In this document: piece by piece, positions 1 to 64,000 of the stretch | Position numbering within the stretch: the first letter of the stretch is position 1 | How the letters are laid out: every line of letters begins with the position of its first letter | Source: Escherichia coli | GTDB taxonomy: Bacteria; Pseudomonadota; Gammaproteobacteria; Enterobacterales; Enterobacteriaceae | Direction: 5' to 3' (one strand) | Length of the DNA: 64,000 bases | NCBI RefSeq assembly: GCF_046105845.1 | Contig: NZ_CP151004.1 | Position numbers and translations under genes: made by a program | Notes under the pieces: generated by a model | What the model saw: the letters and a program-made list of their open reading frames with translations, nothing else | What the model was told of the DNA's origin: nothing | The model's database searches: none

Positions 1-156
1 GCTAAATTAGCCACCGAACTGGCCTTGCAGGGGGCAGCAGGCAATATTGATCCGCGTGCCAGCCACTGTTTTATGCCGACGTTAGTGCGTCGTCATTCTG
101 TCGCAACGCGCCAGAATGCGGCGGCGATCACTAACTCAACAAATCTGGCGATGTAA
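1..156 (+). CDS. galS: 3' end of galS (LacI-family repressor), partial
   Basis: Open frame running to TAA at 154-156 translates ...[22 protein letters not shown]; sits immediately upstream of mglB as in E. coli. Confidence 0.75.
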
Positions 157-166
157 CCGCTTTCAA
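151..166 (+). promoter_or_regulatory. GalR/GalS operator of the mgl promoter
   Basis: ATGTAACCGCTTTCAA matches the GTGNAANCGNTTNCAC consensus at 14 of 16 positions; centred 18 bp upstream of the CRP site; overlaps the galS stop codon. Confidence 0.5.
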
Positions 167-168
167 TC

Positions 169-184
169 TGTGAGTGATTTCACA
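169..184 (+). promoter_or_regulatory. CRP binding site of the mglBAC promoter
   Basis: TGTGA-GTGATT-TCACA, both half-sites perfect; a TATGAT -10 hexamer at 206-211 is at class II spacing. Confidence 0.7.
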
Positions 185-435
185 GTATCTTAACAATGTG
201 ATAGCTATGATTGCACCGTTTTAACGTTGTAACCCGTATGTAACAGTGAATAATCACTTTCACCGAGGTAATAGCGTCATAACAACAATTAAAGCCGTTT
301 TCTGGAGCGTTACCGGGCATGGAAGAACGAATTTTAAAAAGTGAGCTTCGGCGTTCAGTAACACTTCATTAACTCTACTGCCCCGCCGAGCATTTATCTC
401 AAGCACTACCCTGCATAAGAAAAACCGGAGATACC

Positions 436-1434
436 ATGAATAAGAAGGTGTTAACCCTATCTGCTGTGATGGCCAGCATGTTATTCGGTGCCGCTGCACA
501 CGCTGCTGATACTCGCATTGGTGTAACAATCTATAAGTACGACGATAACTTTATGTCTGTAGTGCGCAAGGCTATTGAGCAAGATGCGAAAGCCGCGCCA
601 GATGTTCAGCTGCTGATGAATGATTCTCAGAATGACCAGTCCAAGCAGAACGATCAGATCGACGTATTGCTGGCGAAAGGGGTGAAGGCACTGGCAATCA
701 ACCTGGTTGACCCGGCAGCTGCGGGTACGGTGATTGAGAAAGCGCGTGGGCAAAACGTGCCGGTGGTTTTCTTCAACAAAGAACCGTCTCGTAAGGCGCT
801 GGATAGCTACGACAAAGCCTACTACGTTGGCACTGACTCCAAAGAGTCCGGCATTATTCAGGGCGATTTGATTGCTAAACACTGGGCGGCGAATCAGGGT
901 TGGGATCTGAACAAAGACGGTCAGATTCAGTTCGTACTGCTGAAAGGTGAGCCGGGCCATCCGGATGCAGAAGCACGTACCACTTACGTGATTAAAGAAT
1001 TAAACGACAAAGGCATCAAAACTGAACAGTTACAGTTAGATACCGCTATGTGGGATACCGCTCAGGCGAAAGATAAGATGGACGCCTGGCTGTCTGGCCC
1101 GAACGCCAACAAAATCGAAGTGGTTATCGCCAACAACGATGCGATGGCAATGGGCGCGGTAGAAGCACTGAAAGCACACAACAAGTCCAGCATTCCGGTG
1201 TTTGGCGTCGATGCGCTGCCAGAAGCGCTGGCGCTGGTGAAATCCGGTGCACTGGCGGGCACCGTACTGAACGATGCTAACAACCAGGCGAAAGCGACCT
1301 TTGATTTGGCGAAAAACCTGGCCGATGGCAAAGGTGCGGCTGATGGCACCAACTGGAAAATCGACAACAAAGTGGTCCGCGTACCTTATGTTGGCGTAGA
1401 TAAAGACAACCTGGCTGAATTCAGCAAGAAATAA
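436..1434 (+). CDS. mglB: Galactose/glucose ABC transporter periplasmic binding protein
   Basis: 332-aa ORF with signal peptide; recognisable MglB sequence; followed by mglA and mglC. Confidence 0.97.
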
Positions 1435-1442
1435 GACTGATT

Positions 1443-1474
1443 GGGCGCAGTCGTTTGCTGCGCCCTTATTGTAT
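1443..1474 (+). terminator. Intercistronic hairpin between mglB and mglA
   Basis: GGGCGCAG-tcgtttg-CTGCGCCC stem-loop followed by a T-rich tract. Confidence 0.4.
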
Positions 1475-1494
1475 GGCCAACAAGGTAAAATTAT

Positions 1495-3015
1495 ATGGTC
1501 AGCTCAACGACTCCGTCTTCCGGAGAATACTTGTTGGAAATGAGCGGTATCAACAAGTCTTTTCCTGGTGTTAAGGCACTTGATAACGTTAATTTAAAAG
1601 TCCGGCCACATTCTATCCATGCATTAATGGGGGAAAACGGCGCAGGAAAATCAACATTATTAAAATGCCTGTTTGGTATTTATCAAAAAGACTCCGGCAC
1701 CATTTTATTCCAGGGTAAAGAGATCGATTTCCATTCTGCCAAAGAAGCGCTGGAAAATGGTATTTCGATGGTACACCAGGAGTTAAACCTGGTATTACAA
1801 CGTTCGGTGATGGATAACATGTGGCTGGGGCGATATCCCACCAAAGGCATGTTTGTCGATCAGGACAAAATGTACCGCGAAACCAAAGCGATTTTTGATG
1901 AACTGGATATTGATATCGATCCGCGTGCGCGCGTCGGCACATTATCCGTTTCGCAAATGCAGATGATCGAAATCGCCAAAGCGTTTTCCTATAACGCGAA
2001 AATTGTGATTATGGATGAACCGACTTCTTCGTTAACCGAAAAAGAAGTTAATCATCTGTTTACTATTATTCGTAAATTAAAAGAGCGCGGCTGTGGTATT
2101 GTTTATATCTCACATAAAATGGAAGAAATCTTCCAGTTATGTGATGAAGTTACCGTATTGCGCGACGGTCAGTGGATCGCCACTGAACCGCTGGCAGGAC
2201 TGACGATGGACAAGATCATCGCCATGATGGTTGGGCGTTCTCTTAACCAACGTTTCCCTGACAAAGAAAACAAGCCGGGCGAAGTGATTCTTGAAGTGCG
2301 TAACCTGACGTCGCTGCGCCAGCCGTCGATTCGCGATGTCTCGTTTGATCTGCATAAAGGGGAGATCCTCGGTATTGCCGGTCTGGTGGGGGCGAAACGT
2401 ACCGATATTGTTGAGACGTTATTTGGTATTCGCGAGAAATCGGCTGGCACTATTACGTTGCACGGCAAAAAGATCAATAACCATAATGCCAACGAAGCCA
2501 TAAACCACGGATTTGCACTGGTAACTGAGGAGCGCCGCTCAACGGGAATTTATGCCTATCTGGATATCGGTTTTAACTCGTTAATTTCCAATATCCGCAA
2601 CTATAAAAACAAAGTTGGCTTGCTGGATAACTCGCGGATGAAAAGCGATACCCAGTGGGTGATTGACTCGATGCGGGTAAAAACACCGGGTCATCGGACG
2701 CAAATTGGTTCGCTCTCCGGTGGTAATCAGCAAAAGGTGATTATTGGTCGCTGGCTACTAACGCAACCAGAAATATTAATGCTCGATGAACCGACGCGCG
2801 GTATTGATGTCGGGGCGAAGTTTGAGATCTATCAGTTAATTGCCGAACTGGCGAAGAAAGGCAAGGGGATTATTATTATCTCCTCTGAAATGCCTGAGTT
2901 GTTAGGGATAACAGACCGTATTCTGGTTATGAGCAATGGTCTCGTTTCCGGAATTGTCGATACAAAAACAACAACGCAAAACGAAATTCTGCGTCTTGCG
3001 TCTTTGCACCTTTAA
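1495..3015 (+). CDS. mglA: Galactose ABC transporter ATP-binding protein (tandem ABC domains)
   Basis: 506-aa ORF with two Walker A motifs (GENGAGKST and a second ABC domain). Confidence 0.97.
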
Positions 3016-3030
3016 GATTAGGGGCTTCCC

Positions 3031-4041
3031 ATGAGTGCGTTAAATAAGAAAAGTTTTCTTACTTACCTGAAAGAGGGCGGTATTTACGTCGTTCTTTTAG
3101 TTTTGCTGGCAATTATTATTTTCCAGGACCCAACATTTTTAAGTCTGTTGAACTTAAGTAATATTCTCACCCAGTCATCGGTGCGTATTATTATCGCGCT
3201 CGGTGTGGCAGGGTTAATTGTCACCCAGGGGACCGACCTTTCTGCAGGTCGCCAGGTGGGGCTGGCGGCAGTAGTAGCGGCGACGTTATTGCAGTCCATG
3301 GATAACGCCAACAAAGTGTTCCCGGAAATGGCGACGATGCCGATTGCGCTGGTTATTCTGATTGTCTGTGCCATTGGTGCGGTGATCGGTTTGATCAACG
3401 GCCTGATTATCGCTTATCTCAACGTGACGCCGTTCATTACCACGCTCGGCACGATGATCATCGTCTATGGCATCAACTCGCTCTATTACGACTTTGTCGG
3501 GGCGTCGCCAATTTCTGGTTTTGACAGTGGCTTCTCTACCTTTGCTCAGGGCTTTGTCGCGCTGGGGAGTTTCCGTCTCTCTTACATCACCTTCTACGCG
3601 CTGATTGCGGTGGCGTTCGTCTGGGTGTTGTGGAACAAAACCCGCTTCGGCAAGAACATTTTTGCTATCGGCGGTAACCCGGAAGCGGCGAAAGTTTCTG
3701 GTGTCAACGTCGGCCTGAACCTGCTGATGATCTACGCGTTGTCTGGTGTGTTCTATGCCTTCGGCGGGATGTTAGAAGCCGGACGTATCGGCTCTGCCAC
3801 CAACAACCTCGGCTTTATGTATGAGTTGGATGCTATCGCGGCGTGCGTGGTGGGCGGCGTATCGTTCAGCGGCGGTGTGGGGACGGTGATTGGTGTGGTG
3901 ACCGGGGTGATTATTTTTACCGTCATCAACTATGGCCTGACGTACATCGGCGTAAACCCATACTGGCAGTACATCATCAAAGGGGCGATTATTATCTTCG
4001 CCGTGGCGTTGGATTCACTGAAATACGCGCGTAAGAAGTGA
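3031..4041 (+). CDS. mglC: Galactose ABC transporter permease
   Basis: 336-aa polytopic membrane ORF directly after mglA. Confidence 0.96.
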   Translation: MSALNKKSFLTYLKEGGIYVVLLVLLAIIIFQDPTFLSLLNLSNILTQSSVRIIIALGVAGLIVTQGTDLSAGRQVGLAAVVAATLLQSMDNANKVFPEMATMPIALVILIVCAIGAVIGLINGLIIAYLNVTPFITTLGTMIIVYGINSLYYDFVGASPISGFDSGFSTFAQGFVALGSFRLSYITFYALIAVAFVWVLWNKTRFGKNIFAIGGNPEAAKVSGVNVGLNLLMIYALSGVFYAFGGMLEAGRIGSATNNLGFMYELDAIAACVVGGVSFSGGVGTVIGVVTGVIIFTVINYGLTYIGVNPYWQYIIKGAIIIFAVALDSLKYARKK

Positions 4042-4057
4042 TGTGATTGTGGGTATT

Positions 4058-4106
4058 GCCGGATGCGTCGCATCCGGCAATCGGTGCCAAATGCCGGATG
4101 CGTCGC
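4058..4106. repeat. REP/BIME palindromic units between convergent mglC and preA
   Basis: GCCGGATGCGTCGCATCCGGC perfect palindrome at 4058-4078 and a second partial copy at 4093-4106. Confidence 0.7.
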
Positions 4107-4111
4107 TGGTT

Positions 4112-5347
4112 TTACAACGTTACCGGGTGTTCTTTCTCTCCCTTCTTAAACTTCACTTCTCCGAGATCAATACAACCCACCGGGCAGACGTGACCACAAA
4201 GCAGGCAACCAACACATTTCTCGGTATTACAATGCGGTGTACGGGTTTTCTCGCTCCATTCCATCGCCTGGTGACCGCCGTCGTAACAGGAAATATAACA
4301 GCGTCCACAGCCAACACATTTATCAAGATTGATATGGGGATAGACAATATAACTGCGGTCTAAATCTTCCGCGGGAACAATATTGTGATTCGCCAGACCT
4401 ACCATTTCCTGCAACGAATCAAACCCCTGATCGGCAAGATAATGTGACAACCCGCTCGCCATATCTTCCACTATCCGATACCCGTACTGCATAATGCCGG
4501 TGGTCACCTGCAACGTCGCTGCACCGAGCAATAAAAACTCTGCCGCATCTTCCCAGGTTTCAATACCGCCGATACCGCTGATCGGGAAATCGCGCAGCTC
4601 TGGATGGGTGCGCATTTGCTGAATAAAGCGCAGGGCGATCGGTTTTACCGCTTTACCGGAATATCCGGAAATACTCGATTTACCGTTAACGATCGGCATA
4701 CCGATTTTCTGATTAAGATCGATATTGGTGATGGATTTAACGGTGTTAATCGCCGCAATGCCATCTGCGCCGCCGCGCTTCGCCGCCAGCGCCACTTCGC
4801 ACATATCACCGATATTCGGCGTCATCTTCGCCAGCATTGGCAGCGTGGAACCACGTTTTACTGCCCGACAATATTTTTCTACCAGCTCCGGGCTTTGCCC
4901 GACATCGCTACCCATCGCATGAGAAGTCATTTGCGGACAGGAGAAGTTACACTCGATCATATCCGCGCCAGCTTCTTGCACCAGACGCGCCAGCTCTTCC
5001 CATTGCTGCTCATTTTCGCCCATGATTGAAGCGATCAATACTTTGTCCGGGTAATCTTCTTTCAGCCGACGCAGGGCGGCCAGATTATCTTCCAACGGAT
5101 GTTCAGCAATCTGCTCCATATTTTTGAAGCCGATAAAACCGGTATCTTCTTTCACCAGATGATCAAAACGCGGTGAGACTTCGTTGGCGATAAAAAAGCC
5201 GATCGTTTTAAACACCACGCCGCCCCAGCCAGTGTCGTAGGCTTTGGCACACATCTCATAGCAGTTGCCTACCGGCGAAGAAGAGAGGCAGAACGGGTTG
5301 GGAAACTTCACGCCGCAAAAAGTAATCGAAAGATCTTTCGTTAACAT
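4112..5347 (-). CDS. preA: NAD-dependent dihydropyrimidine dehydrogenase subunit PreA (Fe-S, DHODH-like)
   Basis: ORF with C-terminal 4Fe-4S ferredoxin cysteine clusters; start chosen at [10 protein letters not shown] to give 411 aa; overlaps preT stop. Confidence 0.92.
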
Positions 5348-6579
5348 GAGCAAGCTCCCTCTAAATAATGATGAATCGCCTCGGCGGCTTCTTTCCCGGT
5401 TTTCACGGCATAGACCACGGTTTTGTCACCCTCAACAATATCGCCAGCAGCAAAGACTTGCGGGTCGCGGGTCTGGTAATTTTGTGTATTGATGGTGTTA
5501 CGCTGCGGCTCTAACTCCGCAAAGGCATCCAGTCTGGCATGCTGACCGACGGCGAGAATAATTTTATCTGCCGCCATCGTCAGTTCGCCCGGTAACCGTA
5601 CATGCTTAAACGTGACTTTATTGCCTTCCACGGCTACTGGCGTGAATCCATCAATGATCGAAACGCCCAGCTCCCGGGCGCTGGCAAACTCTTTTTCGCT
5701 TGCCGGAAACTCATCTAACTCTTCACGCGCTACGCAAGTTACTGCCTGACAGCCGAGAACTTTCAGCGTGCTGGCTACGTCCATCGCGACATCACCGCCG
5801 CCGATAATTAATGCGCTTTGTGGAATGCTGATATCGCCTTGCGCCTGTCGTGCACGTTGCAAGAAGTCGACGGCAATCTCAACGTCGCTATGCTCAAACA
5901 GTGGTAGCCCCGAACCGCTCGATAACCCCACGGTGACCAGTACCGCGCGGTTTTCCGCTTTCAGCTGCTCCAGGGTGAGTGTTTTACCGATTTCGTTATT
6001 GCACTTAATGGTCACGCCCATTTTTTCAATACGGGCGATTTCTGCATCCAGTACTGATTGCGGTAACCGGAATTGCGGAATGCCGTTACGCAACCAGCCA
6101 CCGGCTTGTGCTTCTTTCTCATAGATCGTGACGTCATAACCCTGGTTTGTCAGTGTCACACTGGCCTGCAATCCGGCAGGACCCGCGCCAATAATGGCGA
6201 CTTTGCCGAGCGTTTTAGTACCGGGTTGATAAATTTCCATCCCAGTTTGTTGTTCAAAATCAGTAACAAAACGCTGTAAGCGACCGATATCAATGGGAGT
6301 ATCAACACCGGCACGGGTACAACCGCTTTGGCATAATTTCTCCGTCGGGCACACTCTGGCACAAACGGCACCGAGGGCATTATTTTCACGAATTGTCTCG
6401 GCAGCGCCTTTAAAATTACGAAAGTAGATTGAGCGAATAAATTTCCCCGGATCGGTCTGTGCCGGGCAAGCCTGACTACAGGGAGCGTCATGACATAATA
6501 AGCAGCGAGAGGCTTCTTTAATCGCCAGTAAAGGCGTAAAAGCCGGAGTGAGTTCATCCAGATAATTTTGTTGCGGCAT
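5341..6579 (-). CDS. preT: Dihydropyrimidine dehydrogenase subunit PreT (FAD/NAD-binding)
   Basis: 412-aa ORF with GAGPAG dinucleotide-binding motif and N-terminal Fe-S cysteines; upstream partner of preA. Confidence 0.92.
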
Positions 6580-6772
6580 GTGATCTTCCTTAATGCTATG
6601 AGTAATTAAGGCGAACGCTAAATAAATATTGCGTGCTGATATTAAGGCTATGCGCGTGGGGAAATTTAAACTGTGAAAGGATTCACAAATAGCTGCGGTT
6701 CAGAATGTTATATCCGCAGCTTATTGAGTGAAGTAATAATTATTCTCAATAATTAACAGAAAAGAGAAAATA

Positions 6773-8768
<1,996 letters not shown>

Positions 8769-8827
8769 GGCGTTGCCTCATAATCATGTAATGGGATAAC
8801 AGTTTACGAACCCGTTATGGCTTTATA

Positions 8828-8843
8828 TGTGATCTGAATCTCA
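8828..8843 (-). promoter_or_regulatory. CRP site in the cdd promoter (CRP/CytR region)
   Basis: TGAGATTCAGATCACA on the coding strand about 60 nt upstream of the cdd ATG; a weaker CRP-like site lies near 8855-8872. Confidence 0.45.
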
Positions 8844-8897
8844 TTAATTATGCAACGCGTGAAACTTACATCAAAAATGCGCGACGCATCGCAAATT

Positions 8898-10024
<1,127 letters not shown>

Positions 10025-10226
10025 TTAATTCGTAAAACGTGCTACCGATCACATTAAGAAATCAGCGCTTATTTTTTCGCTCCCGGGCATTACGCAATGA
10101 GCAGCGAACTCAGGCATACATCAAGCATAGAGAGGGATTGCAGTTTGCAGCAATCCCTCTTTGCAGACCTTTAATCCGCTGACCATAGGCGCTAACATAG
10201 CGCCTCATTTTTTTGCGGGTGATGAT

Positions 10227-11174
10227 ATGCGTGTGTTACTGGCTCCGATGGAGGGTGTACTCGACTCTCTGGTGCGTGAATTGCTGACCGAAGTTAACGA
10301 CTACGATCTGTGCATCACCGAGTTTGTCCGCGTGGTGGATCAACTGCTGCCGGTAAAAGTCTTTCATCGCATTTGCCCTGAACTACAAAACGCCAGCCGG
10401 ACACCATCCGGTACGCTGGTGCGCGTGCAGTTGTTAGGCCAGTTCCCACAATGGCTGGCAGAGAACGCCGCCCGTGCAGTTGAGTTAGGTTCCTGGGGCG
10501 TGGATCTCAATTGCGGCTGCCCGTCGAAAACGGTTAACGGTAGCGGCGGTGGGGCGACGTTACTCAAAGATCCTGAACTCATCTATCAGGGTGCAAAAGC
10601 GATGCGCGAAGCTGTACCGGCGCATTTGCCCGTCAGCGTAAAAGTGCGTCTGGGCTGGGACAGCGGTGAGAAGAAATTTGAAATCGCCGATGCGGTGCAA
10701 CAGGCTGGTGCTACAGAGCTGGTGGTGCATGGGCGGACGAAAGAGCAGGGTTACCGCGCGGAGCATATTGACTGGCAGGCGATTGGCGAGATTCGCCAGC
10801 GGCTGAATATTCCGGTGATTGCCAACGGTGAAATCTGGGACTGGCAGAGTGCGCAACAATGCATGACGATCAGCGGATGCGACGCAGTGATGATTGGTCG
10901 CGGGGCGCTCAATATTCCCAACCTGAGCCGGGTGGTAAAATATAACGAACCGCGAATGCCGTGGCCGGAGGTGGTTGCTTTGCTGCAAAAATATACTCGT
11001 CTGGAAAAGCAGGGCGATACCGGGTTATATCACGTAGCGCGGATTAAACAGTGGTTGAGTTATTTGCGTAAAGAATACGATGAAGCAACGGAATTATTTC
11101 AGCATGTTCGGGTGTTGAATAATTCCCATGATATTGCAAGGGCTATTCAGGCAATTGATATCGAGAAACTCTAA
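10227..11174 (+). CDS. dusC: tRNA-dihydrouridine(16) synthase DusC
   Basis: Start chosen at [11 protein letters not shown] to give 315 aa; Dus-family TIM-barrel sequence. Confidence 0.93.
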
Positions 11175-11220
11175 GAAACCATAGTGATGTTTTTTGACAA
11201 TGTGTTAGCTCTTTATCAAT

Positions 11221-11452
11221 AGGCCGCACGGTTGTTTGGTGGCGTCAAAATCGCCGAGGCGTTCCCTGAAGGCCGGGGCAGCCCACATGGATGTGGGCTG
11301 AGGGCGCGTTTTACAGGGATGTTACCTCGCGCCCGACCCGGTAGCCGTAAGGGATAAGCCGAGGGCACCGCGCAGCGGCGATTTTGTTCGCCAGAGCCCG
11401 GGGGTGCAGGGGGCGGCGGCGATTGGCCGCCCCCTGCGCGCTCCTTGCGCCA
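11221..11452. repeat. GC-rich hairpin-dense intergenic element of unknown identity
   Basis: About 230 bp with perfect stems (CAGCCCACAT/ATGTGGGCTG at 11279-11300; GCAGGGGGCGGC/GCCGCCCCCTGC at 11406-11437) and a long-range inverted repeat (11243-11258 vs 11377-11393). Confidence 0.4.
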
Positions 11453-11546
11453 GTGATTATATGAAGCAATGCACATGACAGGAGCGCAACAGGATGAGAG
11501 ACTGAAATATTCTCGTTATTTTCGGATCTGATGACATTAATTAATT

Positions 11547-11630
11547 TTAAAATATCATCTTAAATACGCCAGTCACCACCAGTAGCCCAATCAGGAAAAT
11601 AATCAATACAGCCCAGAGTATAATTTTCAT
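11547..11630 (-). CDS. yohP: Small membrane protein YohP (27 aa)
   Basis: Hand translation gives MKIILWAVLIIFLIGLLVVTGVFKMIF*, a single-transmembrane small protein; not in the ORF track because of its size. Confidence 0.7.
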   Translation of the reverse strand: MKIILWAVLIIFLIGLLVVTGVFKMIF

Positions 11631-11853
11631 TGGCGTTCCTTTATTTGTGAGTGCTGAATAAGTATAGGAAAAAACGAAGCCCTTTGCCGCTATCCATAAA
11701 CTATTAAGATAAATCGGAAGATATCATTCACTTAGTGTATATTTTTCTGGATATGTCGTTTTATTGCCACTGATGTATTGCCACGCGAAACTAAAAAATA
11801 TATCGCAACACACGGTAATCTCCGCGCACCTTTTCTTACCTGATTATTCCCCC

Positions 11854-13290
11854 ATGAATCGTGATTCTTTTTATCCCGCCATCGCCTGTTTTCCGCTGTT
11901 ACTGATGCTGGCCGGGTGTGCGCCTATGCATGAAACCCGCCAGGCGTTAAGCCAGCACACGCCCGCTTCACAAGTTGACACCGCATTACCCACGGCGCTG
12001 AAAAATGGTTGGCCAGACAGCCAATGGTGGCTGGAGTATCACGATAATCAACTCACTTCCTTAATTAATAACGCACTACAGAACGCACCGGATATGCAGG
12101 TGGCTGAACAACGCATTCAACTGGCTGAAGCCCAGGCGAAGGCAGTTGCCACTCAGGATGGTCCGCAGCTCGACTTTTCTGCGGATATGGAGCGACAAAA
12201 AATGTCGGCAGAAGGCTTAATGGGGCCGTTTGCTCTGAACGATCCGGCCGCAGGTACGACCGGTCCGTGGTACACCAACGGTACTTTTGGCTTAACGGCG
12301 GGCTGGCATCTCGATATCTGGGGAAAGAATAGGGCGGAGGTAACTGCTCGCCTGGGAACGGTTAAAGCACGGGCGGCGGAACGCGAGCAAACCCGCCAAT
12401 TGCTGGCTGGCAGCGTAGCCCGCCTGTACTGGGAGTGGCAAACCCAGGCGGCGTTAAACACTGTCTTACAGCAAATCGAAAAAGAGCAGAACACCATTAT
12501 CGCCACCGATCGCCAGCTATATCAGAACGGGATTACTTCTTCAGTTGAAGGTGTGGAAACCGATATTAATGCCAGCAAAACCCGGCAGCAGCTCGACGAT
12601 GTCGCGGGGAAAATGAAAATTATTGAGGCACGGTTAAGCGCACTTACAAATCACCAGACAAAGGCATTGAAGCTTAATCCGGTCGCGTTGCCGAAAGTGG
12701 CAAGCCAGCTTCCTGATGAACTGGGGTACTCCTTACTGGCGCGGCGGGCAGATTTGCAGGCGGCGCACTGGTACGTTGAGTCATCGTTAAGCACTATTGA
12801 TGCGGCAAAAGCGGCATTTTATCCTGACATCAACCTGATGGCCTTCCTGCAACAGGATGCGTTGCACTTAAGCGATCTGTTCCGTCATTCCGCGCAGCAA
12901 ATGGGCGTTACGGCAGGCCTGACGCTACCCATTTTCGATAGTGGTCGTCTTAACGCCAACCTCGATATCGCAAAAGCCGAAAGCAACTTGTCTATCGCCA
13001 GCTACAACAAAGCGGTGGTTGAAGCGGTGAATGACGTGGCGCAGGCAGCCAGTCAGGTTCAGACACTGGCGGAGAAAAACCAGCATCAGGCGCAAATTGA
13101 GCGCGATGCCTTGCGTGTAGTAGGTCTTGCGCAGGCGCGCTTTAACGCGGGCATCATTGCGGGTTCCCGCGTCAGCGAAGCCAGAATCCCCGCGCTGCGT
13201 GAGCGGGCCAATGGCCTGTTATTGCAAGGGCAGTGGCTGGATGCCTCCATTCAACTCACTGGTGCGTTGGGCGGGGGTTACAAACGTTGA
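11854..13290 (+). CDS. mdtQ: Outer-membrane efflux lipoprotein MdtQ (OprM/NodT family), apparently intact
   Basis: Start chosen at MNRDSFYPAIACFPLLLMLAGC (lipobox) to give 478 aa; continuous frame. Confidence 0.88.
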   Translation: MNRDSFYPAIACFPLLLMLAGCAPMHETRQALSQHTPASQVDTALPTALKNGWPDSQWWLEYHDNQLTSLINNALQNAPDMQVAEQRIQLAEAQAKAVATQDGPQLDFSADMERQKMSAEGLMGPFALNDPAAGTTGPWYTNGTFGLTAGWHLDIWGKNRAEVTARLGTVKARAAEREQTRQLLAGSVARLYWEWQTQAALNTVLQQIEKEQNTIIATDRQLYQNGITSSVEGVETDINASKTRQQLDDVAGKMKIIEARLSALTNHQTKALKLNPVALPKVASQLPDELGYSLLARRADLQAAHWYVESSLSTIDAAKAAFYPDINLMAFLQQDALHLSDLFRHSAQQMGVTAGLTLPIFDSGRLNANLDIAKAESNLSIASYNKAVVEAVNDVAQAASQVQTLAEKNQHQAQIERDALRVVGLAQARFNAGIIAGSRVSEARIPALRERANGLLLQGQWLDASIQLTGALGGGYKR

Positions 13291-13342
13291 TGATATGCGC
13301 CTTCTATACTTAACGTTTATTCAGCGTTAAGTGGAGAACTCG

Positions 13343-14104
13343 ATGGCACAGGTCGCGATTATTACCGCCTCCGATTCGGGGATCGGCAAAGAGTGCGCGT
13401 TATTACTGGCGCAGCAGGGGTTTGATATTGGTATTACCTGGCACTCTGATGAAGAAGGGGCAAAAGATACCGCGCGTGAGGTGGTTAGCCACGGCGTACG
13501 TGCGGAGATCGTGCAGCTGGATCTCGGCAATCTACCAGAAGGGGCACTGGCGCTGGAGAAACTCATTCAACGGCTGGGGCGTATTGATGTGCTGGTGAAT
13601 AATGCGGGCGCAATGACCAAAGCGCCGTTTCTTGATATGGCTTTCGATGAGTGGCGCAAGATTTTTACCGTTGATGTCGATGGTGCATTTTTATGCTCGC
13701 AAATTGCTGCCCGCCAGATGGTGAAACAAGGGCAGGGTGGTCGCATCATCAACATTACGTCGGTGCATGAACATACGCCGTTGCCGGATGCCAGCGCCTA
13801 CACAGCCGCTAAACATGCGCTCGGCGGGTTAACCAAAGCGATGGCGCTGGAGCTGGTCAGGCATAAGATTTTGGTGAATGCGGTTGCACCTGGGGCGATC
13901 GCCACGCCAATGAACGGCATGGATGATGGCGACGTGAAGCCCGGCGCGGAGCCTTCGATTCCCTTGCGGCGTTTTGGCGCAACGCATGAGATTGCCAGCC
14001 TGGTGATGTGGCTTTGTTCGGAGGGCGCAAATTACACCACTGGGCAGTCGTTGATAGTGGATGGCGGCTTTATGTTGGCGAATCCGCAGTTCAACCCAGA
14101 ATAG
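13343..14104 (+). CDS. yohF: Short-chain dehydrogenase/reductase YohF
   Basis: Start at MAQVAIITASDSGIGK gives 253 aa; SDR glycine-rich motif and YxxxK. Confidence 0.9.
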   Translation: MAQVAIITASDSGIGKECALLLAQQGFDIGITWHSDEEGAKDTAREVVSHGVRAEIVQLDLGNLPEGALALEKLIQRLGRIDVLVNNAGAMTKAPFLDMAFDEWRKIFTVDVDGAFLCSQIAARQMVKQGQGGRIINITSVHEHTPLPDASAYTAAKHALGGLTKAMALELVRHKILVNAVAPGAIATPMNGMDDGDVKPGAEPSIPLRRFGATHEIASLVMWLCSEGANYTTGQSLIVDGGFMLANPQFNPE

Positions 14105-14144
14105 CGCAGTGAGGTGCGTGGTTATTTCATTGGGTAATATTTGG

Positions 14145-14226
14145 GTAGGCATGATAAGACGCACAAGCGTCGCATCAGGCATGGTGCACCGGATGTCGGA
14201 TGCGGCGCGAACGCCTTATCCTAGGC
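14145..14226. repeat. REP/BIME palindromic units between convergent yohF and yohD
   Basis: Two canonical REP units (GCCTGATGCGACGCTTGTGCGTCTTATCATGCCTACC on the minus strand; CGGATGCGGCGCGAACGCCTTATCC). Confidence 0.7.
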
Positions 14227-14233
14227 AATGGTT

Positions 14234-14812
14234 TTACGCCTGATTATCCGGCTTTTTCTTCCCGCGTCGTTTCAGCCACCAGCGCACGCCTACCACCAGA
14301 ACCACGACCAGAATCAACCAGACCCAGTGTTTCAAATGCTGGTCGAGATTGTGCAACCACGGCGCAATCACCTGACCACCAGCGTAACCGATAGTTGTAA
14401 AAATCAACGCCCAGGCAAATGCGCCAAGGATATTCAGTGGCAGAAAGATTTTCGGCGGCAGCTGGCTGGCACCAATCAGCGTCGGGCCAATCACCCTAAA
14501 GCCATACATAAAACGCGTACCAATGACAAACAGATACGGATGGCGTTGGATAAGTTTCTGCGCCCGCTCAATTTTATCCTGATGTTTCGAGAAACGGCGT
14601 AATAGCTTGCCGCCAAAGCGCCGCCCGCACAGATAAAGCACCTGGTCGCCAATCATGCCGCCAAGCGCCACAGAAAGTACCACCAGCGGGAACTTTAATA
14701 GCCCCTGATGTGCCGCAACGCCTCCCAGCAAAGTCACGGTTTCACCTTCCGCCAGGCTACCGATCACCAGCGCGGCATAACCATATTGTGAGATGAGTGT
14801 ATTGAGATCCAT
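14234..14812 (-). CDS. yohD: DedA-family inner-membrane protein YohD
   Basis: Start at MDLNTLISQYGY gives 192 aa; DedA/SNARE-associated family sequence. Confidence 0.88.
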   Translation of the reverse strand: MDLNTLISQYGYAALVIGSLAEGETVTLLGGVAAHQGLLKFPLVVLSVALGGMIGDQVLYLCGRRFGGKLLRRFSKHQDKIERAQKLIQRHPYLFVIGTRFMYGFRVIGPTLIGASQLPPKIFLPLNILGAFAWALIFTTIGYAGGQVIAPWLHNLDQHLKHWVWLILVVVLVVGVRWWLKRRGKKKPDNQA

Positions 14813-14981
14813 AGGCCAGTCTGTCTCCCTTTGGTTGCCTGTAAGCATACACCCTGTAAATCATTCACGCTGAAAAAGGACGTACATCAGACGGTGCAAA
14901 TTACATGAGCGAACAAAAAATAATCACAAGCTGACTTATACTTGAACTGTCAGGTTCATGAACTCACAACAAGGGGGCGGT

Positions 14982-15569
14982 ATGAGCCATGTCTGGGGAC
15001 TGTTTTCCCATCCCGATCGTGAAATGCAGGTGATTAATCGCGAAAACGAAACGATTTCTCATCACTACACCCACCACGTTTTGCTGATGGCGGCGATTCC
15101 GGTGATTTGCGCCTTCATTGGCACTACACAGATTGGCTGGAATTTTGGCGATGGCACTATCCTGAAGTTATCCTGGTTTACCGGACTGGCGCTGGCTGTC
15201 CTGTTTTATGGCGTTATGCTGGCTGGGGTTGCGGTGATGGGGCGGGTCATCTGGTGGATGGCGCGCAATTACCCACAGCGTCCGTCACTTGCGCACTGCA
15301 TGGTCTTCGCGGGCTACGTTGCAACTCCGCTGTTTTTAAGCGGTCTGGTGGCGCTTTATCCGCTGGTCTGGTTGTGTGCGCTGGTCGGCACGGTGGCGCT
15401 GTTTTACACCGGCTACCTGCTGTATCTCGGTATTCCGAGCTTCCTGAATATCAACAAAGAGGAAGGCCTTAGCTTCTCCAGTTCGACGCTGGCGATTGGC
15501 GTGCTGGTACTGGAAGTGCTGCTCGCCCTTACCGTTATACTATGGGGTTACGGTTATCGTTTGTTCTAG
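14982..15569 (+). CDS. yohC: Yip1-family inner-membrane protein YohC
   Basis: Start at MSHVWGLF gives 195 aa; polytopic membrane protein. Confidence 0.85.
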   Translation: MSHVWGLFSHPDREMQVINRENETISHHYTHHVLLMAAIPVICAFIGTTQIGWNFGDGTILKLSWFTGLALAVLFYGVMLAGVAVMGRVIWWMARNYPQRPSLAHCMVFAGYVATPLFLSGLVALYPLVWLCALVGTVALFYTGYLLYLGIPSFLNINKEEGLSFSSSTLAIGVLVLEVLLALTVILWGYGYRLF

Positions 15570-15742
15570 AAAGTTCTTTTGTGTTGCATTGCTGGCGTAA
15601 ATGTCAGCAATGCAGCATTTCCTCACGATTCTCCTTTGACGATCGCACTTTTTGCTCGTTATGATGGCGTCGCTAGCCTCAGTAAATCCTTACTCCGGCG
15701 GTGCGCAACCCGTGCGCGTGAACCACTATCTGAATGCTCATC

Positions 15743-16675
15743 ATGCCGAAATTTCGAGTTTCTTTATTTAGCCTGGCCCTGATGCTGGCTGTGCCTTTTG
15801 CACCGCAGGCCGTTGCGAAAACGGCAACCGCTACCACCGCTTCACAACCGGAAATTGCCTCCGGTAGCGCGATGATTGTTGATCTGAATACCAACAAAGT
15901 GATCTATTCGAACCACCCGGATCTGGTGCGTCCGATTGCGTCTATCAGCAAATTAATGACCGCGATGGTTGTGCTGGATGCGCGACTGCCGCTGGATGAA
16001 AAACTAAAAGTGGATATCAGCCAGACGCCGGAGATGAAAGGGGTCTATTCGCGCGTACGACTGAATAGCGAAATCAGCCGTAAAGATATGCTGTTGTTGG
16101 CGCTGATGTCTTCAGAAAACCGCGCGGCGGCAAGCCTTGCGCACCATTATCCCGGTGGTTACAAAGCCTTTATTAAGGCGATGAATGCGAAAGCGAAATC
16201 GCTCGGAATGAACAACACGCGCTTTGTTGAACCGACCGGATTGTCGGTGCATAACGTTTCAACCGCCCGTGACTTAACCAAACTGCTCATTGCCAGCAAA
16301 CAATATCCGTTGATCGGGCAGTTAAGTACTACCCGGGAAGATATGGCAACCTTCTCTAACCCGACGTATACGCTGCCGTTCCGCAATACTAACCATCTGG
16401 TGTATCGCGATAACTGGAATATTCAGTTAACCAAAACCGGCTTTACCAATGCGGCGGGCCATTGTCTGGTGATGCGTACGGTTATCAATAATAAACCGGT
16501 GGCGCTGGTAGTGATGGACGCGTTTGGCAAATATACCCATTTTGCCGATGCCAGCCGCCTGCGTACCTGGATTGAAACCGGTAAAGTGATGCCTGTTCCG
16601 GCAGCAGCGTTGAGCTATAAAAAACAAAAAGCCGCCCAGATGGCGGCGGCGGGGCAGACGGCACAGAACGATTAA
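15743..16675 (+). CDS. pbpG: D-alanyl-D-alanine endopeptidase (PBP7)
   Basis: Start at [11 protein letters not shown] gives 310 aa; signal peptide and SISK (SxxK) active-site motif. Confidence 0.93.
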
Positions 16676-16682
16676 ATGAATG

Positions 16683-16716
16683 ACGGATGGCGATACTCTG
16701 CCATCCGTAATTTTTA
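16683..16716 (+). terminator. Intrinsic terminator between convergent pbpG and dld
   Basis: ACGGATGGC-gatactct-GCCATCCGT stem followed by AATTTTTAC. Confidence 0.5.
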
Positions 16717-18429
16717 CTCCACTTCCTGCCAGTTTTTCCGCTTACTGGTTTTACCGATCCCCGGATTCATGCTGTTGGTCGGATCGTTCTCGCGATAAAA
16801 CTTCTGCAACGTCTCCGGTGCTTTATACAAATGACCGACGTTATGCTCGGCAGGGTACTGCGCGCCGCGCTGCTGTAGCAGTTCCAGCATCTGTTCTTTC
16901 AACGCATGCACATCCACGCCTTTTTTAACGATGTAATCCTGATGGAAGACATAGCACATAAAATGGCCGTAATAGAGCTTGTGCACCAGCTGGCTGTCGA
17001 TCTCCGGCGGTAAATGCTCATACCACTCGGTGTCGTTACGCCGCAGAGCGATATCCAGTGCCAGAATGTCTTCGACTTCATCGGAATGCACCGCCTGATA
17101 ACGAATTGCTGCGCCCGCAGCGGCGAAACGGTGTAAAAACGCTTTGCTACCTTCCTCCGGCGTACAGACAAAGAAATCGCCTTCGGCCTGTTTGAAATAA
17201 TCCACCAGCCACGATTTGGCTTCACCGACGCCATCGCCCGCCATTTTTAACAGCAGATGATGTTCGTATTTATCGCGCCAGTTTTTCATGCGCGGCGGTA
17301 AATGGCTGGGGAACAGGTGACCGAATTTTTGCATCGCACGGTCGGTAAAATGCGGACGGAAGAATTTCACTTTCTCCAGCATCGCATCGGTGCGCCCCTT
17401 GAGATTAAAGAAGAACGGCATCTTGTCGGTGCCTAACTTATCAATCATCAGGAAGGTGTCTTTGCCGTATTTTTCCGCAATATCGTAGATATCCCGGTGC
17501 ATATATTCCCCGGCAACCGGCAGATTTTCGAAATTAGCCAGAATATGACGGCGGATTTCGGTCAGTACTTCCGGCTGGTTGGTGCCGATATAAAACACCT
17601 GCTGATTTTTTTCCGCTTCGAAGGTATCAAGACGTACCGCAAAGACGGCCAGCTTCCCGGCGCAACCAGAAGATTCAAATAACCGATCCGGATCGGCGTT
17701 ATAACGTGCAGGCGTGTCGGCTTCAATATCACGAACGCGGTGGACATAGTCATAATCGTGGGCGTGACGACCATCGTGACGCACATCGTCATCTTTGATG
17801 CGATCGTCATCCAGCTTGCTAAGGATCTGCTCCGGCGTTTCGCCCAGATCAATCCCGAGATGGTTAACCAGCGTCAGCTTGCCATCTTCATTTATACGCG
17901 CGAATAACGACATTTCGGTATACGCCGGGCCACGTTGCACCAACGAGCCGCCGGAGTTGTTACAAATACCGCCGATGACCGATGCGCCTATACACGATGA
18001 TCCAATCACTGAGTGCGGTTCGCGTCCCAGCGGTTTGAGGGCTTTTTCCAGCGAATAAAGCGTGGTGCCCGGATAGGCCAGCACCTGTTCGCCCTTGCCA
18101 AGAACGTGCAGCTTGTCGAGACGCAGGGTGCTGATGATCACGATATCGCGATCATAGTCGTTACCGTTTGGCGTCGAGCCTTCGGTCAGACCTGTATTGG
18201 CAGCCTGCATCAGAATAATTTTGTCGGCGGTGACGCAGGCTTTCAGCACCCGCCACAATTCCAGTAGTGAGCTAGGGAAAACGACAGCCAGCGCGTCGCC
18301 CTGACCAGAACGGAAGCCCTTGCGATAGCGGGCCGTTTTTGCGGGATCGGTGAGCAGGTGTGAATGACCGACCAGACGGGCAAGTTCATTCAAAAAGGCT
18401 TTATTATCAATTGTTGTCATGGAAGACAT
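16714..18429 (-). CDS. dld: FAD-dependent D-lactate dehydrogenase
   Basis: Start at MSSMTTIDNKAFLNELARLVG gives 571 aa. Confidence 0.95.
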   Translation of the reverse strand: MSSMTTIDNKAFLNELARLVGHSHLLTDPAKTARYRKGFRSGQGDALAVVFPSSLLELWRVLKACVTADKIILMQAANTGLTEGSTPNGNDYDRDIVIISTLRLDKLHVLGKGEQVLAYPGTTLYSLEKALKPLGREPHSVIGSSCIGASVIGGICNNSGGSLVQRGPAYTEMSLFARINEDGKLTLVNHLGIDLGETPEQILSKLDDDRIKDDDVRHDGRHAHDYDYVHRVRDIEADTPARYNADPDRLFESSGCAGKLAVFAVRLDTFEAEKNQQVFYIGTNQPEVLTEIRRHILANFENLPVAGEYMHRDIYDIAEKYGKDTFLMIDKLGTDKMPFFFNLKGRTDAMLEKVKFFRPHFTDRAMQKFGHLFPSHLPPRMKNWRDKYEHHLLLKMAGDGVGEAKSWLVDYFKQAEGDFFVCTPEEGSKAFLHRFAAAGAAIRYQAVHSDEVEDILALDIALRRNDTEWYEHLPPEIDSQLVHKLYYGHFMCYVFHQDYIVKKGVDVHALKEQMLELLQQRGAQYPAEHNVGHLYKAPETLQKFYRENDPTNSMNPGIGKTSKRKNWQEVE

Positions 18430-18624
18430 TTTCCACTCCTTGTGGTGGCGAAAAAATATCACAACCTAGAATAGCGCCTTGTATGACAATTCAGCGAGTG
18501 AATATTTTGAAAATTCAGACAATAAACTGAGCATTCTTTTTCTCTCTCCATCATGCTTATGGCAAACTACGGTTTTTGCACCATTTTCGCTGCCACGTCG
18601 GGCAACAAAGGAAGAAAAATCCAT

Positions 18625-20922
18625 ATGAAATGGCTATGTTCAGTAGGAATCGCGGTGAGTCTGGCCCTGCAGCCAGCACTGGCGGATGATTTATTCGGTA
18701 ACCATCCATTAACGCCTGAAGCGCGGGATGCGTTCGTCACCGAACTGCTTAAGAAAATGACAGTTGATGAGAAAATTGGTCAGCTGCGCTTAATCAGCGT
18801 CGGCCCCGATAACCCGAAAGAGGCGATCCGCGAGATGATCAAAGACGGTCAGGTTGGGGCGATTTTCAACACCGTAACCCGTCAGGATATCCGCGCCATG
18901 CAGGATCAGGTGATGGAATTAAGCCGCCTGAAAATTCCTCTTTTCTTTGCTTACGACGTGCTGCACGGTCAGCGCACGGTGTTCCCGATTAGCCTCGGTC
19001 TGGCCTCGTCTTTTAACCTCGATGCGGTGAAAACGGTCGGACGTGTCTCTGCTTATGAAGCGGCAGATGATGGCCTGAATATGACCTGGGCACCAATGGT
19101 CGATGTTTCGCGCGATCCGCGCTGGGGACGTGCTTCCGAAGGTTTTGGCGAAGATACGTATCTCACCTCAATAATGGGTAAAACCATGGTGGAAGCGATG
19201 CAGGGTAAAAGTCCGGCAGATCGCTACTCGGTGATGACCAGCGTCAAACACTTTGCCGCTTACGGCGCGGTAGAAGGCGGTAAAGAGTACAACACCGTCG
19301 ATATGAGTCCGCAGCGCCTGTTTAATGATTATATGCCGCCGTACAAAGCGGGGCTGGACGCAGGCAGCGGCGCAGTGATGGTGGCGCTGAACTCGCTGAA
19401 CGGTACGCCAGCCACCTCCGACTCCTGGCTGCTGAAAGATGTTCTGCGCGACCAGTGGGGCTTTAAAGGCATCACCGTTTCCGATCACGGCGCAATCAAA
19501 GAGCTGATTAAACACGGCACGGCGGCAGATCCGGAAGATGCGGTGCGCGTGGCGCTTAAGTCCGGGATCAACATGAGCATGAGCGACGAGTATTACTCGA
19601 AGTATCTGCCTGGGTTGATCAAATCCGGCAAAGTGACCATGGCAGAGCTGGACGATGCTGCCCGCCATGTACTGAACGTTAAATATGATATGGGGTTGTT
19701 TAACGACCCATACAGCCATCTCGGTCCGAAAGAGTCTGACCCGGTGGATACCAATGCCGAAAGCCGCCTGCACCGCAAAGAAGCGCGTGAAGTGGCACGC
19801 GAAAGCCTGGTGTTGCTGAAAAACCGTCTCGAAACGTTACCGCTGAAAAAATCAGCCACCATTGCGGTGGTTGGGCCACTGGCGGACAGCAAACGTGACG
19901 TGATGGGCAGCTGGTCCGCAGCCGGTGTTGCCGATCAATCCGTGACCGTACTGACCGGGATTAAAAATGCCGTCGGTGAAAACGGTAAAGTGCTGTACGC
20001 CAAAGGGGCGAACGTCACCAGTGACAAAGGCATTATCGATTTCCTGAATCAGTATGAAGAGGCGGTCAAAGTCGATCCGCGTTCGCCGCAAGAGATGATT
20101 GATGAAGCGGTGCAAACCGCGAAACAATCTGATGTGGTGGTGGCTGTGGTCGGTGAAGCTCAGGGGATGGCGCACGAGGCCTCCAGCCGTACCGATATTA
20201 CTATTCCGCAAAGCCAACGTGACTTGATTGCGGCGTTGAAAGCCACTGGTAAACCGCTGGTGCTGGTGCTGATGAATGGGCGTCCGCTGGCGCTGGTGAA
20301 AGAAGATCAGCAGGCTGATGCGATTCTGGAAACCTGGTTTGCGGGTACGGAAGGGGGTAATGCGATTGCCGATGTATTGTTTGGCGATTACAACCCGTCC
20401 GGTAAGCTACCGATGTCCTTCCCGCGTTCTGTCGGGCAGATCCCGGTGTACTACAGCCATCTGAATACCGGGCGTCCGTATAATGCCGACAAGCCGAACA
20501 AATATACATCGCGTTATTTTGATGAAGCTAACGGGGCGCTGTATCCGTTCGGCTATGGTCTGAGCTATACCACCTTCACCGTCTCTGATGTGAAACTTTC
20601 CGCGCCGACCATGAAGCGTGACGGCAAAGTGACCGCCAGTGTGCAGGTGACGAACACCGGTAAGCGCGAAGGGGCGGCGGTAGTGCAGATGTACTTGCAG
20701 GATGTGACGGCTTCCATGAGTCGTCCGGTGAAGCAGCTGAAAGGCTTTGAGAAAATCACCCTGAAATCGGGCGAAACTCAGACCATCAGCTTCCCGATTG
20801 ATATCGAGGCGCTGAAGTTCTGGAATCAACAGATGAAATATGACGCCGAGCCTGGCAAGTTCAACGTCTTTATCGGCACTGATTCCGCACGCGTTAAGAA
20901 AGGCGAGTTTGAGTTGCTGTAA
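18625..20922 (+). CDS. bglX: Periplasmic beta-glucosidase (GH3)
   Basis: Start at MKWLCSVGIAVSLA (signal peptide) gives 765 aa; GH3 family sequence. Confidence 0.95.
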   Translation: MKWLCSVGIAVSLALQPALADDLFGNHPLTPEARDAFVTELLKKMTVDEKIGQLRLISVGPDNPKEAIREMIKDGQVGAIFNTVTRQDIRAMQDQVMELSRLKIPLFFAYDVLHGQRTVFPISLGLASSFNLDAVKTVGRVSAYEAADDGLNMTWAPMVDVSRDPRWGRASEGFGEDTYLTSIMGKTMVEAMQGKSPADRYSVMTSVKHFAAYGAVEGGKEYNTVDMSPQRLFNDYMPPYKAGLDAGSGAVMVALNSLNGTPATSDSWLLKDVLRDQWGFKGITVSDHGAIKELIKHGTAADPEDAVRVALKSGINMSMSDEYYSKYLPGLIKSGKVTMAELDDAARHVLNVKYDMGLFNDPYSHLGPKESDPVDTNAESRLHRKEAREVARESLVLLKNRLETLPLKKSATIAVVGPLADSKRDVMGSWSAAGVADQSVTVLTGIKNAVGENGKVLYAKGANVTSDKGIIDFLNQYEEAVKVDPRSPQEMIDEAVQTAKQSDVVVAVVGEAQGMAHEASSRTDITIPQSQRDLIAALKATGKPLVLVLMNGRPLALVKEDQQADAILETWFAGTEGGNAIADVLFGDYNPSGKLPMSFPRSVGQIPVYYSHLNTGRPYNADKPNKYTSRYFDEANGALYPFGYGLSYTTFTVSDVKLSAPTMKRDGKVTASVQVTNTGKREGAAVVQMYLQDVTASMSRPVKQLKGFEKITLKSGETQTISFPIDIEALKFWNQQMKYDAEPGKFNVFIGTDSARVKKGEFELL

Positions 20923-20996
20923 TGCTTTAGTAAGGGCGCGACGTCTGCGCCCTTTGCCTGATGTTCATATCTTAACTTGCTGAATTTTCGCCCTTT

Positions 20997-21031
20997 GTAG
21001 GCCGGATAAGGCGCTCGCGCCGCATCCGGCA
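20997..21031. repeat. REP palindromic unit downstream of bglX
   Basis: GTAGGCCGGATAAGGCGCTCGCGCCGCATCCGGCA; a GC hairpin at 20933-20957 may terminate bglX. Confidence 0.6.
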
Positions 21032-21173
21032 GGAAACGCCGGACCGAATATGCCTCTTAAGTATTTATCTGATTCTGCAACTGAATCCGTCCGCTCAGGC
21101 TAACCCCACCATTATCAACTATGCTTTTCTCTTAATTCGCTGAAAACAACAGTAAAAGAATGAGGAAAGCATC

Positions 21174-22091
21174 ATGCCACTCTCAAAGGTCTGGGCCGGT
21201 TCACTGGTTATGTTGGCGGCCGTGAGCCTGCCGCTACAGGCAGCTTCTCCCGTTAAAGTCGGTTCAAAAATCGATACTGAAGGCGCGCTGCTCGGCAACA
21301 TTATTTTGCAAGTGCTGGAAAACCACGGCGTACCAACGGTCAATAAAGTGCAACTTGGAACGACTCCTGTGGTGCGCGGGGCGATCACTTCCGGTGAACT
21401 GGATATCTATCCGGAATATACCGGCAATGGCGCGTTTTTCTTTAAAGATGAAAACGATGCGGCGTGGAAAAATGCCGGGCAAGGCTACGAGAAAGTCAAA
21501 AAGCTCGATGCAGAGCAAAACAAGTTAATCTGGCTGACGCCTGCGCCTGCAAATAACACCTGGACCATCGCCGTGCGTCAGGATGTGGCAGAGAAAAACA
21601 AACTCACTTCGCTTGCTGACCTGAGTCGTTATCTGAAAGACGGTGGCACCTTCAAACTGGCGGCCTCAGCAGAGTTTATCGAACGCGCCGATGCGTTACC
21701 TGCGTTTGAAAAAGCCTATGGCTTTAAGCTCGGTCAGGATCAGTTGCTGTCACTGGCTGGTGGCGACACGGCGGTGACGATCAAAGCCGCTGCCCAGCAA
21801 ACCTCTGGCGTTAATGCCGCAATGGCTTACGGCACTGACGGCCCGGTCGCGGCGCTGGGGCTGCAAACCTTAAGCGATCCGCAAGGCGTGCAACCTATCT
21901 ACGCGCCTGCACCAGTGGTGCGTGAGTCGGTGTTGAAAGAGTATCCACAAATGGCACAGTGGCTACAGCCAGTCTTCGCCAGCCTCGATGAAAAAACATT
22001 GCAGCAACTGAATGCCAGCATTGCTGTGGAAGGACTGGATGCCAAAAAAGTGGCTGCCGACTACCTGAAACAAAAAGGGTGGACGAAGTAA
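21174..22091 (+). CDS. osmF: Glycine betaine ABC transporter periplasmic binding protein OsmF (YehZ)
   Basis: 305-aa ORF with signal peptide; first gene of a four-gene ABC operon. Confidence 0.92.
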   Translation: MPLSKVWAGSLVMLAAVSLPLQAASPVKVGSKIDTEGALLGNIILQVLENHGVPTVNKVQLGTTPVVRGAITSGELDIYPEYTGNGAFFFKDENDAAWKNAGQGYEKVKKLDAEQNKLIWLTPAPANNTWTIAVRQDVAEKNKLTSLADLSRYLKDGGTFKLAASAEFIERADALPAFEKAYGFKLGQDQLLSLAGGDTAVTIKAAAQQTSGVNAAMAYGTDGPVAALGLQTLSDPQGVQPIYAPAPVVRESVLKEYPQMAQWLQPVFASLDEKTLQQLNASIAVEGLDAKKVAADYLKQKGWTK

Positions 22092-22097
22092 TTTCCC

Positions 22098-23255
22098 GTG
22101 ACTTATCTACGTATTAATCCTGTTCTGGCGCTGCTGCTGTTGCTGACGGCAATCGCAGCGGCGCTGCCGTTTATCAGTTACGCGTCTAATCGTTTAGTTT
22201 CGGGTGAGGGGCGTCATCTCTGGCAGCTGTGGCCGCAAACGATCTGGATGCTGGTGGGCGTTGGTTGCGCCTGGCTGACCGCCTGTGTTATTCCCGGTAA
22301 AAAAGGCAGCATTTGTGCACTCATTCTGGCGCAATTCGTCTTCGTATTGCTGGTGTGGGGAGCTGGAAAGGCGGCGACACAACTGGCGCAAAATGGCAGT
22401 GCGCTGGCGCGTACCAGCCTCGGCAGTGGTTTCTGGCTGGCTGCGGCGCTGGCATTGCTGGCCTGTAGCGATGCCATCCGCCGAATCTCCACGCATCCGC
22501 TGTGGCGCTGGTTGTTGCATATGCAGATTGCCATCATTCCGCTGTGGTTGCTGTATTCCGGCGCGCTTAACGATCTCTCGCTAATGAAAGAATACGCCAA
22601 CCGTCAGGATGTGTTTGATGACGCGCTGGCGCAACATCTGACGTTGCTGTTTGGTGCGGTGCTGCCTGCGTTAGTGATTGGTGTGCCGCTGGGCGTCTGG
22701 TGCTACTTTTCCACTGCGCGGCAGGGGGCGATTTTTTCTCTGCTGAATGTCATTCAGACCGTGCCTTCGGTGGCGCTCTTTGGCCTGTTGATTGCGCCGC
22801 TTGCCGCGCTGGTTACGGCCTTTCCGTGGCTGGGTAAGCTCGGCATAGCAGGAACCGGAATGACACCCGCACTGATTGCGCTGGTGCTCTATGCCTTGCT
22901 GCCGCTGGTGCGCGGCGTGGTAGTCGGCTTGAACCAGATCCCGCGCGATGTGCTGGAGAGCGCCAGAGCGATGGGCATGAGCGGGGCGCAGCGATTCCTG
23001 CATGTTCAGTTACCGCTGGCGTTACCGGTATTTCTGCGCAGCCTGCGGGTGGTGATGGTGCAAACCGTCGGCATGGCGGTGATTGCGGCGTTAATCGGCG
23101 CAGGCGGTTTTGGGGCGCTGGTTTTCCAGGGGCTGCTAAGCAGTGCCATTGATTTAGTGTTGCTGGGGGTGATCCCGGTAATTGTTCTGGCGGTGCTGAT
23201 CGATGCGCTGTTCGATTTGCTTATCGCACTGCTGAAGGTGAAACGTAATGATTGA
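22098..23255 (+). CDS. yehY: ABC transporter permease YehY
   Basis: 385-aa membrane ORF, GTG start; overlaps yehX start. Confidence 0.92.
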
Positions 23256-24174
23256 ATTTAGCCATGTCAGCAAACTGTTCGGCGCACAAAAAGCCGTTAA
23301 CGATCTCAATCTCAATTTTCAGGAAGGGAGTTTTTCGGTGCTGATTGGCACATCTGGTTCCGGCAAATCCACCACCCTGAAAATGATTAACCGCCTGGTG
23401 GAGCATGACAGCGGCGTGATCCGCTTTGCCGGAGAAGAAATTCGCTCGCTGCCAGTACTGGAGTTGCGCCGCCGGATGGGCTACGCCATTCAATCTATTG
23501 GCCTGTTCCCCCACTGGAGCGTGGCGCAAAACATCGCTACCGTGCCGCAATTACAAAAATGGTCGCGGGCGCGGATTGACGATCGTATCGACGAATTAAT
23601 GGCGCTACTGGGGCTGGAGCCAAATTTGCGTGAGCGTTATCCGCATCAGCTTTCTGGCGGTCAGCAGCAACGTGTGGGAGTGGCGCGCGCACTGGCTGCC
23701 GATCCGCAAGTCTTACTGATGGATGAACCTTTTGGCGCACTGGACCCGGTAACGCGCGGCGCGTTGCAACAAGAGATGACGCGCATTCACCGTTTGCTGG
23801 GGCGCACTATTGTGCTGGTCACTCATGATATTGATGAGGCGCTACGGCTGGCAGAACATCTGGTGTTGATGGATCACGGTGAAGTGGTGCAGCAGGGCAA
23901 TCCGCTGACGATGCTGACTCGTCCGGCGAATGATTTTGTCCGCCAGTTTTTTGGGCATAGTGAACTGGGTGTCCGCCTGCTTTCGTTACGTAGCGTGGCG
24001 GATTACGTGCGTCGCGAAGAACGGGCAGAAGGTGAGGCGCTGGCAGAAGAGATGACGCTACGCGATGCGCTCTCCCTGTTTGTCGCGCGGGGATGTGAAG
24101 TGCTGCCGGTGGTGAACACGCAGGGCCAGCCTTGCGGCACGCTGCATTTTCAGGATCTGCTGGTGGAGGCGTAA
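23248..24174 (+). CDS. yehX: ABC transporter ATP-binding protein YehX
   Basis: 308 aa; Walker [10 protein letters not shown] and ABC signature LSGGQQQRV. Confidence 0.94.
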
Positions 24175-24178
24175 GCGT

Positions 24179-24910
24179 ATGAAGATGTTGCGCGATCCGC
24201 TGTTTTGGCTCATTGCTTTGTTTGTGGCACTGCTTTTCTGGCTGCCTTACAGCCAGCCGCTGTTTGCTGCTTTGTTCCCACAACTGCCACGACCCGTTTA
24301 TCAGCAGGAAAGCTTTGCAGCTCTGGCACTGGCTCATTTCTGGCTGGTGGGAATTTCGAGTTTGTTTGCGGTGATCATTGGTACTGGTGCCGGAATTATT
24401 GTTACTCGCCCGTGGGGCGCGGAATTTCGCCCACTGGTGGAAACTATTGCCGCCGTTGGGCAGACTTTTCCGCCCGTTGCGGTGCTGGCGATTGCCGTTC
24501 CGGTGATTGGGTTTGGTCTGCAACCCGCGATTATCGCCTTGATCCTTTACGGTGTGCTGCCCGTCCTGCAGGCGACACTTGCCGGGCTGGGAGCGATTGA
24601 TGCCAGCGTGACAGAAGTTGCGAAAGGTATGGGAATGAGCCGTGGTCAGCGACTGCGTAAGGTCGAGCTACCGCTGGCGGCTCCGGTGATTCTGGCGGGC
24701 GTGCGAACTTCGGTGATTATCAACATTGGTACGGCGACGATCGCCTCAACGGTAGGGGCCAGCACGCTGGGTACGCCGATCATCATCGGGCTTAGCGGAT
24801 TTAATACCGCGTATGTGATCCAGGGGGCGTTACTGGTGGCACTGGCGGCGATCATTGCAGACCGCCTGTTTGAAAGGCTGGTGCAGGCGCTTAGCCAGCA
24901 CGCAAAATAA
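24179..24910 (+). CDS. yehW: ABC transporter permease YehW
   Basis: 243-aa membrane ORF. Confidence 0.92.
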
Positions 24911-24998
24911 AGGTATAACCTGCGAGCATGACGCCACCAATTCCGCCTAACGCCATAAACAGGAACAGGGCGATGACCCCAATTTTAGCTATGCGCAT
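24891..24998 (-). CDS. yohO: Small membrane protein YohO (35 aa)
   Basis: Hand translation gives [35 protein letters not shown]; GGAG Shine-Dalgarno upstream; its 3' end overlaps the yehW 3' end by 20 nt. Confidence 0.6.
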
Positions 24999-25057
24999 AA
25001 TGCACTCCTTATGTTAACGAAAGGATTGTACAGTAAAGCGCATTTGTTAACGAATCA

Positions 25058-25789
25058 TTAAATGCCGAGTGGGAAAATATCATGGCCTTGTTCCTGCCAA
25101 CTGGTGAGTTGCTGCTGTTGGGCGGAGGTTCGATTTTCACCGCACCACACCAGCAATGTACGGCCTTCGAACAGTTCAGGGCGTAGTTGATTGAGCGAGT
25201 GGGCGAGGACATCAATGCGCCATCCTTGTTGACTGGCAATCCAGCCCTCCAGCCACAGACGGGTGGTATCATGAATATTCCAGCCAACCACCAACGCATC
25301 TTTACCCTGTTTTTTACGTGCCGAAGCCAGGCAAATGGCGATGTAGTTGATCAGTACGCCGTCGAGGATCGCCAGCAGCGCCTGGAGAGTCGGTTGTTGG
25401 CACTGAAGTCGTCGGCGCAGAGGAATAAACAGATGTGTGGTGAGCGTCTGGGCGGGGTAATCCTGACCGCGCTCTTTGATCCACGTTCGCAGGCTATGCA
25501 GATTGCCGCTTTGCAGGTAAGTCAGTAATGTTTCTTGCTGATCGCGCCAGCCGTTCTGCACATCAACATTTTCATTACTGAGCAGCATTTTAACTTTGCT
25601 GACCTGCACGCCGTTGTCGATCCAGCGTTTGATCTCGCGGATCCGGTCAATATCGGCATCATTGAACAGCCGATGACCGCCGTCTGTCCGTTGCGGTTTC
25701 AGCAATCCGTAACGCCTCTGCCACGCGCGTAACGTGACAGGGTTAATATCACAAAGCAACGCCACTTCACCAATTGTGTAAAGCGCCAT
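25058..25789 (-). CDS. mlrA: MerR-family transcriptional regulator MlrA
   Basis: 243 aa; N-terminal MerR helix-turn-helix (MALYTIGEVALLCDINPVTLRAWQRRYGLL). Confidence 0.93.
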   Translation of the reverse strand: MALYTIGEVALLCDINPVTLRAWQRRYGLLKPQRTDGGHRLFNDADIDRIREIKRWIDNGVQVSKVKMLLSNENVDVQNGWRDQQETLLTYLQSGNLHSLRTWIKERGQDYPAQTLTTHLFIPLRRRLQCQQPTLQALLAILDGVLINYIAICLASARKKQGKDALVVGWNIHDTTRLWLEGWIASQQGWRIDVLAHSLNQLRPELFEGRTLLVWCGENRTSAQQQQLTSWQEQGHDIFPLGI

Positions 25790-26010
25790 CGTCTCACCCT
25801 TGCTCGCGAGGTCCCGGTTTAACTTTAGACGCAGTTTTGCGAACCAGGTAGTTTTGCCCGTTTTTTGTGCATCTATAGGGTGATTTTATTTTTGCCAGGC
25901 GATTTTGAGTGATCGTACTCACGAATTCTCATTTTTCTGCAAGAGTTCAAAGAAAGTTAAACGCAGGCAATGTATGTTACGCGTTTTAAAGGGAAGTGTG
26001 GTTTGCGGGT

Positions 26011-27696
26011 ATGTACGATTTTAATCTGGTGTTGCTGCTGCTTCAGCAGATGTGCGTTTTTTTAGTCATTGCGTGGTTAATGAGTAAAACGCCATTATTC
26101 ATACCGTTAATGCAGGTCACGGTTCGTCTGCCGCATAAATTTCTCTGCTACATCGTCTTTTCCATCTTCTGCATCATGGGCACCTGGTTTGGGCTGCATA
26201 TTGACGATTCTATTGCCAATACCCGTGCGATAGGCGCGGTAATGGGCGGCTTACTCGGCGGTCCGGTCGTCGGTGGGCTGGTTGGTCTGACCGGCGGGTT
26301 ACATCGATATTCGATGGGGGGCATGACCGCGCTAAGTTGCATGATCTCGACCATCGTTGAAGGGTTGCTCGGCGGCCTGGTACACAGCATCCTGATCCGT
26401 CGCGGGCGCACTGATAAAGTCTTTAACCCCATTACCGCCGGTGCCGTCACGTTCGTCGCTGAAATGGTGCAAATGTTGATCATCCTGGCGATCGCCCGAC
26501 CTTATGAAGATGCGGTGCGTTTGGTGAGTAATATTGCTGCGCCAATGATGGTCACCAATACCGTCGGCGCGGCGCTGTTTATGCGTATATTGCTCGATAA
26601 ACGCGCGATGTTTGAAAAATACACTTCGGCTTTTTCTGCCACTGCGCTAAAAGTGGCTGCCTCGACGGAAGGCATTTTGCGCCAGGGGTTTAACGAAGTG
26701 AACAGCATGAAAGTGGCACAGGTGCTGTATCAGGAGCTGGATATTGGTGCAGTCGCGATTACCGATCGAGAAAAATTGCTGGCCTTTACCGGAATTGGTG
26801 ACGACCACCATTTACCCGGCAAACCGATTTCTTCGACTTATACCTTAAAAGCGATTGAAACCGGTGAAGTGGTCTACGCTGATGGCAACGAAGTACCTTA
26901 TCGTTGCTCTTTGCATCCGCAATGCAAACTGGGATCGACGCTGGTAATTCCGTTGCGTGGCGAAAATCAGCGGGTGATGGGCACCATCAAATTGTATGAA
27001 GCCAAAAACCGTTTATTCAGTTCAATCAACCGCACGCTGGGCGAGGGGATTGCGCAACTGCTTTCGGCGCAGATCCTCGCCGGGCAATATGAGCGGCAAA
27101 AAGCGATGCTCACCCAGTCAGAGATCAAACTGCTTCACGCCCAGGTGAACCCCCATTTTTTGTTTAATGCGCTTAACACCATTAAAGCGGTGATCCGCCG
27201 CGACAGCGAACAGGCCAGCCAGCTGGTGCAGTATCTTTCCACTTTTTTCCGCAAAAACTTAAAGCGGCCTTCGGAGTTTGTTACTCTCGCAGACGAAATT
27301 GAACATGTGAACGCTTATCTGCAAATTGAAAAGGCGCGCTTCCAGTCGCGGTTGCAGGTCAACATTGCTATTCCGCAAGAATTATCCCAGCAGCAATTGC
27401 CCGCGTTTACCCTGCAACCGATAGTGGAAAACGCCATTAAACATGGGACATCACAACTGCTCGATACAGGGCGAGTGGCAATCAGCGCCCGACGTGAGGG
27501 GCAACATTTGATGCTGGAGATCGAAGACAATGCCGGTTTGTATCAACCGGTAACCAATGCCAGTGGGCTGGGGATGAATCTGGTGGATAAGCGTTTACGT
27601 GAACGGTTTGGCGATGACTATGGGATAAGCGTCGCCTGTGAGCCTGATAGTTACACCCGAATAACGTTACGACTACCATGGAGGGACGAGGCATGA
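26011..27696 (+). CDS. btsS: LytS-type sensor histidine kinase BtsS (YehU)
   Basis: Start at [11 protein letters not shown] gives 561 aa; 5TM-LytS, GAF and His-kinase regions ([14 protein letters not shown]). Confidence 0.93.
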
Positions 27697-28412
27697 TTAA
27701 AGTCTTAATTGTCGATGATGAACCGTTAGCACGGGAGAACCTGCGCGTATTTTTGCAGGAGCAGAGCGATATTGAAATCGTTGGTGAGTGTTCAAACGCC
27801 GTGGAAGGGATCGGCGCGGTGCATAAACTGCGCCCGGATGTGCTGTTTCTTGATATCCAGATGCCGCGCATCAGTGGTCTGGAAATGGTGGGAATGCTCG
27901 ACCCGGAACATCGTCCGTATATCGTTTTTCTCACCGCGTTTGACGAATACGCTATTAAAGCCTTTGAAGAACATGCCTTTGATTATCTGCTGAAGCCAAT
28001 TGACGAAGCGCGACTGGAGAAAACGCTGGCGCGATTGCGTCTGGAGCGCAGCAAGCAGGATGTTTCGCTGTTACCGGAAAATCAACAGGCGCTGAAATTT
28101 ATCCCTTGTACGGGGCATAGTCGGATTTATTTGCTGCAAATGAAAGATGTGGCATTTGTCAGCAGTCGGATGAGCGGTGTCTACGTTACCAGTCACGAAG
28201 GGAAAGAGGGCTTTACCGAACTGACATTACGTACCCTGGAGAGTCGTACACCACTACTACGCTGCCATCGTCAGTATCTGGTTAACCTCGCGCATTTACA
28301 GGAGATTCGTCTGGAAGATAACGGCCAGGCCGAGTTGATTTTGCGTAATGGCTTAACCGTGCCGGTCAGCCGTCGTTATCTGAAAAGCTTAAAAGAGGCG
28401 ATTGGCCTGTAA
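27693..28412 (+). CDS. btsR: LytTR-family response regulator BtsR (YehT)
   Basis: Start at [15 protein letters not shown] gives 239 aa; ATGA start/stop overlap with btsS. Confidence 0.93.
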
Positions 28413-28458
28413 AAGACTGCTAAAATGGCTTTTTGCCTCATCAACACCTGAAGGCCTC

Positions 28459-28929
28459 ATGCTAAGTAACGATATTCTGCGCAGCGTGCGCTACATTTTG
28501 AAAGCCAATAATAATGACCTGGTGCGTATTCTGGCGCTGGGTAATGTCGAAGCCACCGCGGAACAGATCGCCGTCTGGCTACGTAAAGAAGACGAAGAGG
28601 GTTTTCAGCGTTGTCCGGACATTGTTTTGTCTTCCTTCCTCAATGGCCTGATTTATGAAAAACGCGGCAAGGATGAGTCTGCTCCGGCACTGGAGCCGGA
28701 ACGTCGCATTAATAACAACATCGTGCTGAAAAAATTACGCATCGCGTTTTCGCTGAAAACCGATGACATTCTGGCGATCCTTACCGAACAGCAGTTCCGC
28801 GTTTCGATGCCGGAAATTACGGCGATGATGCGTGCACCGGATCATAAAAACTTCCGCGAATGCGGCGATCAATTTTTACGTTATTTTCTGCGTGGACTGG
28901 CAGCGCGCCAGCATGTGAAGAAAAGCTAA
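28459..28929 (+). CDS. yehS: DUF1456 protein YehS
   Basis: Start at MLSNDILRSVRYILK gives 156 aa. Confidence 0.85.
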   Translation: MLSNDILRSVRYILKANNNDLVRILALGNVEATAEQIAVWLRKEDEEGFQRCPDIVLSSFLNGLIYEKRGKDESAPALEPERRINNNIVLKKLRIAFSLKTDDILAILTEQQFRVSMPEITAMMRAPDHKNFRECGDQFLRYFLRGLAARQHVKKS

Positions 28930-28938
28930 GACGGGTAT

Positions 28939-28963
28939 GGCGGCCATGCGAAACATGGCCGCC
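28939..28963. terminator. Hairpin between convergent yehS and yehR
   Basis: GGCGGCCATG-cgaaa-CATGGCCGCC perfect 10-bp stem. Confidence 0.4.
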
Positions 28964-28969
28964 GACAGA

Positions 28970-29431
28970 TTATTTCACTTCTTTAAAACCAGCGGCTTTC
29001 ATCACCAGTTCCATTTGCGCCATAGTGATACCTTTTTTGGCATCTTCAGCAGAAACGTTGATTCCTGAAATACCCTGCAGGGCTTTAAAATCCACTTTTT
29101 CCATATCGATAGTCACGTTTTCCTGCGCGTAGGTATCGGTATAGGTTAATTTTTCTTCAACACCCGCGATGTTTTTGTATTTGGCGCTTAACGGCTCAAG
29201 TGTCTTGGCAGCATCTTCTTTGGTGGTTGCACCAATGGAGGCAAATTGAATTTTGGTTTCAGAAGATTGCTTAAGCACCTTGTCACCTTTGTAGACATAG
29301 GTAATGGCAATTTCAGTGCCGTTCAGATTGGCGCTGAATTTTTTCGATTCTTCTTTGTCACCGCAGCCAGCAAGAGAGAAAACCAGAACAGATGCAACAA
29401 CGAGGGAAAACAGCTTATTGAAAGCCTTCAT
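28970..29431 (-). CDS. yehR: Lipoprotein YehR (DUF1307)
   Basis: Start at MKAFNKLFSLVVASVLVFSLAGC (lipobox) gives 153 aa. Confidence 0.88.
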   Translation of the reverse strand: MKAFNKLFSLVVASVLVFSLAGCGDKEESKKFSANLNGTEIAITYVYKGDKVLKQSSETKIQFASIGATTKEDAAKTLEPLSAKYKNIAGVEEKLTYTDTYAQENVTIDMEKVDFKALQGISGINVSAEDAKKGITMAQMELVMKAAGFKEVK

Positions 29432-29555
29432 GTAAAACTCCATTTTATTTAATCAAGGAACTGGTGACTCTCACCAGGGGCTATATAGGATATGCCTAAT
29501 ACCGTGGCGTGAGCAGTCCGGAACTGGAGTAGAACTCTTAGTAAAAAGCACTATT

Positions 29556-29852
29556 TCATCCTTGTTGCTGAAGCATGGGGAATAATTGTTCGCAAAGCAA
29601 AACACCGTTATTCATTGCTTCTACCCGTGCCTCGCTTTCTGTATTACGAAATTGTGCCAACACATGTGCCAGCCGATAAAAACCCACCGCGGTGAGGTCA
29701 TTCGCCAGCAACTCTGCCTGACCAATAGCACTCTGTTCCTGATAGCGCCAGCCGTTATGGAGCAGTTGAATAAGTAACGCCTGGCAGCGCATCAGCAACT
29801 GATGAGCGGTAGACGGCACAGGCAGAACGCTGGCAGAAGGTAGCGGTGCCAC
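29556..29852 (-). other. Open frame co-phased with yehQ downstream of its in-frame TGA (possible detached C-terminal segment)
   Basis: 98-codon ORF in the same frame as yehQ, separated from the TGA at 29877-29879 by 8 sense codons; begins with GTG; translated sequence is not low-complexity. Confidence 0.35.
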
Positions 29853-29876
29853 AGGCGCAGTTTCTGCGTCCAGCGC

Positions 29877-31556
29877 TCAGGCGCGGGTTTTGGTCATCAT
29901 TACCCGTGGTTCCAGTGTCAATTGCCCCTCAACAAAACTGACAAAGCCAGAAACCAGACTCACGGGGTCGTCTGTGTGTTGCAAAAGTGCCGCCATGCGT
30001 TCAACGGCAAAAGGAGAACAGGCAGATGCCGGAAGGGATAACGTCAGCACATTATCTTCCCCTTCGCCGCTAATGACCTGCGCGTCCAGTGTCTGGCGGC
30101 TGCTATCCCAACCAAGCGAAATACACTCCGCTACCGGCAGAATAAATAAGTTATCGACCTGGTTGAGTGGTCGTATGCAGGCGGGGGGACGCTGGCGTAA
30201 ATATTCCCGCAAAGCCACAATGCCCGACTGGCGCAACGGCGCGCTCAACATTTGCCAGGCGTCTGGCGACAGCGGCACAACGCTGCTTAAGCGGTTGCGG
30301 GTAGCTAACAACAGCTCGCCATCGGCACTGCGTTTTGCTGCTTGTGAAACAATTTGCCCACCTGCCAGTGCGCCAGCCAGAAAACTAAACAGCCGACGCG
30401 TCGCTGCCGGTGAGTTTTCCTGTTCGCTTCTCGGCCAACTACGCGAAAGATGCAAAATACTGCCAGTGTCGGGATCGGTAAACCAGATGCGTAAACCATA
30501 ATGCTCAATATCCTGCCAGCAACGCATACCTAAAGACACCAGCCGCAGATGATCAAGCTTTGCTTCTCCGGCAATGCCAGAGCCAACGACCGTGCGCCAC
30601 GGCACAGGAGGAACTTCACCAACACTGTCGCGCCGGGCCATCTCTTGTGCGCAATTTAATCGACTGTTTAATGCCGCAAGCTGACGTAAGCATTCTCCGA
30701 CATGATAGTGGCTGGCGCGGGCGTGGAAGGCATCAACGCTGGCGCGCAGTTGCCGTAGCGATTCACTCACCCAGCGCCAGTTGCAGCGTTCCGCCGCTTG
30801 CTGCGCGCGGCTGAAAGCAGCCTTGTAATGAATAAGCGGCTGGCTGATGCCGCCAAGCCATAACGCCTGGCTTAATTGCTGAACATATTGACGACACGCG
30901 TCGCCCTCATCGTTGGCAAACGGATCGTCAGATGATGTGACGTGTTCGCTGCGCATCTGCCAGATTAAATGAGTAAATTCCGCTTGCTGCGCTTTGGCCT
31001 GGACAAAGGCCTGTACTGCCAGTACGACATGTTCGCAAAGTGTGCCGTCAATACAATCACAGCGTGCGAAACGAATGCTGCTGCGGGAATAAAAACGTAC
31101 ATCGCTCATCGGTAAGCGGGCAGAGGGAATTTCGCCCGGCGTACAGAACAACTCAATGGTGATGCCTTTAGCGACCAGTGTCTGTGCGCGTTTGCGGGTG
31201 GCATCGGGCAGGGTAGCCAGTTCTTCCAGCCAGATTGCCGGATCCCACTCTTCTTCTTTTTCCGTAGGCTGGGTGGTGGCGCAAAGTCGCTGATAACTTA
31301 AAACCAGCATCACGCGATGGCGGCACATGCCGCTGGCCCCGCAGCTGCATTGAGCCTCTTTCAGTGCCTGACCGTTCGCCAGCTGGGTGCGGACACCGTC
31401 ACTGAAGGTGGCGATTAAAGCGCCGTTCTCATGGCTGATTTCCGGGACGTTGCCATTTTCCAGTTCTTTAAGGCTGCGCTTAACAAAACCGGCATTGCTT
31501 AACGCCGTCAAAGCTTGTGGTGTCAGTTCTAATAATTCCGGCCGTAGTGAATTCAT
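29877..31556 (-). CDS. yehQ: SWIM zinc-finger protein YehQ (ends at an in-frame TGA)
   Basis: 559-aa ORF with SWIM motif CSCGASGMCRHRVM (CxCxnCxH); ATGA overlap with yehP stop. Confidence 0.85.
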   Translation of the reverse strand: MNSLRPELLELTPQALTALSNAGFVKRSLKELENGNVPEISHENGALIATFSDGVRTQLANGQALKEAQCSCGASGMCRHRVMLVLSYQRLCATTQPTEKEEEWDPAIWLEELATLPDATRKRAQTLVAKGITIELFCTPGEIPSARLPMSDVRFYSRSSIRFARCDCIDGTLCEHVVLAVQAFVQAKAQQAEFTHLIWQMRSEHVTSSDDPFANDEGDACRQYVQQLSQALWLGGISQPLIHYKAAFSRAQQAAERCNWRWVSESLRQLRASVDAFHARASHYHVGECLRQLAALNSRLNCAQEMARRDSVGEVPPVPWRTVVGSGIAGEAKLDHLRLVSLGMRCWQDIEHYGLRIWFTDPDTGSILHLSRSWPRSEQENSPAATRRLFSFLAGALAGGQIVSQAAKRSADGELLLATRNRLSSVVPLSPDAWQMLSAPLRQSGIVALREYLRQRPPACIRPLNQVDNLFILPVAECISLGWDSSRQTLDAQVISGEGEDNVLTLSLPASACSPFAVERMAALLQHTDDPVSLVSGFVSFVEGQLTLEPRVMMTKTRA

Positions 31557-32689
31557 GACTGAAGATTCTCCGCAAGCCAGGTCGCCAGTTCGCCCGGCGT
31601 CATGGCGGCTATTTGTGCGCCGACATTAACCAGCGCCTGGGCCGTATCGTGGTCATAGCAAGGTGTTGCGGTGCTATCGAGCGCCGCCAGTCCCAGTACT
31701 TTGATGCCGCTCTGGACACACTTTTTCACCTGATGCGTCAGTAATGATGATGAACCCCCTTCGTAAAAATCGCTCACGAGGATAATGACGCTTTTCGCTG
31801 GTTGTTCAATAAGTTGCCGACCATATTCCATGGCACTGGCGATATTGGTTCCGCCGCCTAATTGCACTTTCATTAATAACTCTACCGGATCGGCAACGTC
31901 TGCCGTGAGATCAACCACGCTGGTGTCAAACGCCACCAGATGGGTACGAATACCGGGTAACTGCCATAAACAGGTCGCCATCACCGCTGAGTGGATCACC
32001 GAGTCCACCATTGATCCGCTTTGATCAACCAGTAAGACCAGTTGCCATTGTTCACTGTGGCGCTTAATGCGGCTGTTAAAGCGGGGGGATTCGATATACA
32101 ACTTGCCGTGTTGCGGATGCCAGTGTTGCAGGTTGGCGCGCAGCGTACTTTTGAACTCAAAGTTTCGCGCCAGTGGAATAAATGAGCGGCGACGGCGATC
32201 GCGGACACCAGAAAAAGCCTGACGAACTTCCTTTGCCAGTCGCGCCATAATCTCTTCAACAACCTGGTGCACTATCCGGCGGGCGGCAGCCAGCACTTCG
32301 GGATTCATCAGATGTTTGGTGTGCAAAACGGCGCGTAGCAGGCTTTCAGAAGGCTGCATACGTTCCAGCACGTCGAGATTCGTCACCACATCTTCAATGC
32401 CGTAGCGCAGTACGGCATCGCTTTCCAGCCGCTCGATCACCCGTTGCGGAAACAGCGTGTGAATACTGTTGATCCACTCAGGGGTGGTGAGATTTGAGCC
32501 ACCTAATCCACCGGAGCGTTCACCACGCTGGAGCCGTTCAGGATCGCGCCCGTACAGCCACTCCAGCGCGTGGTCTATCTGCCGGGCATTGTCATCCAGC
32601 CCACAAAGGGTCGTTTCTGCCGCTTCGCCAAGAATTAATCGCCAGCGTTGTAGCTCACGGATAGTCAGAAGATCGTTCAGTTCAGACAT
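31553..32689 (-). CDS. yehP: von Willebrand factor A domain protein YehP
   Basis: Start at MSELNDLLTIRE gives 378 aa; MIDAS motif DQSGSM. Confidence 0.9.
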   Translation of the reverse strand: MSELNDLLTIRELQRWRLILGEAAETTLCGLDDNARQIDHALEWLYGRDPERLQRGERSGGLGGSNLTTPEWINSIHTLFPQRVIERLESDAVLRYGIEDVVTNLDVLERMQPSESLLRAVLHTKHLMNPEVLAAARRIVHQVVEEIMARLAKEVRQAFSGVRDRRRRSFIPLARNFEFKSTLRANLQHWHPQHGKLYIESPRFNSRIKRHSEQWQLVLLVDQSGSMVDSVIHSAVMATCLWQLPGIRTHLVAFDTSVVDLTADVADPVELLMKVQLGGGTNIASAMEYGRQLIEQPAKSVIILVSDFYEGGSSSLLTHQVKKCVQSGIKVLGLAALDSTATPCYDHDTAQALVNVGAQIAAMTPGELATWLAENLQS

Positions 32690-34961
32690 GGAAAACTCCC
32701 CAGTGTTGCAGCGATGCCAGTGCCTGCTGTTCGAGTTGTTGATGATGTGCAATGGCTTGCGGTGGACAATGCAACGGCATTTGCAGCGCTGAAACGGGAA
32801 GCTGTGTGAGCTGGTAATGCTCAAGCACCTGATGCGCCAGCGTCCCGCGTTCTCGTGGTGGTAGCCAGGCCATCGCCGCGCGTAAATCGGGCAGGGCGTT
32901 AATAAAATCGTCGTCACTCAGTTGATTTAAATGACTACTGAAACCGGCGATAAATGCCGGCTGACAGGCCAGTTGATGGCGGGCCAGCGCCAGCAAACCG
33001 TGCAGCGCTTCGCCGGATTGTGCCGGGGATAATTGCGCCAGCATTGTCAGCGCCGCTTCGGCACTGGCGTTGGGATGTTCCAGACGCATTAGTGCGCCAA
33101 GAGCCGCGCCGCGATCCAGCGCCGGGGCATGAATCGCCTGACTGCGGCGCTCCAGTAAGGCTACCGCCGCAGAAAGCGAAACGCCGGGTAAATTAACGCC
33201 GCTATGTAGATCGCGCAGGATATGGCAAAGCGTCTGCCAGCTATGCAGGTGAGCGTGAAACTCCTTTTCCTCCGGTCTGCCGTTGGATTCACACAGCCAG
33301 AGTGTGCGATCGATAGCCGCGCATAACGTCGTCTGTAATATCTGCGCGCCTTGCATACCGCTAATTTCATCCAGCCGCCATAAGGCGTATAGCACTTCCA
33401 GCGCCTGGCCCATTTCGGCAAACTGATTTTCCTGGGCGATTAATAATGTAAGTTGCTCCAGTAATTGTTGACTGAAGGACGCCAGACCCGCTAACGCCGC
33501 TTGGCTAAGACATGTGGTGATACTGCCGATTCCACCCGCGTCCAGCATATCGGCTTCTAATTTATTGCGTGCGGCTTCCTGGAGTGTGGCACCAAAGCAG
33601 GCGGCCTCAATCAATGCCGCATGCTGGCTAAGCGGGCGGGTTAATTTCCAGCGTTCTTCACCGTTGCCTGCAAGTGTCAGTGTGCTTCCCTGCTGGCGTA
33701 CAACCCCTGGGATCTCCAGTATTGCCAACCGATGTAACACCTGACTTTGCGCCAGTCCATCGGGGGTAAAGCGATTTAAGGTAAGCTCCGCCGGAAGAGA
33801 GATTCCGGTACGTTCCAGTTCGCAGGTGACATCTTTTGGCAGAGGCGGTTGTGGCGTAGAAGGGGCAAGTTTACCGAATCCGTCACCCGCTAATGTGTCT
33901 ATCAACGTTAGCAGAATCGGATCGGTATCGGGATGAATAACGCCGCGATAGCTCCACGGCAGCGGCGCATTCAGGGCTTCTTTAATCAGCGAGCCTGCTA
34001 TGGCATCCAGCCAGTCAGTGCGTAACGGTAGTGTATGACCACGCAACTGTGCCAGTGCCATCGCATGCAGATGAGCGGCAGCCATATCAGCGGTAGAAGC
34101 GGGCAATTTGTGCTGGCGCAAACGGGTAAGGATAGTTTTTAGCAGTTGTTCACCGGCCTGCTGTAGGCCCCACTGCCAGCACCAGTTTTGCCAGACCGGG
34201 GCAGGCATACCAGAAAGGTATCCTGCCAGCACATCAAGGCGCTTTTCACTGTAGGGGGTGAGATAACAACCTGTAACGGCATCATCCAGTAAGAGCAATT
34301 CTGGCGTGTTAATTACCTGCGGACATTCGCGCCACATTTTTGCCAGTGCCGGAGCGTGCCAGCCACCGCAGACAACTAACACGTCGCCATTATTTTGCTG
34401 CATCGCCCATCCAATCCAGCGGGCCATAAAGGCTTCGCGCTGACGATTGAGAACATCTCCGGGGGAGTCGCCCCGCAGTTGGGCAAAATAGTGCGCAAGT
34501 GCAGAGGGTAATGCAGTTTGCTGGCTTTCATCTTCGAACAAGTGATCCCACAGGGTGTCGCTGTTATCCATGCGGGTGGCACGCAGCAGCAAGGTCTGGC
34601 TTTCCTCTTGCGTATCAGGCGAATCGTCCTCTTCTTCACTCTGCGCCCAGCAAGGCAAATCGATGAAGTAAGTTTGTGCCTGAATACGACGAGCGGCTTG
34701 TAGCGCCTGCCACTCCGGCGAAAATTCAGCAAATGGCGTCCAGGCACCACGCCCGGGGGCTACACCGTCCTGATACTGGCAATAACTGTAAATAGCTACC
34801 GGAAGCTGGTGAGCTAACAACAGTTCGTCTACCCGGTCATTAAAATCAGCCGGGCCTTCAATCAACACGTATCGTGGCCGCTGGCTTTCGATTAACGATT
34901 TCACCAGCCGGGCGCAGGCCGGACTATGATGCCGGATGCCGACAATTAACGGCTCGCTCAT
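32682..34961 (-). CDS. yehM: Uncharacterised protein YehM
   Basis: Start at MSEPLIVGIRHHSPACARLV gives 759 aa; overlaps yehL stop and yehP start. Confidence 0.9.
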   Translation of the reverse strand: MSEPLIVGIRHHSPACARLVKSLIESQRPRYVLIEGPADFNDRVDELLLAHQLPVAIYSYCQYQDGVAPGRGAWTPFAEFSPEWQALQAARRIQAQTYFIDLPCWAQSEEEDDSPDTQEESQTLLLRATRMDNSDTLWDHLFEDESQQTALPSALAHYFAQLRGDSPGDVLNRQREAFMARWIGWAMQQNNGDVLVVCGGWHAPALAKMWRECPQVINTPELLLLDDAVTGCYLTPYSEKRLDVLAGYLSGMPAPVWQNWCWQWGLQQAGEQLLKTILTRLRQHKLPASTADMAAAHLHAMALAQLRGHTLPLRTDWLDAIAGSLIKEALNAPLPWSYRGVIHPDTDPILLTLIDTLAGDGFGKLAPSTPQPPLPKDVTCELERTGISLPAELTLNRFTPDGLAQSQVLHRLAILEIPGVVRQQGSTLTLAGNGEERWKLTRPLSQHAALIEAACFGATLQEAARNKLEADMLDAGGIGSITTCLSQAALAGLASFSQQLLEQLTLLIAQENQFAEMGQALEVLYALWRLDEISGMQGAQILQTTLCAAIDRTLWLCESNGRPEEKEFHAHLHSWQTLCHILRDLHSGVNLPGVSLSAAVALLERRSQAIHAPALDRGAALGALMRLEHPNASAEAALTMLAQLSPAQSGEALHGLLALARHQLACQPAFIAGFSSHLNQLSDDDFINALPDLRAAMAWLPPRERGTLAHQVLEHYQLTQLPVSALQMPLHCPPQAIAHHQQLEQQALASLQHWGVFHV

Positions 34962-34971
34962 GCATCTTTCC

Positions 34972-36060
34972 TCACGGCAGGCGGTGGCGAGCTTGATAAT
35001 AAGACTGCCAGTGAGCTTCTTTATGTGTGGCGACGCGCTGTTCGAAGTAACGGCGCAGACGCGCGCGATCTTCTTCGTTATCTTTGACGATGGTTCCGGC
35101 AATACAGTCCACCAGGTCGGCAGGCTCCCCCGCGCGATTCGCTAAAAACCAGGCGCGGACACCCACAGCATGGGCCACGTTAACGGCTTCAGCGGTGGAC
35201 ATAATCGCTGTCAGTGTATCCATTGACGTTTTCTTTTCGCCGTTGGCACGCAGATCGCGGAACGTGCGCACCAGTAATTCCAGTACCGCGTCAGGCACTT
35301 TATGCGGAATACCGCTATGGGCCAGCAAACGCGCCGAAGCACTGGCGACCAGTTCGAGCTCCTGGGCGAAATCCATAATCGGAAAGACAGTTTCAAAATC
35401 GAAGCGACGCTTTAGCGCAGCACTCATTTCATTGACGCCGCGATCGCGGGTATTGGCAGTGGCAATAATATTAAAGCCTTCCCGCGCATAGAGCTGACTG
35501 GCTTCACCAGTGAGTTCCGGCACCGTCATTACCCTGTCAGAAAGCATACCTAACAGACAGTCTTGTACTTCCAGCGGTGTACGCGTTATCTCTTCAAAAC
35601 GGACAATTTTGCCGTCGCGCATTCCCTGGTAAAGCGGGGCTGGGACCAGCGCTTCCGTTGACGGACCATGGTTGATAAGCAGGGCGTAGTTCCAGCCGTA
35701 CTTGATTTGATCTTCGGTGGTAGATGCGCCGCCCTGGATGGTTAACCCGGCATCGCCGCTAATAGCGGTTGCCAGTAATTCAGACAGGAGAGATTTTGCG
35801 GTACCCGGTTCCCCCACCAACATCAAACCGCGCCCGGTGGCAAGAGTGACTAACATACGTTCGACAGCGGAGGGACTAATCACCACTTTACGGCTAATAT
35901 TTTGCGCGCTATCGCCAAGGATAAAAGCACGGGCCGCAGGCAAACTTAACTGCCAACCGGGCGGGCAAGGTGCGTTATCATTTTGTTTTAATTTTGCCAG
36001 TTCATCGGCGTATAACACAGCAGCAGGCGGACGCTGCAGATGATTATTCTGCGGTGACAT
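34972..36060 (-). CDS. yehL: MoxR-type AAA+ ATPase YehL
   Basis: Start at MSPQNNHLQRP gives 362 aa; Walker A GEPGTAKS. Confidence 0.9.
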   Translation of the reverse strand: MSPQNNHLQRPPAAVLYADELAKLKQNDNAPCPPGWQLSLPAARAFILGDSAQNISRKVVISPSAVERMLVTLATGRGLMLVGEPGTAKSLLSELLATAISGDAGLTIQGGASTTEDQIKYGWNYALLINHGPSTEALVPAPLYQGMRDGKIVRFEEITRTPLEVQDCLLGMLSDRVMTVPELTGEASQLYAREGFNIIATANTRDRGVNEMSAALKRRFDFETVFPIMDFAQELELVASASARLLAHSGIPHKVPDAVLELLVRTFRDLRANGEKKTSMDTLTAIMSTAEAVNVAHAVGVRAWFLANRAGEPADLVDCIAGTIVKDNEEDRARLRRYFEQRVATHKEAHWQSYYQARHRLP

Positions 36061-36171
36061 ATATTCATCCCTGAAATGTATTAATGAAATAAACGATATT
36101 TTACGCGCAATAAATGTTTTGCGCATTAGTTGTTTGAACGGAAAATATCTGGAAAGCAGATCACAGTAAAT

Positions 36172-36254
36172 AAAAAAACCTGCTGGTGAGGCAGGTTCTT
36201 TTATTTACTATTTTCAGGCCCAACACCGCAGCCTGTGCAACATCGTGTTCCAAC
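36172..36254 (-). ncRNA. Candidate OrzO-like antitoxin sRNA, copy 1
   Basis: Minus-strand TATAAT at 36266-36261 with TTGCAA -35 at 36289-36284 (17-bp spacer); ends at hairpin CCTGCCTCACCAGCAGG followed by TTTTTTT (36195-36172). Confidence 0.45.
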
Positions 36255-36283
36255 GAACGAATTATAACCATCGGTGGACCCCG

Positions 36284-36311
36284 TTGCAATTAAGATAATG
36301 AGATTTATAAT
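36284..36311 (+). promoter_or_regulatory. Sigma70 promoter of toxin mRNA, copy 1
   Basis: TTGCAA-16 bp-TATAAT; predicted start near 36318 gives a 5' UTR of about 175 nt. Confidence 0.5.
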
Positions 36312-36492
36312 CCAGACGGTTGGGACGTTGCGCCGGATCGGACCAATTTCAAGTCCTGGCTACCGGACGGGTGGTGCTGCAGGTGGTGCCCTGATCCGGA
36401 GTGCAACATCGTGGTCCAACATACGTAAACCAGTATCGACAGGCAGTGTAAGGGTAAGGTGCTGGTGTTGCGCTCCTTAATAAGGAGAGCGG

Positions 36493-36582
36493 ATGGACAC
36501 GCAGACACAAAAGTTAACCGTGCTCATTGCTGTACTGGAGCTATTAGTGGCTCTGTTACGGTTGATTGATTTGTTGAAGTAA
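36493..36582 (+). CDS. zorO: Type I toxin, ZorO/ZorP family (29 aa), copy 1
   Basis: AGGAGAG Shine-Dalgarno then MDTQTQKLTVLIAVLELLVALLRLIDLLK*; which copy is zorO versus zorP cannot be told from sequence alone. Confidence 0.75.
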   Translation: MDTQTQKLTVLIAVLELLVALLRLIDLLK

Positions 36583-36604
36583 TGGGCAAATTGAAACGCA
36601 TCTA

Positions 36605-36634
36605 AGGGGGAATACCGCTTCCCCCTTTAATAAA
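36605..36634 (+). terminator. Terminator of toxin mRNA, copy 1
   Basis: AGGGGGAA-taccgc-TTCCCCCT stem followed by TTAATAAAAT. Confidence 0.4.
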
Positions 36635-36777
36635 ATGATTACATCTTCCATTAATTCACCTGATAACTTTTTTCTTATTTATAAATTCATCGATTTTATA
36701 ATTAACGTACCATTTCGCCGGGATGTGAATATTTATGGTGGCTATTGGCGAAAAATATCTGGAAAGTAGATCGCAGA

Positions 36778-36862
36778 AAATAAAAGAACCTGCTGGTGAG
36801 GCAGGTTCTTTTATTTACTACTTTGATGTTAAGTTACTGATAGTGCAACATGGCATCTCAAC
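36778..36862 (-). ncRNA. Candidate OrzP-like antitoxin sRNA, copy 2
   Basis: Minus-strand TATAAT at 36874-36869 and TTGCAA at 36897-36892 (17-bp spacer); hairpin at 36789-36805 followed by a U-rich tract. Confidence 0.4.
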
Positions 36863-36891
36863 GAACGAATTATAACCACCGCTGGACCGTG

Positions 36892-36919
36892 TTGCAATTA
36901 AGATAATGAGATTTATAAT
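36892..36919 (+). promoter_or_regulatory. Sigma70 promoter of toxin mRNA, copy 2
   Basis: TTGCAA-16 bp-TATAAT. Confidence 0.5.
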
Positions 36920-37100
36920 CCTGACTGTTGGGAAGTTGCGCCGGATCGAACCCATTTCAAGTCCTGGCTACCGGACGGGTGGTGCCGCAGGTAGTGCTCT
37001 GATCCGGAGTGCAACATGGCGACTCAACATACGTAAATCAGTATCGACAGGCAGTGTAAGGGTAAGGTGCTGGTGTTGCGCTCCTTAATAAGGAGAGCGG

Positions 37101-37190
37101 ATGGACACGCTGACACAAAAGTTAACCGTGCTCATTGCCGTACTGGAGCTATTAGTGGCTCTGTTACGGTTGATTGATTTGTTGAAGTAA
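37101..37190 (+). CDS. zorP: Type I toxin, ZorO/ZorP family (29 aa), copy 2
   Basis: MDTLTQKLTVLIAVLELLVALLRLIDLLK*; differs from copy 1 only at codon 4 (CTG Leu versus CAG Gln). Confidence 0.75.
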   Translation: MDTLTQKLTVLIAVLELLVALLRLIDLLK

Positions 37191-37209
37191 TGGGCAAATT
37201 GAAACGCAA

Positions 37210-37563
37210 CTAAGGGGGAAAACCGCTTCCCCCTTTAATAAAGTAATATTCTATTAGTTGGTTGAATATATTCTGTAGTTTACGATTAAAAATTGCTATT
37301 ACAGTTTCAGGTGATTCACCTCGTAATTTCCGCTCATCAATACACTCATCTCTTATATAAATCAACGCATCATTTATTAGCGGGTCAGCATCTTCTCGAT
37401 CACGTTGATGAAATGTTGGACGTAGCCGGAATCGCTCCAGTCGATAGACAGAACCTGTAAATAATTCAGAGCGTTTATGGATCTCAAGCCTGAAGGAAAA
37501 CGGCTCTTCAGGTACAGGGGCCTCATAATCGTAAATAGTGATCAGCTCTTTTTGCACGATCAT
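37210..37563 (-). CDS. yehK: Uncharacterised protein YehK
   Basis: 117-aa ORF starting MIVQKELITIYDYEAP; its last 10 codons lie inside the copy-2 terminator hairpin (37213-37242). Confidence 0.7.
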   Translation of the reverse strand: MIVQKELITIYDYEAPVPEEPFSFRLEIHKRSELFTGSVYRLERFRLRPTFHQRDREDADPLINDALIYIRDECIDERKLRGESPETVIAIFNRKLQNIFNQLIEYYFIKGGSGFPP

Positions 37564-37623
37564 CGCTTTTCCCGGTGGCAGGTCGTGTTAATAACGAGCA
37601 GTCGCATCACTGCCCGCTGTGTT

Positions 37624-40600
37624 TTAATGGAAAATAACGTCGGGTGCGCTTAACGCTTCACTCAAATCAAACACATCAAGTTCGGCAAAAGTGACAGATT
37701 TATTGTCACGGTATACACAAAGAGAACGGAAGCTCATTAGCGCTTTGCTATCAACATTGTAGCGGTTAAAACTGGATGAAAACTTAAGGACCAGCCGGTA
37801 CTCGCCCAGGCCATAGACAAATGCGTCCTCATAGCCTGACTCCCAGCCTTTGTATCGCATTCCCATAAGCTGCCCAACGGTAGCGGATTTACCTTCCCAG
37901 CGAGTCAGGCTGTTACTGGTTGACTCGTCAGGCGTGAGCAGCACCGTGCGGCGCGACAACTGGCGAAAAGGCGGCATAATTTCGTAATCGGCAAAAAGCT
38001 GTGCAAATTCACTGCGCATTTCTGCTGTCATTTCTAACGGGTGGGCAATGCCAATCAGAGCATCCGCAGGAAGGTCAATGGGCTCATCCTGCGCATTGCA
38101 GAACTCCCCCTCAGCGGCCACACGAAAGGCGTTGAGTAAACGACGCGGTTCATTTGCCGGATAAACACCCCATATTAATCGCTGAGTAACCAGGCGGGTA
38201 AAGGGATGATTAACAAACAGAGAACGAAAATCTGCCAGCGACCAGCGTCGGATGGTGCGCAGGGCCGTTTCAAGACGCGGGAGCAGGTTTTTGCTCACCT
38301 GAGTAGCATCTTTTTTTAGCCCTTTTAGTCGTGCCAGTGCCTCGGGCGCTTTCAGTTGATCGTCATCGGCGCGCAACCGTGGAACGCTTTTCTGGCGAAC
38401 GTTTTGCTGATCAAAGATAACCGGGTTGAGGTTTTCATCGAAGCGAACGGTAAACTGCCGGGGACCAAAATCAAAACTCAACGCCTGCGGATCATCAAGG
38501 CCCAGTGTTGGGACTAATCTGTCCGCTAACTCTTCCTGGCTTAGCCCGCGATTTTCTGCGACTACCTGAAGAAATTCCGCCGCGTTATCACGTAAGGGGC
38601 GGGATTTCGCCCGTTGCGATATATGATGCAGCTGCATCAGCGCCATATCATTATTCATCAGGGTAAGGATGTTCAGGCCACTGACAGCACGGGCAGATTT
38701 GCCTTCTTGTGGCCAGGCGAGGATCTGTGTCGTCAGATCCCGAGCCGTGCTTTCGTCACCAAAGAGACTTAACGCCAGAAATGCCCAGTTGTCTTTTGCA
38801 GGGGCACCAGCTTGTTGCCAGGCGGTGAAGAGATCCCAGGCAAAAGCTGCGAGCGTTTGTGGTTGGCAAAACGTTTTCAGTTGTTCCAGCCCGCTATAAA
38901 AACGTCCCCCCTGGGTAAAGCGCAGCATTTCGCCGATAATTTCCAGAGCGTCATCGGTAACAGGTTGATTATTAGTGATAAGGCGCGGCCTGGACCACAT
39001 TTGCGGATGCCAGAAATCAGGGGCTTTTGGCATGCGCGCCGGGTAAATTTCCAGCGGGTTCTGGGTAAGTATTTTTTCCAGGGCTGGCCACACATCAGCA
39101 CGATCCCAGCGGTTTGCCACGGTTTGTAGTAATTCGCCATGTCCCTGTTCGTAAAGTAAACGCAGGGCAAATAATGCAGCTTCGCTATTATCGCTGGATT
39201 TAATGAAGACAAGAGGGATAAGTGCAGTAGCCGTATGTTCCGGCCATTGTAAAATCCACTGGCGGGCCAGATCACGCTGCGCCGCGAAACGTCGCCAGAC
39301 GCGGGCAACGGGCAGGGCCAGTTCGGTTGCGCCGAAATTTAAAATTAACGGAAATGTTTCTTTTGGACGATGTGAAAAAGCCAACAGCAGACCTGGTAGA
39401 GCATCCAATCCGAAGATACTGAGAAAATAGTCCTCACCCGCAGACAGATGCTTTTTCTCATTGATACGTAGCCAGAAAGTCAAAGCCATCTCACGCGGCA
39501 ACTGCGCCAATAAATACAGGTTCCAGATACTCTTTTCCCGACGATAGCGTGAGTAGCTGTCATTTTCCCATATGTTAATTAACACTTCTACGTGACCGCT
39601 GCGAAGCGCCTGTTCTGCTAATTGAGCTTCCGGGGAGCTCCAGCCATTCATGATCTCTTCAACCCGCCCTGGGTAGTAATGCCACTGAACAATGAGTGAA
39701 TTGCGTGCAGCATCCAGTTTTCCGGGGAGTATATAATTCAAAAACAGCCATACATCATCTCCAAAACCCAGCTCCTGTAGTACAACTCGTCCACTTTTAT
39801 GTTCCATGCGTTCCGCAAGAGATTCCGTGCTGAAATAACGGGCAGACTCAGTGGCGGCAAGCCTCTCTCGTTCGCCTGGTTGCCAGTAAACTTGCGGCGT
39901 TAATTCGAACGGTGCCAAATCAAGACGTGGAACTGTCATTTTTTTCTTACTACGCCACGGTGGTGAAACGAGGATTTCAGGCAGATTGCTGTTATCGGTG
40001 CCATCAATAACCGGTTTGGGCGGTGCCGATAAATAACTATTCAGCACTGCCCGGGCTTGAGTACTTAACCACGGCATCACTTCTGCTGCCAGTTGTGGCT
40101 GCGATGCCATCAGCGTTTGTAACAGTGTACGCCAGTATTCATCTCGAGCTTTTTGCTGTGCAGGCAGCTTTTTGTCTTCGATGATTGGATAACCAGGGCG
40201 CGCAGGTGGTTCTTTTAGCGCCAGAAGCTCTGCCAGTGCGGCAAGCGTCGCATGGGGGAAATTTTTACTGTATTTAGCTACACGTTGCAGGCTGGGTTTG
40301 TTTTTATCAGCAACTAACAGCAGGGTGCGGATGACCTGCGGATGGTTAATTTGTACCAGCAGACTGCCGCAATCTTCTTTATGGGCATACATTGCCAGGC
40401 GTGGAACGGCTGCCAGTCCTTGTTCGCGCAAAAGGGCAGCGCAGGCCGCGTAGCCGAAGTGGTTTTCATGCGACATGTAGCTGGCTTCCCGATCGCTAAA
40501 TATATCCTGGCTCCAGTAGCGTTCGAGTTTTTTCACCGCTCTGGGGTCATTAGCAACAACTTTTAACCACTCCTTAGAATGAAAATGAGTCCGCGGGCAT

Positions 40601-41256
40601 TCAAGGTCTACCAACTCATTGGCGATTTCTGGTTTTTCCGGGAGGATCAGCGCAATAAAAGGGCGGCGAACTTTGGTTATTCCTGGCAGTGCGGCAATGA
40701 GTTTGTCGGCGCAACGCTGCCAGCTGCTTTCCTCTGCCAGAGAGAGATGCTTACGCAGTCGGAGATCGAATTCGTTATAGGTTTCTGAGCGATAACCATA
40801 GCCATAATCCTCGTCCTGATACTGCAATGTCACTAGCAGAGGATCACTTTCATAACACCGTGCAATAAACTGGCGTGCAATCACCACCTCAGTCGCATAT
40901 TCCAGTCCCTCTTGTTGGACGATTTCGTCGAGCAACTGTTGGCTATCATTTTGCGCGATACAGGCTAGCGCCGCCATTGTCCGGGCCGGAACTGAGGGTT
41001 TGTGTTCTCCGATCAAGTTGATGGCCTGCGTAATGGCCGACTGCCACTCCAGTGAAAAATTTTCATAACGCCAGACAATGTTTTTTTTCTTCTCAGCTTT
41101 TTGTAGCAATTCATCACCCAGTGTCTGGATGAGGCTTTCAGTGATAACAGGCACTGGTTCGCCCGGCCAACTGCGATGGCTGAGCGGCGTTTTGCCTTTT
41201 TTATATTTCAGTTCCACTTGGGCGTTATCCGCCAGCCACGGTAATTCCTTGTCCAT
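37624..41256 (-). CDS. yehI: Large DUF4132-family protein YehI
   Basis: 1210-aa ORF; extensive paralogy with molR (RLRKHLSLAEESSWQRCADKLIAALPGI versus RLRKHLALAEETLWQRCVDKFITALPDI). Confidence 0.93.
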   Translation of the reverse strand: MDKELPWLADNAQVELKYKKGKTPLSHRSWPGEPVPVITESLIQTLGDELLQKAEKKKNIVWRYENFSLEWQSAITQAINLIGEHKPSVPARTMAALACIAQNDSQQLLDEIVQQEGLEYATEVVIARQFIARCYESDPLLVTLQYQDEDYGYGYRSETYNEFDLRLRKHLSLAEESSWQRCADKLIAALPGITKVRRPFIALILPEKPEIANELVDLECPRTHFHSKEWLKVVANDPRAVKKLERYWSQDIFSDREASYMSHENHFGYAACAALLREQGLAAVPRLAMYAHKEDCGSLLVQINHPQVIRTLLLVADKNKPSLQRVAKYSKNFPHATLAALAELLALKEPPARPGYPIIEDKKLPAQQKARDEYWRTLLQTLMASQPQLAAEVMPWLSTQARAVLNSYLSAPPKPVIDGTDNSNLPEILVSPPWRSKKKMTVPRLDLAPFELTPQVYWQPGERERLAATESARYFSTESLAERMEHKSGRVVLQELGFGDDVWLFLNYILPGKLDAARNSLIVQWHYYPGRVEEIMNGWSSPEAQLAEQALRSGHVEVLINIWENDSYSRYRREKSIWNLYLLAQLPREMALTFWLRINEKKHLSAGEDYFLSIFGLDALPGLLLAFSHRPKETFPLILNFGATELALPVARVWRRFAAQRDLARQWILQWPEHTATALIPLVFIKSSDNSEAALFALRLLYEQGHGELLQTVANRWDRADVWPALEKILTQNPLEIYPARMPKAPDFWHPQMWSRPRLITNNQPVTDDALEIIGEMLRFTQGGRFYSGLEQLKTFCQPQTLAAFAWDLFTAWQQAGAPAKDNWAFLALSLFGDESTARDLTTQILAWPQEGKSARAVSGLNILTLMNNDMALMQLHHISQRAKSRPLRDNAAEFLQVVAENRGLSQEELADRLVPTLGLDDPQALSFDFGPRQFTVRFDENLNPVIFDQQNVRQKSVPRLRADDDQLKAPEALARLKGLKKDATQVSKNLLPRLETALRTIRRWSLADFRSLFVNHPFTRLVTQRLIWGVYPANEPRRLLNAFRVAAEGEFCNAQDEPIDLPADALIGIAHPLEMTAEMRSEFAQLFADYEIMPPFRQLSRRTVLLTPDESTSNSLTRWEGKSATVGQLMGMRYKGWESGYEDAFVYGLGEYRLVLKFSSSFNRYNVDSKALMSFRSLCVYRDNKSVTFAELDVFDLSEALSAPDVIFH

Positions 41257-41265
41257 GCTCTTTCC

Positions 41266-44200
41266 TTATTCAAACAGGGCTTCAATATCGTTAATGAGTT
41301 CGCTGGCGGTGATGTCGTCGAGCACGGAGAACTGCGCTTCCTGTGTTGAATTACTCCCCCAGCCATAGCTTTCCGCTTTGCCTTCCCATAGCCACAGCTT
41401 ACTCAAGAGTTGCTCGGCACTGAGTTCGGCTGGCGACATGCCGACCGCAAAACCTTCATCGATTTTCATGATTAACGACCAGCGGCCCAGCGGTTTGATC
41501 ATCCAGCCGATCCAGCCACCGTCCTGCGGTTCACCACGCATCCAGCCTTTATTCGCCAGCCCCATTACCCGACCGCTCGGGCATTTTCTGCCTGCCCAGC
41601 GGGTCAATTCGCTGGCATTGCGCTCGGTTTCTGTCAGGGCGTAACTGTTACGGTCGAGCTGGCGGAACGGCGGTAGCAGTTCGTAGTCGGCAAAAAGTTG
41701 ACCAAAGGCGGCAGCATCCGTGGGTGATATTTCCAGAACGTGAGGAATCCAACAGAGATATCGCCTTCCGGCAGGGTGAAAAGATCATCGTCTGCGGTGC
41801 TGTAGCTGTTATCTTCCGCCACGCGAAAGCAAGCCAGTAGCTCGTTTTCGGTGCTATAAACGCCCCAAATCAGACGGCGGGTTAAGTGACGAACCAGCGG
41901 ATGCTCAACCAGGAAGAGCTGAAAGTTTTCCGGCGACCAGCGGCGGCGCAGGCACATGGCGGATTCCAGCCTTGCTACCTGCTGGGCGGCGACGGTACGC
42001 GCATCTTTTTTCAGCAATTTGTAGCGGTTAACAGCATCGTTTGCCTGTGATTCATCATCGCTTTTATTGGGTTTAGGTAAGTCTTTCAGGCGGCTGCCGG
42101 AAACATCGCGCACAAACGGTTTTAAGGTTTCATCAAAGCTGACGGTGAACTGGCGTGGGCCAAAATCCAGCAGCAGCGAACCGTTATCATCCAGACCGAG
42201 ATCCGGTGCTAACCGATCTTCAAGCTCCGCTACCGTCAGTTCGCGACTCTCGGCAATGTCGGCAATTTTTTCTTTTGCCCGCTCCTGTAATGCTTTGAAT
42301 TTCAGTTTCTGGGCGATCCCGTTAAGCTGCATCAGGGCGATATCACTACCGATAGCAGCGAGAATATCCAGCCCGACGGTGGCGCGTTTATGCTGGGATT
42401 CACCAGGCCAGGCGCGAATCAAAGGCGTCAGTTTGCGGGCGGTGTCGTCGTTACCGAGAACGCCTAACGCAGTGAACGCCCAGCTCTCTTTCGATGGTGC
42501 GCCAGCGGCCAGCCAGGCGGTAAACAGATCCCAGGTAAATTCAGCCAGTGAGTCGGCGGTACAGGCGGCTTTCACCTGCAATAATCCCGGATACAGTGCC
42601 TCTTCCTGAGGGAAGCGGAGCATTTCACCGAGGCGTAGGAGGGCGCTATCTGGCAGTGATTGGGCATTTGCTTTTAATACCGGGCGGGTCCAGATCGATG
42701 GCTGATAAAAGGCCGGAAGAGTGGGGATTTTTGTCGGGTGATTATCTAAGGGATCGAGCGCAAGCATAGCGTTCACCGCATCTATTACTTCCGGCTGGTT
42801 ATAACGCCGGGCGATTTCTTGCAGTAATGGCTGATGATCGTTTTCGATAAGCATACGCAAGGCAGCGCGGGCGTTATCCTGGGCTTCACCGGCTTTGCCG
42901 AGCGCCGCAGGCAGTAGGCCGGTAATGGCGTGTTCCGGGTATTTCAGCAGCCAGGTGCGGGCGTCTTGTCGTAGGGTTTTGAGTTTGTTGAAGGCGCGGG
43001 CGATCAGTGGCGCTAATTCGATAGCCGCAAAATATTGTGCTACAGGCAGAGCTTCTTGTGGATAGCGTGAAAAGGAGTGAATAAAACCCTGTAACCCAGT
43101 GAGTTGCAGGTGCGTCATGACAAACTCGACACCGACGTGTGGCTCTTTACTGAGGACATTCCACGCCTGCGCTGTCTTTTCGATAGGCAGGGCGGCTAAC
43201 ATGTAAAGCTGCCATTCCCGTTGATAGGAGTGCCAGAAGGTTTTAAATTCGCTGATCAGCGCGGAATAATGTCCCCTTTGCCAGAGATCTATAGCAGCAT
43301 CAGGCGCTTTCATATACTGGCCATTATTCCAGCGATTGAAACCCAGACGTGCCAGGTAGTTCTGAATATCCTCTTTTTGGCCGATGTCTATTTGATGTGC
43401 GTGCCAGCGATGCCTTGCATGAATCTCTTTTTCTGCCGTCTCGGTCAATGTGCAGCATGACTCCAACGATAATGGCGTTAAATCCAATACCGGTATAACA
43501 GATTTTTTCTTTTTCGAAAGCCAGGGCGGTGAGACTAATACGGCAGGCAGTAGATCGGCGCAGGCATGGTTTGAGGGCTGTGTCAGTTGTTGCAGGCATG
43601 CTTTCAGCACTGCAACTGCGGGTGTTGAGAGCCAGGGAGTGACCTGATCTGCCAGTGCCGGTTGCGAGATAAGCATCGTCATCAGCATAATGCGCCAACT
43701 ATTCTCTTCTTTTTGCGCAAGAAGTTCCGCCAGTGCCGCCAGTGCCGTGTGTGGGAACGCAGCGCAAGCCTTAGTCATTCGTTCATGGCAGCGTTTAGTT
43801 TTGCCAGACACACGTATAAGTAGCATTAATGCTTGTGGGTGATTGATCTCTGCGAGAATGCTTCCGCAAAGATCAGCATAAGCATAGGGGGCGAAGCGAG
43901 CGATTCCAGCAATCCCTTGCTCCTGCAAAACGGTGACATTCCAGATGCAACCATGGTAATAGTCATTAAAAAGGTCGTACGCGCAATAAGATTCCAGTGC
44001 TTTGAGTAAGGAAGATTCTTGAACAACAAGTTTCAGCCATTCAACAGTTTGGACATTTTTCTGCTTCAGTAACCGTCGTGCGACTTCTTCTGCAATCTCC
44101 GGGCGTTCCGGTAGCATTAGCGCTACCATCGGTTGTTGAACGGGAGGAATATCAGGTAAAGCTGTAATGAATTTATCTACACAGCGTTGCCACAAAGTTT

Positions 44201-45014
44201 CTTCTGCAAGAGCCAAATGCTTACGCAGTCGAACGTCAAAGGGGGTAACACAATGTGCATGGTTTAATAATGGCTGAAAAGTAATGTGTATGCTTGTTCT
44301 GTGATAAGCGCAATCGAACGAGATATATTGCATGGCAATAAACATATCCACGGCAAATTCTAGTCCGTAGACATAGACAATTTCATCCATGAGTTCAGGG
44401 CATTCGCCCCAGAATTTACGCGAAACCAGACCAACCTGTACAGCCAACGCAGCAGGAGAAAGTGGACCATTAGCGAGAGCTTCATTGATATTCTGCTGCC
44501 AGTTAGCAGAACATGCACTGAAATCGTATGTTGTTAATTTTCCTGATAGATTATGAATATCCTGACCTAAATTCATAAGGAGGCTGTCTTGTGGTTCGCT
44601 TACAGCATCCCCAGGAAAACGTCGGGAAGGTAAGGCCTCCTGAGACTTTTTCTCCGATAGATGGATAGTGGAATCATCTGTAAGCCACGGGCATGGTGTC
44701 TCAGCAGGTTCAGCAACCATACTTTGGTCAAATACGACAGTGGTTTCTGCCACGCCAGTTGTATCTACTTCGATCGTTTCTATTTTGATTGCGGTTTGGG
44801 ATGGCGAAGATAATTCTTCCACATACCCCTTCTTCACCTTCTCCGCAATCAGCTTCAGTCCCGCTTTTTCCGCCGCTGCTGCATCCGCAAAACTTTTTAC
44901 CTGGCTTTGTCCGTTGGTGCCGACTTTACCCCAGTTGATGTGCAGTTCGTTTCCCTGCTGCTCCACCGCCCAGAATTTATGTGATTTTTCGTCCTGATAG
45001 ATAAAGTGTTTCAT
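41266..45014 (-). pseudogene. molR: molR (yehH): WGR-domain/DUF4132 giant protein gene with a frameshift near the C-terminus
   Basis: ORFs 41634-45014 (1126 aa) and 41266-41607 are in different frames; the second frame continues the YehI-like C-terminal homology (ISPTDAAAFGQLFADYELLPPFRQL...); N-terminus has a WGR-like motif (KFWAVEQQGNELHINWGKVGTNG). Confidence 0.8.
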
Positions 45015-45154
45015 TCTGCATCCCTGTAATTTTATCCAGTTGAATGCTGATGCTACCAGTATTTATGCGGGTTAGAGAGAGACAAAATCGCAAGAAAACA
45101 ACTTTAGGAATTTATAAAGAAAAGGCGCTGTCGATGCAGCGCCTTGAAGGGGGA

Positions 45155-47188
45155 TTATTTCACCTGATGACCCGGTTTAGCACCGGCATCCGGGCTTAGC
45201 AGGAAAATATCTTTCCCGCCAGGACCGGCAGCCATCACCATGCCTTCAGAGATACCGAAGCGCATTTTACGTGGTGCCAGGTTAGCCACCATAATGGTGT
45301 GACGACCAATCAGTGCCTGCGGATCCGGGTAAGCAGAACGAATGCCGGAGAAGACATTGCGTTTTTCACCGCCGAGATCCAGCGTCAGGCGCAGCAGTTT
45401 GTCAGAACCTTCAACAAACTCTGCGTTTTCGATCAACGCCACGCGCAGGTCAACTTTGGCGAAGTCGTCAAAGGTGATGGTTTCCTGAATCGGATCATCT
45501 GCCAGCGGGCCAGTAACTGGTGCGGCAGCGGCTTTCACTTCTTCTTTAGAGGCTTCCACCAGTGCTTCAACCTGCTTCATGTCGATGCGGTTATACAGCG
45601 CTTTGAACGGATTCACTTTGTGGCCCAGCAGCGGTTGCTGGATACCATCCCAGGTCAGTTCCGTATTAAGGAATGCTTCTGCGCGCTCGGTCAGTATCGG
45701 CAGTACCGGCTTCAGGTAAGTCATCAGCACGCGGAACAGGTTTATGCCCATTGAGCAAATTGCCTGCAGGTCGACATCGCGGTCTTCCTGTTTCGCCACC
45801 ACCCACGGAGCCTGTTCATCGACATAGCGGTTAGCCAGATCAGCCAGCGCCATAATTTCGCGTACTGCTTTACCAAATTCGCGGCTTTCCCACGCTTCAC
45901 CAACCACTTCAGCGGCATCCGTGAAGGTTTTGTACAACTGCGGGTCAGCCAGTTCGCTTGCCAGCACGCCGTCAAAACGCTTGTTGATAAAGCCAGCGTT
46001 ACGGGATGCCAGGTTAACCACTTTATTCACGATATCGGCATTCACACGCTGAACGAAATCTTCCAGGTTGAGATCGATATCATCAATGCGCGAAGAGAGT
46101 TTCGCAGTGTAGTAGTAACGCAGGCTGTCAGCATCAAAATGATTCAGCCAGGTGCTGGCTTTAATAAAGGTGCCGCGAGACTTGGACATCTTCGCGCCGT
46201 TCACCGTCACATAGCCATGAACAAACAGGTTAGTCGGTTTGCGGAAGTTGCTGCCTTCCAGCATTGCTGGCCAGAACAGGCTGTGGAAGTAAACAATATC
46301 TTTACCGATGAAGTGGTACAGCTCGGCGGTGGAGTCTTTCTTCCAGTATTCATCGAAGCTTACGCTGTCGCCGCGCTTGTCGCACAGATTCTTGAAAGAA
46401 CCCATATAGCCAATCGGCGCATCCAGCCAGACGTAGAAATATTTGCCCGGTGCGTTCGGAATTTCAAAACCGAAGTACGGCGCATCGCGGGAGATATCCC
46501 ACTGTTGCAGGCCAGATTCAAACCACTCCTGCATTTTGTTTGCCACCTGCTCCTGCAACGCGCCACTGCGGGTCCATGCCTGCAACATTTCGCTGAAAGA
46601 GGGCAGATCAAAGAAGAAGTGTTCAGAATCACGCATTACCGGCGTAGCACCAGAAACCACCGATTTAGGCTCGATAAGCTCAGTCGGGCTGTAGGTCGCG
46701 CCGCAGACTTCGCAGTTATCGCCGTATTGATCCGGGGATTTACATTTCGGGCAGGTGCCTTTTACAAAACGGTCCGGCAGGAACATGCCTTTTTCTGGAT
46801 CGTACAGCTGTGAGATGGTGCGGTTTTTAATAAAACCGTTCTCTTTCAGGCGAGAATAAATAAGTTCTGACAACTGGCGGTTCTCTTCGCTGTGCGTCGA
46901 GTGATAGTTGTCATAGCTGATGTTAAAGCCCGCAAAATCAGTCTGATGTTCCTGACTCATTTCGCCAATCATCTGCTCCGGGGTGATACCAAGCTGCTGA
47001 GCTTTCAGCATGATCGGTGTGCCGTGGGCATCGTCGGCGCAGATGAAGTTGACCTCGTGGCCGCGCATTCGCTGGTAACGGACCCAGACATCAGCCTGGA
47101 TGTGCTCCAGCATATGGCCGAGGTGGATTGAGCCGTTAGCGTACGGCAGTGCGCACGTCACCAGAATTTTCTTCGCGACTTGAGTCAT
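45155..47188 (-). CDS. metG: Methionyl-tRNA synthetase
   Basis: Start at [25 protein letters not shown] (HIGH motif) gives 677 aa; KMSKS present. Confidence 0.97.
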
Positions 47189-47319
47189 AGTAGGCATTAC
47201 TTCTTAATAGTGAAAAGGGGTTAGATAGTACCAAATGGGAAAATGTTAAGTAAGTACTTCTCTATATTCTTCAGGTAAACTATCAGCTGATGGTTTATCT
47301 ATACAAAAAAGGAGTCGGG

Positions 47320-48429
47320 ATGAACGAACAATCCCAGGCCAAATCACCAGAAGCCTTGCGCGCAATGGTCGCCGGGACACTGGCCAATTTTCAGCACCCA
47401 ACCCTGAAGCATAACCTCACCACGCTGAAAGCGTTGCACCATGTCGCCTGGATGGACGACACGCTGCATGTGGAACTGGTTATGCCATTCGTCTGGCATA
47501 GCGCGTTCGAAGAGTTAAAAGAGCAATGTAGCGCCGAACTGCTGCGCATCACCGGAGCGAAAGCTATCGACTGGAAACTGTCGCATAACATAGCCACTCT
47601 GAAACGCGTGAAGAATCAGCCGGGAATTAACGGCGTGAAGAACATTATCGCGGTCAGTTCCGGTAAAGGTGGCGTGGGTAAATCCTCCACGGCGGTAAAC
47701 CTGGCGTTGGCACTGGCGGCGGAAGGGGCGAAAGTCGGCATTCTGGACGCCGATATCTACGGCCCATCAATCCCTACCATGCTGGGCGCAGAAAATCAGC
47801 GTCCAACTTCGCCGGACGGTACCCATATGGCACCGATTATGTCTCATGGACTGGCAACCAATTCAATTGGTTATCTGGTCACTGACGACAATGCGATGGT
47901 GTGGCGTGGTCCGATGGCGAGCAAGGCGTTAATGCAGATGTTGCAGGAAACCTTGTGGCCGGATCTCGACTATCTGGTGCTTGATATGCCGCCAGGCACC
48001 GGTGACATTCAATTGACACTGGCACAAAACATTCCAGTAACTGGTGCGGTCGTGGTCACCACCCCACAAGACATCGCGTTGATCGATGCGAAAAAAGGCA
48101 TTGTGATGTTCGAGAAAGTCGAGGTTCCGGTGCTTGGTATTGTCGAGAACATGAGTGTGCATATTTGCAGTAACTGTGGTCACCATGAACCGATTTTCGG
48201 TACCGGTGGTGCTGAGAAACTGGCTGAAAAATACCACACACAGCTGCTGGGGCAGATGCCGTTACACATCTCCTTACGTGAGGATCTCGATAAAGGCACG
48301 CCAACGGTTATCAGCCGTCCGGAGAGCGAATTTACCGCTATCTACCGCCAGCTGGCTGACCGCGTTGCAGCTCAGCTCTACTGGCAGGGTGAAGTCATTC
48401 CAGGCGAGATTTCCTTCCGCGCGGTCTAA
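47320..48429 (+). CDS. mrp: Fe-S cluster carrier ATPase Mrp/ApbC
   Basis: Start at MNEQSQAKSPEAL gives 369 aa; P-loop GKGGVGKSS and CxxC motif. Confidence 0.95.
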   Translation: MNEQSQAKSPEALRAMVAGTLANFQHPTLKHNLTTLKALHHVAWMDDTLHVELVMPFVWHSAFEELKEQCSAELLRITGAKAIDWKLSHNIATLKRVKNQPGINGVKNIIAVSSGKGGVGKSSTAVNLALALAAEGAKVGILDADIYGPSIPTMLGAENQRPTSPDGTHMAPIMSHGLATNSIGYLVTDDNAMVWRGPMASKALMQMLQETLWPDLDYLVLDMPPGTGDIQLTLAQNIPVTGAVVVTTPQDIALIDAKKGIVMFEKVEVPVLGIVENMSVHICSNCGHHEPIFGTGGAEKLAEKYHTQLLGQMPLHISLREDLDKGTPTVISRPESEFTAIYRQLADRVAAQLYWQGEVIPGEISFRAV

Positions 48430-48459
48430 CGCCTATTAACCATTCTGGTTATTCTTTAT

Positions 48460-48500
48460 ACACCGCAGAGATGTTACATTGATGCGGTGTATTTGTTTTT
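48460..48500 (+). terminator. Intrinsic terminator downstream of mrp
   Basis: ACACCGCA...TGCGGTGT stem followed by ATTTGTTTTT. Confidence 0.45.
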
Positions 48501-48691
48501 GCTGCATTAATGAACACTTATTTAATGCTGCGAATATTCTGCGGACCTTCGTCCGAAACTCTATAAAGTCGATTGATCGTACAGGCAATGCTTCATTATC
48601 ATCCTTCGTGGCTGTGTAGTGGATGTACAGCTATAGTTTGTTATGCACTCATTCTATCCAGGCATAACCTTTACTACAGGGATAACGTTCA

Positions 48692-48973
48692 ATGAATAAG
48701 TACTGGCTGTCAGGAATTATTTTTCTTGCCTATGGAATGGCTTCTCCCGCGTTCTCTTCACAGACTGCCACATTAACGATTAATGGCAGGATCAGTCCCC
48801 CAACATGCAGTATGGCTATGGTTAATGGTCAACCTCAACAGCATTGTGGTCAGTTAACGTATGATGTTGATACCCGTCATCAGGTTTCTTCGCCAGTCAA
48901 AGGTGTAACGACAGAAGTGGTTGTTGCAGGTAGCGATAGCAAACGTCGAATCGTGTTAAATCGCTACGATTAA
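48692..48973 (+). CDS. yehE: Small secreted protein YehE
   Basis: 93-aa ORF with signal peptide, upstream of the yehDCBA fimbrial operon. Confidence 0.8.
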   Translation: MNKYWLSGIIFLAYGMASPAFSSQTATLTINGRISPPTCSMAMVNGQPQQHCGQLTYDVDTRHQVSSPVKGVTTEVVVAGSDSKRRIVLNRYD

Positions 48974-49268
48974 TTTGCCACCCTGGTTTTTTAATCGAAT
49001 TTAGAAAGCTGAAATCATTCGCGTGAATGATTTCAGCTTTTTTATTGATATCAATAATATCATTTACAAAAATCTGCATTAATTAATAGATGTGATAAAT
49101 ATTTAATATGCTTAAGTATTTGTTGTATTTATATTGCAATAGTTAATTTGTTTTAAATCAATAAAACAATATGTTTACATTGCGGCAACTTTTTTGATGT
49201 GAGAAATTTGTTTCCAAGAGATACAGACTCTTAACAACCAAAAAATAAATTTTATTAAGGAACATATT

Positions 49269-49811
49269 ATGAAACGTTCAATTATTGCTGCCGCTGTTTT
49301 TTCTTCTTTTTTTATGAGTGCTGGGGTATTTGCCGCAGACGTTGATACCGGAACATTAAGTATTAAAGGGAATATTGCAGAATCTCCGTGTAAATTCGAA
49401 GCGGGTGGCGATTCAGTAAGTATTAATATGCCAACTGTACCAACCACTGTCTTTGAAGGTAAAGCTAAATACTCGACCTATGATGATGCAGTCGGTGTAA
49501 CCAGCAGCATGTTAAAAATTAGCTGTCCGAAAGAAGTTGCTGGTGTAAAACTCTCGTTGATTACCAACGATAAAATAACCGGAAACGATAAGGCGATAGC
49601 CAGTAGCAACGATACCGTGGGGTACTATCTCTATTTAGGTGATAACAGCGATGTCCTGGATGTTTCTGCACCTTTTAACATTGAGAGTTATAAAACAGCG
49701 GAAGGTCAATATGCTATTCCGTTTAAAGCAAAATACCTGAAGCTGACAGATAATTCAGTGCAATCAGGTGATGTGTTATCTTCTCTGGTTATGCGTGTGG
49801 CGCAGGATTAA
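49269..49811 (+). CDS. yehD: Fimbrial major subunit YehD
   Basis: 180-aa ORF with signal peptide and fimbrial subunit features. Confidence 0.9.
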   Translation: MKRSIIAAAVFSSFFMSAGVFAADVDTGTLSIKGNIAESPCKFEAGGDSVSINMPTVPTTVFEGKAKYSTYDDAVGVTSSMLKISCPKEVAGVKLSLITNDKITGNDKAIASSNDTVGYYLYLGDNSDVLDVSAPFNIESYKTAEGQYAIPFKAKYLKLTDNSVQSGDVLSSLVMRVAQD

Positions 49812-49891
49812 TAAATAAAATTTCAAGTTTCTCCAGTTAATAAACATGGCCGCTATCCCCATGGCGGCCTTTTAATTTAAGAGGCATTAAG

Positions 49892-50566
49892 ATGAAAGGA
49901 TTATTAGCTTTACTCATTTCTTCTATGGTCCTTCCTGCACATGCCGGTATTGTTATCTACGGGACGCGTATTATTTACCCGGCAGAAAATAAAGAAGTGA
50001 TGGTGCAGTTGATGAATCAGGGAAACCGTTCTTCGCTGCTGCAGGCGTGGATTGATGATGGCGATACGTCGTTACCACCAGAAAAAATTCAGGTTCCTTT
50101 CATGTTAACGCCACCAGTGGCAAAAATAGGGGCAAATTCCGGGCAGCAAGTAAAAATCAAAATTATGCCGAATAAACTGCCTACTAATAAAGAGAGCATT
50201 TTTTATCTGAATGTTCTGGATATTCCACCAAATAGTCCAGAGCAAGAGGGCAAGAATGCACTGAAATTTGCAATGCAAAACAGAATTAAATTGTTTTACC
50301 GGCCTGCGGGTATTGCACCGGTAAATAAAGCGACATTTAAAAAGTTACTGGTAAATCGCAGTGGCAATGGATTGGTGATAAAAAATGACTCAGCAAATTG
50401 GGTAACGATTTCGGATGTCAAAGCTAATAATGTCAAAGTCAATTATGAAACTATTATGATTGCCCCCTTAGAAAGTCAGAGTATTAATGTCAAAAATAAT
50501 AATGCGAATAACTGGTACCTGACCATTATCGATGACCATGGCAACTATATTAGTGACAAAATTTAA
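49892..50566 (+). CDS. yehC: Periplasmic fimbrial chaperone YehC (PapD-like)
   Basis: 224-aa ORF with signal peptide; chaperone-usher family sequence; the K-12 annotation may use an earlier alternative start. Confidence 0.88.
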   Translation: MKGLLALLISSMVLPAHAGIVIYGTRIIYPAENKEVMVQLMNQGNRSSLLQAWIDDGDTSLPPEKIQVPFMLTPPVAKIGANSGQQVKIKIMPNKLPTNKESIFYLNVLDIPPNSPEQEGKNALKFAMQNRIKLFYRPAGIAPVNKATFKKLLVNRSGNGLVIKNDSANWVTISDVKANNVKVNYETIMIAPLESQSINVKNNNANNWYLTIIDDHGNYISDKI

Positions 50567-50581
50567 TTGCAGGAGCTGCCT

Positions 50582-53062
50582 ATGTTGAGAATGACCCCAC
50601 TTGCATCAGCAATCGTAGCGTTATTGCTCGGCATTGAAGCTTATGCAGCTGAAGAAACCTTTGATACCCATTTTATGATAGGTGGAGTGAAAGATCAGCA
50701 GGTTGCAAATATTCGTCTTGATGATAATCAACCCTTGCCGGGGCAGTATGACATCGATATTTATGTCAATAAGCAATGGCGCGGGAAATATGAGATCATT
50801 GTTAAAGACAACCCGCAAGAAACATGTTTATCAAGGGAAATTATCAAGCGGTTAGGCATTAATACCGATAACTTTGCCAGCGGTAAGCAATGTTTAACAT
50901 TTGAGCAACTTGTTCAGGGAGGGAGCTATACCTGGGATATCGGAGTTTTTCGTCTCGATTTCAGTGTCCCGCAGGCGTGGGTGGAAGAACTGGAAAGTGG
51001 CTATGTTCCACCGGAAAACTGGGAGCGGGGTATTAATGCGTTTTATACCTCTTATTATGTGAGTCAGTATTACAGCGACTATAAAGCGTCGGGTAATAGC
51101 AAGAGTACATATGTACGTTTTAACAGCGGGTTAAACTTACTGGGGTGGCAACTGCATTCTGATGCCAGTTTCAGTAAAACAAATAGCAATCCAGGGGTGT
51201 GGAAAAGCAATACCCTGTATCTGGAACGTGGATTTGCCCAACTTCTCGGCACGCTTCGCGTGGGTGATATGTACACATCAAGCGATATTTTTGATTCTGT
51301 TCGCTTCAGCGGTGTGCGGTTGTTTCGTGATATGCAGATGTTGCCTAACTCGAAACAAAATTTTACTCCACGGGTGCAGGGGATTGCTCAGAGTAACGCG
51401 CTGGTAACTATTGAACAGAACGGTTTTGTGGTTTATCAGAAAGAGGTTCCTCCTGGCCCGTTTGCGATTACAGATTTGCAGTTGGCCGGTGGTGGAGCGG
51501 ATCTTGATGTCAGCGTGAAAGAGGCGGACGGTTCGGTAACCACCTATCTGGTGCCTTATGCAGCGGTGCCAAATATGCTGCAACCTGGCGTATCGAAATA
51601 TGATTTTGCGGCGGGTCGTAGCCATATTGAAGGGGCAAGCAAACAAAGTGATTTTGTCCAGGCGGGTTATCAGTATGGTTTTAATAATTTATTGACGCTG
51701 TATGGTGGCTCGATGGTCGCGAATAATTATTACGCGTTCACTTTGGGGACTGGCTGGAATACACGCATTGGTGCCATTTCCGTCGATGCCACGAAGTCGC
51801 ATAGTAAACAAGACAACGGCGATGTGTTTGACGGGCAAAGTTATCAAATTGCCTACAACAAATTTGTGAGCCAAACGTCGACGCGTTTTGGTCTGGCGGC
51901 CTGGCGTTATTCGTCGCGTGATTACCGGACATTTAACGATCACGTTTGGGCAAACAATAAAGATAATTATCGCCGTGATGAAAACGATATCTATGACATT
52001 GCCGATTATTACCAGAACGATTTTGGCCGTAAAAATAGCTTTTCTGCCAATATGAGCCAGTCATTGCCAGAAGGCTGGGGTTCTGTGTCCTTAAGTACGT
52101 TATGGCGAGATTACTGGGGGCGTAGCGGCAGCAGTAAGGATTATCAGTTGAGTTATTCCAACAACCTGCGACGGATAAGCTATACCCTCGCGGCAAGCCA
52201 GGCTTATGACGAGAATCATCATGAAGAGAAACGTTTTAATATTTTTATATCGATTCCCTTTGATTGGGGTGATGACGTTACGACGCCTCGTCGGCAAATA
52301 TATATGTCTAACTCAACGACGTTTGATGATCAGGGTTTTGCCTCAAATAATACGGGATTATCGGGAACCGTTGGAAGCCGGGATCAATTTAACTATGGGG
52401 TCAACCTGAGTCATCAGCATCAGGGAAATGAAACGACAGCTGGAGCGAATTTAACCTGGAACGCGCCGGTTGCGACAGTGAATGGCAGTTATAGTCAGTC
52501 GAGTACTTATCGACAGGCTGGAGCCAGTGTTTCAGGGGGCATTGTCGCCTGGTCGGGGGGCGTTAATCTGGCGAACCGTCTTTCCGAAACGTTTGCAGTG
52601 ATGAATGCGCCAGGAATTAAAGATGCTTATGTCAATGGGCAAAAATATCGCACAACAAACCGTAATGGAGTGGTGGTATACGACGGAATGACACCTTATC
52701 GGGAAAATCACCTGATGCTGGATGTGTCGCAAAGCGATAGCGAAGCAGAATTGCGCGGTAACCGGAAAATTGCCGCCCCTTTTCGCGGCGCGGTTGTACT
52801 GGTTAATTTTGATACCGATCAGCGCAAGCCCTGGTTTATAAAAGCGTTAAGAGCGGATGGGCAACCATTAACGTTTGGTTATGAAGTCAATGATATCCAC
52901 GGTCATAATATTGGCGTTGTCGGCCAGGGAAGTCAGTTATTTATTCGCACCAATGAAGTACCGCCATCGGTTAATGTAGCAATTGATAAGCAACAAGGAC
53001 TTTCATGCACAATCACCTTCGGTAAAGAGATTGATGAAAGTAGAAATTATATCTGTTGGTGA
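50582..53062 (+). CDS. yehB: Fimbrial outer-membrane usher YehB
   Basis: Start at MLRMTPLASAIVALLLG gives 826 aa; usher family sequence. Confidence 0.93.
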   Translation: MLRMTPLASAIVALLLGIEAYAAEETFDTHFMIGGVKDQQVANIRLDDNQPLPGQYDIDIYVNKQWRGKYEIIVKDNPQETCLSREIIKRLGINTDNFASGKQCLTFEQLVQGGSYTWDIGVFRLDFSVPQAWVEELESGYVPPENWERGINAFYTSYYVSQYYSDYKASGNSKSTYVRFNSGLNLLGWQLHSDASFSKTNSNPGVWKSNTLYLERGFAQLLGTLRVGDMYTSSDIFDSVRFSGVRLFRDMQMLPNSKQNFTPRVQGIAQSNALVTIEQNGFVVYQKEVPPGPFAITDLQLAGGGADLDVSVKEADGSVTTYLVPYAAVPNMLQPGVSKYDFAAGRSHIEGASKQSDFVQAGYQYGFNNLLTLYGGSMVANNYYAFTLGTGWNTRIGAISVDATKSHSKQDNGDVFDGQSYQIAYNKFVSQTSTRFGLAAWRYSSRDYRTFNDHVWANNKDNYRRDENDIYDIADYYQNDFGRKNSFSANMSQSLPEGWGSVSLSTLWRDYWGRSGSSKDYQLSYSNNLRRISYTLAASQAYDENHHEEKRFNIFISIPFDWGDDVTTPRRQIYMSNSTTFDDQGFASNNTGLSGTVGSRDQFNYGVNLSHQHQGNETTAGANLTWNAPVATVNGSYSQSSTYRQAGASVSGGIVAWSGGVNLANRLSETFAVMNAPGIKDAYVNGQKYRTTNRNGVVVYDGMTPYRENHLMLDVSQSDSEAELRGNRKIAAPFRGAVVLVNFDTDQRKPWFIKALRADGQPLTFGYEVNDIHGHNIGVVGQGSQLFIRTNEVPPSVNVAIDKQQGLSCTITFGKEIDESRNYICW

Positions 53063-53072
53063 GAGGTGGAAT

Positions 53073-54107
53073 ATGATGTTCAGAAATGGAATGTTACTAA
53101 TATTTATTTTATGGGTTAATTTTACCTGGGCTGGATGTCGTACCACTGCATCATTAAATATTACTGATAGTATTAATGTGGGGGAGATTTTAGCGAATGA
53201 GGTTTCCTTTAGTAAAAGTGTTGTGTTTACTGGGATATCTTGTGATACGAGCACGGATAAAATAGTCTATAAAAATATCCAAAGTGATTGGGTTGAAGTC
53301 GGGCCTTTTGGTAATGGCGAAAAGTTAAAGGTTAAAATAGAGTCTTTAGGTAAAACCAGTGACACGATTGGGAAATCCAGCAATGCGCAGGCAGTATTAC
53401 CCTATGTGGTTAAAATATCTAAAGGCACACCTGATTTTACTGGAGAAAGAAAACCTACCTGGTTTCTTTCAGATACTGTGATTGCAAATATTGGCGGTGA
53501 GTCATCTTCATCCATTGACTTTTGGTTGAGCATTTGTAAGACATTGAAGATTAACTGGTGTGTAAGTTATCTCACCAGTAAACTGGCGGGGGATACATTT
53601 ACGCTTGGATTAAGTATTTCCTATTATCCTAAAAATACGACCTGTAAGCCTGAAAACACAATAATAAAAGTAGATGATATTGCCTTGTCCCAATTCAGAA
53701 GTCAGGGAAAGATTACGGCGAATAGTAAGGAAGGAATAATTACGTTGAAATGTGATAATCTTTTCGGCGACACAAAACAAGCATCGCGGAATATGGTCGT
53801 ATATCTTTCCAGCAGTGACTTAGTTACAGGAAGCAATACAATTTTGCGCGGCAACATAGATAATGGTGTAGGATTTGTGTTGGATCTAAAAGAACCACCC
53901 AAAGGGACTGAAGCAGCCATCAAAATTTCTGCTAGCGGCGATCAGGGCGCGGCGACATCATTATGGAAAACAGATAAAACCGGGGCTTCTTTAAATAGTA
54001 ATATTATTAATATACCTGTCCTGGCCAGTTACTACGTCTACGATACAAACAAAGTAAAATCTGGCGCACTACAGGCAACCGCATTAATCAACGTGAAATA
54101 CGACTAA
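53073..54107 (+). CDS. yehA: Fimbrial adhesin-like protein YehA
   Basis: GAGGTGG Shine-Dalgarno then MMFRNGMLLIF (signal peptide) gives 344 aa. Confidence 0.88.
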   Translation: MMFRNGMLLIFILWVNFTWAGCRTTASLNITDSINVGEILANEVSFSKSVVFTGISCDTSTDKIVYKNIQSDWVEVGPFGNGEKLKVKIESLGKTSDTIGKSSNAQAVLPYVVKISKGTPDFTGERKPTWFLSDTVIANIGGESSSSIDFWLSICKTLKINWCVSYLTSKLAGDTFTLGLSISYYPKNTTCKPENTIIKVDDIALSQFRSQGKITANSKEGIITLKCDNLFGDTKQASRNMVVYLSSSDLVTGSNTILRGNIDNGVGFVLDLKEPPKGTEAAIKISASGDQGAATSLWKTDKTGASLNSNIINIPVLASYYVYDTNKVKSGALQATALINVKYD

Positions 54108-54149
54108 TAACGAGCAAGTGGCTAATAATAAAAAATAACAAGGTGTCTG

Positions 54150-54181
54150 CATTTCCCCCTCATGATGAGGGGGCTTTTTTT
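54150..54181. terminator. Bidirectional intrinsic terminator between convergent yehA and rcnB
   Basis: CCCCCTCAT-g-ATGAGGGGG perfect stem flanked by an A-run and CTTTTTTT. Confidence 0.6.
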
Positions 54182-54518
54182 AGCGATGATAAAAAATCTC
54201 ACCGTCGTAGGCTTTAATGATTTTACCGTCGGTGTCGCTGATCAACACGTACGCGCCACCCATATAGGTCCAGTGCGTCCCGGCATCAGGCGCGGGCAGG
54301 TTACGTAACTGCCACTGCTTAATGTTGTACTCATCGGTGCGGTACATCTCTGGGACGGTATCGCCTGGTTTGAAATGCTTAAAGTCAGCAATGAAACTGC
54401 TTAACTCATACTTAGAAATTCCCGAGGTATTGGTCGAACCCGCGGTGGCTGGTGCGGCCCAGGCGGCACTGGTAACCAGCAAAAGCGCACCCAGCAACAT
54501 CTTATTTTTAATGGTCAT
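54180..54518 (-). CDS. rcnB: Periplasmic nickel/cobalt homeostasis protein RcnB (YohN)
   Basis: Start at MTIKNKMLLGALLLVTSAAWA (signal peptide) gives 112 aa. Confidence 0.9.
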   Translation of the reverse strand: MTIKNKMLLGALLLVTSAAWAAPATAGSTNTSGISKYELSSFIADFKHFKPGDTVPEMYRTDEYNIKQWQLRNLPAPDAGTHWTYMGGAYVLISDTDGKIIKAYDGEIFYHR

Positions 54519-54736
54519 AAACTCTCCACTTTGGGGATCTGTAATATCAGTCGCATATCTTTCCTGCCATACAATATAACTGACAAGCGATATTTTGTTA
54601 GTGATCCCATGATTTCGTAAAAAGTGTAAATGAAAGGATGCCCTAAAAGCATCCTTAGCGAGCAGAGAGTCAGCGGAAATAGCTGATTTAAGAATCATCC
54701 TGGGCTGAAGATAACATGCAAACCTAAAGGATTGAG

Positions 54737-55561
54737 TTATCGCATTATGCCCATAAAGCCATGCACACCCATATACACACCAACTAAGCCAATCAACAGA
54801 CTGGAAAAATAGGGGGCGCGTTTAGCGAGAGTGTTAAATCCGCTCCAGCGTTTTGCGACCTGCTGAACGCTGATTGCTGCGCCAACGCCTACGGTGACAA
54901 GCGTTAACGCCAGGCCAATGCTGAAACTGACGACCAGTGTTGCGCCCAGTGTCAGGGCTTTCAACTGAATGCAAATCAACAGCACGGTAATTGCTGCCGG
55001 GCAGGGGATAAGACCACCTGTTAAGCCAAATAGCAAAATTTGCCAGTTGGTGACCTCTCTACCATCAAAGCGTCGTTTAATGTCATTGGCATGGGCTCGT
55101 GCATGGGCATCCTGATACTCGCCATGTTCGTGATGGTGATGATGTCCATGGTCGTGGTGATCTTCGTGATCATGGTGATGATGCTCATGATCATGCCCGT
55201 GCATATTCTCCAGCCAGTTGCGTTCGCCGCGCCAGGTACGCCAGAACATCCAGAACGCGGTGCCAATAATGATCACCGCGGAAATCAACTGGAGCCACGG
55301 TTCCGCCGACTGCGTAGTAAAGCGTTTGCTGATCACCATCCCGCCAAAGGCAATCAACCAGACCACCGCGGTATGCGAAATGGTTGCTGCCAGTCCGAGC
55401 ATCACCGCCTGTTTAATGGTGCCTTTGATGGCGATGATAAACGCCGCCATCATCGTTTTTGAGTGCCCTGGTTCCAGGCCATGAAGCGCACCAAGTAAGA
55501 TGGCGCTGGGGATGAAGAACCAGGCGTTTCCTTGCTGAAGAAGAGTGGTAAATTCGGTCAT
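54737..55561 (-). CDS. rcnA: Nickel/cobalt efflux protein RcnA
   Basis: 274-aa membrane ORF with an extended His-rich loop (HGHDHEHHHHDHEDHHDHGHHHHHEHGE). Confidence 0.94.
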   Translation of the reverse strand: MTEFTTLLQQGNAWFFIPSAILLGALHGLEPGHSKTMMAAFIIAIKGTIKQAVMLGLAATISHTAVVWLIAFGGMVISKRFTTQSAEPWLQLISAVIIIGTAFWMFWRTWRGERNWLENMHGHDHEHHHHDHEDHHDHGHHHHHEHGEYQDAHARAHANDIKRRFDGREVTNWQILLFGLTGGLIPCPAAITVLLICIQLKALTLGATLVVSFSIGLALTLVTVGVGAAISVQQVAKRWSGFNTLAKRAPYFSSLLIGLVGVYMGVHGFMGIMR

Positions 55562-55598
55562 GATAATAATTCTTAGTATTAATTCGGCAATCTGATTC

Positions 55599-55613
55599 TA
55601 CTCCCCCCCAGTA
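55599..55613. promoter_or_regulatory. RcnR operator site 1
   Basis: TACT-C7-AGTA, the complement-strand form of the published TACT-G6-N-AGTA motif, in the rcnA-rcnR divergent intergenic region. Confidence 0.7.
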
Positions 55614-55618
55614 CCTGA

Positions 55619-55633
55619 TACTACCCCCCAGTA
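55619..55633. promoter_or_regulatory. RcnR operator site 2
   Basis: TACT-A-C6-AGTA, 20 bp from site 1. Confidence 0.7.
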
Positions 55634-55681
55634 GATTAATAGTGCTATGATTTTTCATGTTCTTGTTAACCAGGTGTTGCC

Positions 55682-55954
55682 ATGTCTCATACAATCCGTG
55701 ATAAACAGAAACTGAAAGCGCGTGCCAGTAAGATTCAGGGCCAGGTCGTGGCGCTCAAGAAAATGCTCGACGAGCCGCACGAATGCGCTGCAGTTTTACA
55801 ACAGATTGCTGCTATCCGTGGCGCGGTAAACGGTCTGATGCGGGAAGTGATTAAAGGTCATCTGACGGAACACATCGTTCACCAGGGGGATGAGCTAAAA
55901 CGTGAAGAAGATCTGGATGTCGTTCTGAAGGTGCTGGATTCATATATCAAATAA
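55682..55954 (+). CDS. rcnR: Ni/Co-responsive transcriptional repressor RcnR (CsoR/RcnR family)
   Basis: 90-aa [24 protein letters not shown]...; divergent from rcnA. Confidence 0.93.
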
Positions 55955-56043
55955 TTTATTAACGCGATTGTAAAACTGCCGGTTTTCCTCGTTTACAACG
56001 CGTGCGCTGGACATTACCATCCTCCTCTGCGATTTATCATCGC

Positions 56044-56176
56044 AACCAAACGACTCGGGGTGCCCTTCTGCGTGAAGGCTGAGAAATACCCGTATCACCT
56101 GATCTGGATAATGCCAGCGTAGGGAAGTCACGGACCACCAGGTCATTGCTTCTTCACGTTATGGCAGGAGCAAACT
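56044..56176 (+). ncRNA. TPP (THI-box) riboswitch in the thiM leader
   Basis: Leader contains GGGGTGCCCTTCTGCGTGAAGGCTGAGAAATACCCGTATCACCTGATCTGGATAATGCCAGCGTAGGGAA; Shine-Dalgarno GGAG at 56167-56170 lies in the expression platform. Confidence 0.85.
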
Positions 56177-56965
56177 ATGCAAGTCGACCTGCTGAGTTCC
56201 GCGCAATCTGCGCACGCGTTACACCTTTTTCACCAACATTCCCCTCTTGTGCACTGCATGACCAACGATGTGGTGCAAACCTTTACTGCCAATACCTTGC
56301 TGGCGCTCGGTGCATCGCCAGCGATGGTTATCGAAACCGAAGAGGCCAGTCAGTTTGCGGCTATCGCCAGTGCGTTGCTGATTAACGTTGGCACGCTGAC
56401 GCAGCCACGCGCACAGGCGATGCGTGCCGCCGTTGAACAGGCAAAACGCTCTCAAACACCCTGGACGCTTGATCCAGTAGCGGTGGGTGCACTCGACTAT
56501 CGCCGCCGTTTTTGTCTGGAACTTCTGTCTCATAAGCCAACCGCCATACGTGGTAATGCTTCGGAAATCATGGCATTAGCTGGCATTGCTAATGGCGGAC
56601 GGGGAGTGGATACCACTGACGCCGCAGCTAATGCGATACCCGCTGCACAAACACTGGCACGGGAAACTGGCGCAATCGTCGTGGTCACAGGCGAGGTGGA
56701 TTATGTTACCGATGGTCATTGCACCGTTGGCATTCACGGTGGCGATCCGCTAATGACCAAAGTGGTAGGAACTGGCTGTGCATTATCGGCGGTTGTCGCT
56801 GCCTGTTGTGCGTTACCAGGCGATACGCTGGAAAATATCGCATCTGCCTGTCACTGGATGAAACAAGCCGGAGAACGCGCAGTCGCCAGAAGCGAGGGGC
56901 CAGGCAGTTTTGTTCCACATTTCCTTGATGCGCTCTGGCAATTGACGCAGGAGGTGCAGGCGTGA
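56177..56965 (+). CDS. thiM: Hydroxyethylthiazole kinase
   Basis: 262-aa ORF; ThiM family sequence. Confidence 0.95.
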
Positions 56966-57762
56966 AACGAATTAACGCTCTGACGATTGCTGGTACTGAT
57001 CCGAGTGGTGGTGCGGGGATTCAGGCCGATCTTAAAACCTTCTCGGCACTTGGCGCTTATGGTTGCTCAGTGATTACTGCACTGGTGGCGCAAAATACCC
57101 GTGGCGTACAGTCGGTGTATCGCATTGAGCCTGATTTTGTCGCCGCCCAGCTCGATTCGGTGTTCAGCGATGTGCGAATCGATACCACTAAAATCGGTAT
57201 GTTGGCGGAAACCGATATTGTTGAAGCGGTGGCAGAACGGTTGCAACGTTATCAGATCCAAAACGTGGTACTCGACACCGTTATGCTGGCAAAAAGCGGC
57301 GACCCGCTGCTTTCACCTTCGGCGGTTGCTACGCTGCGCAGTCGATTATTGCCACAGGTTTCATTAATAACGCCAAACTTGCCCGAAGCTGCCGCCTTGC
57401 TCGACGCGCCACACGCGCGCACCGAACAGGAAATGCTGGAACAAGGGCGATCGCTGTTGGCGATGGGCTGTGGCGCAGTGCTAATGAAAGGTGGTCATCT
57501 GGATGATGAGCAAAGCCCGGACTGGCTGTTTACTCGTGAGGGGGAACAACGATTTACTGCACCGCGCATTATGACCAAAAACACCCACGGCACTGGTTGT
57601 ACGCTCTCTGCGGCGTTGGCTGCACTACGCCCGCGCCATACAAACTGGGCTGACACCGTACAGGAGGCAAAAAGCTGGCTTTCATCGGCGTTAGCCCAGG
57701 CCGACACGCTGGAAGTTGGTCACGGTATTGGTCCGGTTCACCACTTCCACGCCTGGTGGTGA
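56962..57762 (+). CDS. thiD: Hydroxymethylpyrimidine/phosphomethylpyrimidine kinase
   Basis: 266-aa ORF overlapping thiM stop; PfkB-like ThiD sequence. Confidence 0.95.
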
Positions 57763-57826
57763 GCACCGTACTATAGCTGCTTTGGTTATTGTCAGCCTTT
57801 GGCGCTGACATTCAGGGATGAAACCA

Positions 57827-58645
57827 ATGCAACTGAGAATCACCAGTCGAAAAAAATTCACCGCTTTATTATGCGCTCTTGGGCTAATTTCCATCGTTGC
57901 AATTTATCCGCGTCAGACGGTGAATTTTTTCTACTCGACAGCAATTCAGATTAAAGACTACATCCACTTCTACGGTTATCGTCCGGTCAAATCTTTTGCT
58001 ATTCGCATTCCTGCCAGTTACACCATTCATGGTATTGATGTTTCACGCTGGCAGGAGCGAATCGACTGGCAGCGGGTGGCAAAAATGCGCGATAACGGTA
58101 TTCGCTTGCAGTTTGCCTTTATCAAGGCGACGGAAGGCGAAAAGCTGGTGGACCCCTATTTTTCGCGTAACTGGCAACTAAGCCGCGAAAATGGCCTGCT
58201 GCGCGGGGCGTATCATTATTTCTCCCCGTCAGTATCCGCTTCAGTTCAGGCGCGATTATTTCTGCAAACGGTGGATTTCTCACAAGACGATTTCCCTGCG
58301 GTACTGGACGTAGAAGAGCGAGGAAAATTATCGGCAAAAGAATTACGTAAGCGGGTAAGTCAGTGGCTAAAAATGGTCGAAAAAAGTACGGGAAAAAAGC
58401 CGATTATTTACTCAGGAGCCGTTTTTTATCACACCAATCTGGCGGGCTATTTCAATGAATATCCGTGGTGGGTGGCTCACTATTATCAACGTCGTCCGGA
58501 CAATGACGGCATGGCCTGGCGCTTCTGGCAGCATTCCGACCGTGGACAGGTAGATGGCATTAATGGTCCGGTGGATTTTAATGTGTTTAATGGCACGGTG
58601 GAGGAGTTGCAGGCATTCGTTGATGGGATGAAAGAAACGCCTTAA
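57827..58645 (+). CDS. yegX: GH25 lysozyme-family hydrolase YegX
   Basis: Start at MQLRITSRKKF gives 272 aa; GH25-like sequence. Confidence 0.85.
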   Translation: MQLRITSRKKFTALLCALGLISIVAIYPRQTVNFFYSTAIQIKDYIHFYGYRPVKSFAIRIPASYTIHGIDVSRWQERIDWQRVAKMRDNGIRLQFAFIKATEGEKLVDPYFSRNWQLSRENGLLRGAYHYFSPSVSASVQARLFLQTVDFSQDDFPAVLDVEERGKLSAKELRKRVSQWLKMVEKSTGKKPIIYSGAVFYHTNLAGYFNEYPWWVAHYYQRRPDNDGMAWRFWQHSDRGQVDGINGPVDFNVFNGTVEELQAFVDGMKETP

Positions 58646-58696
58646 ATAAGAAGCAGTGATATACTCCCACCAGACTCCCTGGCAGGAAAAAGACAA

Positions 58697-59443
58697 ATGG
58701 AACAAGCGCATACCCAGCTGATTGCCCAACTGAACGAACGTATTTTAGCGGCGGATAACACGCCGCTTTATATTAAGTTTGCCGAAACGGTAAAAAATGC
58801 CGTGCGCAGCGGGGTGCTGGAGCATGGCAATATTTTGCCCGGTGAGCGTGATTTAAGTCAGTTAACCGGCGTTTCGCGCATTACGGTGCGCAAGGCGATG
58901 CAGGCGCTGGAAGAAGAGGGCGTGGTGACGCGTTCGCGTGGTTACGGCACGCAGATCAACAACATCTTCGAATACTCGTTGAAAGAAGCGCGAGGTTTTT
59001 CTCAGCAGGTGGTATTGCGCGGGAAAAAGCCCGATACGCTATGGGTTAACAAGCGTGTCGTGAAATGTCCCGAAGAAGTCGCGCAGCAGCTAGCGGTCGA
59101 AGCAGGAAGTAATGTCTTTTTGCTTAAGCGTATTCGCTATGTCGATGAAGAAGCGGTATCAATTGAGGAATCGTGGGTTCCTGCGCATTTAATTCATGAT
59201 GTTGATGCCATCGGAATTTCTCTTTATGACTACTTCCGCAGCCAGCACATTTACCCACAACGTACGCGTTCCCGCGTTAGCGCCCGGATGCCGGATGCCG
59301 AGTTTCAGTCACATATTCAGTTAGATAGCAAAATACCGGTGCTGGTGATCAAGCAAGTGGCGCTTGACCAACAGCAACGGCCTATTGAGTACAGCATTAG
59401 CCACTGTCGCAGCGATCTATACGTTTTTGTGTGCGAGGAGTAG
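58697..59443 (+). CDS. yegW: GntR/HutC-family transcriptional regulator YegW
   Basis: 248 aa; N-terminal winged helix-turn-helix and UTRA-like C-terminal domain. Confidence 0.9.
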   Translation: MEQAHTQLIAQLNERILAADNTPLYIKFAETVKNAVRSGVLEHGNILPGERDLSQLTGVSRITVRKAMQALEEEGVVTRSRGYGTQINNIFEYSLKEARGFSQQVVLRGKKPDTLWVNKRVVKCPEEVAQQLAVEAGSNVFLLKRIRYVDEEAVSIEESWVPAHLIHDVDAIGISLYDYFRSQHIYPQRTRSRVSARMPDAEFQSHIQLDSKIPVLVIKQVALDQQQRPIEYSISHCRSDLYVFVCEE

Positions 59444-60382
59444 TTCCTCGCGCGTTGGCGCACAATCACCGCCCCGATGCCCGACAACCCACGACGCCAC
59501 TGCATTGCCCAGTAATACAGCATCCGCCAGTGGCAGACCAGAGGCCAGCCCGGCAAGTACGCCACCTGCATGACTGTCGCCCGCCCCAATGGTGTCGACA
59601 ACTTGCGTTGGAAATGCCGGAATGCAGCCAGAAGCATCGTTGCTGAAATACCATGCACCCTCTTTATCGAGACGAACGATCAACGGCGCGGCAAATTTCT
59701 CCTGCCATTGCTTGCCAAGTGTTGTTATCTCTGCGGATAAAGCAAAACGTTCGGCGGCAATCTCAGCCTCTTGACGATTGAGTGATACTAAAGGTCGACA
59801 GGCCATGATCCGCGCCAGTAATGCGTCCGGGATATCGCCGATACGTGGGCCAAAATCGATAAACGGCGTCACGTCTTGCAGCTCTTCCAGCCATTCCACT
59901 AACAATTCGCCGCAGAGCGAGGCCAGTTGATAACCGGAAAAATAGAGCAGGCTGCCAGGCGCAACGGTTAATCGTGCCAACCATTGGCGATTCCATTGAT
60001 TTTCCACGCCGCTGAATGACATAAAAGTGCGTTCGCCATCCGGCTCAACCAGCGCCAGACACCAGCCGTTATCACCTTCGGCGTTATCGATCAGGCTGAT
60101 TAAGCCCTCTTTTGCCATCCGGTTGCGAATAATCTCCGCCCAAACCCCCTGACCGAGCGGCAAGGCATTACCCGCTTCGATGCCGAGGCGCTTTAACGCC
60201 ACGGCAATATTCAGTGCGCAGCCGCCAACGTTAACGCTCTGCTGTTTCAGTTCGATATCGCACCCACGCCAGGGGAGGGCATAAGCGTCGGCGATCACAT
60301 CAATGACCGCCGCGCCAATCACCATAACTGGCTGACGCGTGGTTAATTCAGGCAGCAGCGTGTGTAATCGAGCGCCGCTCAT
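59417..60382 (-). CDS. yegV: PfkB-family sugar kinase YegV
   Basis: 321 aa; PfkB motifs (GAGDSHAGG). Confidence 0.9.
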   Translation of the reverse strand: MSGARLHTLLPELTTRQPVMVIGAAVIDVIADAYALPWRGCDIELKQQSVNVGGCALNIAVALKRLGIEAGNALPLGQGVWAEIIRNRMAKEGLISLIDNAEGDNGWCLALVEPDGERTFMSFSGVENQWNRQWLARLTVAPGSLLYFSGYQLASLCGELLVEWLEELQDVTPFIDFGPRIGDIPDALLARIMACRPLVSLNRQEAEIAAERFALSAEITTLGKQWQEKFAAPLIVRLDKEGAWYFSNDASGCIPAFPTQVVDTIGAGDSHAGGVLAGLASGLPLADAVLLGNAVASWVVGHRGGDCAPTREELLLAHKNV

Positions 60383-61383
60383 ACCGCCTCCCGTTGTTGA
60401 CGATATTTCGCCAGCGCTGTGGCATAGCGGTTGAAATCAAGCTGATTTACCGCATCCAGCTCCGCCTTTAACGCAGGATCGATAGCGTTAATGCCATGCA
60501 ACGCGCCGCAGATTGCCGTCGCCATAGCACCGATGGTGTCTGTATCGCCGCCAAGGTTAGCGCACAGGACGGCGCAACGGTTCGGGTCGGTTTGTGCCAG
60601 TTCAACCAGCGCAATGGCGCACGGAACGGACTCAATAGTGCTGGTACCTGCGCCAACGACCTGGTAAAGCTGTTCGCTGGCGGATTCAGTGCCGTCGGCA
60701 TTGCGCACAATTTTCAGCGCAATCTCCAGCCGCGCCGCCAATGAGGCGCTGAACGTGGTCGTGCGTTTTTGCTGTGCATGTTGCGCAATTGAAGGCAGTG
60801 AATCAACAATCGCTGACCAGCTTTCTCCGTCAATGGCACGAGAAATCGCCCATGCGATGACTACCGCACCTGCAACTGCCAGATCGGATTTATGGGTCGG
60901 GCTCGACGCCAGCGCCACATCATCAATAAAGGAATCAACATCACGCGCCGGAAGCAAACAACCTAATGGCGAGACGCGCATCGCTGCGCCGTTGGTCACG
61001 CCGTTGTTTTCCAGTTCAGCAACGGGTTTACCGTCGCGAATGGCGTTGAGAGCAATCTTCGAGGTCGGACCTAGTACGTTTTTGTTAAAGGCATCGAAAC
61101 GCAGCGCCCAGTCGAGAATATTACGCCCAATCAGATCCGGATCGATCTTGCCTTCACGTTCCAGTAACGCATCCGCCAGACACAGCGCCATCGAGGTATC
61201 GTCGGTGAATTCGGCGCGGTTAAAATAACAGGCTGCGTTATTCTCCTTTGGTCCAGGCAGAAAACGATCAATCCAGCCAAAGTGTGCTTTAACGCGGCTG
61301 CGTGGCCAAAGCTCGGAGGGCATCCCCATCGCATCCCCTAACGCCTGCCCATAAAGAGCACCGAGAATACGTTCTGTTTTCAT
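60379..61383 (-). CDS. yegU: ADP-ribosylglycohydrolase-family protein YegU
   Basis: 334 aa; overlaps yegV start and yegT stop. Confidence 0.9.
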   Translation of the reverse strand: MKTERILGALYGQALGDAMGMPSELWPRSRVKAHFGWIDRFLPGPKENNAACYFNRAEFTDDTSMALCLADALLEREGKIDPDLIGRNILDWALRFDAFNKNVLGPTSKIALNAIRDGKPVAELENNGVTNGAAMRVSPLGCLLPARDVDSFIDDVALASSPTHKSDLAVAGAVVIAWAISRAIDGESWSAIVDSLPSIAQHAQQKRTTTFSASLAARLEIALKIVRNADGTESASEQLYQVVGAGTSTIESVPCAIALVELAQTDPNRCAVLCANLGGDTDTIGAMATAICGALHGINAIDPALKAELDAVNQLDFNRYATALAKYRQQREAV

Positions 61384-62657
61384 TTAACTTCCCCTTGTGT
61401 CAACGCAATATCGCGATCATCGACCTTGATAGCCGTAATTTCGTTGTCGGATTCGCGGAAAAAAATCATGAACAGCACGGCGATAATGGCAATCATCACC
61501 GCGCCAAAAGTCCACATCCCGGACCAGTTGAAAGTCAGTCCGTTTACCGGTTCCTGATAAGCGAACATCTTTTCCATCATCACACCGCCAAGACGATAGC
61601 CGAGCAAACTGCCGAAGCCCTGGCAGCAGAGCGTGATCAGCCCCTGCGCAGCGGTACGCATATGCACGGGGGCTTTTTTATCGACATAGATGTAAGCGGT
61701 AACGTAGTAAAAATCGTAACTTACTCCATGCAGCAAAATGCCGAGGAACAGTAACGCGTAGGTGAAATATTCATCCGCACTACCGTAAATAAAGAAGCCA
61801 TAGCGGATCGCAGCGGTGACCAGACCAAGCAACAATACCTTTTTGATACCAAAGCGTTTAGTGAAAAACGGCAATGCCAGCATAAAGAAGATTTCAGAGA
61901 ACTGGCCGAGCGTCATCCAGCCGGTGGCGTTTTTCATGCCGACTTCTGTCAGATAACCGTTGGCAAAGATGTAATAGAACGCCAGTGGCATCGCAAACAG
62001 GAATGAACAGAAGAAAAAGACGAGGAAGTTTTTATCGCGCAGCAGGATCAGCGCATCCAGGCCGAGCATGACTTTAATGTCCATTTTGCCGGTGCTTTTT
62101 GGCGGCGTGTCGGGCAGGAAAAACGCAAACACACCGAGCAGAGCAGAACTTCCGGCGGTAATCAGCAGCGGGATGTTAGTCGGAGAGATATCGGCATAAC
62201 CCAGCATTTGCGGCAAAAATCCACATGCCAGACCGGAGGCAATCCAGCCGATAGTGCCCATCACACGAATGCGTGGGAAATCACGCTCCACATCCGGCAC
62301 GTTGGCAAAAGCGATACTGTTAGTCAGCGCAATGGTCGGCATATAGGTTAGCGAGTAGGCCAGCAGTAACGGGAAGAACCCGGCAAAAGTGGTCTGTTGC
62401 GCAGCGAAATACATCAGCGCCGCACCAGCGAACATCAATACCGCCAGCACTTTCTGCGCCGAGAAAAAGCGGTCAGTGATGGAGCCAACCAGAATTGGCG
62501 ACAGGATCGCCGCAATGGCGGTACAGGCATACGACCAGCCAATTTCTCCGGCACTAAAACCGCTTTTACTTAACCACAACCACAATGGCACAAACCACGC
62601 GCCCCAGATAAACCATTCAACAAACATCATGAACGACAGCTTTGCTGTTGTTTTCAT
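61380..62657 (-). CDS. yegT: MFS nucleoside transporter-family protein YegT
   Basis: 425-aa polytopic membrane ORF; first gene of yegTUV. Confidence 0.9.
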   Translation of the reverse strand: MKTTAKLSFMMFVEWFIWGAWFVPLWLWLSKSGFSAGEIGWSYACTAIAAILSPILVGSITDRFFSAQKVLAVLMFAGAALMYFAAQQTTFAGFFPLLLAYSLTYMPTIALTNSIAFANVPDVERDFPRIRVMGTIGWIASGLACGFLPQMLGYADISPTNIPLLITAGSSALLGVFAFFLPDTPPKSTGKMDIKVMLGLDALILLRDKNFLVFFFCSFLFAMPLAFYYIFANGYLTEVGMKNATGWMTLGQFSEIFFMLALPFFTKRFGIKKVLLLGLVTAAIRYGFFIYGSADEYFTYALLFLGILLHGVSYDFYYVTAYIYVDKKAPVHMRTAAQGLITLCCQGFGSLLGYRLGGVMMEKMFAYQEPVNGLTFNWSGMWTFGAVMIAIIAVLFMIFFRESDNEITAIKVDDRDIALTQGEVK

Positions 62658-62913
62658 CTTTTAATTCCTTCATGACAGGTAATGTAAGGTACGCGATGAC
62701 AATACCATTTAATAATACCTTTTAAATACCTTTGCGGTGAAAACTTGACCGCGGTAACATTTTTTCTGATGAATCGAGCCAACAGAAAACGCTGATAAAA
62801 CATCCAAAAGATGGAAAAACTCGCCTGTAACGACCAGGATTATGATTGCCCGCAAAAGGCGGGCCAGGACAATCCATAGCCGATATCCAATCGGAATTTA
62901 CGGGAGCATAGTA

Positions 62914-63966
62914 ATGACAGATATTGCGCAGTTGCTTGGCAAAGACGCCGACAACCTTTTACAGCACCGTTGTATGACTATTCCTTCTGACCAGCTTTAT
63001 CTCCCCGGACATGACTACGTAGACCGCGTGATGATTGACAATAATCGCCCGCCAGCGGTGTTACGTAATATGCAGACGTTGTACAACACCGGGCGTCTGG
63101 CTGGCACAGGATATCTTTCTATTCTGCCGGTTGACCAGGGCGTTGAGCACTCTGCCGGAGCTTCATTTGCCGCTAACCCGCTCTACTTTGACCCGAAAAA
63201 CATTGTTGAACTGGCGATCGAAGCGGGCTGTAACTGTGTGGCGTCAACTTACGGCGTGCTGGCATCGGTATCGCGGCGTTACGCGCATCGCATTCCATTC
63301 CTCGTCAAACTTAATCACAACGAGACGCTAAGTTACCCGAATACCTACGATCAAACGCTGTATGCCAGCGTGGAGCAGGCCTTCAACATGGGCGCGGTGG
63401 CGGTTGGGGCGACTATCTATTTTGGCTCGGAAGAGTCACGTCGCCAGATTGAAGAAATTTCTGCGGCCTTTGAACGCGCGCATGAGCTGGGCATGGTGAC
63501 CGTGCTGTGGGCCTATTTGCGTAACTCCGCCTTTAAGAAAGATGGCGTTGATTACCATGTTTCCGCCGACCTGACAGGTCAGGCGAATCATCTGGCGGCA
63601 ACCATAGGTGCAGATATCGTTAAACAAAAAATGGCGGAAAATAACGGCGGCTATAAAGCGATTAATTACGGTTATACCGACGATCGCGTGTACAGCAAGT
63701 TGACCAGCGAAAACCCGATTGATCTGGTGCGTTATCAGTTAGCTAACTGCTATATGGGCCGCGCAGGGTTGATAAACTCCGGCGGTGCTGCAGGCGGTGA
63801 AACTGACCTCAGCGATGCAGTGCGTACTGCGGTTATCAACAAACGCGCTGGCGGAATGGGGCTGATTCTTGGACGTAAGGCGTTCAAGAAATCGATGGCT
63901 GACGGCGTGAAACTGATTAACGCCGTGCAGGACGTTTATCTCGATAGCAAAATTACTATCGCCTGA
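62914..63966 (+). CDS. fbaB: Class I fructose-bisphosphate aldolase
   Basis: Start at [18 protein letters not shown] gives 350 aa. Confidence 0.93.
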
Positions 63967-64000
63967 TACGCCTCATACGAACAGCACTACCACGTATGCC

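Follow-up and report, generated by a model that had tools for sequence, protein, structure and literature searches.

The window analysed here is a 64,000-nt stretch of Escherichia coli DNA (contig NZ_CP151004.1). As the earlier note had described, it carries four co-directional genes, yehL, yehM, yehP and yehQ, all on the minus strand. These genes and the associated features are as follows.

29556..31556, minus strand: yehQ, 666 codons; two SWIM motifs, a helical region, a tandem OB fold and a C-terminal four-helix bundle
31553..32689, minus strand: yehP, VWA protein with a complete MIDAS site, 378 aa
32682..34961, minus strand: yehM, DUF5682, 759 aa; N-terminal TIKI/ChaN/TraB/EreA-like domain, then a helical-repeat scaffold
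34972..36060, minus strand: yehL, MoxR-class AAA+ ATPase of the AAA_5 type, YehL subfamily, 362 aa
36061..37623, no strand: Escherichia-specific insertion that splits the ancestral operon; not a system component
36172-36247 and 36782-36855, minus strand: Orz sRNAs (Rfam OrzO-P, 101 and 90 bits)
36493-36582 and 37101-37190, plus strand: zorO/zorP 29-aa toxin ORFs (small-ORF listing)
37210-37563, minus strand: yehK, inside the insertion
37624..41256, minus strand: yehI, DUF4132 giant protein, 1210 aa, intact (Pfam DUF4132 at 8.4e-47)
41266..45014, minus strand: yehH (molR), WGR and DUF4132 giant, head gene of the ancestral operon; pseudogene here
45024..45039, minus strand: LexA (SOS) box CTGGATAAAATTACAG, 10 nt upstream of the yehH/molR ATG

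The existence and close packing of the yehLMPQ genes are confirmed, and in the reading proposed below they make up just the motor half of a larger machine. Reading the junctions from the DNA gives an 8-nt yehM/yehP overlap (ATGTCTGA), with the yehP start on the yehM stop, and a 4-nt yehP/yehQ overlap (ATGA), with the yehQ start on the yehP stop. Both agree with the overlaps previously claimed. The third, an 11-nt overlap of yehL and yehM, is actually a 10-nt spacer (TGA-ggaaagatgc-ATG), with which the RefSeq annotation concurs. Tight coupling is family-wide, −4 and −1 nt being the prevailing junctions in more than 80 loci. The operon had also been delimited as 29877–36060. Its 3´ boundary is displaced: 29877 is a nonsense codon inside yehQ and therefore a premature stop, and the true end of the gene is at 29556. 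The lesion noted in the SWIM gene is real. Compared with intact 666-codon alleles, an in-frame TGG>TGA change at 29877–29879 (W560*), with no indel, removes the C-terminal bundle of YehQ and retains the SWIM and OB parts.

The MoxR, VWA and SWIM motifs are all present in the sequence and conserved across the family, and these domain assignments stand. YehL matches Pfam AAA_5 at 2.6e-34. Its Walker A motif (GEPGTAKS) and the segments VRFEEITR, IATANTRD and SAALKRRF show little or no variation, with at most 3 of 84 homologues differing at any position; the Walker B is an invariant FEE, in contrast to the usual DE. The 'YehL subfamily' among MoxR ATPases (PMC3893208) takes its name from this protein, which is 65–78% identical to its actinobacterial and betaproteobacterial orthologues. 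By sequence, its closest solved relatives are the AAA modules of midasin (E 3e-10) and MoxR (2r44). YehP matches Pfam VWA_CoxE at 1.5e-68. Its MIDAS site consists of DQSGSM plus T281 and D307, and no variation occurs in the family at D222, S224, S226, T281 or D307.

YehM, in which no recognisable motif had been noticed, is assigned by profile search to DUF5682 (4.5e-97). Its N-terminal domain (approximately residues 1–260) adopts a TIKI/ChaN/TraB/erythromycin-esterase fold, and the best structural match is the haem-binding protein ChaN; neither Pfam nor PDB profile search detected sequence similarity to the TIKI superfamily. Catalysis in this superfamily relies on a 2His/2Glu plus Arg set (PMC6254334). 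The residues that do not vary in YehM include His, Glu and Arg; together with the TIKI-type fold, they lead us to predict that the N-terminal domain is a hydrolase. ChaN and PMT are TIKI-fold proteins without a hydrolase role, which counts against this prediction. Unlike the members of the superfamily (TIKI, TraB/PrgY, erythromycin esterases, RRSP, PMT, HopBA1 and ChaN), the YehM domain is joined to a ~500-residue helical scaffold and sits in a MoxR-VWA operon. YehM-YehP fusions occur on two independent contigs with the same neighbours.

YehQ contains two copies of the SWIM motif CxCx5CxH (C70-H80 and C166-H176), which match Pfam SWIM weakly (9.7e-4 and 0.12). The motif is invariant in the family, with the second copy degenerate in about half of its members. 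The tandem OB fold resembles those of RPA70-AB, LEF-3, HIN and POT1.

Co-conservation of the four genes, the test named beforehand, is strong: all of 84 loci, drawn from three phyla (Gamma- and Betaproteobacteria, Myxococcota and Actinobacteria), keep the arrangement L>M>P>Q. Two giant paralogs of the DUF4132 family had been described as lying beside the operon. Both genes were confirmed, but they are not mere neighbours; DUF4132 genes adjoin L-M-P-Q in 79 of the 84 loci, in 1 to 5 tandem copies per locus, so YehH and YehI belong to the system. A WGR domain, often N-terminal on DUF4132, is found in at least 53 of these 79 loci, and many DUF4132 copies are without one. The flanks of the module are genus-specific, with no further conserved neighbour among the 84 loci and no conserved gene for a client metalloenzyme nearby. 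Judged by this gene order, yehLMPQ and the giant DUF4132 genes are one widely conserved five-part module. In the window, YehH matches WGR at 7e-18, and its DUF4132 match is cut at model position 106 of 179. Compared with the intact 1249-aa allele, a 1-nt deletion near 41748 causes a frameshift and a stop after codon 1126, within the DUF4132 domain.

The LexA box at the head of the ancestral operon is identical in K-12 and L001, the equivalent position in Klebsiella grimontii reads CTGGATAAAAACACAG, and molR is listed as a LexA-regulated gene with a known SOS box (PMC6590174). A crude scan found LexA-type boxes at operon heads in Escherichia and Klebsiella only, and none in Serratia, Erwinia, Burkholderiales or Actinobacteria; SOS control is therefore not established family-wide. 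No LexA box is present upstream of yehL. In Deinococcus, the DUF4132 protein DRA0166 and the WGR protein DR2173 are mitomycin C-induced via IrrE/DdrO (PMC8533742).

Between yehI and yehL, the type I toxin-antitoxin insertion recognised earlier is confirmed by two OrzO-P sRNAs and two 29-aa ZorO/P ORFs, which form a tandem zorO-orzO/zorP-orzP pair. In Klebsiella, the AAA_5 gene follows the DUF4132 gene after 78 nt. A YehK homologue was found in only the two Escherichia loci among the 84.

The function of the cluster is uncharacterised, as had been stated: searches of PADLOC, NCBIfam and PDB sequences returned nothing specific, the literature is sparse, and no phenotype of any component was found in the searchable literature. 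Several known systems nevertheless provide models. As in RavA-ViaA, CbbQ-CbbO, NorQ-NorD and CoxD-CoxE, a gene for an AAA_5 ATPase adjoins one for a VWA protein whose MIDAS site is intact; tight translational coupling is also shared, and ATP-driven remodelling of a MIDAS-held client would be expected. Unlike the characterised pairs, the yehLMPQ module has three extra obligatory partners (the DUF5682 TIKI-type protein, the protein with two SWIM motifs and a tandem OB fold, and the WGR-DUF4132 giants), and no client enzyme gene is conserved near it. Midasin (Rea1/Mdn1), which acts in eukaryotic ribosome assembly, likewise combines AAA_5-type modules, a MIDAS domain and long helical linkers, and it strips assembly factors from a nucleic-acid-protein particle. 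However, all of midasin is one chain of ~5,000 aa in which six AAA modules are fused, whereas the Yeh ATPase, MIDAS and helical parts are separate proteins, and no ribosome link is indicated for the yehLMPQ module.

By analogy with midasin, CbbQO, NorQD and RavA-ViaA, we put at about even the chance that the five components (the WGR-DUF4132 giant protein or proteins, YehL, YehM, YehP and YehQ) form a midasin-like, ATP-driven remodelling machine, of which yehLMPQ would be the motor and adaptor half. The AAA+ ring of YehL would supply an ATP-driven pulling force, and the MIDAS site of YehP would grip an acidic residue of the client protein. YehM, fused to YehP in some lineages, would serve as a scaffold bearing the TIKI-type hydrolase domain. 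YehQ, with its two SWIM motifs and RPA-like tandem OB fold, and the WGR domain of DUF4132 may anchor the assembly on nucleic acid, probably single-stranded DNA or DNA ends. The DUF4132 proteins, variable in copy number, are the likely clients or sensors and would be remodelled or activated. The machine is possibly linked to DNA damage, in view of the WGR, SWIM and tandem OB domains, the molR SOS box and the mitomycin C induction of the Deinococcus proteins.

An NTP-dependent conflict system directed against phages or mobile elements is an unlikely alternative. DUF4132, WGR and the SWIM-OB protein would then sense invading or damaged nucleic acid and MoxR-VWA would provide the switch, with arrest or killing of the cell carried out by an effector protease, the TIKI-type domain of YehM. 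Proposals that MoxR-VWA pairs act as conflict-system switches speak for this alternative, as do the variable number of DUF4132 copies and the patchy taxonomic distribution of the module. The recurrent inactivation of yehQ and yehH in E. coli, Shigella and K-12 could mean cost or toxicity, and SOS induction would coincide with prophage induction. The TIKI fold is also found in the toxins RRSP, PMT and HopBA1 (PMC6254334). The MoxR-vWA 'ternary' conflict systems (Pfam bpMoxR and related) similarly combine a MoxR-VWA core with extra variable partners, but YehL matches bpMoxR only weakly and partially (0.0021), and YehL, YehM, YehP and YehQ contain no beta-propeller or effector families in Pfam. 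None of 5,027 PADLOC models matched the cluster. It is core in E. coli (5342 of 5426 complete genomes, 98.5%), its chromosomal site next to metG is constant in the Escherichia and Klebsiella records examined, and its flanks in three unrelated genera are metabolic or housekeeping genes rather than defence islands. It occurs in 38 of 72,556 plasmid records and is essentially absent from phage records (GenBank). The dN/dS of this strain versus K-12 is 0.08–0.18 for all genes, yehQ included, which gives no sign of diversifying selection; this value and the identity of YehL across phyla differ from those of fast-evolving immune genes. The defence or conflict role suggested earlier thus finds no positive support. 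The conflict and remodelling explanations overlap in part, and their main difference is purpose.

It is more doubtful that the cluster in this genome is a relic, silenced by H-NS, that is decaying and no longer functions, its tight junctions being inherited anatomy. Of the six module genes, two are broken here, K-12 carries independent lesions in the same two genes, and in E. coli and Shigella truncated YehQ and YehM clusters are numerous. The insertion severs the operon from its SOS promoter, and H-NS silences yehLM in K-12 (PMC3686432). However, four genes (yehL, yehM, yehP and yehI) are undamaged, the truncation of YehQ spares the SWIM and OB parts, and YehI, as a paralogue, could substitute for YehH. 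Full-length clusters hold most E. coli sequences (P0128, 11,049 members; P0129, 4,644). The low dN/dS in all genes indicates that the lesions are recent, and the substitution pattern is one of long-term purifying selection with recent lesions.

A maturation or cofactor-insertion chaperone of the class I chelatase (CobS/CobT/CobN, BchI/BchD/BchH) or CoxD/CoxE type, in which DUF4132 would be the ~130–150 kDa partner and the ChaN-like domain of YehM would handle a metal or tetrapyrrole-type ligand, is the least probable explanation. The parallel in size and architecture is close, since class I chelatases (CobNST, BchHID) follow the same three-part logic of MoxR-like AAA+, VWA and ~140 kDa partner, here an AAA_5 ATPase of ~360 aa, a VWA protein and partners of 1,200–1,400 aa. 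YehP is a VWA protein of the CoxE type with a weak match to a cobaltochelatase model (9e-4), YehL matches a phage 'porphyrin biosynthesis' (CobS-like) PHROG, ChaN is the best structural match of YehM, and the historical name molR denotes a 'molybdate metabolism regulator'. This explanation is nevertheless very improbable: Pfam detects no trace of CobN/BchH (CobN-Mg_chel) in YehH or YehI, the conserved neighbours include no gene for a client metalloenzyme, the additional SWIM-OB and TIKI-like proteins and the SOS box have no chelatase counterpart, WGR, SWIM and tandem-OB domains and control by the DNA-damage response would be unexpected in a cofactor-insertion machine, the invariant 2His/2Glu/Arg-type residues of YehM suit hydrolases more than ChaN haem ligation, and the response of the Deinococcus homologues is not accompanied by molybdenum-metabolism genes.

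Returning to the remodelling machine, the Escherichia/Klebsiella ancestor would have carried six genes in one operon behind the LexA box, so that DNA damage would switch on its production. In Escherichia, the yehK and zor-orz insertion would have uncoupled yehLMPQ from the LexA-box promoter, and these genes are now silenced by H-NS. With a frameshift in yehH and YehQ lacking its C-terminal bundle, the system of this strain is probably crippled.

The genes yehL, yehM, yehP and yehQ lie in succession on one strand of the window:

34972-36060, minus strand, yehL, 362 aa
32682-34961, minus strand, yehM, 759 aa
31553-32689, minus strand, yehP, 378 aa
29556-31556, minus strand, yehQ, 666 codons

The earlier note described these genes as overlapping at every junction. 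Direct reading of the DNA confirms the 8-nt overlap of yehM and yehP (ATGTCTGA) and the 4-nt overlap of yehP and yehQ (ATGA). The 11-nt overlap claimed for yehL and yehM is actually a 10-nt gap, in which the yehL TGA is followed by the spacer ggaaagatgc and then by the yehM ATG. Of 5426 complete E. coli genomes, 5342 match the yeh locus, and the highest identity over the 6.2-kb yehLMPQ stretch is 98.4%. RefSeq annotation of the best-matching genome lists, on the minus strand, yehQ, yehP, yehM, yehL, a yehK-like pseudogene, yehI, a second DUF4132 gene and metG. A protein search also gave a YehM with 98.6% identity to that of the window; it comes from a gull isolate with a 4.9-Mb record filed under plasmids.

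Comparison across species establishes a conserved module of five components, in which a MoxR AAA+ and MIDAS core is accompanied by a TIKI-fold protein bearing residues of catalytic type, a SWIM protein with a putative OB fold and WGR-DUF4132 giants. Relatives of YehM occur in at least 563 species (one genome scanned per species), and the module spans at least some 560 species and about 2,250 clusters of sequences with a 50% identity cut-off. We annotated 84 loci from Proteobacteria, Myxococcota and Actinobacteria with HMMs built for each module protein. The order YehL, YehM, YehP, YehQ is invariant wherever the contig permits, and the lack of co-conservation that would have refuted the earlier note is not seen. 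In 79 of the 84 loci, this set has one to five DUF4132 genes next to it, mostly upstream and on the same strand, and in at least 53 of these 79 loci a DUF4132 gene carries an N-terminal WGR domain. All-against-all BLAST of the flanking ORFs revealed no further conserved neighbour beyond genus-level synteny. In Klebsiella, the order is metG, WGR-DUF4132, DUF4132, AAA_5, DUF5682, VWA, SWIM and yehR, with small gaps throughout. The WGR-DUF4132 gene also stands first in the Serratia module, and the neighbourhood of the Burkholderia YehM homologue reads AAA_5, DUF5682, VWA_CoxE, SWIM and WGR-DUF4132. Junctions in the family are mostly -4 or -1 nt (yehL/yehM median -1; yehM/yehP -4 in 54 of 82; yehP/yehQ -4 in 60 of 80), counts that are biased to small gaps because the start codon nearest the upstream stop was chosen. 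In the window, Pfam matches YehH with WGR (7e-18) and DUF4132, and YehI with DUF4132 (8.4e-47). Identity to actinobacterial and betaproteobacterial orthologues is 65-78% for YehL, 54-70% for YehP, 39-51% for YehM, and 31-46% for YehQ and the DUF4132 proteins.

The MoxR and VWA assignments of the earlier note hold for YehL and YehP, with Pfam matches to AAA_5 (2.6e-34, residues 79-220) and VWA_CoxE (1.5e-68), respectively, and motifs conserved in 84 family members. The nearest solved sequences of YehL are the midasin AAA modules (3e-10) and the MoxR protein 2r44. Four YehL segments, GEPGTAKS, VRFEEITR, IATANTRD and SAALKRRF, are invariant or nearly so among the 84 homologues; by analogy, they would correspond to Walker A, Walker B, sensor 1 and the arginine finger. 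Across the family loci L002-L087, the putative Walker B region is V-R-F-E-E-I-T-R with hardly an exception, and its E-E pair is invariant; most AAA+ proteins have D-E at this position. The E. coli protein is 65-67% identical to those of actinobacteria, including Streptomyces, Lentzea and Glycomyces, and YehL is constrained to an unusual degree for a gene without an assigned function. In the window, yehP lies two genes downstream of yehL, and a YehP homologue is found in 82 of 84 loci, the exceptions being cut by contig ends. The YehP MIDAS site (DxSxS, T, D) is complete, and D222, S224, S226, T281 and D307 are invariant in the 84 family members. To our knowledge, E. coli has only one MoxR ATPase besides YehL. 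YehL has given its name to the MoxR 'YehL subfamily' (PMC3893208), for which no description of a role was found in the searchable literature.

YehM is matched by Pfam DUF5682 (4.5e-97). In the predicted structure, the N-terminal domain adopts an alpha/beta TIKI fold with ChaN as the best structural match, and its structural matches are those named as members of the TIKI superfamily, which has a catalytic set of two His and two Glu with a conserved basic residue (PMC6254334). Pfam and the PDB profile search returned no sequence-profile match between YehM and this superfamily. The invariant residues of YehM are H11 and H12 (GVRHHSP), E35 (LIEGP), E83, D101, R175, E176 and H202 (GGxHxP). These residues come after beta-strands and resemble the GxxH...E...GxxH pattern of the superfamily; their positions may be equivalent to those of its catalytic set. 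From the predicted fold, we infer that YehM may be an active hydrolase. Full-length DUF5682-VWA fusion proteins are encoded in two independent contigs, in both cases with an AAA_5 gene upstream and a SWIM or YehQ-like gene downstream, which argues for YehM and YehP as physical partners. Sequence and profile searches of the PDB returned no solved relatives of YehM, YehI or YehP.

The Pfam SWIM matches of YehQ are weak (9.7e-4 for C70-x-C72-x5-C78-x-H80 and 0.12 for C166-H176). The first motif, CxCx5CxH, is invariant in the family (C70, C72, C78, R79 and H80), and the SWIM assignment made earlier holds. The second copy is kept in about half of the homologues. The predicted YehQ structure (pLDDT 91.6, pTM 0.89) has both SWIM motifs in its N-terminal region; its other three parts are a helical segment, a beta-rich region (about 330-560) and a C-terminal four-helix bundle (583-665). 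Two methods agree, at marginal statistical significance, on the beta-rich region as a putative tandem OB fold of the RPA70 DBD-A/B type.

In the window, the head of the module carries a regulatory site. A LexA box, CTGGATAAAATTACAG, is located at 45024-45039, 10 nt upstream of the yehH/molR ATG, and is identical in K-12; CTGGATAAAAACACAG occupies the equivalent position in Klebsiella grimontii. The gene molR is listed among the LexA-regulated genes with a known SOS box (PMC6590174). The perfect LexA consensus has no match in the window, and the molR box was recovered with the relaxed pattern CTG-N10-CAG. Of the sites with this pattern, the one at 45024 alone combines AT-richness with a promoter position. 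The window contains 32 occurrences of the pattern, where shuffles give an expectation of 13.4 +/- 3.4; this excess probably stems from codon usage, in which CTG and CAG are common, and not from LexA sites. No LexA-like box was found upstream of yehL. A crude scan of the 84 loci with simple lineage-specific patterns detected no LexA-type box at the module heads of other lineages, and the positive heads are only those of Klebsiella (pattern scan) and Escherichia (direct inspection). Universal SOS control of the module is therefore rejected, and such control is supported at the Escherichia/Klebsiella locus only. In Deinococcus radiodurans, the DUF4132 protein DRA0166 and the WGR protein DR2173 are induced by mitomycin C in an IrrE/DdrO-dependent manner and have RDRM sites upstream (PMC8533742). 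In K-12, H-NS binds the intergenic region upstream of yehL, and yehL and yehM are upregulated in hns/stpA mutants (PMC3686432). A promoter and terminator consensus scan was uninformative on the yehL promoter.

The six module genes are contiguous in Klebsiella. In Escherichia, yehI and yehL are separated by yehK and zorO-orzO/zorP-orzP, which confirms the type I toxin-antitoxin insertion noticed beside yehL, with both Orz sRNAs and Zor ORFs present:

36172-36247, minus strand, OrzO-P sRNA
36782-36855, minus strand, OrzO-P sRNA
36493-36582, plus strand, ZorO/ZorP toxin ORF, 29 aa, hydrophobic
37101-37190, plus strand, ZorO/ZorP toxin ORF, 29 aa, hydrophobic

The two sRNAs score 101.3 and 90.2 bits with Rfam RF02083, against a gathering score of 60. 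The two toxin ORFs, MDTQTQKLTVLIAVLELLVALLRLIDLLK and MDTLTQKL..., differ at one residue, and the whole zor-orz unit is present twice, at a spacing of about 610 nt. The tandem pair lies between yehL and yehK; it is missing from K-12, where only about 306 nt separate yehK from yehL.

As a mechanism, a split remodelling machine of the midasin kind is the most economical. In it, the YehL ring would pull on a client by way of the MIDAS site of YehP, with YehM as both scaffold and enzyme. YehQ and the WGR domain would supply the nucleic-acid contact, and the DUF4132 proteins, which vary in copy number, would be clients or sensors. The architecture of the machine is nearly certain. The WGR and SWIM domains, the putative OB fold, the LexA box and the findings in Deinococcus point, with moderate confidence, to DNA damage or aberrant DNA as its context, and the split machine acting in this context is, overall, a proposal that we consider evenly poised between right and wrong. 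A more specific pathway, for a bacterial response to DNA damage or foreign DNA, is tentative and rather unlikely as formulated here: a split AAA+/MIDAS motor, induced by SOS and brought to ssDNA or DNA ends by the RPA-like SWIM-OB protein and WGR, would remodel the DUF4132 giants and thereby activate a protease or esterase of the TIKI type.

A conflict or defence system, the role suggested in the earlier note, is unlikely. YehL, YehM, YehP, YehQ, YehI and YehK have no match in PADLOC-DB 2.0 at E <= 0.01, and an NCBIfam scan of the six proteins yielded nothing specific. The module belongs to the core genome with housekeeping flanks, and it is rare on plasmids and phages, the collections of which were essentially negative. 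Near-identical, full-length matches to YehM (split in two), YehP, YehQ, YehI and YehK were observed in PHROGs (phrog_30700, 33984, 31592, 29006, 20839 and 36295); tblastn detected no matching genes in 50,697 phage records. These PHROG families probably stem from host DNA included in predicted prophages, a contamination caveat for the library, and are not taken as evidence of a phage origin. Between the window strain and K-12, dN/dS is only 0.08-0.18 for yehL, yehM, yehP, yehQ and yehI, which excludes diversifying selection on the module and indicates that its genes were under purifying selection until recently. Literature searches, with results mostly of author-name noise, found no functional study of the yeh genes, DUF5682 or DUF4132.

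It is quite unlikely that the module is a non-functional relic in the window strain, which carries lesions in two of the genes. Relative to intact 666-aa alleles, position 29877, taken earlier as the end of yehQ, is instead the in-frame nonsense codon W560* (TGG>TGA), in an alignment of 2001 nt that has 31 substitutions and is free of indels; the lesion noted earlier in the SWIM gene is real, and it takes away only the C-terminal bundle of YehQ. The gene yehH/molR (41266-45014) is a pseudogene, in which a 1-nt deletion near 41748 shifts the frame within the DUF4132 domain, so that translation would stop there after codon 1126; the two DUF4132 genes are thus not the intact paralogues they were taken for. 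In K-12 (NC_000913.3 2196474-2210944), yehQ carries E615* (GAG>TAG) with a 614-aa product, and yehH is split into yehF and a pseudogene. These lesions are independent of those in the window. YehQ protein clusters of E. coli and Shigella contain more frameshifts, N-terminal truncations and internal deletions, and truncated YehM clusters occur as well. The recurrent loss of the first and last module genes could reflect a cost or relaxed selection. With yehH and yehQ damaged in K-12, as in the window strain, work on K-12 may have found nothing for this reason. Of 5363 records, 3776 carry a yehQ that is only 90-95% identical to that of the window. Versus K-12, dS is 0.11-0.18 for the module genes (0.18 for yehQ), compared with 0.01 for yehR (28970-29431) and 0.08 for btsS. 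This unusual divergence of the yeh module within E. coli points to long-standing allelic lineages or to recombination at the locus.

A chelatase- or CoxDE-like cofactor-insertion machine, which has a parallel architecture and the ChaN match of YehM in its favour, is distinctly improbable, as the module has no client gene and Pfam finds only WGR and DUF4132 in YehH and YehI, which lack the CobN/BchH-family large subunit of class I chelatases (CobNST/BchHID).

The present analysis recasts a vaguely annotated 'y-gene' operon of four genes as a defined machine of five components. Its enzymatic centre and nucleic-acid-binding parts are predicted, and its head gene is known to be SOS-regulated. If the link to DNA damage is true, the machine would be a new multi-protein effector in the SOS and radiation-desiccation responses. 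The genes, the YehL subfamily (PMC3893208) and the RefSeq domain annotations are already known. The searchable literature yielded no description of the five-component definition including DUF4132 and WGR, the assignment of a TIKI fold to DUF5682, the putative YehQ tandem OB fold, the molR SOS box as the ancestral operon head, or the parallel lesions of K-12 and the window.

The locus L089 (GCA_022841245.1, JALHRW010000058.1, 2227-21543) contains two module copies in tandem. The first comprises DUF4132, WGR-DUF4132, AAA_5, a DUF5682-VWA fusion and a 665-aa YehQ-like gene; in the second, a 501-aa protein and a HEAT_2 protein stand ahead, replacing DUF4132. A gene for an ATP-dependent DNA ligase is located just upstream of this locus on the other strand.

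Follow-up and report, generated by a model that had tools for sequence, protein, structure and literature searches.

Positions 36139–37240 of the window, the 64,000 nt stretch of Escherichia coli DNA analysed herein, very probably represent a two-module zor-orz type I toxin–antitoxin locus at its usual place on the chromosome, between yehL and yehK. The system itself is already known, and the present copy is an ordinary two-module version with one rare residue change. The first-pass annotation of this DNA had named the zor-orz loci, an identity that is corroborated by Rfam OrzO-P matches in both modules, by a toxin peptide identical to ZORO_ECO57 and by the site shared with the O157-like strain 142. 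The sequence anatomy, homology, complementarity, covariation and distribution of the locus are established here, and its features are as follows.

34972–36060, minus strand: yehL, flanking AAA ATPase gene (open reading frame list; annotated in matching E. coli records)
36172–36254, minus strand: orz1 sRNA gene, OrzP type, approximately 83 nt, 5′ seed GUUGGAACACGAUGUUGCAC (Rfam RF02083)
36261–36311, no single strand: module 1 back-to-back promoters (promoter scan, 10 of 12 matches per strand)
36266–36261, minus strand: module 1 orz −10 box TATAAT (promoter scan)
36284–36289, both strands: module 1 common palindromic −35 box TTGCAA (promoter scan)
36306–36311, plus strand: module 1 zor −10 box TATAAT (promoter scan)
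36319–36492, plus strand: zor1 5′ UTR, 174 nt (start placed from the promoter)
36347, plus strand: predicted 5′ end of zor1 after delta-28 processing (published coordinates)
36391–36420, plus strand: zor1 EAP/standby region, +73 to +102 (GGAGUG at 36397–36402)
36401–36420, plus strand: Orz target in the zor1 leader, GUGCAACAUCGUGGUCCAAC, +83 to +102 (complementarity to the Orz1 seed)
36482–36487, plus strand: zor1 ribosome-binding site AAGGAG, +164 to +169 (sequence; within a CUCCUU/AAGGAG hairpin in the folds)
36493–36582, plus strand: zor1 toxin open reading frame, 29 aa, MDTQTQKLTVLIAVLELLVALLRLIDLLK, equal to ZorO with L4Q (open reading frame list)
36604–36632, plus strand: zor1 3′ hairpin AAGGGGGAAUACCGCUUCCCCCUU then UUAAUAAA, putative terminator (inverted-repeat search, sequence)
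36633–36774, no strand: AT-rich inter-module spacer, the final ~26 nt of which (36749–36774) repeat 36139–36164, the start of the duplicated unit
36782–36862, minus strand: orz2 sRNA gene, third (Q-like) type, approximately 81 nt, 5′ seed GUUGAGAUGCCAUGUUGCAC (Rfam RF02083)
36869–36919, no single strand: module 2 back-to-back promoters (promoter scan)
36874–36869, minus strand: module 2 orz −10 box (promoter scan)
36892–36897, both strands: module 2 common −35 box TTGCAA (promoter scan)
36914–36919, plus strand: module 2 zor −10 box (promoter scan)
36927–37100, plus strand: zor2 5′ UTR, 174 nt (alignment with module 1; start placed from the promoter)
37009–37028, plus strand: Orz target in the zor2 leader, GUGCAACAUGGCGACUCAAC (alignment with module 1)
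37090–37095, plus strand: zor2 ribosome-binding site (alignment with module 1)
37101–37190, plus strand: zor2 toxin open reading frame, 29 aa, MDTLTQKL... (open reading frame list)
37212–37235, no single strand: zor2 3′ hairpin AAGGGGGAAAACCGCUUCCCCCUU, the plus-strand end of zor2, which scores as a minus-strand terminator
37210–37563, minus strand: yehK, flanking gene, here a 117-aa allele (open reading frame list)

The two modules, 36139–36632 and 36749–37240, span 494 and 492 nt and display 90.3 % identity upon global alignment, in agreement with the tandem copies of about 490 bp and 90 percent identity first described, as is their placement between yehL and yehK, a site also occupied in strain 142. 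Repeat searching resolves direct repeats of 36139–36214 with 36749–36824 (92 %), and of 36235–36534 with 36843–37142 (92 %), at a spacing of 608–610 nt. The transcribed module, counted from orz terminator to zor terminator, comprises approximately 468 nt, and the repeat unit approximately 610 nt, the last copy of which is curtailed at yehK; the inter-module spacer is conserved less than the modules. The start of yehL at 36060 was set by alignment with the 1089 nt K-12 gene, which places yehL downstream of orz1 and in the same direction of transcription, and the 3′ end of the yehK open reading frame passes through the hairpin at 37212–37235. This yehL–yehK location is identical in all loci fetched, and the zor-orz genes carry no RefSeq/PGAP annotation in any of the records examined. 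Remaining small open reading frames of the segment overlap sRNA, promoter and leader sequences, with no sign of coding seen amongst them.

The divergent small-RNA region that had been proposed upstream of each toxin corresponds to full-length, minus-strand matches to Rfam RF02083 (OrzO-P; gathering score 60), which are far above chance expectation: orz1 at 36247–36172 (101.3 bits, E = 5e-17) and orz2 at 36855–36782 (90.2 bits, E = 1e-14). The 5′ end of orz1 at 36254 was positioned from the −10 box, and with this start residues +9 to +11 read ACG, as published for OrzP (PMC3919570); the transcript folds to a terminator hairpin at 36177–36197 with an adjoining U run. The orz2 seed harbours GCC at +9 to +11, and the fold of this sRNA has a z-score of −4.6. 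The TTGCAA and TATAAT hexamers of the zor-orz family are present on both strands of both modules, and are more than 99 % conserved in zor-orz loci (Table 3 of PMC11264685).

With regard to the toxins, the open reading frame list supports the earlier description of two hydrophobic 29-residue peptides with a single difference, Q4 versus L4. By exact look-up, the module 2 peptide is identical to ZORO_ECO57 of UniProt, the ZorO of E. coli O157:H7, and the module 1 peptide shares 28 of 29 residues with it. Both contain ALLRL at residues 20–24, as in the Zor family (PMC6669753). A search of 5426 complete E. coli genomes finds no exact copy of a 60-mer of the Q4 allele, and the Q4 peptide is absent from a collection of 15 billion proteins; the L4Q substitution is private to the module 1 peptide of this window and previously unrecorded. 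Since ZorO does not need its first 13 residues to be toxic (PMC6669753), the substitution probably leaves toxicity intact.

Both toxin genes are preceded by a 174 nt leader, with AAGGAG positioned 5 nt ahead of the ATG, consistent with the strong Shine–Dalgarno and 5′ UTR of about 175 nt noted initially. The starts at 36319 and 36927 assume that transcription begins 8 nt past TATAAT, and the resulting coordinates place the ribosome-binding site at the published zorO position of +164 to +169, with the other published leader coordinates fitting equally exactly (PMC5397157). In the zor1 leader, the minimum free energy fold pairs +1 to +22 with +74 to +102, and a consensus fold built from 17 distinct leaders repeats this pairing and encloses the ribosome-binding site, such that the features of zor-orz leaders (sequestered +164 to +169, masked +73 to +102) are predicted for those of the window. 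Folding energies are no better than shuffled controls (z = −1.2 for module 1 and −0.2 for module 2), and the consensus fold displays zero double compensatory changes among the 17 leaders, as these sequences are too conserved. Given this lack of covariation and of significant z-scores, structural support comes from agreement with published probing. Leaders lacking the first 28 nt fold into low-confidence ensembles in which the minimum free energy structure is an alternative long-range helix, and these predictions do not confirm the opened EAP state. The 3′ hairpin of zor1 was missed by a terminator scan because of its short U tract.

Each Orz 5′ seed is complementary to a site in the leader of its own module. 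The Orz1 seed pairs with the zor1 target at 19 of 20 positions, and both duplexes consist of 6 + 13 pairs at +83 to +102 interrupted by a single internal mismatch at seed position 7. These 19 discontinuous pairs exceed the published minimum of 17 pairs, one mismatch allowed, a value measured only on OrzO–zorO. Using the 5′ 25 nt of each Orz, as runs with the whole sRNA and whole leader gave artefactual long-range structures, cognate duplex energies are −34.8 (Orz1–zor1) and −34.4 kcal/mol (Orz2–zor2), compared with −22.6 for Orz2 on the zor1 leader and −21.3 kcal/mol for Orz1 on the zor2 leader. In an alignment of four natural seed/target types, pairing holds in 95 % of cells and compensatory double changes occur in 5 of 20 pairs, a score reached by 0 of 500 shuffles; slid controls pair at 26–40 %. 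On this evidence the two modules are predicted to be orthogonal in Orz–zor pairing.

In the mechanism that we propose, two divergent sigma-70 promoters per module would be served by the shared palindromic −35 box, yielding an Orz sRNA of approximately 82 nt and a zor mRNA of approximately 310 nt with its 174 nt leader. The first ~22 nt of the full-length mRNA would be paired with +74 to +102 and its ribosome-binding site held in a hairpin, such that this form would be poorly translated. Loss of the first 28 nt would then expose the EAP/standby region (+73 to +102) and raise translation of the 29-aa peptide, which would enter the inner membrane and cause depolarisation. Pairing of the 5′ ~20 nt of Orz with +83 to +102 would block the standby site and lead to RNase III cleavage, keeping the toxin off. 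The transcription starts, processing, toxicity, repression, RNase III dependence and any physiological role are carried over from the literature on EDL933, in which the overexpressed zorO peptide is toxic and its repression by OrzO requires RNase III but not Hfq (PMC3919570).

Seed and target also serve to classify the modules. Judged by these elements, module 1, the yehL-proximal copy carrying Q4, is of the zorP/orzP type: both are the same as in module 1 of strain 142 and in the orphan orzP of K-12, indicating shared P-type specificity, and its identity to P-type modules is 93–98.5 %, with 86–91 % separating module types. Module 2 is of a third specificity type, probably the one published as zorQ/orzQ, a designation resting on co-occurrence with an A20S peptide in two sampled strains, 158274-3 and 602354 (called ZorQ in PMC11264685), to which module 2 is 98.5 % identical with the same seed and target. 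The peptides themselves differ, as ZorQ is A20S and the module 2 peptide has A20. In the published survey, membership of zorQ/orzQ is defined by a bit score above 650 to a zorQ/orzQ query, commonly accompanied by the A20S peptide (PMC11264685); in its supplementary text, zorQ occurs in a table title only, with no Q4 peptide, L4Q, module 2 seed or zorQ sequence. Of 5426 complete E. coli genomes, 855 contain a 60-mer of the module 2 type. Amongst 21 distinct modules from four Escherichia species, grouping is by type and not by species; positions 36425–36604 (late leader, ribosome-binding site and open reading frame) are at least 97 % conserved, and variation is concentrated in the Orz seed, the Orz body and the zor target.

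These assignments bear on the proposal that the locus reproduces the zorP-orzP plus zorO-orzO arrangement of the EHEC strain EDL933, and thereby marks the source as EHEC-like. The P-type half of that match stands, as do the site, the two-module layout, the order with the P-type module beside yehL and the ZorO-identical peptide of module 2. The seed and target of module 2, however, are not those of the EDL933 O type: its seed departs from that of OrzO at 5 of 20 positions, with corresponding changes in the target, and identity to the O-type module in strain 142 is just 88.2 %, against 98.5 % to the third type. The locus as a whole is 92.2 % identical to that of O157-type strain 142 (H8) and 97.6 % to that of PCN033, and, of 5426 complete E. 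coli genomes, 3394 (~63 %), spanning every kind of strain, carry the toxin part. Furthermore, the complete E. coli genome that best matches the whole 64 kb window is 98.0–98.5 % identical to it, with no part exceeding 98.5 % to any, O157:H7 genomes included; identity to complete E. coli genomes in general is a uniform ~98.3 %. An EHEC arrangement is hence extremely unlikely, and the presence of zor-orz does not indicate EHEC. Equally improbable is a recent gain of the locus as an accessory island at an empty, K-12-like yehL–yehK site, the annotation having proposed an accessory insertion, even though the toxin genes are missing from K-12 and from roughly one in three E. coli genomes, and IS1 copies occur at this site in some strains. 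Absence from K-12 holds true for the toxin genes, but the site is not empty, as it keeps an intact orzP, both promoters and ~30 nt of the zorP leader up to a deletion junction (PMC11264685), and therefore the K-12 state is a deletion. E. whittamii possesses P and O modules at the same site, in the order found in the window, and Escherichia sp. E1V33 and Escherichia sp. MOD1-EC7003 have one module each there. The clustering of modules follows type, not species; no integrase genes or direct target repeats were seen; and plasmid placements number just 4 of 5230. A mobile-element origin was rejected on the K-12 remnant, the shared site in other species and the lack of integrase or target repeats. 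The locus thus appears to be ancestral in Escherichia and to have been lost repeatedly. The species scan used a single exact 20-mer from the ribosome-binding-site hairpin over genome contigs, and the lack of a match to it in E. albertii, E. fergusonii, E. marmotae, E. ruysiae and the E. coli representative is not evidence that the locus is absent.

It is also very unlikely that one or both modules are decaying, nonworking remnants, inactivated by L4Q or by seed mismatches. Such a view draws on the L4Q allele being found nowhere else, on the internal mismatch in each seed–target duplex and on the frequent loss of toxin genes from zor-orz loci. The position-7 mismatch, however, is common to all P-type modules, including that of the EDL933-like strain 142; residue 4 falls within the stretch dispensable for ZorO toxicity (PMC6669753); and pseudogene decay was rejected as promoters, ribosome-binding-site hairpin, ATG, 29 codons, ALLRL, terminators and pairing are intact in both modules. 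As to the origin of the ancestral locus, module combinations vary, with P+Q in the window, P+O in O157 and E. whittamii, and O+Q in GPEC1354. We lean slightly towards a reading in which P, O and Q would be ancient lineages already distinct before E. coli diverged from E. whittamii and other cryptic Escherichia species, kept orthogonal by seed/target co-evolution and shuffled as cassettes at a fixed site, to which the alternative is inter-species recombination at the locus. Were the ancient-lineage reading true, the locus would be an ancestral, selectively maintained feature of Escherichia beyond E. coli and Shigella, with a largely non-coding module conserved at least as well as its flanking genes.

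The discovery value of the locus is small, as zor-orz is already well studied: it was described in 2010, its mechanism followed in 2014 and 2017 (PMC3919570, PMC5397157), and a 2024 survey covered how it is distributed, how its copy number varies, its orphan antitoxins and its variable pairing region (PMC11264685). Added here are the unrecorded L4Q toxin allele, the P+Q module combination, direct evidence for the locus and for P and O types at the same site in other Escherichia species, and a clean natural covariation test of sRNA–mRNA pairing. The coordinates are additionally of use for annotation, given that these genes are unannotated by RefSeq/PGAP in the records examined.

Amongst known systems, the divergently encoded type I toxin–antitoxin pairs tisB-istR1, shoB-ohsC and dinQ-agrB of E. 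coli are, like zor-orz, activated by 5′ processing and involve competition at a standby site (PMC5397157). Their chromosomal sites and regulators differ from those of zor-orz, tisB being LexA-controlled, and no significant homology of their toxin or sRNA sequences to zor-orz emerged here; Orz2 matches the Rfam ohsC model at a sub-threshold 35.4 bits (gathering score 50).

Far closer are the EDL933 loci. Module 1, like zorP-orzP (z3290; ZORP_ECO57; RF02083), adjoins yehL, and its Orz seed (V1 = ACG) and zor target are identical to those of that locus; over 468 nt it is 96.8 % identical to the P module of O157-like strain 142. The peptides differ, with S3 and L4 in EDL933 ZorP (T3S) and T3 and Q4 in that of module 1. 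Module 2 resembles the experimentally characterised zorO-orzO (z3289; ZORO_ECO57) in its 100 % identical peptide, yehK-side position, architecture, promoters, 174 nt leader and ribosome-binding-site hairpin. Its seed begins GUUGAGAUGCC (V1 GCC) and that of OrzO GUUGGUACGAA (V1 GAA), and its mRNA target is likewise distinct from the zorO target, GAGCAACGUUUCGUACCAAC, to which OrzO displays 18 nt of continuous complementarity, a run that module 2 lacks. Finally, the yehL–yehK spacer of K-12 MG1655, home to the expressed orphan antitoxin OrzPmg (PMC11264685), aligns with the window from 36127 to approximately 36349; K-12 is without zorP from around +30 onward and without the entire second module, whilst the window has both modules complete.

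The segment 36139-37240 holds one unit in two head-to-tail copies: module 1, proximal to yehL, which encodes a toxin peptide with Q4 and the sRNA Orz1, and module 2, proximal to yehK, with L4 and Orz2. A repeat finder returns direct repeats at 36139-36214/36749-36824 and 36235-36534/36843-37142, each pair 92 % identical at a spacing of 608-610 nt, and global alignment of 36139-36632 with 36749-37240 (494 and 492 nt) gives 90.3 % identity. Divergence is not uniform along the module, with identities of 73.5 % in the sRNA gene, 90.6 % in the promoter spacer, 93.1 % in the leader, 97.8 % in the ORF and 96 % at the 3′ end. The two 29-aa peptides differ solely at residue 4, and in both modules 5 nt separate AAGGAG from the downstream ATG. 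Every particular of the sequence description in the first-pass annotation is thus borne out (repeats, identity, 29-codon ORFs, residue-4 difference, AAGGAG and flanks).

Features of the zor-orz segment and its flanks (transcription starts are predicted, downstream of -10 boxes)
34972-36060, minus strand: yehL, flanking gene
36254, minus strand: orz transcription start, module 1
36319, plus strand: zor transcription start, module 1
36493-36582, plus strand: module-1 29-codon ORF, MDTQTQKLTVLIAVLELLVALLRLIDLLK
36862, minus strand: orz transcription start, module 2
36927, plus strand: zor transcription start, module 2
37101-37190, plus strand: module-2 29-codon ORF, MDTLTQKL...
37210-37563, minus strand: yehK, flanking gene, with yehI next, also on the minus strand

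Identification as zor-orz, as originally proposed, proves correct. Rfam RF02083 (OrzO-P antitoxin; gathering score 60) matches 36247-36172 (-) in module 1 (101.3 bits, E=5e-17) and 36855-36782 (-) in module 2 (90.2 bits, E=1e-14), and no other antitoxin family exceeds its gathering score in the whole 64-kb window. The module-2 peptide is identical at every residue to UniProt 'Small toxic protein ZorO' (ZORO_ECO57), with at least 1000 contigs carrying it. Two variants are likewise known: ZORP_ECO57, which has T3S, and a further one with A20S. Orz2 (36778-36862, minus strand) additionally scores below threshold against the Rfam ohsC antitoxin model (35.4 bits, E=0.005; gathering score 50), a hint that Orz and OhsC, both antitoxins of divergently arranged type I systems, are distantly related or convergent. 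Elsewhere in the window, a Peptidase-S11 RNA motif (15658-15738, plus strand, 72.8 bits) and a TPP riboswitch (56046-56142, plus strand, 71.2 bits) exceed their gathering scores. In all RefSeq E. coli records examined (L001-L012), PGAP leaves zor ORFs and orz sRNAs unannotated, placing there no feature, or just yehK or a hypothetical protein.

A promoter scan of the segment yields four sites and no more. The two divergent promoters of each module share one palindromic -35 element, TTGCAA (36284-36289 and 36892-36897), with the rightward TATAAT 16 nt and the leftward TATAAT 17 nt away. With the predicted starts, all published EDL933 coordinates fit (PMC3919570; PMC5397157): the leader is 174 nt, the ribosome-binding site lies at +164..+169, and the sRNA target is located 3′-terminally within the 'EAP' (standby) region, +73..+102. 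The triplet that sets specificity, V1 (sRNA +9..+11), also comes out as published: with this start rule applied to O157-like strain 142, it is ACG for OrzP and GAA for OrzO.

According to the model supported by experiment for zorO-orzO, the mRNA limits its translation through its own full-length leader, loss of 28 nt at the 5′ end exposes the EAP region and increases translation, the 29-aa peptide enters the inner membrane, causing depolarisation and a fall in ATP, and OrzO nt 1-18 pair with the EAP to block translation and bring about RNase III cleavage, independently of Hfq (PMC3919570; PMC5397157; PMC6669753). The same four steps most likely operate in the window modules, for which we infer transcription, processing, toxicity and RNase III dependence by homology. 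Leader structure, cognate pairing and covariation agree with this model. In the minimum free energy folds of both leaders, and in the consensus of 17 distinct natural leaders, +1..22 pairs with +74..102 and AAGGAG is enclosed in a CUCCUU/AAGGAG hairpin. The two window leaders gain no stability over shuffled controls (z = -1.2 and -0.2), double substitutions are absent from the helices across the 17 leaders, and predicted folds of the leader minus its first 28 nt are uninformative. In both modules, the 5′ 20 nt of Orz pair with their own leader at 19 of 20 positions (6 + 13, one mismatch), with predicted duplex energies of -34.8 and -34.4 kcal/mol for cognate versus -21.3 and -22.6 kcal/mol for crossed partners. 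Across four natural seed/target types, standard pairs occupy 95 % of cells, and 5 of 20 pairs (positions 5, 6, 9, 10 and 11, V1 and its neighbours) display compensatory two-sided changes; this covariation score was not matched by any of 500 shuffles, and with the partner shifted 1-3 nt out of register pairing falls to 26-40 %.

The predicted intramolecular fold leaves the variable specificity nucleotides of the target (+90..+97) unpaired; on either flank, the invariant GCAAC and CCAAC are bound by GUUGC and GUUGG from the 5′ terminus of the same mRNA. The zor 5′ end (GUUGGGACGUUGC..., 36319-36340) and the Orz seed (GUUGGAACACGAUGUUGC..., 36235-36254, minus strand) are both complementary to these flanks (GCAAC...CCAAC). 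Because both bear the same GUUGG...GUUGC frame, the Orz sRNA looks like a trans-acting substitute for the leader's own 5′ mask.

Alignment of all modules from 13 E. coli loci, taken across the similarity ranking, and three loci from other Escherichia sorts them into discrete types.

Specificity types by Orz seed and zor target
Type P: seed GUUGGAACACGAUGUUGCAC; target GUGCAACAUCGUGGUCCAAC
Type O: seed GUUGGUACGAAAUGUUGCAC; target GAGCAACGUUUCGUACCAAC
Third type: seed GUUGAGAUGCCAUGUUGCAC; target GUGCAACAUGGCGACUCAAC
Third-type relative (Z0117EC0117, UPEC132): seed GUUGGGGCGCCAUGUUGCAU; target as third type

Modules of one type are 93-100 % identical, and modules of different types (P, O, third) 86-91 %; the Z0117EC0117/UPEC132 relative reaches 94 % against the third type. 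Module 1 belongs to type P, at 96.8 % identity with the strain 142 P module and 98.5 % with the TUM1226 one. The zorO/zorP labels first applied need adjustment: the Q4 copy has the position and type of zorP. Module 2 falls in the third type: PCN033 module 2 matches it at 99.8 % identity, and the modules of 158274-3 and 602354 do so at 98.5 %. Since both of these last strains encode the A20S peptide, named ZorQ in PMC11264685, module 2 is most probably 'zorQ/orzQ' at the nucleotide level, though its peptide is that of ZorO. Strain 602354 also harbours a 12-nt tandem duplication, GGTGGTGCTGCA, in its module-1 zor leader (L012 ~2880-2910), extending it to 186 nt, and four places in its genome match the toxin 60-mer, just two of them at the yeh locus.

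The one unusual feature of the window locus is L4Q, a CTG to CAG change at 36502-36504. The 60-mer carrying it has no exact match in 5426 complete E. coli genomes (best, one mismatch), and the Q4 peptide was not found among ~15 billion proteins. It is nevertheless expected to be a functional toxin, because residue 4 lies within the N-terminal 13 residues that ZorO can lose without loss of toxicity, and the essential ALLRL (residues 20-24; PMC6669753) is intact.

Some part of the segment is present in 5232 of the 5426 genomes, and the toxin part (36440-36632) in 3394, at 5230 places (median 2 per genome), four of them plasmid-borne. Around one-third of genomes therefore retain an orz remnant only, in agreement with ~30 % 'orz-only' strains in PMC11264685. 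Third-type orz occurs in 855 genomes and O-type orz in 1262. The suggested absence from K-12 holds for the toxin genes alone: the 306-nt yehL-yehK spacer of K-12 BW2952 (L001 2462-2767) aligns to the window over an intact orzP, both promoters and ~30 nt of zorP leader, before jumping to pre-yehK sequence. This spacer, which matches the published, expressed orphan antitoxin OrzPmg (PMC11264685), is a deletion derivative rather than an empty site. The K-12 orz is transcribed toward yehL, ending ~112 nt before its start codon, and a role in yehLMPQ expression is conceivable.

In the published accounts consulted, zor-orz is either restricted to E. coli with Shigella or was looked for in E. coli alone. 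At the same yehL-yehK site, E. whittamii (L014) possesses P and O modules ordered as in the window, Escherichia sp. E1V33 (L015) one O module and Escherichia sp. MOD1-EC7003 (L016) one P module. Against their P modules, module 1 shows 96.6 % identity in E. whittamii and 94.7 % in MOD1-EC7003, with flanks at 93-94 % (yehL), 87 % (yehI) and 82-89 % (yehK). Modules group by type, not species, with P and O recognisable beyond E. coli; therefore, duplication and the P/O split either predate these species or have spread among them through recombination. In both cases the locus is ancestral, and the K-12 derivative and the shared site argue against its reading as an accessory insertion. IS1A stands in place of yehL and module 1 in strain 158274-3 (L007 153-850), and IS1 in place of the whole zor-orz region and yehK in SW07091 (L013 1603-2300), so IS-mediated deletion is one route of loss.

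Nor does the locus indicate an EHEC-like strain, given the breadth of toxin carriage and an identity of 92.2 % to the O157-type locus (strain 142, match H8) versus 97.6 % to PCN033. The window (1-64000) is colinear with the E. coli mglA-dld-bglX-yehLMPQ...yehB-metG-apbC region, and for three large chunks of it the best complete genome is just 98.0-98.5 % identical, a ceiling uniform along its length. Judged by these identities, the source is an Escherichia coli-like lineage unrepresented among the 5426 genomes, and certainly not O157:H7. Its yehK (3′ end 37210-37260) encodes 117 aa: the stop at which CAVP746 yehK ends (106 aa) is lost through a C-to-G substitution, and the window lacks 54 bp that in O157 and K-12 contain the usual stop, so that the ORF runs antisense through the zor2 terminator hairpin, ending ...YYFIKGGSGFPP. 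GPEC1354 has this 117-aa allele annotated as a protein, whereas in PCN033 it is annotated as a pseudogene interrupted by an internal stop; several further strains have a frameshifted yehK.

Compared with EDL933 zorO-orzO, the L4 copy (module 2) shares the ZorO peptide but differs in the specificity-determining feature, its third-type seed and target. The zor-orz finding is real and rightly named, yet already known: the system, its mechanism, copy-number variation, the K-12 orphan antitoxin, the variable pairing region and the third locus type are all published. To these, the window modestly adds a private L4Q toxin allele, a P+Q module combination and a compact test, by covariation, of sRNA-mRNA pairing.

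Follow-up and report, generated by a model that had tools for sequence, protein, structure and literature searches.

Two tandem zor-orz modules with a predicted shared −35 hexamer and covarying antitoxin–target pairing sequences at the yehL–yehK/yehI site of an Escherichia coli-like chromosome

The window (the whole stretch of 64,000 nucleotides that was analysed) contains what are almost certainly two tandem zor-orz type I toxin–antitoxin modules, located in the yehL–yehK/yehI intergenic region of an E. coli-like chromosome. The flanking genes, yehL, yehM, yehP and yehQ on the left and yehK and yehI on the right, were matched in annotated E. coli genomes, and the modules lie between yehI and yehL, the location from which the Z3289/Z3290 (zorO/zorP) repeat family was originally reported (PMC2887945). 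Each module carries a plus-strand ORF for a 29-aa hydrophobic Zor protein homologous to Z3289/Z3290, a −35 TTGCAA with a −10 TATAAT for both genes, and a minus-strand match to the Rfam family OrzO-P (RF02083), at 36172–36247 (101.3 bits) and 36782–36855 (90.2 bits), both above the gathering score of 60. Compared with the nearest complete E. coli genomes, the window showed 98.4% identity across 6.1 kb of flanking DNA and 97.6% across the locus itself, which points to an E. coli-like lineage without a close relative among the complete genomes. RefSeq/PGAP left the zor toxins and the orz sRNAs unnamed in the nearest genomes inspected (8/8). The features of the two modules are as follows.

36172–36254, minus strand: orz copy 1, OrzP-type antitoxin sRNA of ~83 nt, whose 5' pairing domain is followed by a small hairpin and by the terminator hairpin (36165–36209)
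36235–36254, minus strand: 5' pairing domain of Orz copy 1 (GUUGGAACACGAUGUUGCAC), predicted to pair with 36401–36420 (RNAduplex, −32.7 kcal/mol)
36261–36266, minus strand: −10 TATAAT of orz copy 1 (promoter scan; invariant in 30 distinct modules)
36284–36289, no strand: palindromic TTGCAA of module 1, predicted −35 of both divergent promoters
36306–36311, plus strand: −10 TATAAT of zor copy 1 (promoter scan; invariant in 30 distinct modules)
36319–36492, plus strand: 5' UTR of zor copy 1, 174 nt (+1 placed by homology)
36401–36420, plus strand: predicted target of Orz within the 5' UTR of zor copy 1 (+83 to +102), 73–92 nt upstream of the ATG
36493–36582, plus strand: zor copy 1 ORF, 29 aa (MDTQTQKLTVLIAVLELLVALLRLIDLLK), differing from ZorO by L4Q
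36604–36627, plus strand: 3'-end hairpin (inverted repeat) of zor copy 1 mRNA, in a position that fits a transcript of ~310 nt (PMC3919570)
36782–36862, minus strand: orz copy 2, antitoxin sRNA with a pairing sequence of a third type, probably orzQ of the literature (Rfam RF02083)
36843–36862, minus strand: 5' pairing domain of Orz copy 2 (GUUGAGAUGCCAUGUUGCAC), predicted to pair with 37009–37028 (−31.9 kcal/mol)
36869–36874, minus strand: −10 TATAAT of orz copy 2 (promoter scan)
36892–36897, no strand: palindromic TTGCAA of module 2, predicted shared −35 (promoter scan)
36914–36919, plus strand: −10 TATAAT of zor copy 2 (promoter scan)
37009–37028, plus strand: predicted target of Orz within the 5' UTR of zor copy 2 (duplex computation)
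37101–37190, plus strand: zor copy 2 ORF, 29 aa (MDTLTQKLTVLIAVLELLVALLRLIDLLK), identical to ZorO of O157:H7 (L002)

The Rfam OrzO-P model begins 7 nt inside the 5' end of the sRNA (at 36247 and not at 36254 in copy 1) and, taken alone, would trim the pairing domain. With +1 at 36254, copy 1 Orz reads GUUGGAACACGAUG, with ACG at +9 to +11, and the 5' ends of the sRNAs of O157:H7 strain ECP17-46 (L002), used here as the reference for the O and P types, read GUUGGAACACGAUG... and GUUGGUACGAAAUG.... The published V1 region comprises the three nucleotides +9 to +11, which are GAA in OrzO and ACG in OrzP (PMC3919570). ACG and GAA take up +9 to +11 only when the G corresponding to 36254 is counted as +1. 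The published 5' end, mapped by primer extension, thus coincides with the end that the first-pass annotation had predicted for the minus-strand RNA, and this end also agrees with the position of the −10 box, 6 nt further upstream. The pairing sequences of copy 1 are those of OrzP/zorP and match O157:H7 exactly; the first 20 nt of its Orz are likewise identical to those of the orphan OrzP of K-12 (L008). Other Rfam matches over the sRNAs were discarded: ohsC (RF02495) reached 35.4 bits against a gathering score of 50, the terminator hairpin alone matching, and the sub-threshold matches to STnc370 and to the Thr and Trp leaders rest on the same hairpin. An A-run borders each Orz terminator hairpin (36165–36209 and 36775–36819) at one end and a T-run at the opposite end (AGTAAATAAAAAAACCTGC...GCAGGTTCTTTTATTTACT). 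The copy 1 hairpin, at 36177–36197, was also called as a plus-strand terminator by the scan, and it may act in both directions.

The zor 5' UTR of O157:H7 is 174 nt long, with the ribosome binding site at +164 to +169 (PMC5397157), and the AAGGAG at 36482–36487, together with the ATG at 36493, thus sets the +1 of zor copy 1 at 36319. Loss of the first 28 nt of the published UTR opens +73 to +102, the EAP region, which is a putative ribosome standby site, and OrzO, which pairs at the EAP region's 3' end, also blocks translation (PMC5397157). The EAP region corresponds to 36391–36420 in the window, and the target site at +83 to +102 is located at its 3' end, in full agreement with the published arrangement; in both modules the target lies 73–92 nt upstream of the ATG, as reported by Fozo 2010 (PMC2887945). 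Target accessibility computed with ViennaRNA for the full-length and the 28-nt-shortened UTR changed from 0.35 to 0.41 in copy 1 and from 0.49 to 0.23 in copy 2, with no consistent opening, a result that speaks neither for nor against the published probing data. The fourth residue of the copy 1 toxin is Gln (CAG at 36502–36504, with the A at 36503), and a Leu codon (CTG) was found at this position in 33/33 other modules examined.

The first-pass annotation had described, in each module, a TTGCAA hexamer located 16 nt from a plus-strand TATAAT and 17 nt from a minus-strand TATAAT, and both spacers were confirmed in the two modules. A promoter scan of 36000–37350 yielded these four promoter-like sites only, each with 10/12 consensus positions. 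By count, four sites are not above shuffle expectation (mean 3.1, sd 1.9), so the calls are convincing because they are conserved and not because of the number of sites. The arrangement ATTATA-17-TTGCAA-16-TATAAT was found in 34/34 modules of a set chosen for the presence of TTGCAA and TATAAT. In 30 distinct modules gathered with an anchor in the ribosome-binding-site region, so that the promoter played no role in the selection, variable positions amounted to 0/18 in the hexamers versus 22/33 in the spacers (p = 1.2e-6); at least 12 spacer haplotypes were present among these modules, and the spacer lengths were always 17 and 16 nt. Table 3 of a 2024 mSystems survey (PMC11264685) gives TTGCAA as the −35 of zor and of orz, with identical percentages for both genes (99.4%; 99.7% in orz-only loci), and these identical values fit a single shared hexamer. 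K-12 MG1655 (L008, 1501–1711), the published orz-only locus, lacks target site and toxin. It retains OrzP, the common −35, the two −10 boxes and some 30 nt of the zor UTR, and the bidirectional promoter is thus kept even without the toxin gene.

A further observation of the first-pass annotation was that the predicted 5' end of the copy 1 sRNA is complementary to a segment of the toxin 5' UTR, with a single mismatch after a perfect run of 13 nt. This description is accurate: 36235–36254 (GTGCAACATCGTGTTCCAAC) and 36401–36420 (GTGCAACATCGTGGTCCAAC) agree at 19/20 positions, with a 13-nt run followed by the mismatch 36248/36414. On the DNA the two halves are direct repeats, so an RNA transcribed leftward from 36254 is complementary to the rightward transcript at 36401–36420, and the copy 1 duplex comprises 19 Watson–Crick pairs and one mismatch at sRNA +7. 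The corresponding segments of copy 2, 36843–36862 (GTGCAACATGGCATCTCAAC) and 37009–37028 (GTGCAACATGGCGACTCAAC), had likewise been said to match each other and to differ from copy 1, and they do so at 18/20 positions, with two adjacent DNA differences and not one; the RNA duplex has 18 Watson–Crick pairs, one G-U pair and one mismatch. The best direct 20-mer match in 60 module shuffles was 13–15/20. Cognate pairs have the pattern 6(1)13, and 19/20 positions pair in the cognate duplexes. The nucleotide at sRNA +7 is mismatched with its own target (36248/36414 and 36856/37022) in the P, third and L007 types and is paired only in the O type. Such a mismatch, recurring within the duplex, may serve to adjust repression or cleavage by RNase III. 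When the whole sRNA was run against the whole UTR, RNAduplex also paired the Orz terminator stem with a G-rich stretch of the UTR (36364–36390, GGTGGTGCTGCAGGTGGTGC), a pairing which we rejected as probably artefactual because RNAduplex ignores the strong intramolecular hairpin.

The two modules (36139–36635 and 36749–37243) differ at 49/497 aligned columns. Each pairing half has 5/20 differences, four of which are the same substitution in the same register on both halves, giving the compensatory double changes 36244/36410 (C>G), 36246/36412 (T>C), 36249/36415 (T>C) and 36250/36416 (C>T), read from copy 1 to copy 2. The halves are enriched in differences relative to the rest of the 300-nt repeat (10/40 vs 15/260; Fisher p = 4e-4), and the enrichment is also found over the whole module (p = 3e-3). 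The earlier claim that the two halves are the most variable stretches of the repeat thus holds inside the gapless 300-nt repeat. However, over the whole module (36139–36635) the middle of the Orz sRNA (36215–36234 vs 36823–36842) exceeds them, with 15/20 columns differing, a 2-nt indel included, and the pairing halves, at 5/20 each, rank second. This sRNA middle, between the pairing domain and the terminator, varies at 16/20 columns across the 30 modules; despite this divergence it keeps a small hairpin with the conserved GUUGC of the Rfam model.

RNA duplex prediction (RNAduplex) gave −32.7 and −31.9 kcal/mol for the cognate sRNA–target pairs versus −20.0 and −20.1 kcal/mol for the non-cognate pairs. 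Aligned in register, the cognate partners disagree at a single position, always sRNA +7, and the non-cognate partners at 3–4, with a longest run of 9. Over six distinct natural sRNA/target combinations (29 loci), 94% of the pairing cells were paired in register, versus 28–41% when one partner was slid by 1–3 columns. Five pairs (sRNA +5, +6, +9, +10 and +11) change on both sides across the six pair types, and the observed covariation score was reached by 0/500 shuffles. In a cross-type matrix, the P, O and third (Q) sRNAs paired well only with their own target (−29.6 to −30.8 vs −14.0 to −21.2 kcal/mol). The target sequence of the L007-type variant is that of Q, and the L007-type sRNA pairs equally well with it. 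The survey of 2024 quotes an experimentally derived repression threshold of 15 continuous or 17 discontinuous paired nucleotides and suggested that variation in the pairing region may prevent crosstalk (PMC11264685). Judged by sequence-based prediction, cognate pairs pass this threshold and non-cognate pairs fall below it, both cognate pairs qualifying only by the discontinuous rule (17 paired nt, one internal mismatch) on account of the +7 mismatch.

Genetic analysis of the O/P pair has shown that OrzO's first 18 nt are enough for repression, also when grafted onto OhsC or IstR-1, and that zorO is not repressed by OrzP (PMC3919570). In the same study, swapping V1 switched specificity in both directions, compensatory mutations in zorO restored repression, and repression was abolished by the three central mismatches of OrzP on zorO (15/18 paired) and likewise by a single mismatch at V1 position 1. 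The first-pass annotation had proposed that each antitoxin is specific for the mRNA of its own toxin; this proposal matches the published zor-orz biology and is supported by the covariation and the duplex energies. The experiments cover the O/P pair; in this strain, discrimination between the P and third types is predicted from the pairing rules and energies.

In the mechanism that we propose, two sigma-70 promoters per module would fire divergently at a distance of about 65 bp, with a single palindromic TTGCAA between them acting as the −35. Leftward transcription would produce the Orz sRNA of ~80 nt, and rightward transcription the zor mRNA, with its 174-nt 5' UTR and the ORF of a 29-aa membrane toxin. 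The first 18–20 nt of Orz would then pair with the zor UTR at +83 to +102, the 3' end of a region exposed by 5' processing, and this pairing, at a putative ribosome standby site, would block translation and trigger RNase III-dependent cleavage. Because the centre of the predicted duplex (sRNA +5 to +11) differs between the paralogues, with both partners changing together, each Orz would be expected to recognise only the zor mRNA of its own module. Experiments on the O157:H7 orthologues have established the transcription starts, the toxicity, repression by the sRNA 5' end and its dependence on RNase III, the discrimination between O and P, and compensatory mutants. Both RNAs of the O157:H7 orthologues are expressed and their starts were mapped (PMC2887945), and with the EDL933 orthologues ZorO is toxic when overproduced and OrzO rescues, in a manner that needs RNase III and not Hfq (PMC3919570).

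A direct repeat on the DNA could also come from duplication, and the 20-nt repeat of each module might then be the relic of an internal duplication, without RNA–RNA function. We regard this as practically negligible, since the repeats covary across types, their 19/20 identity is far beyond the 13–15 obtained by shuffling, and the published genetics refutes it with the direct experimental proof provided by chimeric sRNAs and compensatory mutations. Given that the two segments pair as RNAs, their central variation might still be neutral drift, with the invariant flanks (GUUG... and ...AUGUUGCAC) sufficient for each Orz to repress both zor mRNAs. All types have in common nine contiguous 3' pairs and four 5' pairs, the predicted non-cognate duplexes still reach about −20 kcal/mol, and only 2 mismatches are predicted for the pairing of the natural L007-type sRNA with the P-type target. 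However, neutral drift does not predict compensatory changes on both partners in five pairs, three central mismatches or one at V1 position 1 abolish repression (PMC3919570), and the non-cognate pairs here, with 3–4 mismatches, are under the threshold of 15 continuous or 17 discontinuous nucleotides. We therefore consider repression of both mRNAs by each Orz very unlikely and retain the interpretation that each Orz recognises its own target.

The role of the hexamer can be questioned on other grounds. TTGCAA might not be a shared −35, being used by a single promoter or kept mainly, as a palindrome, as the site of a dimeric regulator. Palindromic hexamers are typical half-operators, both −10 boxes are perfect TATAAT sequences that could tolerate a weak −35, and the scan count in the region is not above shuffle expectation; moreover, a mutational test of the zor-orz TTGCAA was not found in the accessible literature, and searching the literature for divergent promoters that share a palindromic −35 hexamer gave nothing relevant. 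Against this, the spacers are of optimal length (16 and 17 nt) and invariant in length despite strongly diverged sequences, conservation ends exactly at the six bases, both −10 boxes agree with mapped transcription starts, and the authors of the system give the same hexamer as the −35 of both genes (PMC11264685). We consider such a different role unlikely, and the use of one TTGCAA by both promoters, predicted and conserved, is the reading that we prefer.

A single palindromic −35 may also make the binding of RNA polymerase to the toxin and antitoxin promoters mutually exclusive, although we put this forward only tentatively and think it somewhat doubtful; no test of mutual exclusion of the zor/orz promoters was found in the accessible literature. 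If true, each initiation at one module would give rise to either the Orz or the zor RNA, never both, and exclusive promoter binding would build anticorrelated, noisy toxin and antitoxin transcription into the locus. Promoter exclusion could then explain why the hexamer and the spacer lengths are invariant despite diverging spacers, also in orz-only strains like K-12.

Copy 2 (GUUGAGAUGCCAUG...) belongs to neither the O nor the P type. The same type was found in PCN033, CFSAN061770, GPEC60-33-648 and one metagenome contig, and it probably corresponds to the zorQ/orzQ type of the 2024 survey (PMC11264685). A 61-nt segment specific to this third type (36815–36875) was present in 858/5426 complete E. 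coli genomes (16%), 778 of them with at least 99% identity. An exact-pattern scan of species-representative genomes returned three other Escherichia lineages only, not enough for taxonomic conclusions. The metagenome scan yielded 18 contigs, seven of which ended too near the match for use. Two metagenome contigs carry hybrid modules, one combining an OrzP sRNA with a third-type target and the other a third-type sRNA with a P-type target. These modules are located on the minus strand at about 6984, near the contig end (L021), and on the minus strand at about 955 of a 1360-nt contig (L025). Given these positions near a contig end or on a short contig, they are likely to result from assembly collapse of the tandem repeat, but they may be real products of unequal crossover with a non-cognate antitoxin. 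On another metagenome contig (OWIP01028780.1; L013), unrelated upstream DNA is joined to the zor UTR from about +47 on, a part that contains the P-type target and the ribosome binding site; this contig segment has neither orz nor the zor promoter and recalls the partial zor-UTR matches reported on plasmids (PMC11264685).

The closest known systems are zorO-orzO and zorP-orzP of O157:H7 EDL933 (Fozo 2010, Wen 2014, Wen 2017), which occupy the same yehL–yehK/yehI site and have the same tandem duplication and divergent sRNA. The −35 and −10 hexamers, the spacers, the 29-aa toxin, the geometry of the 174-nt UTR and the pairing to +83 to +102 are all shared. The two loci differ in the second copy, which is of the third pairing type (GUUGAGAUGCCAUG...) here and not of the O type (V1 GAA), and in the copy 1 toxin, which has Q4 where ZorO has L and T3 where ZorP has S. 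The zorQ/orzQ type, defined in a survey of more than 2000 E. coli (PMC11264685), is, like copy 2, a third, common type distinct from O and P; however, the common published ZorQ protein is the variant A20S, whereas copy 2 encodes the ZorO sequence. Among unrelated systems, tisB-istR-1 and shoB-ohsC also have a divergent sRNA whose 5' end pairs over about 18–21 nt with a long toxin 5' UTR, and in tisB-istR-1 the competitor of the sRNA is a ribosome standby site uncovered by 5' processing. The tisB gene is under LexA control. The sequences and toxins of these two systems are unrelated to those of zor-orz, and both loci are single copy, so that paralogue discrimination does not arise. The ibs-sib and ldr-rdl families have, like zor-orz, several paralogous copies per genome, and, according to PMC3919570, the antitoxin tells its own toxin mRNA by a few variable nucleotides. 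Unlike Orz, their antitoxins are true antisense RNAs overlapping the toxin gene, and the same paper assigns two recognition domains to Sib and one to Orz.

The zor-orz locus, its promoters, the pairing site and the paralogue-specific recognition were already published between 2010 and 2024, and the first-pass annotation re-derived them correctly from the sequence. The analysis thus matters little as discovery, and it is useful as annotation, given that RefSeq/PGAP leaves these genes unnamed in the nearest genomes. What is particular to this strain is limited to the combination of the P type with the third type, in place of the studied O and P combination, the L4Q change in the copy 1 toxin, and the +7 mismatch that recurs in the P, third and L007 types.

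To the right of the modules, a 117-aa ORF on the minus strand (37210–37563) occupies the yehK position; in PCN033, the nearest genome, the annotation treats its counterpart as a pseudogene interrupted by an internal stop. Among the inspected E. coli genomes, what is annotated here varies in length or status, being an intact yehK, a hypothetical protein or a pseudogene. Elsewhere in the window, Rfam matches above the gathering score were obtained for a Peptidase-S11 RNA (15658–15738, plus strand, 72.8 bits) and for a TPP riboswitch (56046–56142, plus strand, 71.2 bits).

Follow-up and report, generated by a model that had tools for sequence, protein, structure and literature searches.

In the Escherichia coli contig NZ_CP151004.1, the small gene yehK runs to 117 codons and ends inside a hairpin that follows a toxin gene on the opposite strand, whereas K-12 YehK is 105 aa. 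The question is how the gene came by its additional codons. We analyzed a 64,000-nucleotide stretch of this contig (the window, to which all coordinates refer), for which an initial annotation had proposed that an insertion of toxin-antitoxin repeats replaced the original 3' end of yehK. Our analysis instead favors, with a probability of roughly 0.85, a reading in which the known zor-orz locus lies beside a yehK allele that has lost its stop by two substitutions, giving a 117-aa YehK encoded through a hairpin common to both genes.

Results

The yehK reading frame in the window

The features of yehK and its neighbors are the following.

37210..37563, minus strand: yehK, 117-codon stop-loss allele (open reading frame list and annotation)
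37213..37245, minus strand: 11-codon extension Y107-P117 (YFIKGGSGFPP), antisense to the zorO 3' UTR and hairpin
37243: causal SNP, G here (TAC, Tyr), C (TAG, stop) in the 106-aa allele and all outgroups
37246..37248, minus strand: ancestral position of the first stop codon, TAT (Tyr106) in the window
37624..41256, minus strand: yehI (DUF4132 protein), encoded on the yehK strand and 60 nt upstream of that gene
34972..36060, minus strand: yehL (AAA-type ATPase), beyond the zor-orz units as seen from yehK

Translation of the reading frame gives a 117-aa protein with the C-terminal end NQLIEYYFIKGGSGFPP (in a longer extract, NRKLQNIFNQLIEYYFIKGGSGFPP) directly before the stop codon. Read directly on the minus strand, in order of increasing coordinate, the codons are the TAG stop (37210-37212), Pro-Pro-Phe-Gly-Ser-Gly-Gly-Lys (37213-37236, on the hairpin), Ile-Phe (37237-37242), Tyr (TAC, 37243-37245), Tyr (TAT, 37246-37248), and Glu (37249-37251). 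The codon reading over 37210-37236 agrees with the initial annotation that the frame ends in the second copy of a repeated hairpin and that its last codons are the reverse complement of that hairpin, and the two lengths it compared, 117 and 105 codons, are likewise confirmed. The extension YFIKGGSGFPP thus ends in Pro-Pro, followed by the TAG at 37210-37212.

The gene sits between yehI and yehL, and its product is 93% identical to K-12 YehK over the residues common to both (1-105). The native C terminus is retained to residue 105 (…NIFNQLIE here versus …NIFNQEIE in K-12); the tail is added after it, and nothing has been replaced. The earlier description of the tail as repeat derived therefore stands insofar as the tail is antisense to the Zor 3' region and hairpin, but not in its claim that the original end of yehK was lost. 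In a 14-sequence alignment, YFIKGGSGFPP occurs in no other YehK lineage, and at 117 aa the protein falls outside the family range of 96-106 aa, in which translation stops at codon 106 or 107. An 11-codon run free of stops is expected more often than not once a stop has been lost, and the extension is not statistically unusual. RefSeq names the 117-aa allele "hypothetical protein" rather than "protein YehK"; a near-identical entry is WP_063086605.1.

Two zor-orz units lie between yehL and yehK

The DNA between yehL and yehK contains two repeat units, with the features below.

36172..36247, minus strand: orz antitoxin sRNA gene, unit 1 (Rfam RF02083, 101.3 bits; gathering score 60)
36493..36582, plus strand: zor toxin ORF, unit 1 (MDTQTQK…, Leu4Gln variant)
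36604..36627: copy of the hairpin after unit 1, followed by the tail TTTAATAAA, together 36604-36636
36637..36748, minus strand: inter-unit spacer, decayed remains of a yehK copy (its middle and 3' part; protein and DNA alignment)
36782..36855, minus strand: orz antitoxin sRNA gene, unit 2 (Rfam RF02083 OrzO-P, 90.2 bits; gathering score 60)
36892..36919, plus strand: zor promoter, unit 2 (TTGCAA-16-TATAAT)
37101..37190, plus strand: zor toxin ORF, unit 2 (29 aa, hydrophobic, MDTLTQKLTVLIAVLELLVALLRLIDLLK)
37212..37235: hairpin with a 9-bp stem and 6-nt loop, a predicted intrinsic terminator between the convergent yehK and zorO

By sequence, the two units are identified as the known tandem zor-orz locus, which encodes a toxin-antitoxin system of type I. 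The unit 2 toxin is identical to the O157:H7 copy adjoining yehK, ZorO (ZorO/ZorP naming as in PMC11264685), and toxicity of Zor and its repression by Orz have been shown for the identical ZorO of EDL933 (PMC3919570). A promoter scan found four TTGCAA-16/17-TATAAT sites at the expected places, back to back in each unit, with hexamers that agree with Table 3 of PMC11264685. In unit 2, the distance from the end of the -10 box (36919) to the ATG (37101) implies a 5' UTR of ~174 nt; the published zor 5' UTR is 174 nt (PMC5397157). Each Orz pairs with its cognate zor UTR with at most one mismatch, over 21 nt in unit 2 (37008-37028) and 20 nt in unit 1 (36401-36420). This cognate pairing lies 72-93 nt upstream of the ATG, starting at 92-93 nt, the position described in PMC2887945, and non-cognate pairing extends over only 14 nt. 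The orz genes have a terminator of their own, a hairpin and T-run at 36177-36197 with a near-identical copy in unit 2 (inverted repeat arms 36775-36793/36801-36819).

Several further features of the locus were observed. The unit 1 toxin, MDTQTQKL… (Leu4Gln), matches none of ZorO, ZorP (T3S), and ZorQ (A20S), the variants named in PMC11264685. The orz terminator hairpin (36165-36209 and 36775-36819) is nearly symmetric, with A/T runs on both sides; the terminator scan placed it on the plus strand, although orz is on the minus strand, and it may act in both directions. The zor-orz locus adjoins yehK in all three non-coli genomes, Escherichia sp. E1V33, Escherichia sp. MOD1-EC7003, and Escherichia whittamii. 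E. whittamii shows at least two copies of zor; the zor hosts in the literature searched are E. coli, Shigella, and Escherichia fergusonii only.

A hairpin common to zorO and yehK

A repeat search, a terminator scan, and RNA folding of both strands converged on the hairpin AAGGGGGAA (37212-37220)-AACCGC-TTCCCCCTT (37227-37235). As the initial annotation had noted, the same hairpin follows unit 1 (36604-36627); the homology between the two units ends exactly at 37242/37243. The calculated folding energy is about -14 kcal/mol for the unit 1 hairpin alone and -17.8 to -18.8 kcal/mol for unit 2 windows, which include extra flanking pairs. The hairpin begins 21 nt after the zor toxin ORF and was ancestrally 6 nt from the yehK stop. 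Across 24 copies from 16 sequences (15 loci and the window), the stem is unbroken in every one: a single A-to-G stem change keeps a G-U pair, and most of the variation is held by the loop.

The stem of 9-10 bp includes five G-C pairs. On the yehK strand its tail, AGTTGCGTTT, passes a simple terminator scan; on the zor strand the tail TAATAAAGTA fails it, and the TTTAATAAA that follows the stem is T-poor. Bidirectional intrinsic terminators common to convergent genes are a general bacterial feature, known from Term-seq and SMRT-Cappable-seq work. Judged by sequence, this hairpin is probably such a terminator, acting on both yehK and zorO. The zor literature searched (including PMC2887945, PMC3919570, and PMC11264685) makes no mention of zorO 3' end mapping, of a terminator, or of yehK; PMC2887945 calls the zor-orz site the yehI-yehL intergenic region, leaving yehK unmentioned.

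The initial annotation had also proposed a convergent overlap between yehK and the toxin mRNA. Only 19 nt separate the stop codons of the two genes (37190 and 37210), and the yehK coding region would overlap the zorO 3' UTR, as the annotation supposed, if zorO transcripts reach the hairpin.

The SNP at 37243 lies 8 nt outside the stem and therefore leaves hairpin, zorO ORF, and orz genes unchanged.

The junction between yehK and the hairpin exists in several alleles

We compared the junction in 14 E. coli loci and in three outgroup loci (E. whittamii, Escherichia sp. E1V33, and Escherichia sp. MOD1-EC7003) found by scanning species-representative genomes. Read on the yehK strand, the junctions are the following.

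E. whittamii: …CAA ATA GAA TAA TAG TTTATT AAAGGGGG…; YehK 105 aa
E. coli 673 and EC43: …CTA ATA GAA TAT TAG TTTATT AAAGGGGG…; YehK 106 aa
Window, CFSAN018748, and 730V1: …CTA ATA GAA TAT TAC TTTATT AAAGGGGG…; YehK 117 aa
E. coli 23CRST032: …GAA ATA GAA AAA TAG C TTTATT AAAGGGGG…; YehK 106 aa
O157:H7, UTI89, ATCC BAA-2469, and E1V33: …GAA TAA TA[ERIC or remnant]TA GC TTT(A/C)TT AAAGGGGG…; YehK 105 aa where intact
K-12 and B strains: …GAA TAA TATACTCTAAATAATTC, followed directly by the zor promoter region and orzP; YehK 105 aa

At the junction the window differs from the 106-aa allele by a single base, G versus C at 37243. At codon 106, K-12, O157:H7, E. whittamii, and Escherichia sp. E1V33 have TAA, whereas a third E. 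coli haplotype has AAA. The TAG at codon 107 also occurs in the EIEK haplotype, and in ERIC-bearing haplotypes the element sits in its TA. Since every other haplotype class and the outgroups carry TAG, or an ERIC-split TA, at codon 107, the G allele is derived; outgroup comparison at this one site thus indicates TAG as the ancestral state and TAC as the derived one. By the same comparison, the ancestral Escherichia layout appears to be yehK, tandem stops TAA TAG, six bases, the hairpin, and the convergent zor gene. The stop loss is an ordinary derived polymorphism of yehK.

The polarity could in principle be reversed, with a long YehK ancestral and the 105- and 106-aa forms arising by nonsense mutation. 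The frame through the hairpin is open in every inspected copy and the TAG on its far side is conserved, as this would predict, but that TAG lies in conserved zor 3' UTR sequence. Moreover, a stop at codon 106 and/or 107 is present in three outgroup species or lineages and in three further classes of E. coli haplotype, the E. fergusonii, Escherichia albertii, and Escherichia marmotae proteins are 96-106 aa long, and the long form is seen in E. coli only, where it is linked to E95K. We consider an ancestral long form extremely improbable.

Under the favored order of events, yehK would first have changed from TAA to TAT, giving a YehK of 106 aa, and a second substitution, TAG to TAC at 37243, would then have produced the 117-aa form. 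E95K is present in all inspected 117-aa forms with the same tail and absent from the 106-aa forms, a linkage that suggests one origin of the 3' haplotype and its later recombination onto different yehK 5' halves. The 117-aa allele occurs on at least two yehK 5' backgrounds (the window versus 730V1); these need recombination or recurrence and could equally hint at selection.

Frequencies of the junction alleles

A 551-nt query spanning the junction has matches in 5,235 of 5,426 complete E. coli genomes. With a 60-nt query centered on the SNP (at least 99% identity), the G junction is found in up to 228 of the 5,426, a count that may take in partial alignments and for which cross-checking of the G and C queries gives a lower bound of ~180. 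The 117-aa YehK is thus encoded in ~180-230 genomes, or 3-4%; PCN033, AW1.7, and APEC O2-211 are among the strains with the G allele. Among the matches listed, 60 G-allele genomes show 60/60 identity, all with an intact coding sequence annotated "hypothetical protein." The C junction, queried in the same way, is exact in 482 of 5,426 genomes, all annotated yehK. Compact junctions of the EIEK type occur in ~700 genomes and those of the LIEY type in ~710. The remaining ~3,800 genomes have ERIC forms or the K-12-type deletion, an estimate made by subtraction from ~5235, as a 60-nt ERIC-junction query overlapped too much common yehK sequence to discriminate these classes.

At the protein level, the exact window YehK is present on eight contigs of a large public protein collection, and a sister 117-aa form with a K-12-like N terminus (P0003) on at least 1,000. 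A sequencing error at 37243 was considered and ruled out, as the allele recurs in ~200 complete genomes.

K-12 carries a deletion derivative of the locus, not an empty site

The K-12 intergenic region retains the orz gene (orzP), both promoters, and ~28 nt of the zor 5' UTR; the rest is lost, and directly after the zor UTR comes the right-hand end of an ERIC element, which lies 17 nt from the yehK TAA (locus L001 1483-1499). This "orz-only" state has been published: MG1655 expresses OrzPmg and has 27-29 nt of the zor UTR left (PMC11264685). Because orzP, the zor promoter, and the start of the zor UTR are retained, K-12 is not an empty site but a deletion derivative.

This bears directly on the proposal that toxin-antitoxin repeats were inserted into a K-12-like site and replaced the 3' end of yehK. 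In its favor, K-12 and B strains are without zor genes, have a 105-aa YehK, and become similar to the window only from ~37239-37247. However, the same K-12 remnants of orzP, zor promoter, and first part of the zor UTR (PMC11264685) count against it, as do the intact native C terminus up to residue 105 and the same compact layout in E. whittamii. Strains with the locus at the same place encode YehK of normal length (O157:H7, 105 aa; 673 and EC43, 106 aa; E. whittamii, 105 aa), which argues against the insertion as the cause of the long frame. The initial annotation had asked whether strains lacking the repeats have an identical YehK end; taken literally, those strains do not share the stop of the window, yet with K-12 no empty site, the informative comparison is among locus-bearing strains. 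The allele series already refutes the insertion, and we leave it next to no probability.

A relic of yehK between the two units also argues against the insertion. The spacer is 112 nt long, and the relic was noted in the O157:H7 and E. whittamii loci as well. In its O157 version (L004 955-1075) it translates as …YKIDEFINKNELYDELIKTVIILL… and aligns with YehK 69-95 (YIRDEFIDERKLRGESPETVIAIF), with a BLASTP E value of 5e-4 in a single comparison; in local alignment of the spacer DNA with yehK nt 179-224, the score was reached by none of 1000 shuffles. It follows that the segment duplicated in tandem originally took in a part of yehK along with the hairpin, zor, and orz, and that yehK and the hairpin were neighbors before the duplication. 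A coding frame common to the tail and to unit 1 was considered and dropped, as the spacer relic reads the hairpin in a different frame.

ERIC/IRU elements are 127-bp repeats (PMC2229807). In most E. coli, one such element, or a shortened or expanded form of it, separates the yehK TAA from the hairpin. The insertion point is the TA of the second yehK stop (TAA TA|G), with the TA duplicated, and the ends are 7-bp terminal inverted repeats, TATACTC/GAGTATA (loci L004 1597-1653, L009, and L010). Two 4.83-Mb records labelled "DH5alpha" (NZ_CP026085.1 and NZ_CM135829.1) carry a complete compact hairpin-yehK junction, which is missing from K-12 derivatives; they are probably not K-12 derivatives.

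Constraint on yehK and its decay

YehK homologues were found only in Escherichia, and scans of Pfam and NCBIfam with YehK-117 and both Zor peptides returned no family, even at E = 1. An AlphaFold2 model built from the 14-sequence alignment has a mean pLDDT of 53 and a pTM of 0.34; it hints that residues 85-110 may be helical and 111-117 unstructured. The extreme C terminus differs between species (…EIE, …QIEK, …QIEL, …NRKI, …IFN). Against E. whittamii and other deep lineages, dN/dS is ~0.2 at a dS of ~0.5, and an alignment of 14 sequences has 38 invariant columns out of 105. These values are signs that yehK is a real coding gene with past purifying selection on its protein.

If yehK were not expressed as protein, the end of its ORF would be irrelevant. 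The lack of a Pfam or NCBIfam family, the confinement to Escherichia, the pLDDT of 53, and frequent pseudogenization are consistent with this, but dN/dS and the invariant columns speak against it, making it a rather unlikely reading.

The gene is decaying in several lineages. It is frameshifted, with a stop after residue 61 or 54, in UPEC 26-1, ATCC BAA-2469, UTI89, and PD23, and SCU-105, CB7286, and Escherichia sp. MOD1-EC7003 have a 5-codon in-frame deletion (…TFNDADP…). In rare single-contig variants (P0018, P0026, and P0030), a different frame leads beyond the hairpin and across the complete zor ORF in antisense (…YSPLDAFQFARYFNKSINRNRATN…); frameshifts or misassembly at the hairpin's G/C runs are the probable cause.

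Predicted consequences of the stop loss

In the 117-aa allele, ribosomes would proceed 11 codons over the whole hairpin and halt at the TAG that overlaps its far base. The outcome would be a disordered tail on the poorly constrained C terminus of YehK. The last two residues before the stop, encoded by CCC CCT TAG (37218-37210, minus strand), are Pro-Pro, which is the YbeL-PP motif; a C-terminal Pro-Pro interferes with the termination of translation in every genetic context examined and leads to ssrA tagging (PMC3834316). Given this match, a lower level of YehK is a reasonable prediction: termination at Pro-Pro-UAG would be inefficient, with some tmRNA tagging and hence somewhat less YehK. The phenotypic effect of the allele is most likely small, and the allele is probably neutral or slightly harmful.

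A larger consequence can be imagined, in which the extension is functional: a paused ribosome would unfold the terminator, and read-through antisense to zorO would couple yehI-yehK to the stability or translation of the toxin mRNA. The yehK stop overlaps the last base of the stem 19 nt from the zorO stop, Pro-Pro-stop stalls ribosomes (PMC3834316), and the allele has an appreciable frequency on more than one yehK background. Still, in the 106-aa allele only 6 nt separate the stop from the stem, so that a ribosome terminating there already sits on some of the hairpin, and the two alleles may differ little; in many lineages, yehK has also suffered frameshifts or internal deletions. No RNA antisense to the zor coding region or 3' UTR was detected in O157:H7 (PMC2887945), although that strain has a short allele. 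We regard a functional extension as quite unlikely, and a 117-aa allele working as a translation-dependent anti-terminator, with the paused ribosome on the hairpin and read-through antisense to zorO mRNA, as very unlikely. Were it true, yehI-yehK expression would add a second, cis-antisense layer of toxin control, lacking in the 105- and 106-aa alleles.

Discussion

What a few percent of E. coli genomes encode beside zorO as a 117-aa "hypothetical protein" is YehK after the loss of its stop codon. The main use of this result is in annotation and in reading the zor-orz/yehK locus, and it carries little weight for biology. The comparison also shows K-12 to be a deletion derivative and points to the compact yehK-hairpin-zor arrangement as ancestral in the genus. 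Just past the zorO hairpin, strains are of three types: some have an ERIC element, some a compact junction at which yehK stops, and some a compact junction at which translation passes on through the hairpin; these three types matter to work on zorO 3' end formation or antisense transcription at this site.

The closest known system is the zorO-orzO/zorP-orzP locus of O157:H7 EDL933 (Fozo et al. 2010, PMC2887945; Wen et al. 2014, PMC3919570; mSystems 2024, PMC11264685). It occupies the same site, from yehL to yehK/yehI, and like the window has two tandem units with an identical ZorO in unit 2 and divergent Orz sRNAs, the same promoter hexamers, the pairing site in a ~174-nt 5' UTR, and a hairpin after each toxin ORF. 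The two differ in the unit 1 toxin, ZorP in O157:H7 and the Leu4Gln variant here, and at the junction, where in O157:H7 an ERIC remnant of 57 bp separates the hairpin from yehK and YehK is 105 aa long, whereas the window has a compact junction and a lost stop. In the orz-only locus of K-12, by comparison, a deletion took the toxin, the hairpin, and most of the ERIC element, whereas the locus in the window is complete. ERIC elements are absent from the window, which keeps the ERIC-free ancestral junction, and because no element intervenes, the stop loss runs straight into the hairpin.

The hairpin resembles bidirectional terminators in being a single symmetric, G+C-rich structure between convergent ORFs with U-containing tails on both strands. 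It departs from them in that one ORF is translated across the whole of it, and its role as a terminator is a prediction for both strands. The new C terminus of YehK-117 resembles the YbeL-PP model (PMC3834316) in consisting of Pro-Pro and a stop, UAG in this case, and is predicted to stall. In its origin, the allele is like other stop-loss extension alleles, in which a stop codon is removed by point mutation and the protein gains a short tail from the 3' flanking sequence.

What the first reader, a model, noticed from the sequence alone, without database searches (positions are those of the whole stretch)
41266..45014. molR is split by a frameshift close to its C-terminus
The 1126-codon ORF and the downstream 113-codon ORF are in different frames. 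The downstream frame, read upstream of its first ATG, carries the continuation of the YehI-like C-terminal homology (ISPTDAAAFGQLFADYELLPPFRQL... versus EFAQLFADYEIMPPFRQL in YehI). Homology switches frame between the segments ...FTLPEGDIS and YLCWIPHVLEISPTD..., which places the lesion at about 41700-41770. I recall molR as a pseudogene in K-12 as well, so this gene may be repeatedly inactivated.
Basis: seen in the sequence. Interest (0 to 1): 0.4.

Follow-up and report, generated by a model that had tools for sequence, protein, structure and literature searches.

The report
Frameshifted molR/yehH pseudogene in E. coli
A single missing C splits the large WGR–DUF4132 gene (molR/yehH) next to metG in this rare E. 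coli lineage; the lesion is real and private to that lineage, but it is an ordinary pseudogene in a gene that many E. coli lineages, K-12 included, have disabled in other ways.

Summary
On the minus strand, the 1126-codon ORF (45014-41634) and the downstream frame (41748-41266) are two halves of one 1249-codon gene. They are separated by the loss of one C between window 41749 and 41748 (GTT GGC ATT became GTT GG ATT, codon 1089). All 21 comparison genomes have GGC or GGT there. The missing base is not in a homopolymer. The same deletion is in three independent read-set assemblies that are 99.97-100% identical to the window, so it is a real allele of a clone. None of 5,426 complete E. coli genomes carries it. 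The frameshift falls inside DUF4132, leaving profile positions 1-106 of 179. It removes 160 conserved residues, so loss of function is likely but inferred. K-12's lesions are different: a codon-275 stop, whose exact 61-mer is in 706 of 5,426 genomes, plus an extra G. Other lineages carry IS5, IS26/CTX-M-15, IS1-deletion or other frameshift lesions. In a systematic sample, 4 of 15 genomes had the gene as a pseudogene, so it is repeatedly inactivated but usually intact. The same lineage also has a private nonsense codon in yehQ, in the same cluster. Interest is low: this is a new allele of a known kind.

The parts
41634..45014 (-). 5' ORF of the split molR/yehH-like gene: codons 1-1089 are native, codons 1090-1126 are out of frame, stop at 41636-41634
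   Evidence: 98% protein identity to the intact WP_085458883.1 after repair.
44814..45002 (-). WGR domain (aa 5-67)
   Evidence: Pfam PF05406, E = 1.2e-18. The only PDB relative is 2ra8_A, which covers aa 2-79.
41542..42098 (-). DUF4132 domain (aa 973-1158 of the intact protein), cut in two by the frameshift
   Evidence: Pfam PF13569. The intact allele matches profile 1-179/179 (E = 2e-51). The window ORF matches only 1-106/179.
41748..41749 (-). Lesion: one C missing between these two bases (GTT GGC ATT became GTT GG ATT). Codon 1089 stays Gly (GGA), and the frame shifts after it.
   Evidence: the only indel in 3.9 kb. (21 other genomes have GGC or GGT; the window and 3 Logan contigs lack the base). 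(no exact match in 5,426 genomes).
41637..41747 (-). 37 out-of-frame codons (FLTFWKYHPRMLPPLVNFLPTTNCYRRSASSTVTVTP) that end the truncated product
41266..41748 (-). Remnant frame: the 160 native C-terminal codons plus stop (41268-41266), no longer joined to the gene. The mechanical 113-codon ORF (41266-41607) and a called 99-aa ORF lie inside it.
   Evidence: It contains family-invariant W, S-E and about 15 further nearly invariant residues. It has one private substitution, E to K, at window 41466.
37624..41256 (-). yehI, an intact paralogue (DUF4132, 1210 aa). Its ATG lies 9 nt after the original molR stop, so it is probably co-transcribed.
45122..45145 (-). Terminator-like hairpin after metG. 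It separates metG from the molR promoter region (45015-45121).
   Evidence: The molR promoter was mapped in K-12 as BglJ-RcsB activated (PMC3950696). It was not tested in this window.
29877..29879 (-). Second lesion in the same cluster: yehQ codon 560 TGG (Trp) became TGA, truncating 666 aa to 559 aa
   Evidence: No exact match in 5,426 genomes. The truncated product is present in Logan assemblies of the same lineage.

Best explanation
This is a lineage-specific pseudogene. In the ancestor of a rare E. coli clone, one C was lost from codon 1089 (GGC) of the 1249-codon WGR-DUF4132 gene between metG and yehI. That gene is the orthologue of K-12 yehF/yehH, historically called molR.

Translation now leaves the native frame after Gly1089, reads 37 unrelated codons and stops at 41636-41634. 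The product lacks the last 160 residues. These include the second half of DUF4132, the conserved 'IPHxLE...FGQLFADYELLPPFRQL' block and the family-invariant W and S-E residues. The remaining 483 nt are a dead remnant.

Shown: the lesion, its reality in independent data, its absence elsewhere, and the conservation of what is lost.

Inferred:
- The truncated protein is non-functional.
- Terminating 378 nt before the yehI start removes the close spacing between the molR stop and the yehI start, and may reduce yehI expression.
- The whole yehH-yehQ module is under relaxed selection in this clone, because yehQ carries a private nonsense codon as well.
For: - Single indel against the intact allele, and repair restores a 1249-aa ORF.
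- 21 of 21 other genomes keep the base.
- The deletion is present in ERR13115083, ERR4034258 and SRR12605517 contigs with 0-3 SNPs over 9-18 kb. It is also on an NCBI contig of 4,744,735 bp.
- It is absent from 5,426 complete E. coli genomes and from the GTDB species representatives.
- The exact MetG and YehI of the window have consecutive NCBI protein accessions in two assemblies (HBB8114296/7, HFX4492298/7). This implies no protein was issued for the gene between them (inference from NCBI numbering practice).
- DUF4132 is truncated at profile position 106/179.
- The region from about aa 700 onwards is at least 86% identical in all pairwise comparisons among 17 intact or repaired alleles, while N-terminal parts fall to 22-44%.
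- Invariant and nearly invariant family residues lie downstream of the break.
- yehQ W560* is private to the same lineage.
- Only these 2 of 54 complete genes in the window are disrupted.
Against: - No expression or phenotype data exist, so a 1089-residue product with an intact WGR domain and the long central region could keep part of its function.
- The clustering of two lesions in one module is only suggestive. My arithmetic gives P about 0.015 by gene count and about 0.06 by coding length.
- Only one private substitution is seen in the remnant. There is therefore no measurable decay after the frameshift, and the lesion may be recent.
Confidence: 0.9

Rival explanations
1. Sequencing or assembly artefact: the gene is intact in the organism and the missing base is an error, for example a homopolymer miscall.
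For: Single-base indels are the commonest assembly error. No complete RefSeq E. coli genome shares the deletion.
Against: The missing C is flanked by GG and A, not in a run. Three assemblies of separate public read sets (two ERR, one SRR accession) carry the identical deletion while differing from the window by 0, 2 and 3 SNPs. Consecutive NCBI accessions for MetG and YehI in two assemblies are consistent with a pseudogene call.
Confidence: 0.02
2. The gene is still functional as a truncated or two-piece product. Either the 1126-aa protein (WGR plus central region plus half of DUF4132) retains activity, or the C-terminal piece is translated separately from an internal start (for example ATG 41565) and reassembles with it.
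For: A gene caller predicts a 99-aa ORF in the remnant. 87% of the protein is unchanged. In K-12 the N-terminal fragment YehF is still annotated as a protein.
Against: The break is inside a single Pfam domain. No natural relative among 17 intact or repaired alleles, or among the distant homologues, has this split. The residues between 1090 and the internal ATG include the most conserved motif and would be missing from both pieces.
Confidence: 0.06
3. Programmed -1 ribosomal frameshifting or transcriptional slippage restores the reading frame, so the split is regulatory and not a defect.
For: The downstream frame is open across the lesion (41784-41266), so a shift anywhere in 41637-41784 would give a long product.
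Against: Reading the sequence, there is no X XXY YYZ heptamer or long homopolymer in 41634-41784. All relatives encode one continuous ORF. A shift downstream of the lesion would still replace conserved residues.
Confidence: 0.01
4. The downstream ORF is an unrelated gene and the family normally ends near 41634.
For: None found.
Against: The remnant is 96% identical to the C-terminus of intact alleles. Pfam DUF4132 spans the junction in intact alleles. Distant homologues cover the whole C-terminal 350 aa.
Confidence: 0.01

Closest known systems
E. coli K-12 yehF (b2115) plus yehH pseudogene (b4499), formerly molR_1/2/3
   Same: Same position (metG - gene - yehI) and same WGR...DUF4132 architecture. 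The C-terminal third is 92% identical in DNA. Also inactivated (PMC3950696).
   Different: The lesions differ and are independent. K-12 has a stop at codon 275; its exact 61-mer is in 706 of 5,426 genomes. K-12 also has an extra G at L002 7320 that its near-identical relative ECCHD184 lacks. The K-12 allele belongs to another allelic class, only about 72% identical in protein.
Intact 1249-aa allele (WP_085458883.1 in NZ_CP062824.1; WP_001215557.1 in strain 1190; WP_024229799.1 in MEI003)
   Same: Same allelic class (96.5-98% protein identity), same length once the C is restored, same neighbours.
   Different: These are intact. The class is a minority: 154 of 5,426 genomes align over at least 80% of the query.
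ST131 clade C2 sublineage L1a 'disrupted DUF4132 region' (TnMB1860 / IS26-blaCTX-M-15 insertion)
   Same: The same gene is inactivated in a successful clone (PMC9334617; example MB1159).
   Different: The mechanism is transposon insertion with loss of the 5' part, not a point frameshift. There the lesion is a by-product of acquiring resistance genes.
O157:H7 (both tandem copies pseudogenes), HL15 (IS5), 50EVAW (IS1-bounded deletion of yehH to part of yehL)
   Same: Further independent losses at the same locus.
   Different: The lesion types and positions differ.
YehI (paralogue immediately downstream)
   Same: DUF4132 C-terminal domain with the shared motif FAQLFADYE..PPFRQL. About 39% identity overall.
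   Different: It has no WGR domain and is intact in the window. It is itself a pseudogene in some other strains.

Membership tests
WGR + DUF4132 proteins (MolR/YehH family) | N-terminal WGR domain (PF05406) | tested here: met
   E = 1.2e-18, aa 7-67 of the window ORF. PDB 2ra8_A matches aa 2-79.
WGR + DUF4132 proteins (MolR/YehH family) | Complete C-terminal DUF4132 domain (PF13569, 179 profile positions) in one reading frame | tested here: not met
   The window ORF covers profile 1-106 only. The intact allele covers 1-179. The rest lies in the other frame.
WGR + DUF4132 proteins (MolR/YehH family) | Orthologous position between metG and yehI | tested here: met
   Gene order is identical to K-12 and to 20 other genomes.
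Mutational frameshift pseudogene | Close relatives encode one uninterrupted ORF, and homology continues in a second frame after a single indel | tested here: met
Mutational frameshift pseudogene | The lesion is reproducible in independent sequence data | tested here: met
   Three Logan read-set assemblies plus an NCBI contig.
Mutational frameshift pseudogene | Loss of function of the product | not testable with these tools
   Only inferred from the loss of conserved residues.
Programmed ribosomal frameshift gene | Slippery site, and a frameshift conserved among relatives | tested here: not met
   No slippery heptamer or homopolymer near the site. Every relative has a single ORF.
Molybdate metabolism regulator (the historical meaning of 'molR') | Demonstrated regulation of molybdate-related genes | not testable with these tools
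   The name is carried over in annotation. No family model or paper found here supports a function. NCBIfam gave only a sub-threshold WGR-region hit, and PADLOC gave none.
Known anti-phage defence systems (PADLOC-DB v2) | Match to a defence-protein model | tested here: not met
   0 families for the intact MolR-like protein and for YehI.

The most novel reading that the evidence does not exclude
The metG-proximal yeh cluster may be a diversifying 'conflict' module, for example one that senses phages or mobile elements, and lineages may gain, diversify and discard it often. The cluster holds one to three tandem WGR/DUF4132 paralogues plus YehL (MoxR ATPase), YehM (DUF5682), YehP (VWA) and YehQ (SWIM).

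Evidence that does not exclude this:
- Within-species alleles fall to 22-44% identity at aa ~50-350 and ~550-650, next to a C-terminus that is at least 86% identical.
- Copy number varies between strains.
- At least seven independent inactivations are seen.
- The window lineage has two private hits in the cluster, in molR and in yehQ.

On this reading the frameshift would be one instance of recurrent loss of a costly or obsolete system. No direct evidence for such a function was found, and PADLOC gave no hit.
Probability: 0.2. Interest if true: 0.5.

Novelty: new member of a known kind. Interest (0 to 1): 0.15.

Why it matters
For annotation, 41266-45014 should be one pseudogene, not a 1126-aa protein plus a small hypothetical ORF.

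Biologically the finding adds one more independent knockout to a gene that K-12 and several other lineages have already lost. A second private knockout lies in the same cluster, in yehQ. This is mild evidence that the uncharacterised yehH-yehQ module is dispensable and is lost as a unit.

The combination of recurrent loss with extreme allelic diversity in the N-terminal two-thirds could guide a functional study of this large, unstudied E. coli gene family. The frameshift itself is ordinary.

Tried and rejected
- An exact-pattern scan of the GTDB species-representative genomes for the deletion junction gave 0 hits.
- Exact look-up of the repaired 1249-aa protein, with K or with E at residue 1184, found neither in the 15-billion-protein collection. 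No sampled intact ancestor of this precise allele exists.
- PADLOC gave no hits. NCBIfam gave only a far sub-threshold hit over the WGR region. PDB sequence search found only the WGR domain.
No fold comparison of DUF4132 was possible.
- Literature searches: 'DUF5682' gave 0 papers. yehI/L/M/P/Q gave only a genome announcement. WGR+MoxR+SWIM+vWA gave nothing relevant. 'yehH pseudogene' gave nothing useful.
- A Shigella origin was considered, because the best identity to any complete E. coli is only 98.0-98.5%. I rejected it as unlikely. The 64 kb is fully syntenic with E. coli strain 1190 and has no IS element, and NCBI names the exact MetG and YehI proteins as E. coli.
- The ~610-bp tandem repeat between yehK and yehL was first suspected to be a recent duplication or an insertion. 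It is the known two-copy zor-orz type I toxin-antitoxin locus.

Full report
**What is in the window.** On the minus strand the order is metG (47197-45155), a 1126-codon ORF (45014-41634), a short remnant running to 41266, then yehI (41256-37624). The metG stop is followed by a terminator-like hairpin at 45145-45122. The large ORF has an N-terminal WGR domain (aa 7-67). It has only the first 106 of 179 profile positions of DUF4132 (aa 973-1085). YehI and an intact relative of the large ORF each match essentially the whole DUF4132 profile.

**The lesion.** I aligned window 41200-45100 (reverse complement) to the best-matching complete E. coli genome, NZ_CP062824.1. That genome annotates a single 1249-aa 'DUF4132 domain-containing protein' there.
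- The alignment has 58 substitutions and exactly one indel: a C present in the reference and absent from the window, between 41749 and 41748.
- In coding terms, GTT GGC ATT CCT CAC (V G I P H) became GTT GGA TTC CTC AC. Gly1089 is kept, 37 out-of-frame codons follow, and translation stops at 41636-41634.
- The native frame continues from 41748 for 160 codons to the original stop at 41268-41266.
- Re-inserting the C gives an uninterrupted 1249-codon ORF, 98% identical to the reference protein.
- The remnant is 96% identical (E = 1.8e-93) to the C-terminus of an intact allele from another class.

**Is it real?**
- The missing base lies in GG[C]ATT, not in a homopolymer.
- In 21 other genomes fetched here the codon is GGC or GGT.
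- The exact 1126-aa truncated protein is on record from an NCBI contig of 4,744,735 bp. It is also in Logan assemblies of three separate public read sets: ERR13115083, ERR4034258 and SRR12605517.
- Those contigs contain the same junction. They differ from the window by 0, 2 and 3 substitutions over 9.4, 17.8 and 12.0 kb.
- The exact MetG and YehI proteins of the window are named E. coli by NCBI. In two assemblies they have consecutive accession numbers (HBB8114296/7 and HFX4492298/7). By NCBI numbering practice this means no protein was issued for the gene between them (inference).
- The deletion is therefore a genuine allele of a small clone.
- It is private. A 101-bp probe across the junction found no exact match in 5,426 complete E. 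coli genomes; the best hits are 99.0%, which is the one-base gap. A junction pattern found nothing in the GTDB species representatives.
- The source lineage is poorly represented. The best identity to any complete genome is 98.0-98.5% over metG-yehD, over the gene itself and over 25 kb of flank.

**What is lost.**
- The break is at 87% of the length but inside DUF4132.
- Among 17 intact or repaired alleles, the region from about aa 700 to the end is at least 86% identical in every pairwise comparison. Earlier parts fall to 22-44%.
- I searched with the last 350 residues. Homologues from Burkholderia, Cupriavidus, Massilia, Myxococcales and Actinokineospora cover 99-100% of the query.
- A 48-sequence alignment places three invariant residues (W259, S339, E340 of the query) downstream of the frameshift. 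About 15 further nearly invariant residues also lie there, including H193, L195, D211-Y212-E213, P217, F218, Q220 and R223. The nearly invariant G190 is the frameshift codon itself, Gly1089, which is kept.
- Loss of function is the likely consequence, but it is an inference.
- yehI starts 9 nt after the original stop. Premature termination 378 nt upstream may also reduce yehI expression. This too is inferred.

**Comparison with K-12 and other lineages.**
- K-12 annotates yehF (b2115, the WGR part) and pseudogene yehH (b4499) at this position. One paper lists molR (yehH) as 'disrupted in K12' and shows its promoter is activated by BglJ-RcsB (PMC3950696).
- K-12 has two lesions, neither shared with the window. 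The first is a stop replacing Leu at codon 275. The second is an extra G at L002 7320 that the near-identical strain ECCHD184 lacks.
- The exact K-12 61-mer containing the stop occurs in 706 of 5,426 complete genomes, including isolates from humans, cattle, mink, crayfish and beach water.
- Other independent lesions found:
  - an IS5 insertion in HL15;
  - IS26/blaCTX-M-15 truncation in ST131 MB1159, matching the TnMB1860 'disrupted DUF4132 region' reported in 184 ST131 L1a isolates (PMC9334617);
  - a frameshift and an internal stop in the two O157:H7 copies;
  - an IS1-bounded deletion from yehH into yehL in 50EVAW.
- For an unbiased sample I took every fourth of 60 evenly spaced hits. The gene next to yehI was a pseudogene in 4 of 15 genomes (H93, H97, H141, H149) and intact in 11.

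**Context of the locus.**
- The window's gene is the orthologue of the copy adjacent to yehI ('copy B'). Some strains carry a further paralogue ('copy A', about 47% identical) between metG and copy B.
- Copy B alleles fall into deeply divergent classes. The window's class is about 72-80% identical in protein to the others, and only 154 of 5,426 genomes align over at least 80% of its length.
- Downstream lie yehK, yehL (MoxR ATPase), yehM (DUF5682), yehP (VWA) and yehQ (SWIM).
- In the window yehQ carries TGG to TGA at codon 560 (29879-29877), truncating 666 aa to 559.
- This stop is also absent from all complete genomes. It is present in Logan assemblies, including one from ERR13115083, the read set that also carries the molR deletion.
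- I compared all 54 complete genes of the window with strain 1190. Only molR and yehQ are disrupted.
- Both lesions fall in the 7-gene cluster. My arithmetic gives P about 0.015 by gene count and about 0.06 by coding length. This is suggestive, not conclusive, of relaxed selection on the whole module.

**Function.** No function is established. PADLOC has no model for these proteins. NCBIfam gives only a sub-threshold hit over the WGR region. The PDB contains only a WGR-domain relative. The name 'molybdate metabolism regulator' is historical and is not supported by anything found here.

**Verdict.** The observation and the interpretation are both supported. This is a real, lineage-private, single-base-deletion pseudogene of the WGR-DUF4132 gene molR/yehH. 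It is a new allele of a known kind, in a gene already known to be broken in K-12 and shown here to be broken in several other ways elsewhere. Interest is low. The locus-level pattern of hypervariable alleles, copy-number variation, recurrent loss and a second hit in yehQ is the only part that might repay further study.

Noticed in passing
window 29877-29879 (yehQ, minus strand; gene 29556-31556): A premature stop in yehQ (SWIM zinc-finger protein): TGG (Trp560) became TGA, giving 559 aa instead of 666. No exact match in 5,426 complete E. coli genomes. Present in Logan assemblies of the same lineage.
   Followed up: yes
window 36139-37243 (yehK-yehL spacer); Rfam hits at 36172-36247 and 36782-36855 (minus strand): A tandem repeat of about 610 bp, 92% identical between copies. 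Each copy carries an OrzO-P antitoxin RNA (RF02083, 101 and 90 bits). This is the two-copy zor-orz type I toxin-antitoxin locus. The K-12 spacer is only 306 bp. The repeat coincides with contig ends in short-read assemblies of this lineage.
   Followed up: partly
window 41266-45014, compared with L001, L006, L009, L013-L025 and L028: Within-species alleles of this gene are extremely divergent at aa ~50-350 and ~550-650 (minimum pairwise identity 22-44%). They are at least 86% identical from aa ~700 onwards. The window's allelic class aligns over at least 80% of its length in only 154 of 5,426 genomes.
   Followed up: partly
L014 2493-6293 (Z226-1); also L022, L025, L013, L011: Some E. coli strains have an additional tandem paralogue ('copy A', about 1266 aa, about 47% identical) between metG and the yehH-position gene. 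The locus therefore holds two or three WGR/DUF4132-family genes, depending on the strain.
   Followed up: partly
window 41466 (remnant frame): A private non-synonymous change, Glu to Lys at residue 1184 of the repaired protein, where all 21 other alleles have Glu. It is consistent with relaxed constraint after the frameshift, but it is a single event.
   Followed up: partly
L016 (2014C-3599), L013 (LSC52), L007 (HL15): The paralogue yehI is itself annotated as a pseudogene (frameshifted or internal stop) in some strains in which the upstream gene is intact or also broken.
   Followed up: no
L026 3501-5345 (K-12 yehQ) compared with L014 19203-21203: K-12 yehQ is annotated at 1845 nt (614 aa), against 2001 nt (666 aa) in Z226-1 and strain 1190. 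The K-12 copy may also be shortened at its 3' end.
   Followed up: no
L012 (strain 50EVAW) 5200-6938: An IS1-family element sits directly after metG, and yehL lacks its N-terminus. This is a deletion removing yehH, yehI, yehK and the start of yehL.
   Followed up: no
window 15658-15738 (+) and 56046-56142 (+): A Peptidase-S11 RNA motif upstream of pbpG and a TPP riboswitch upstream of thiM. Both are expected features of this region.
   Followed up: no
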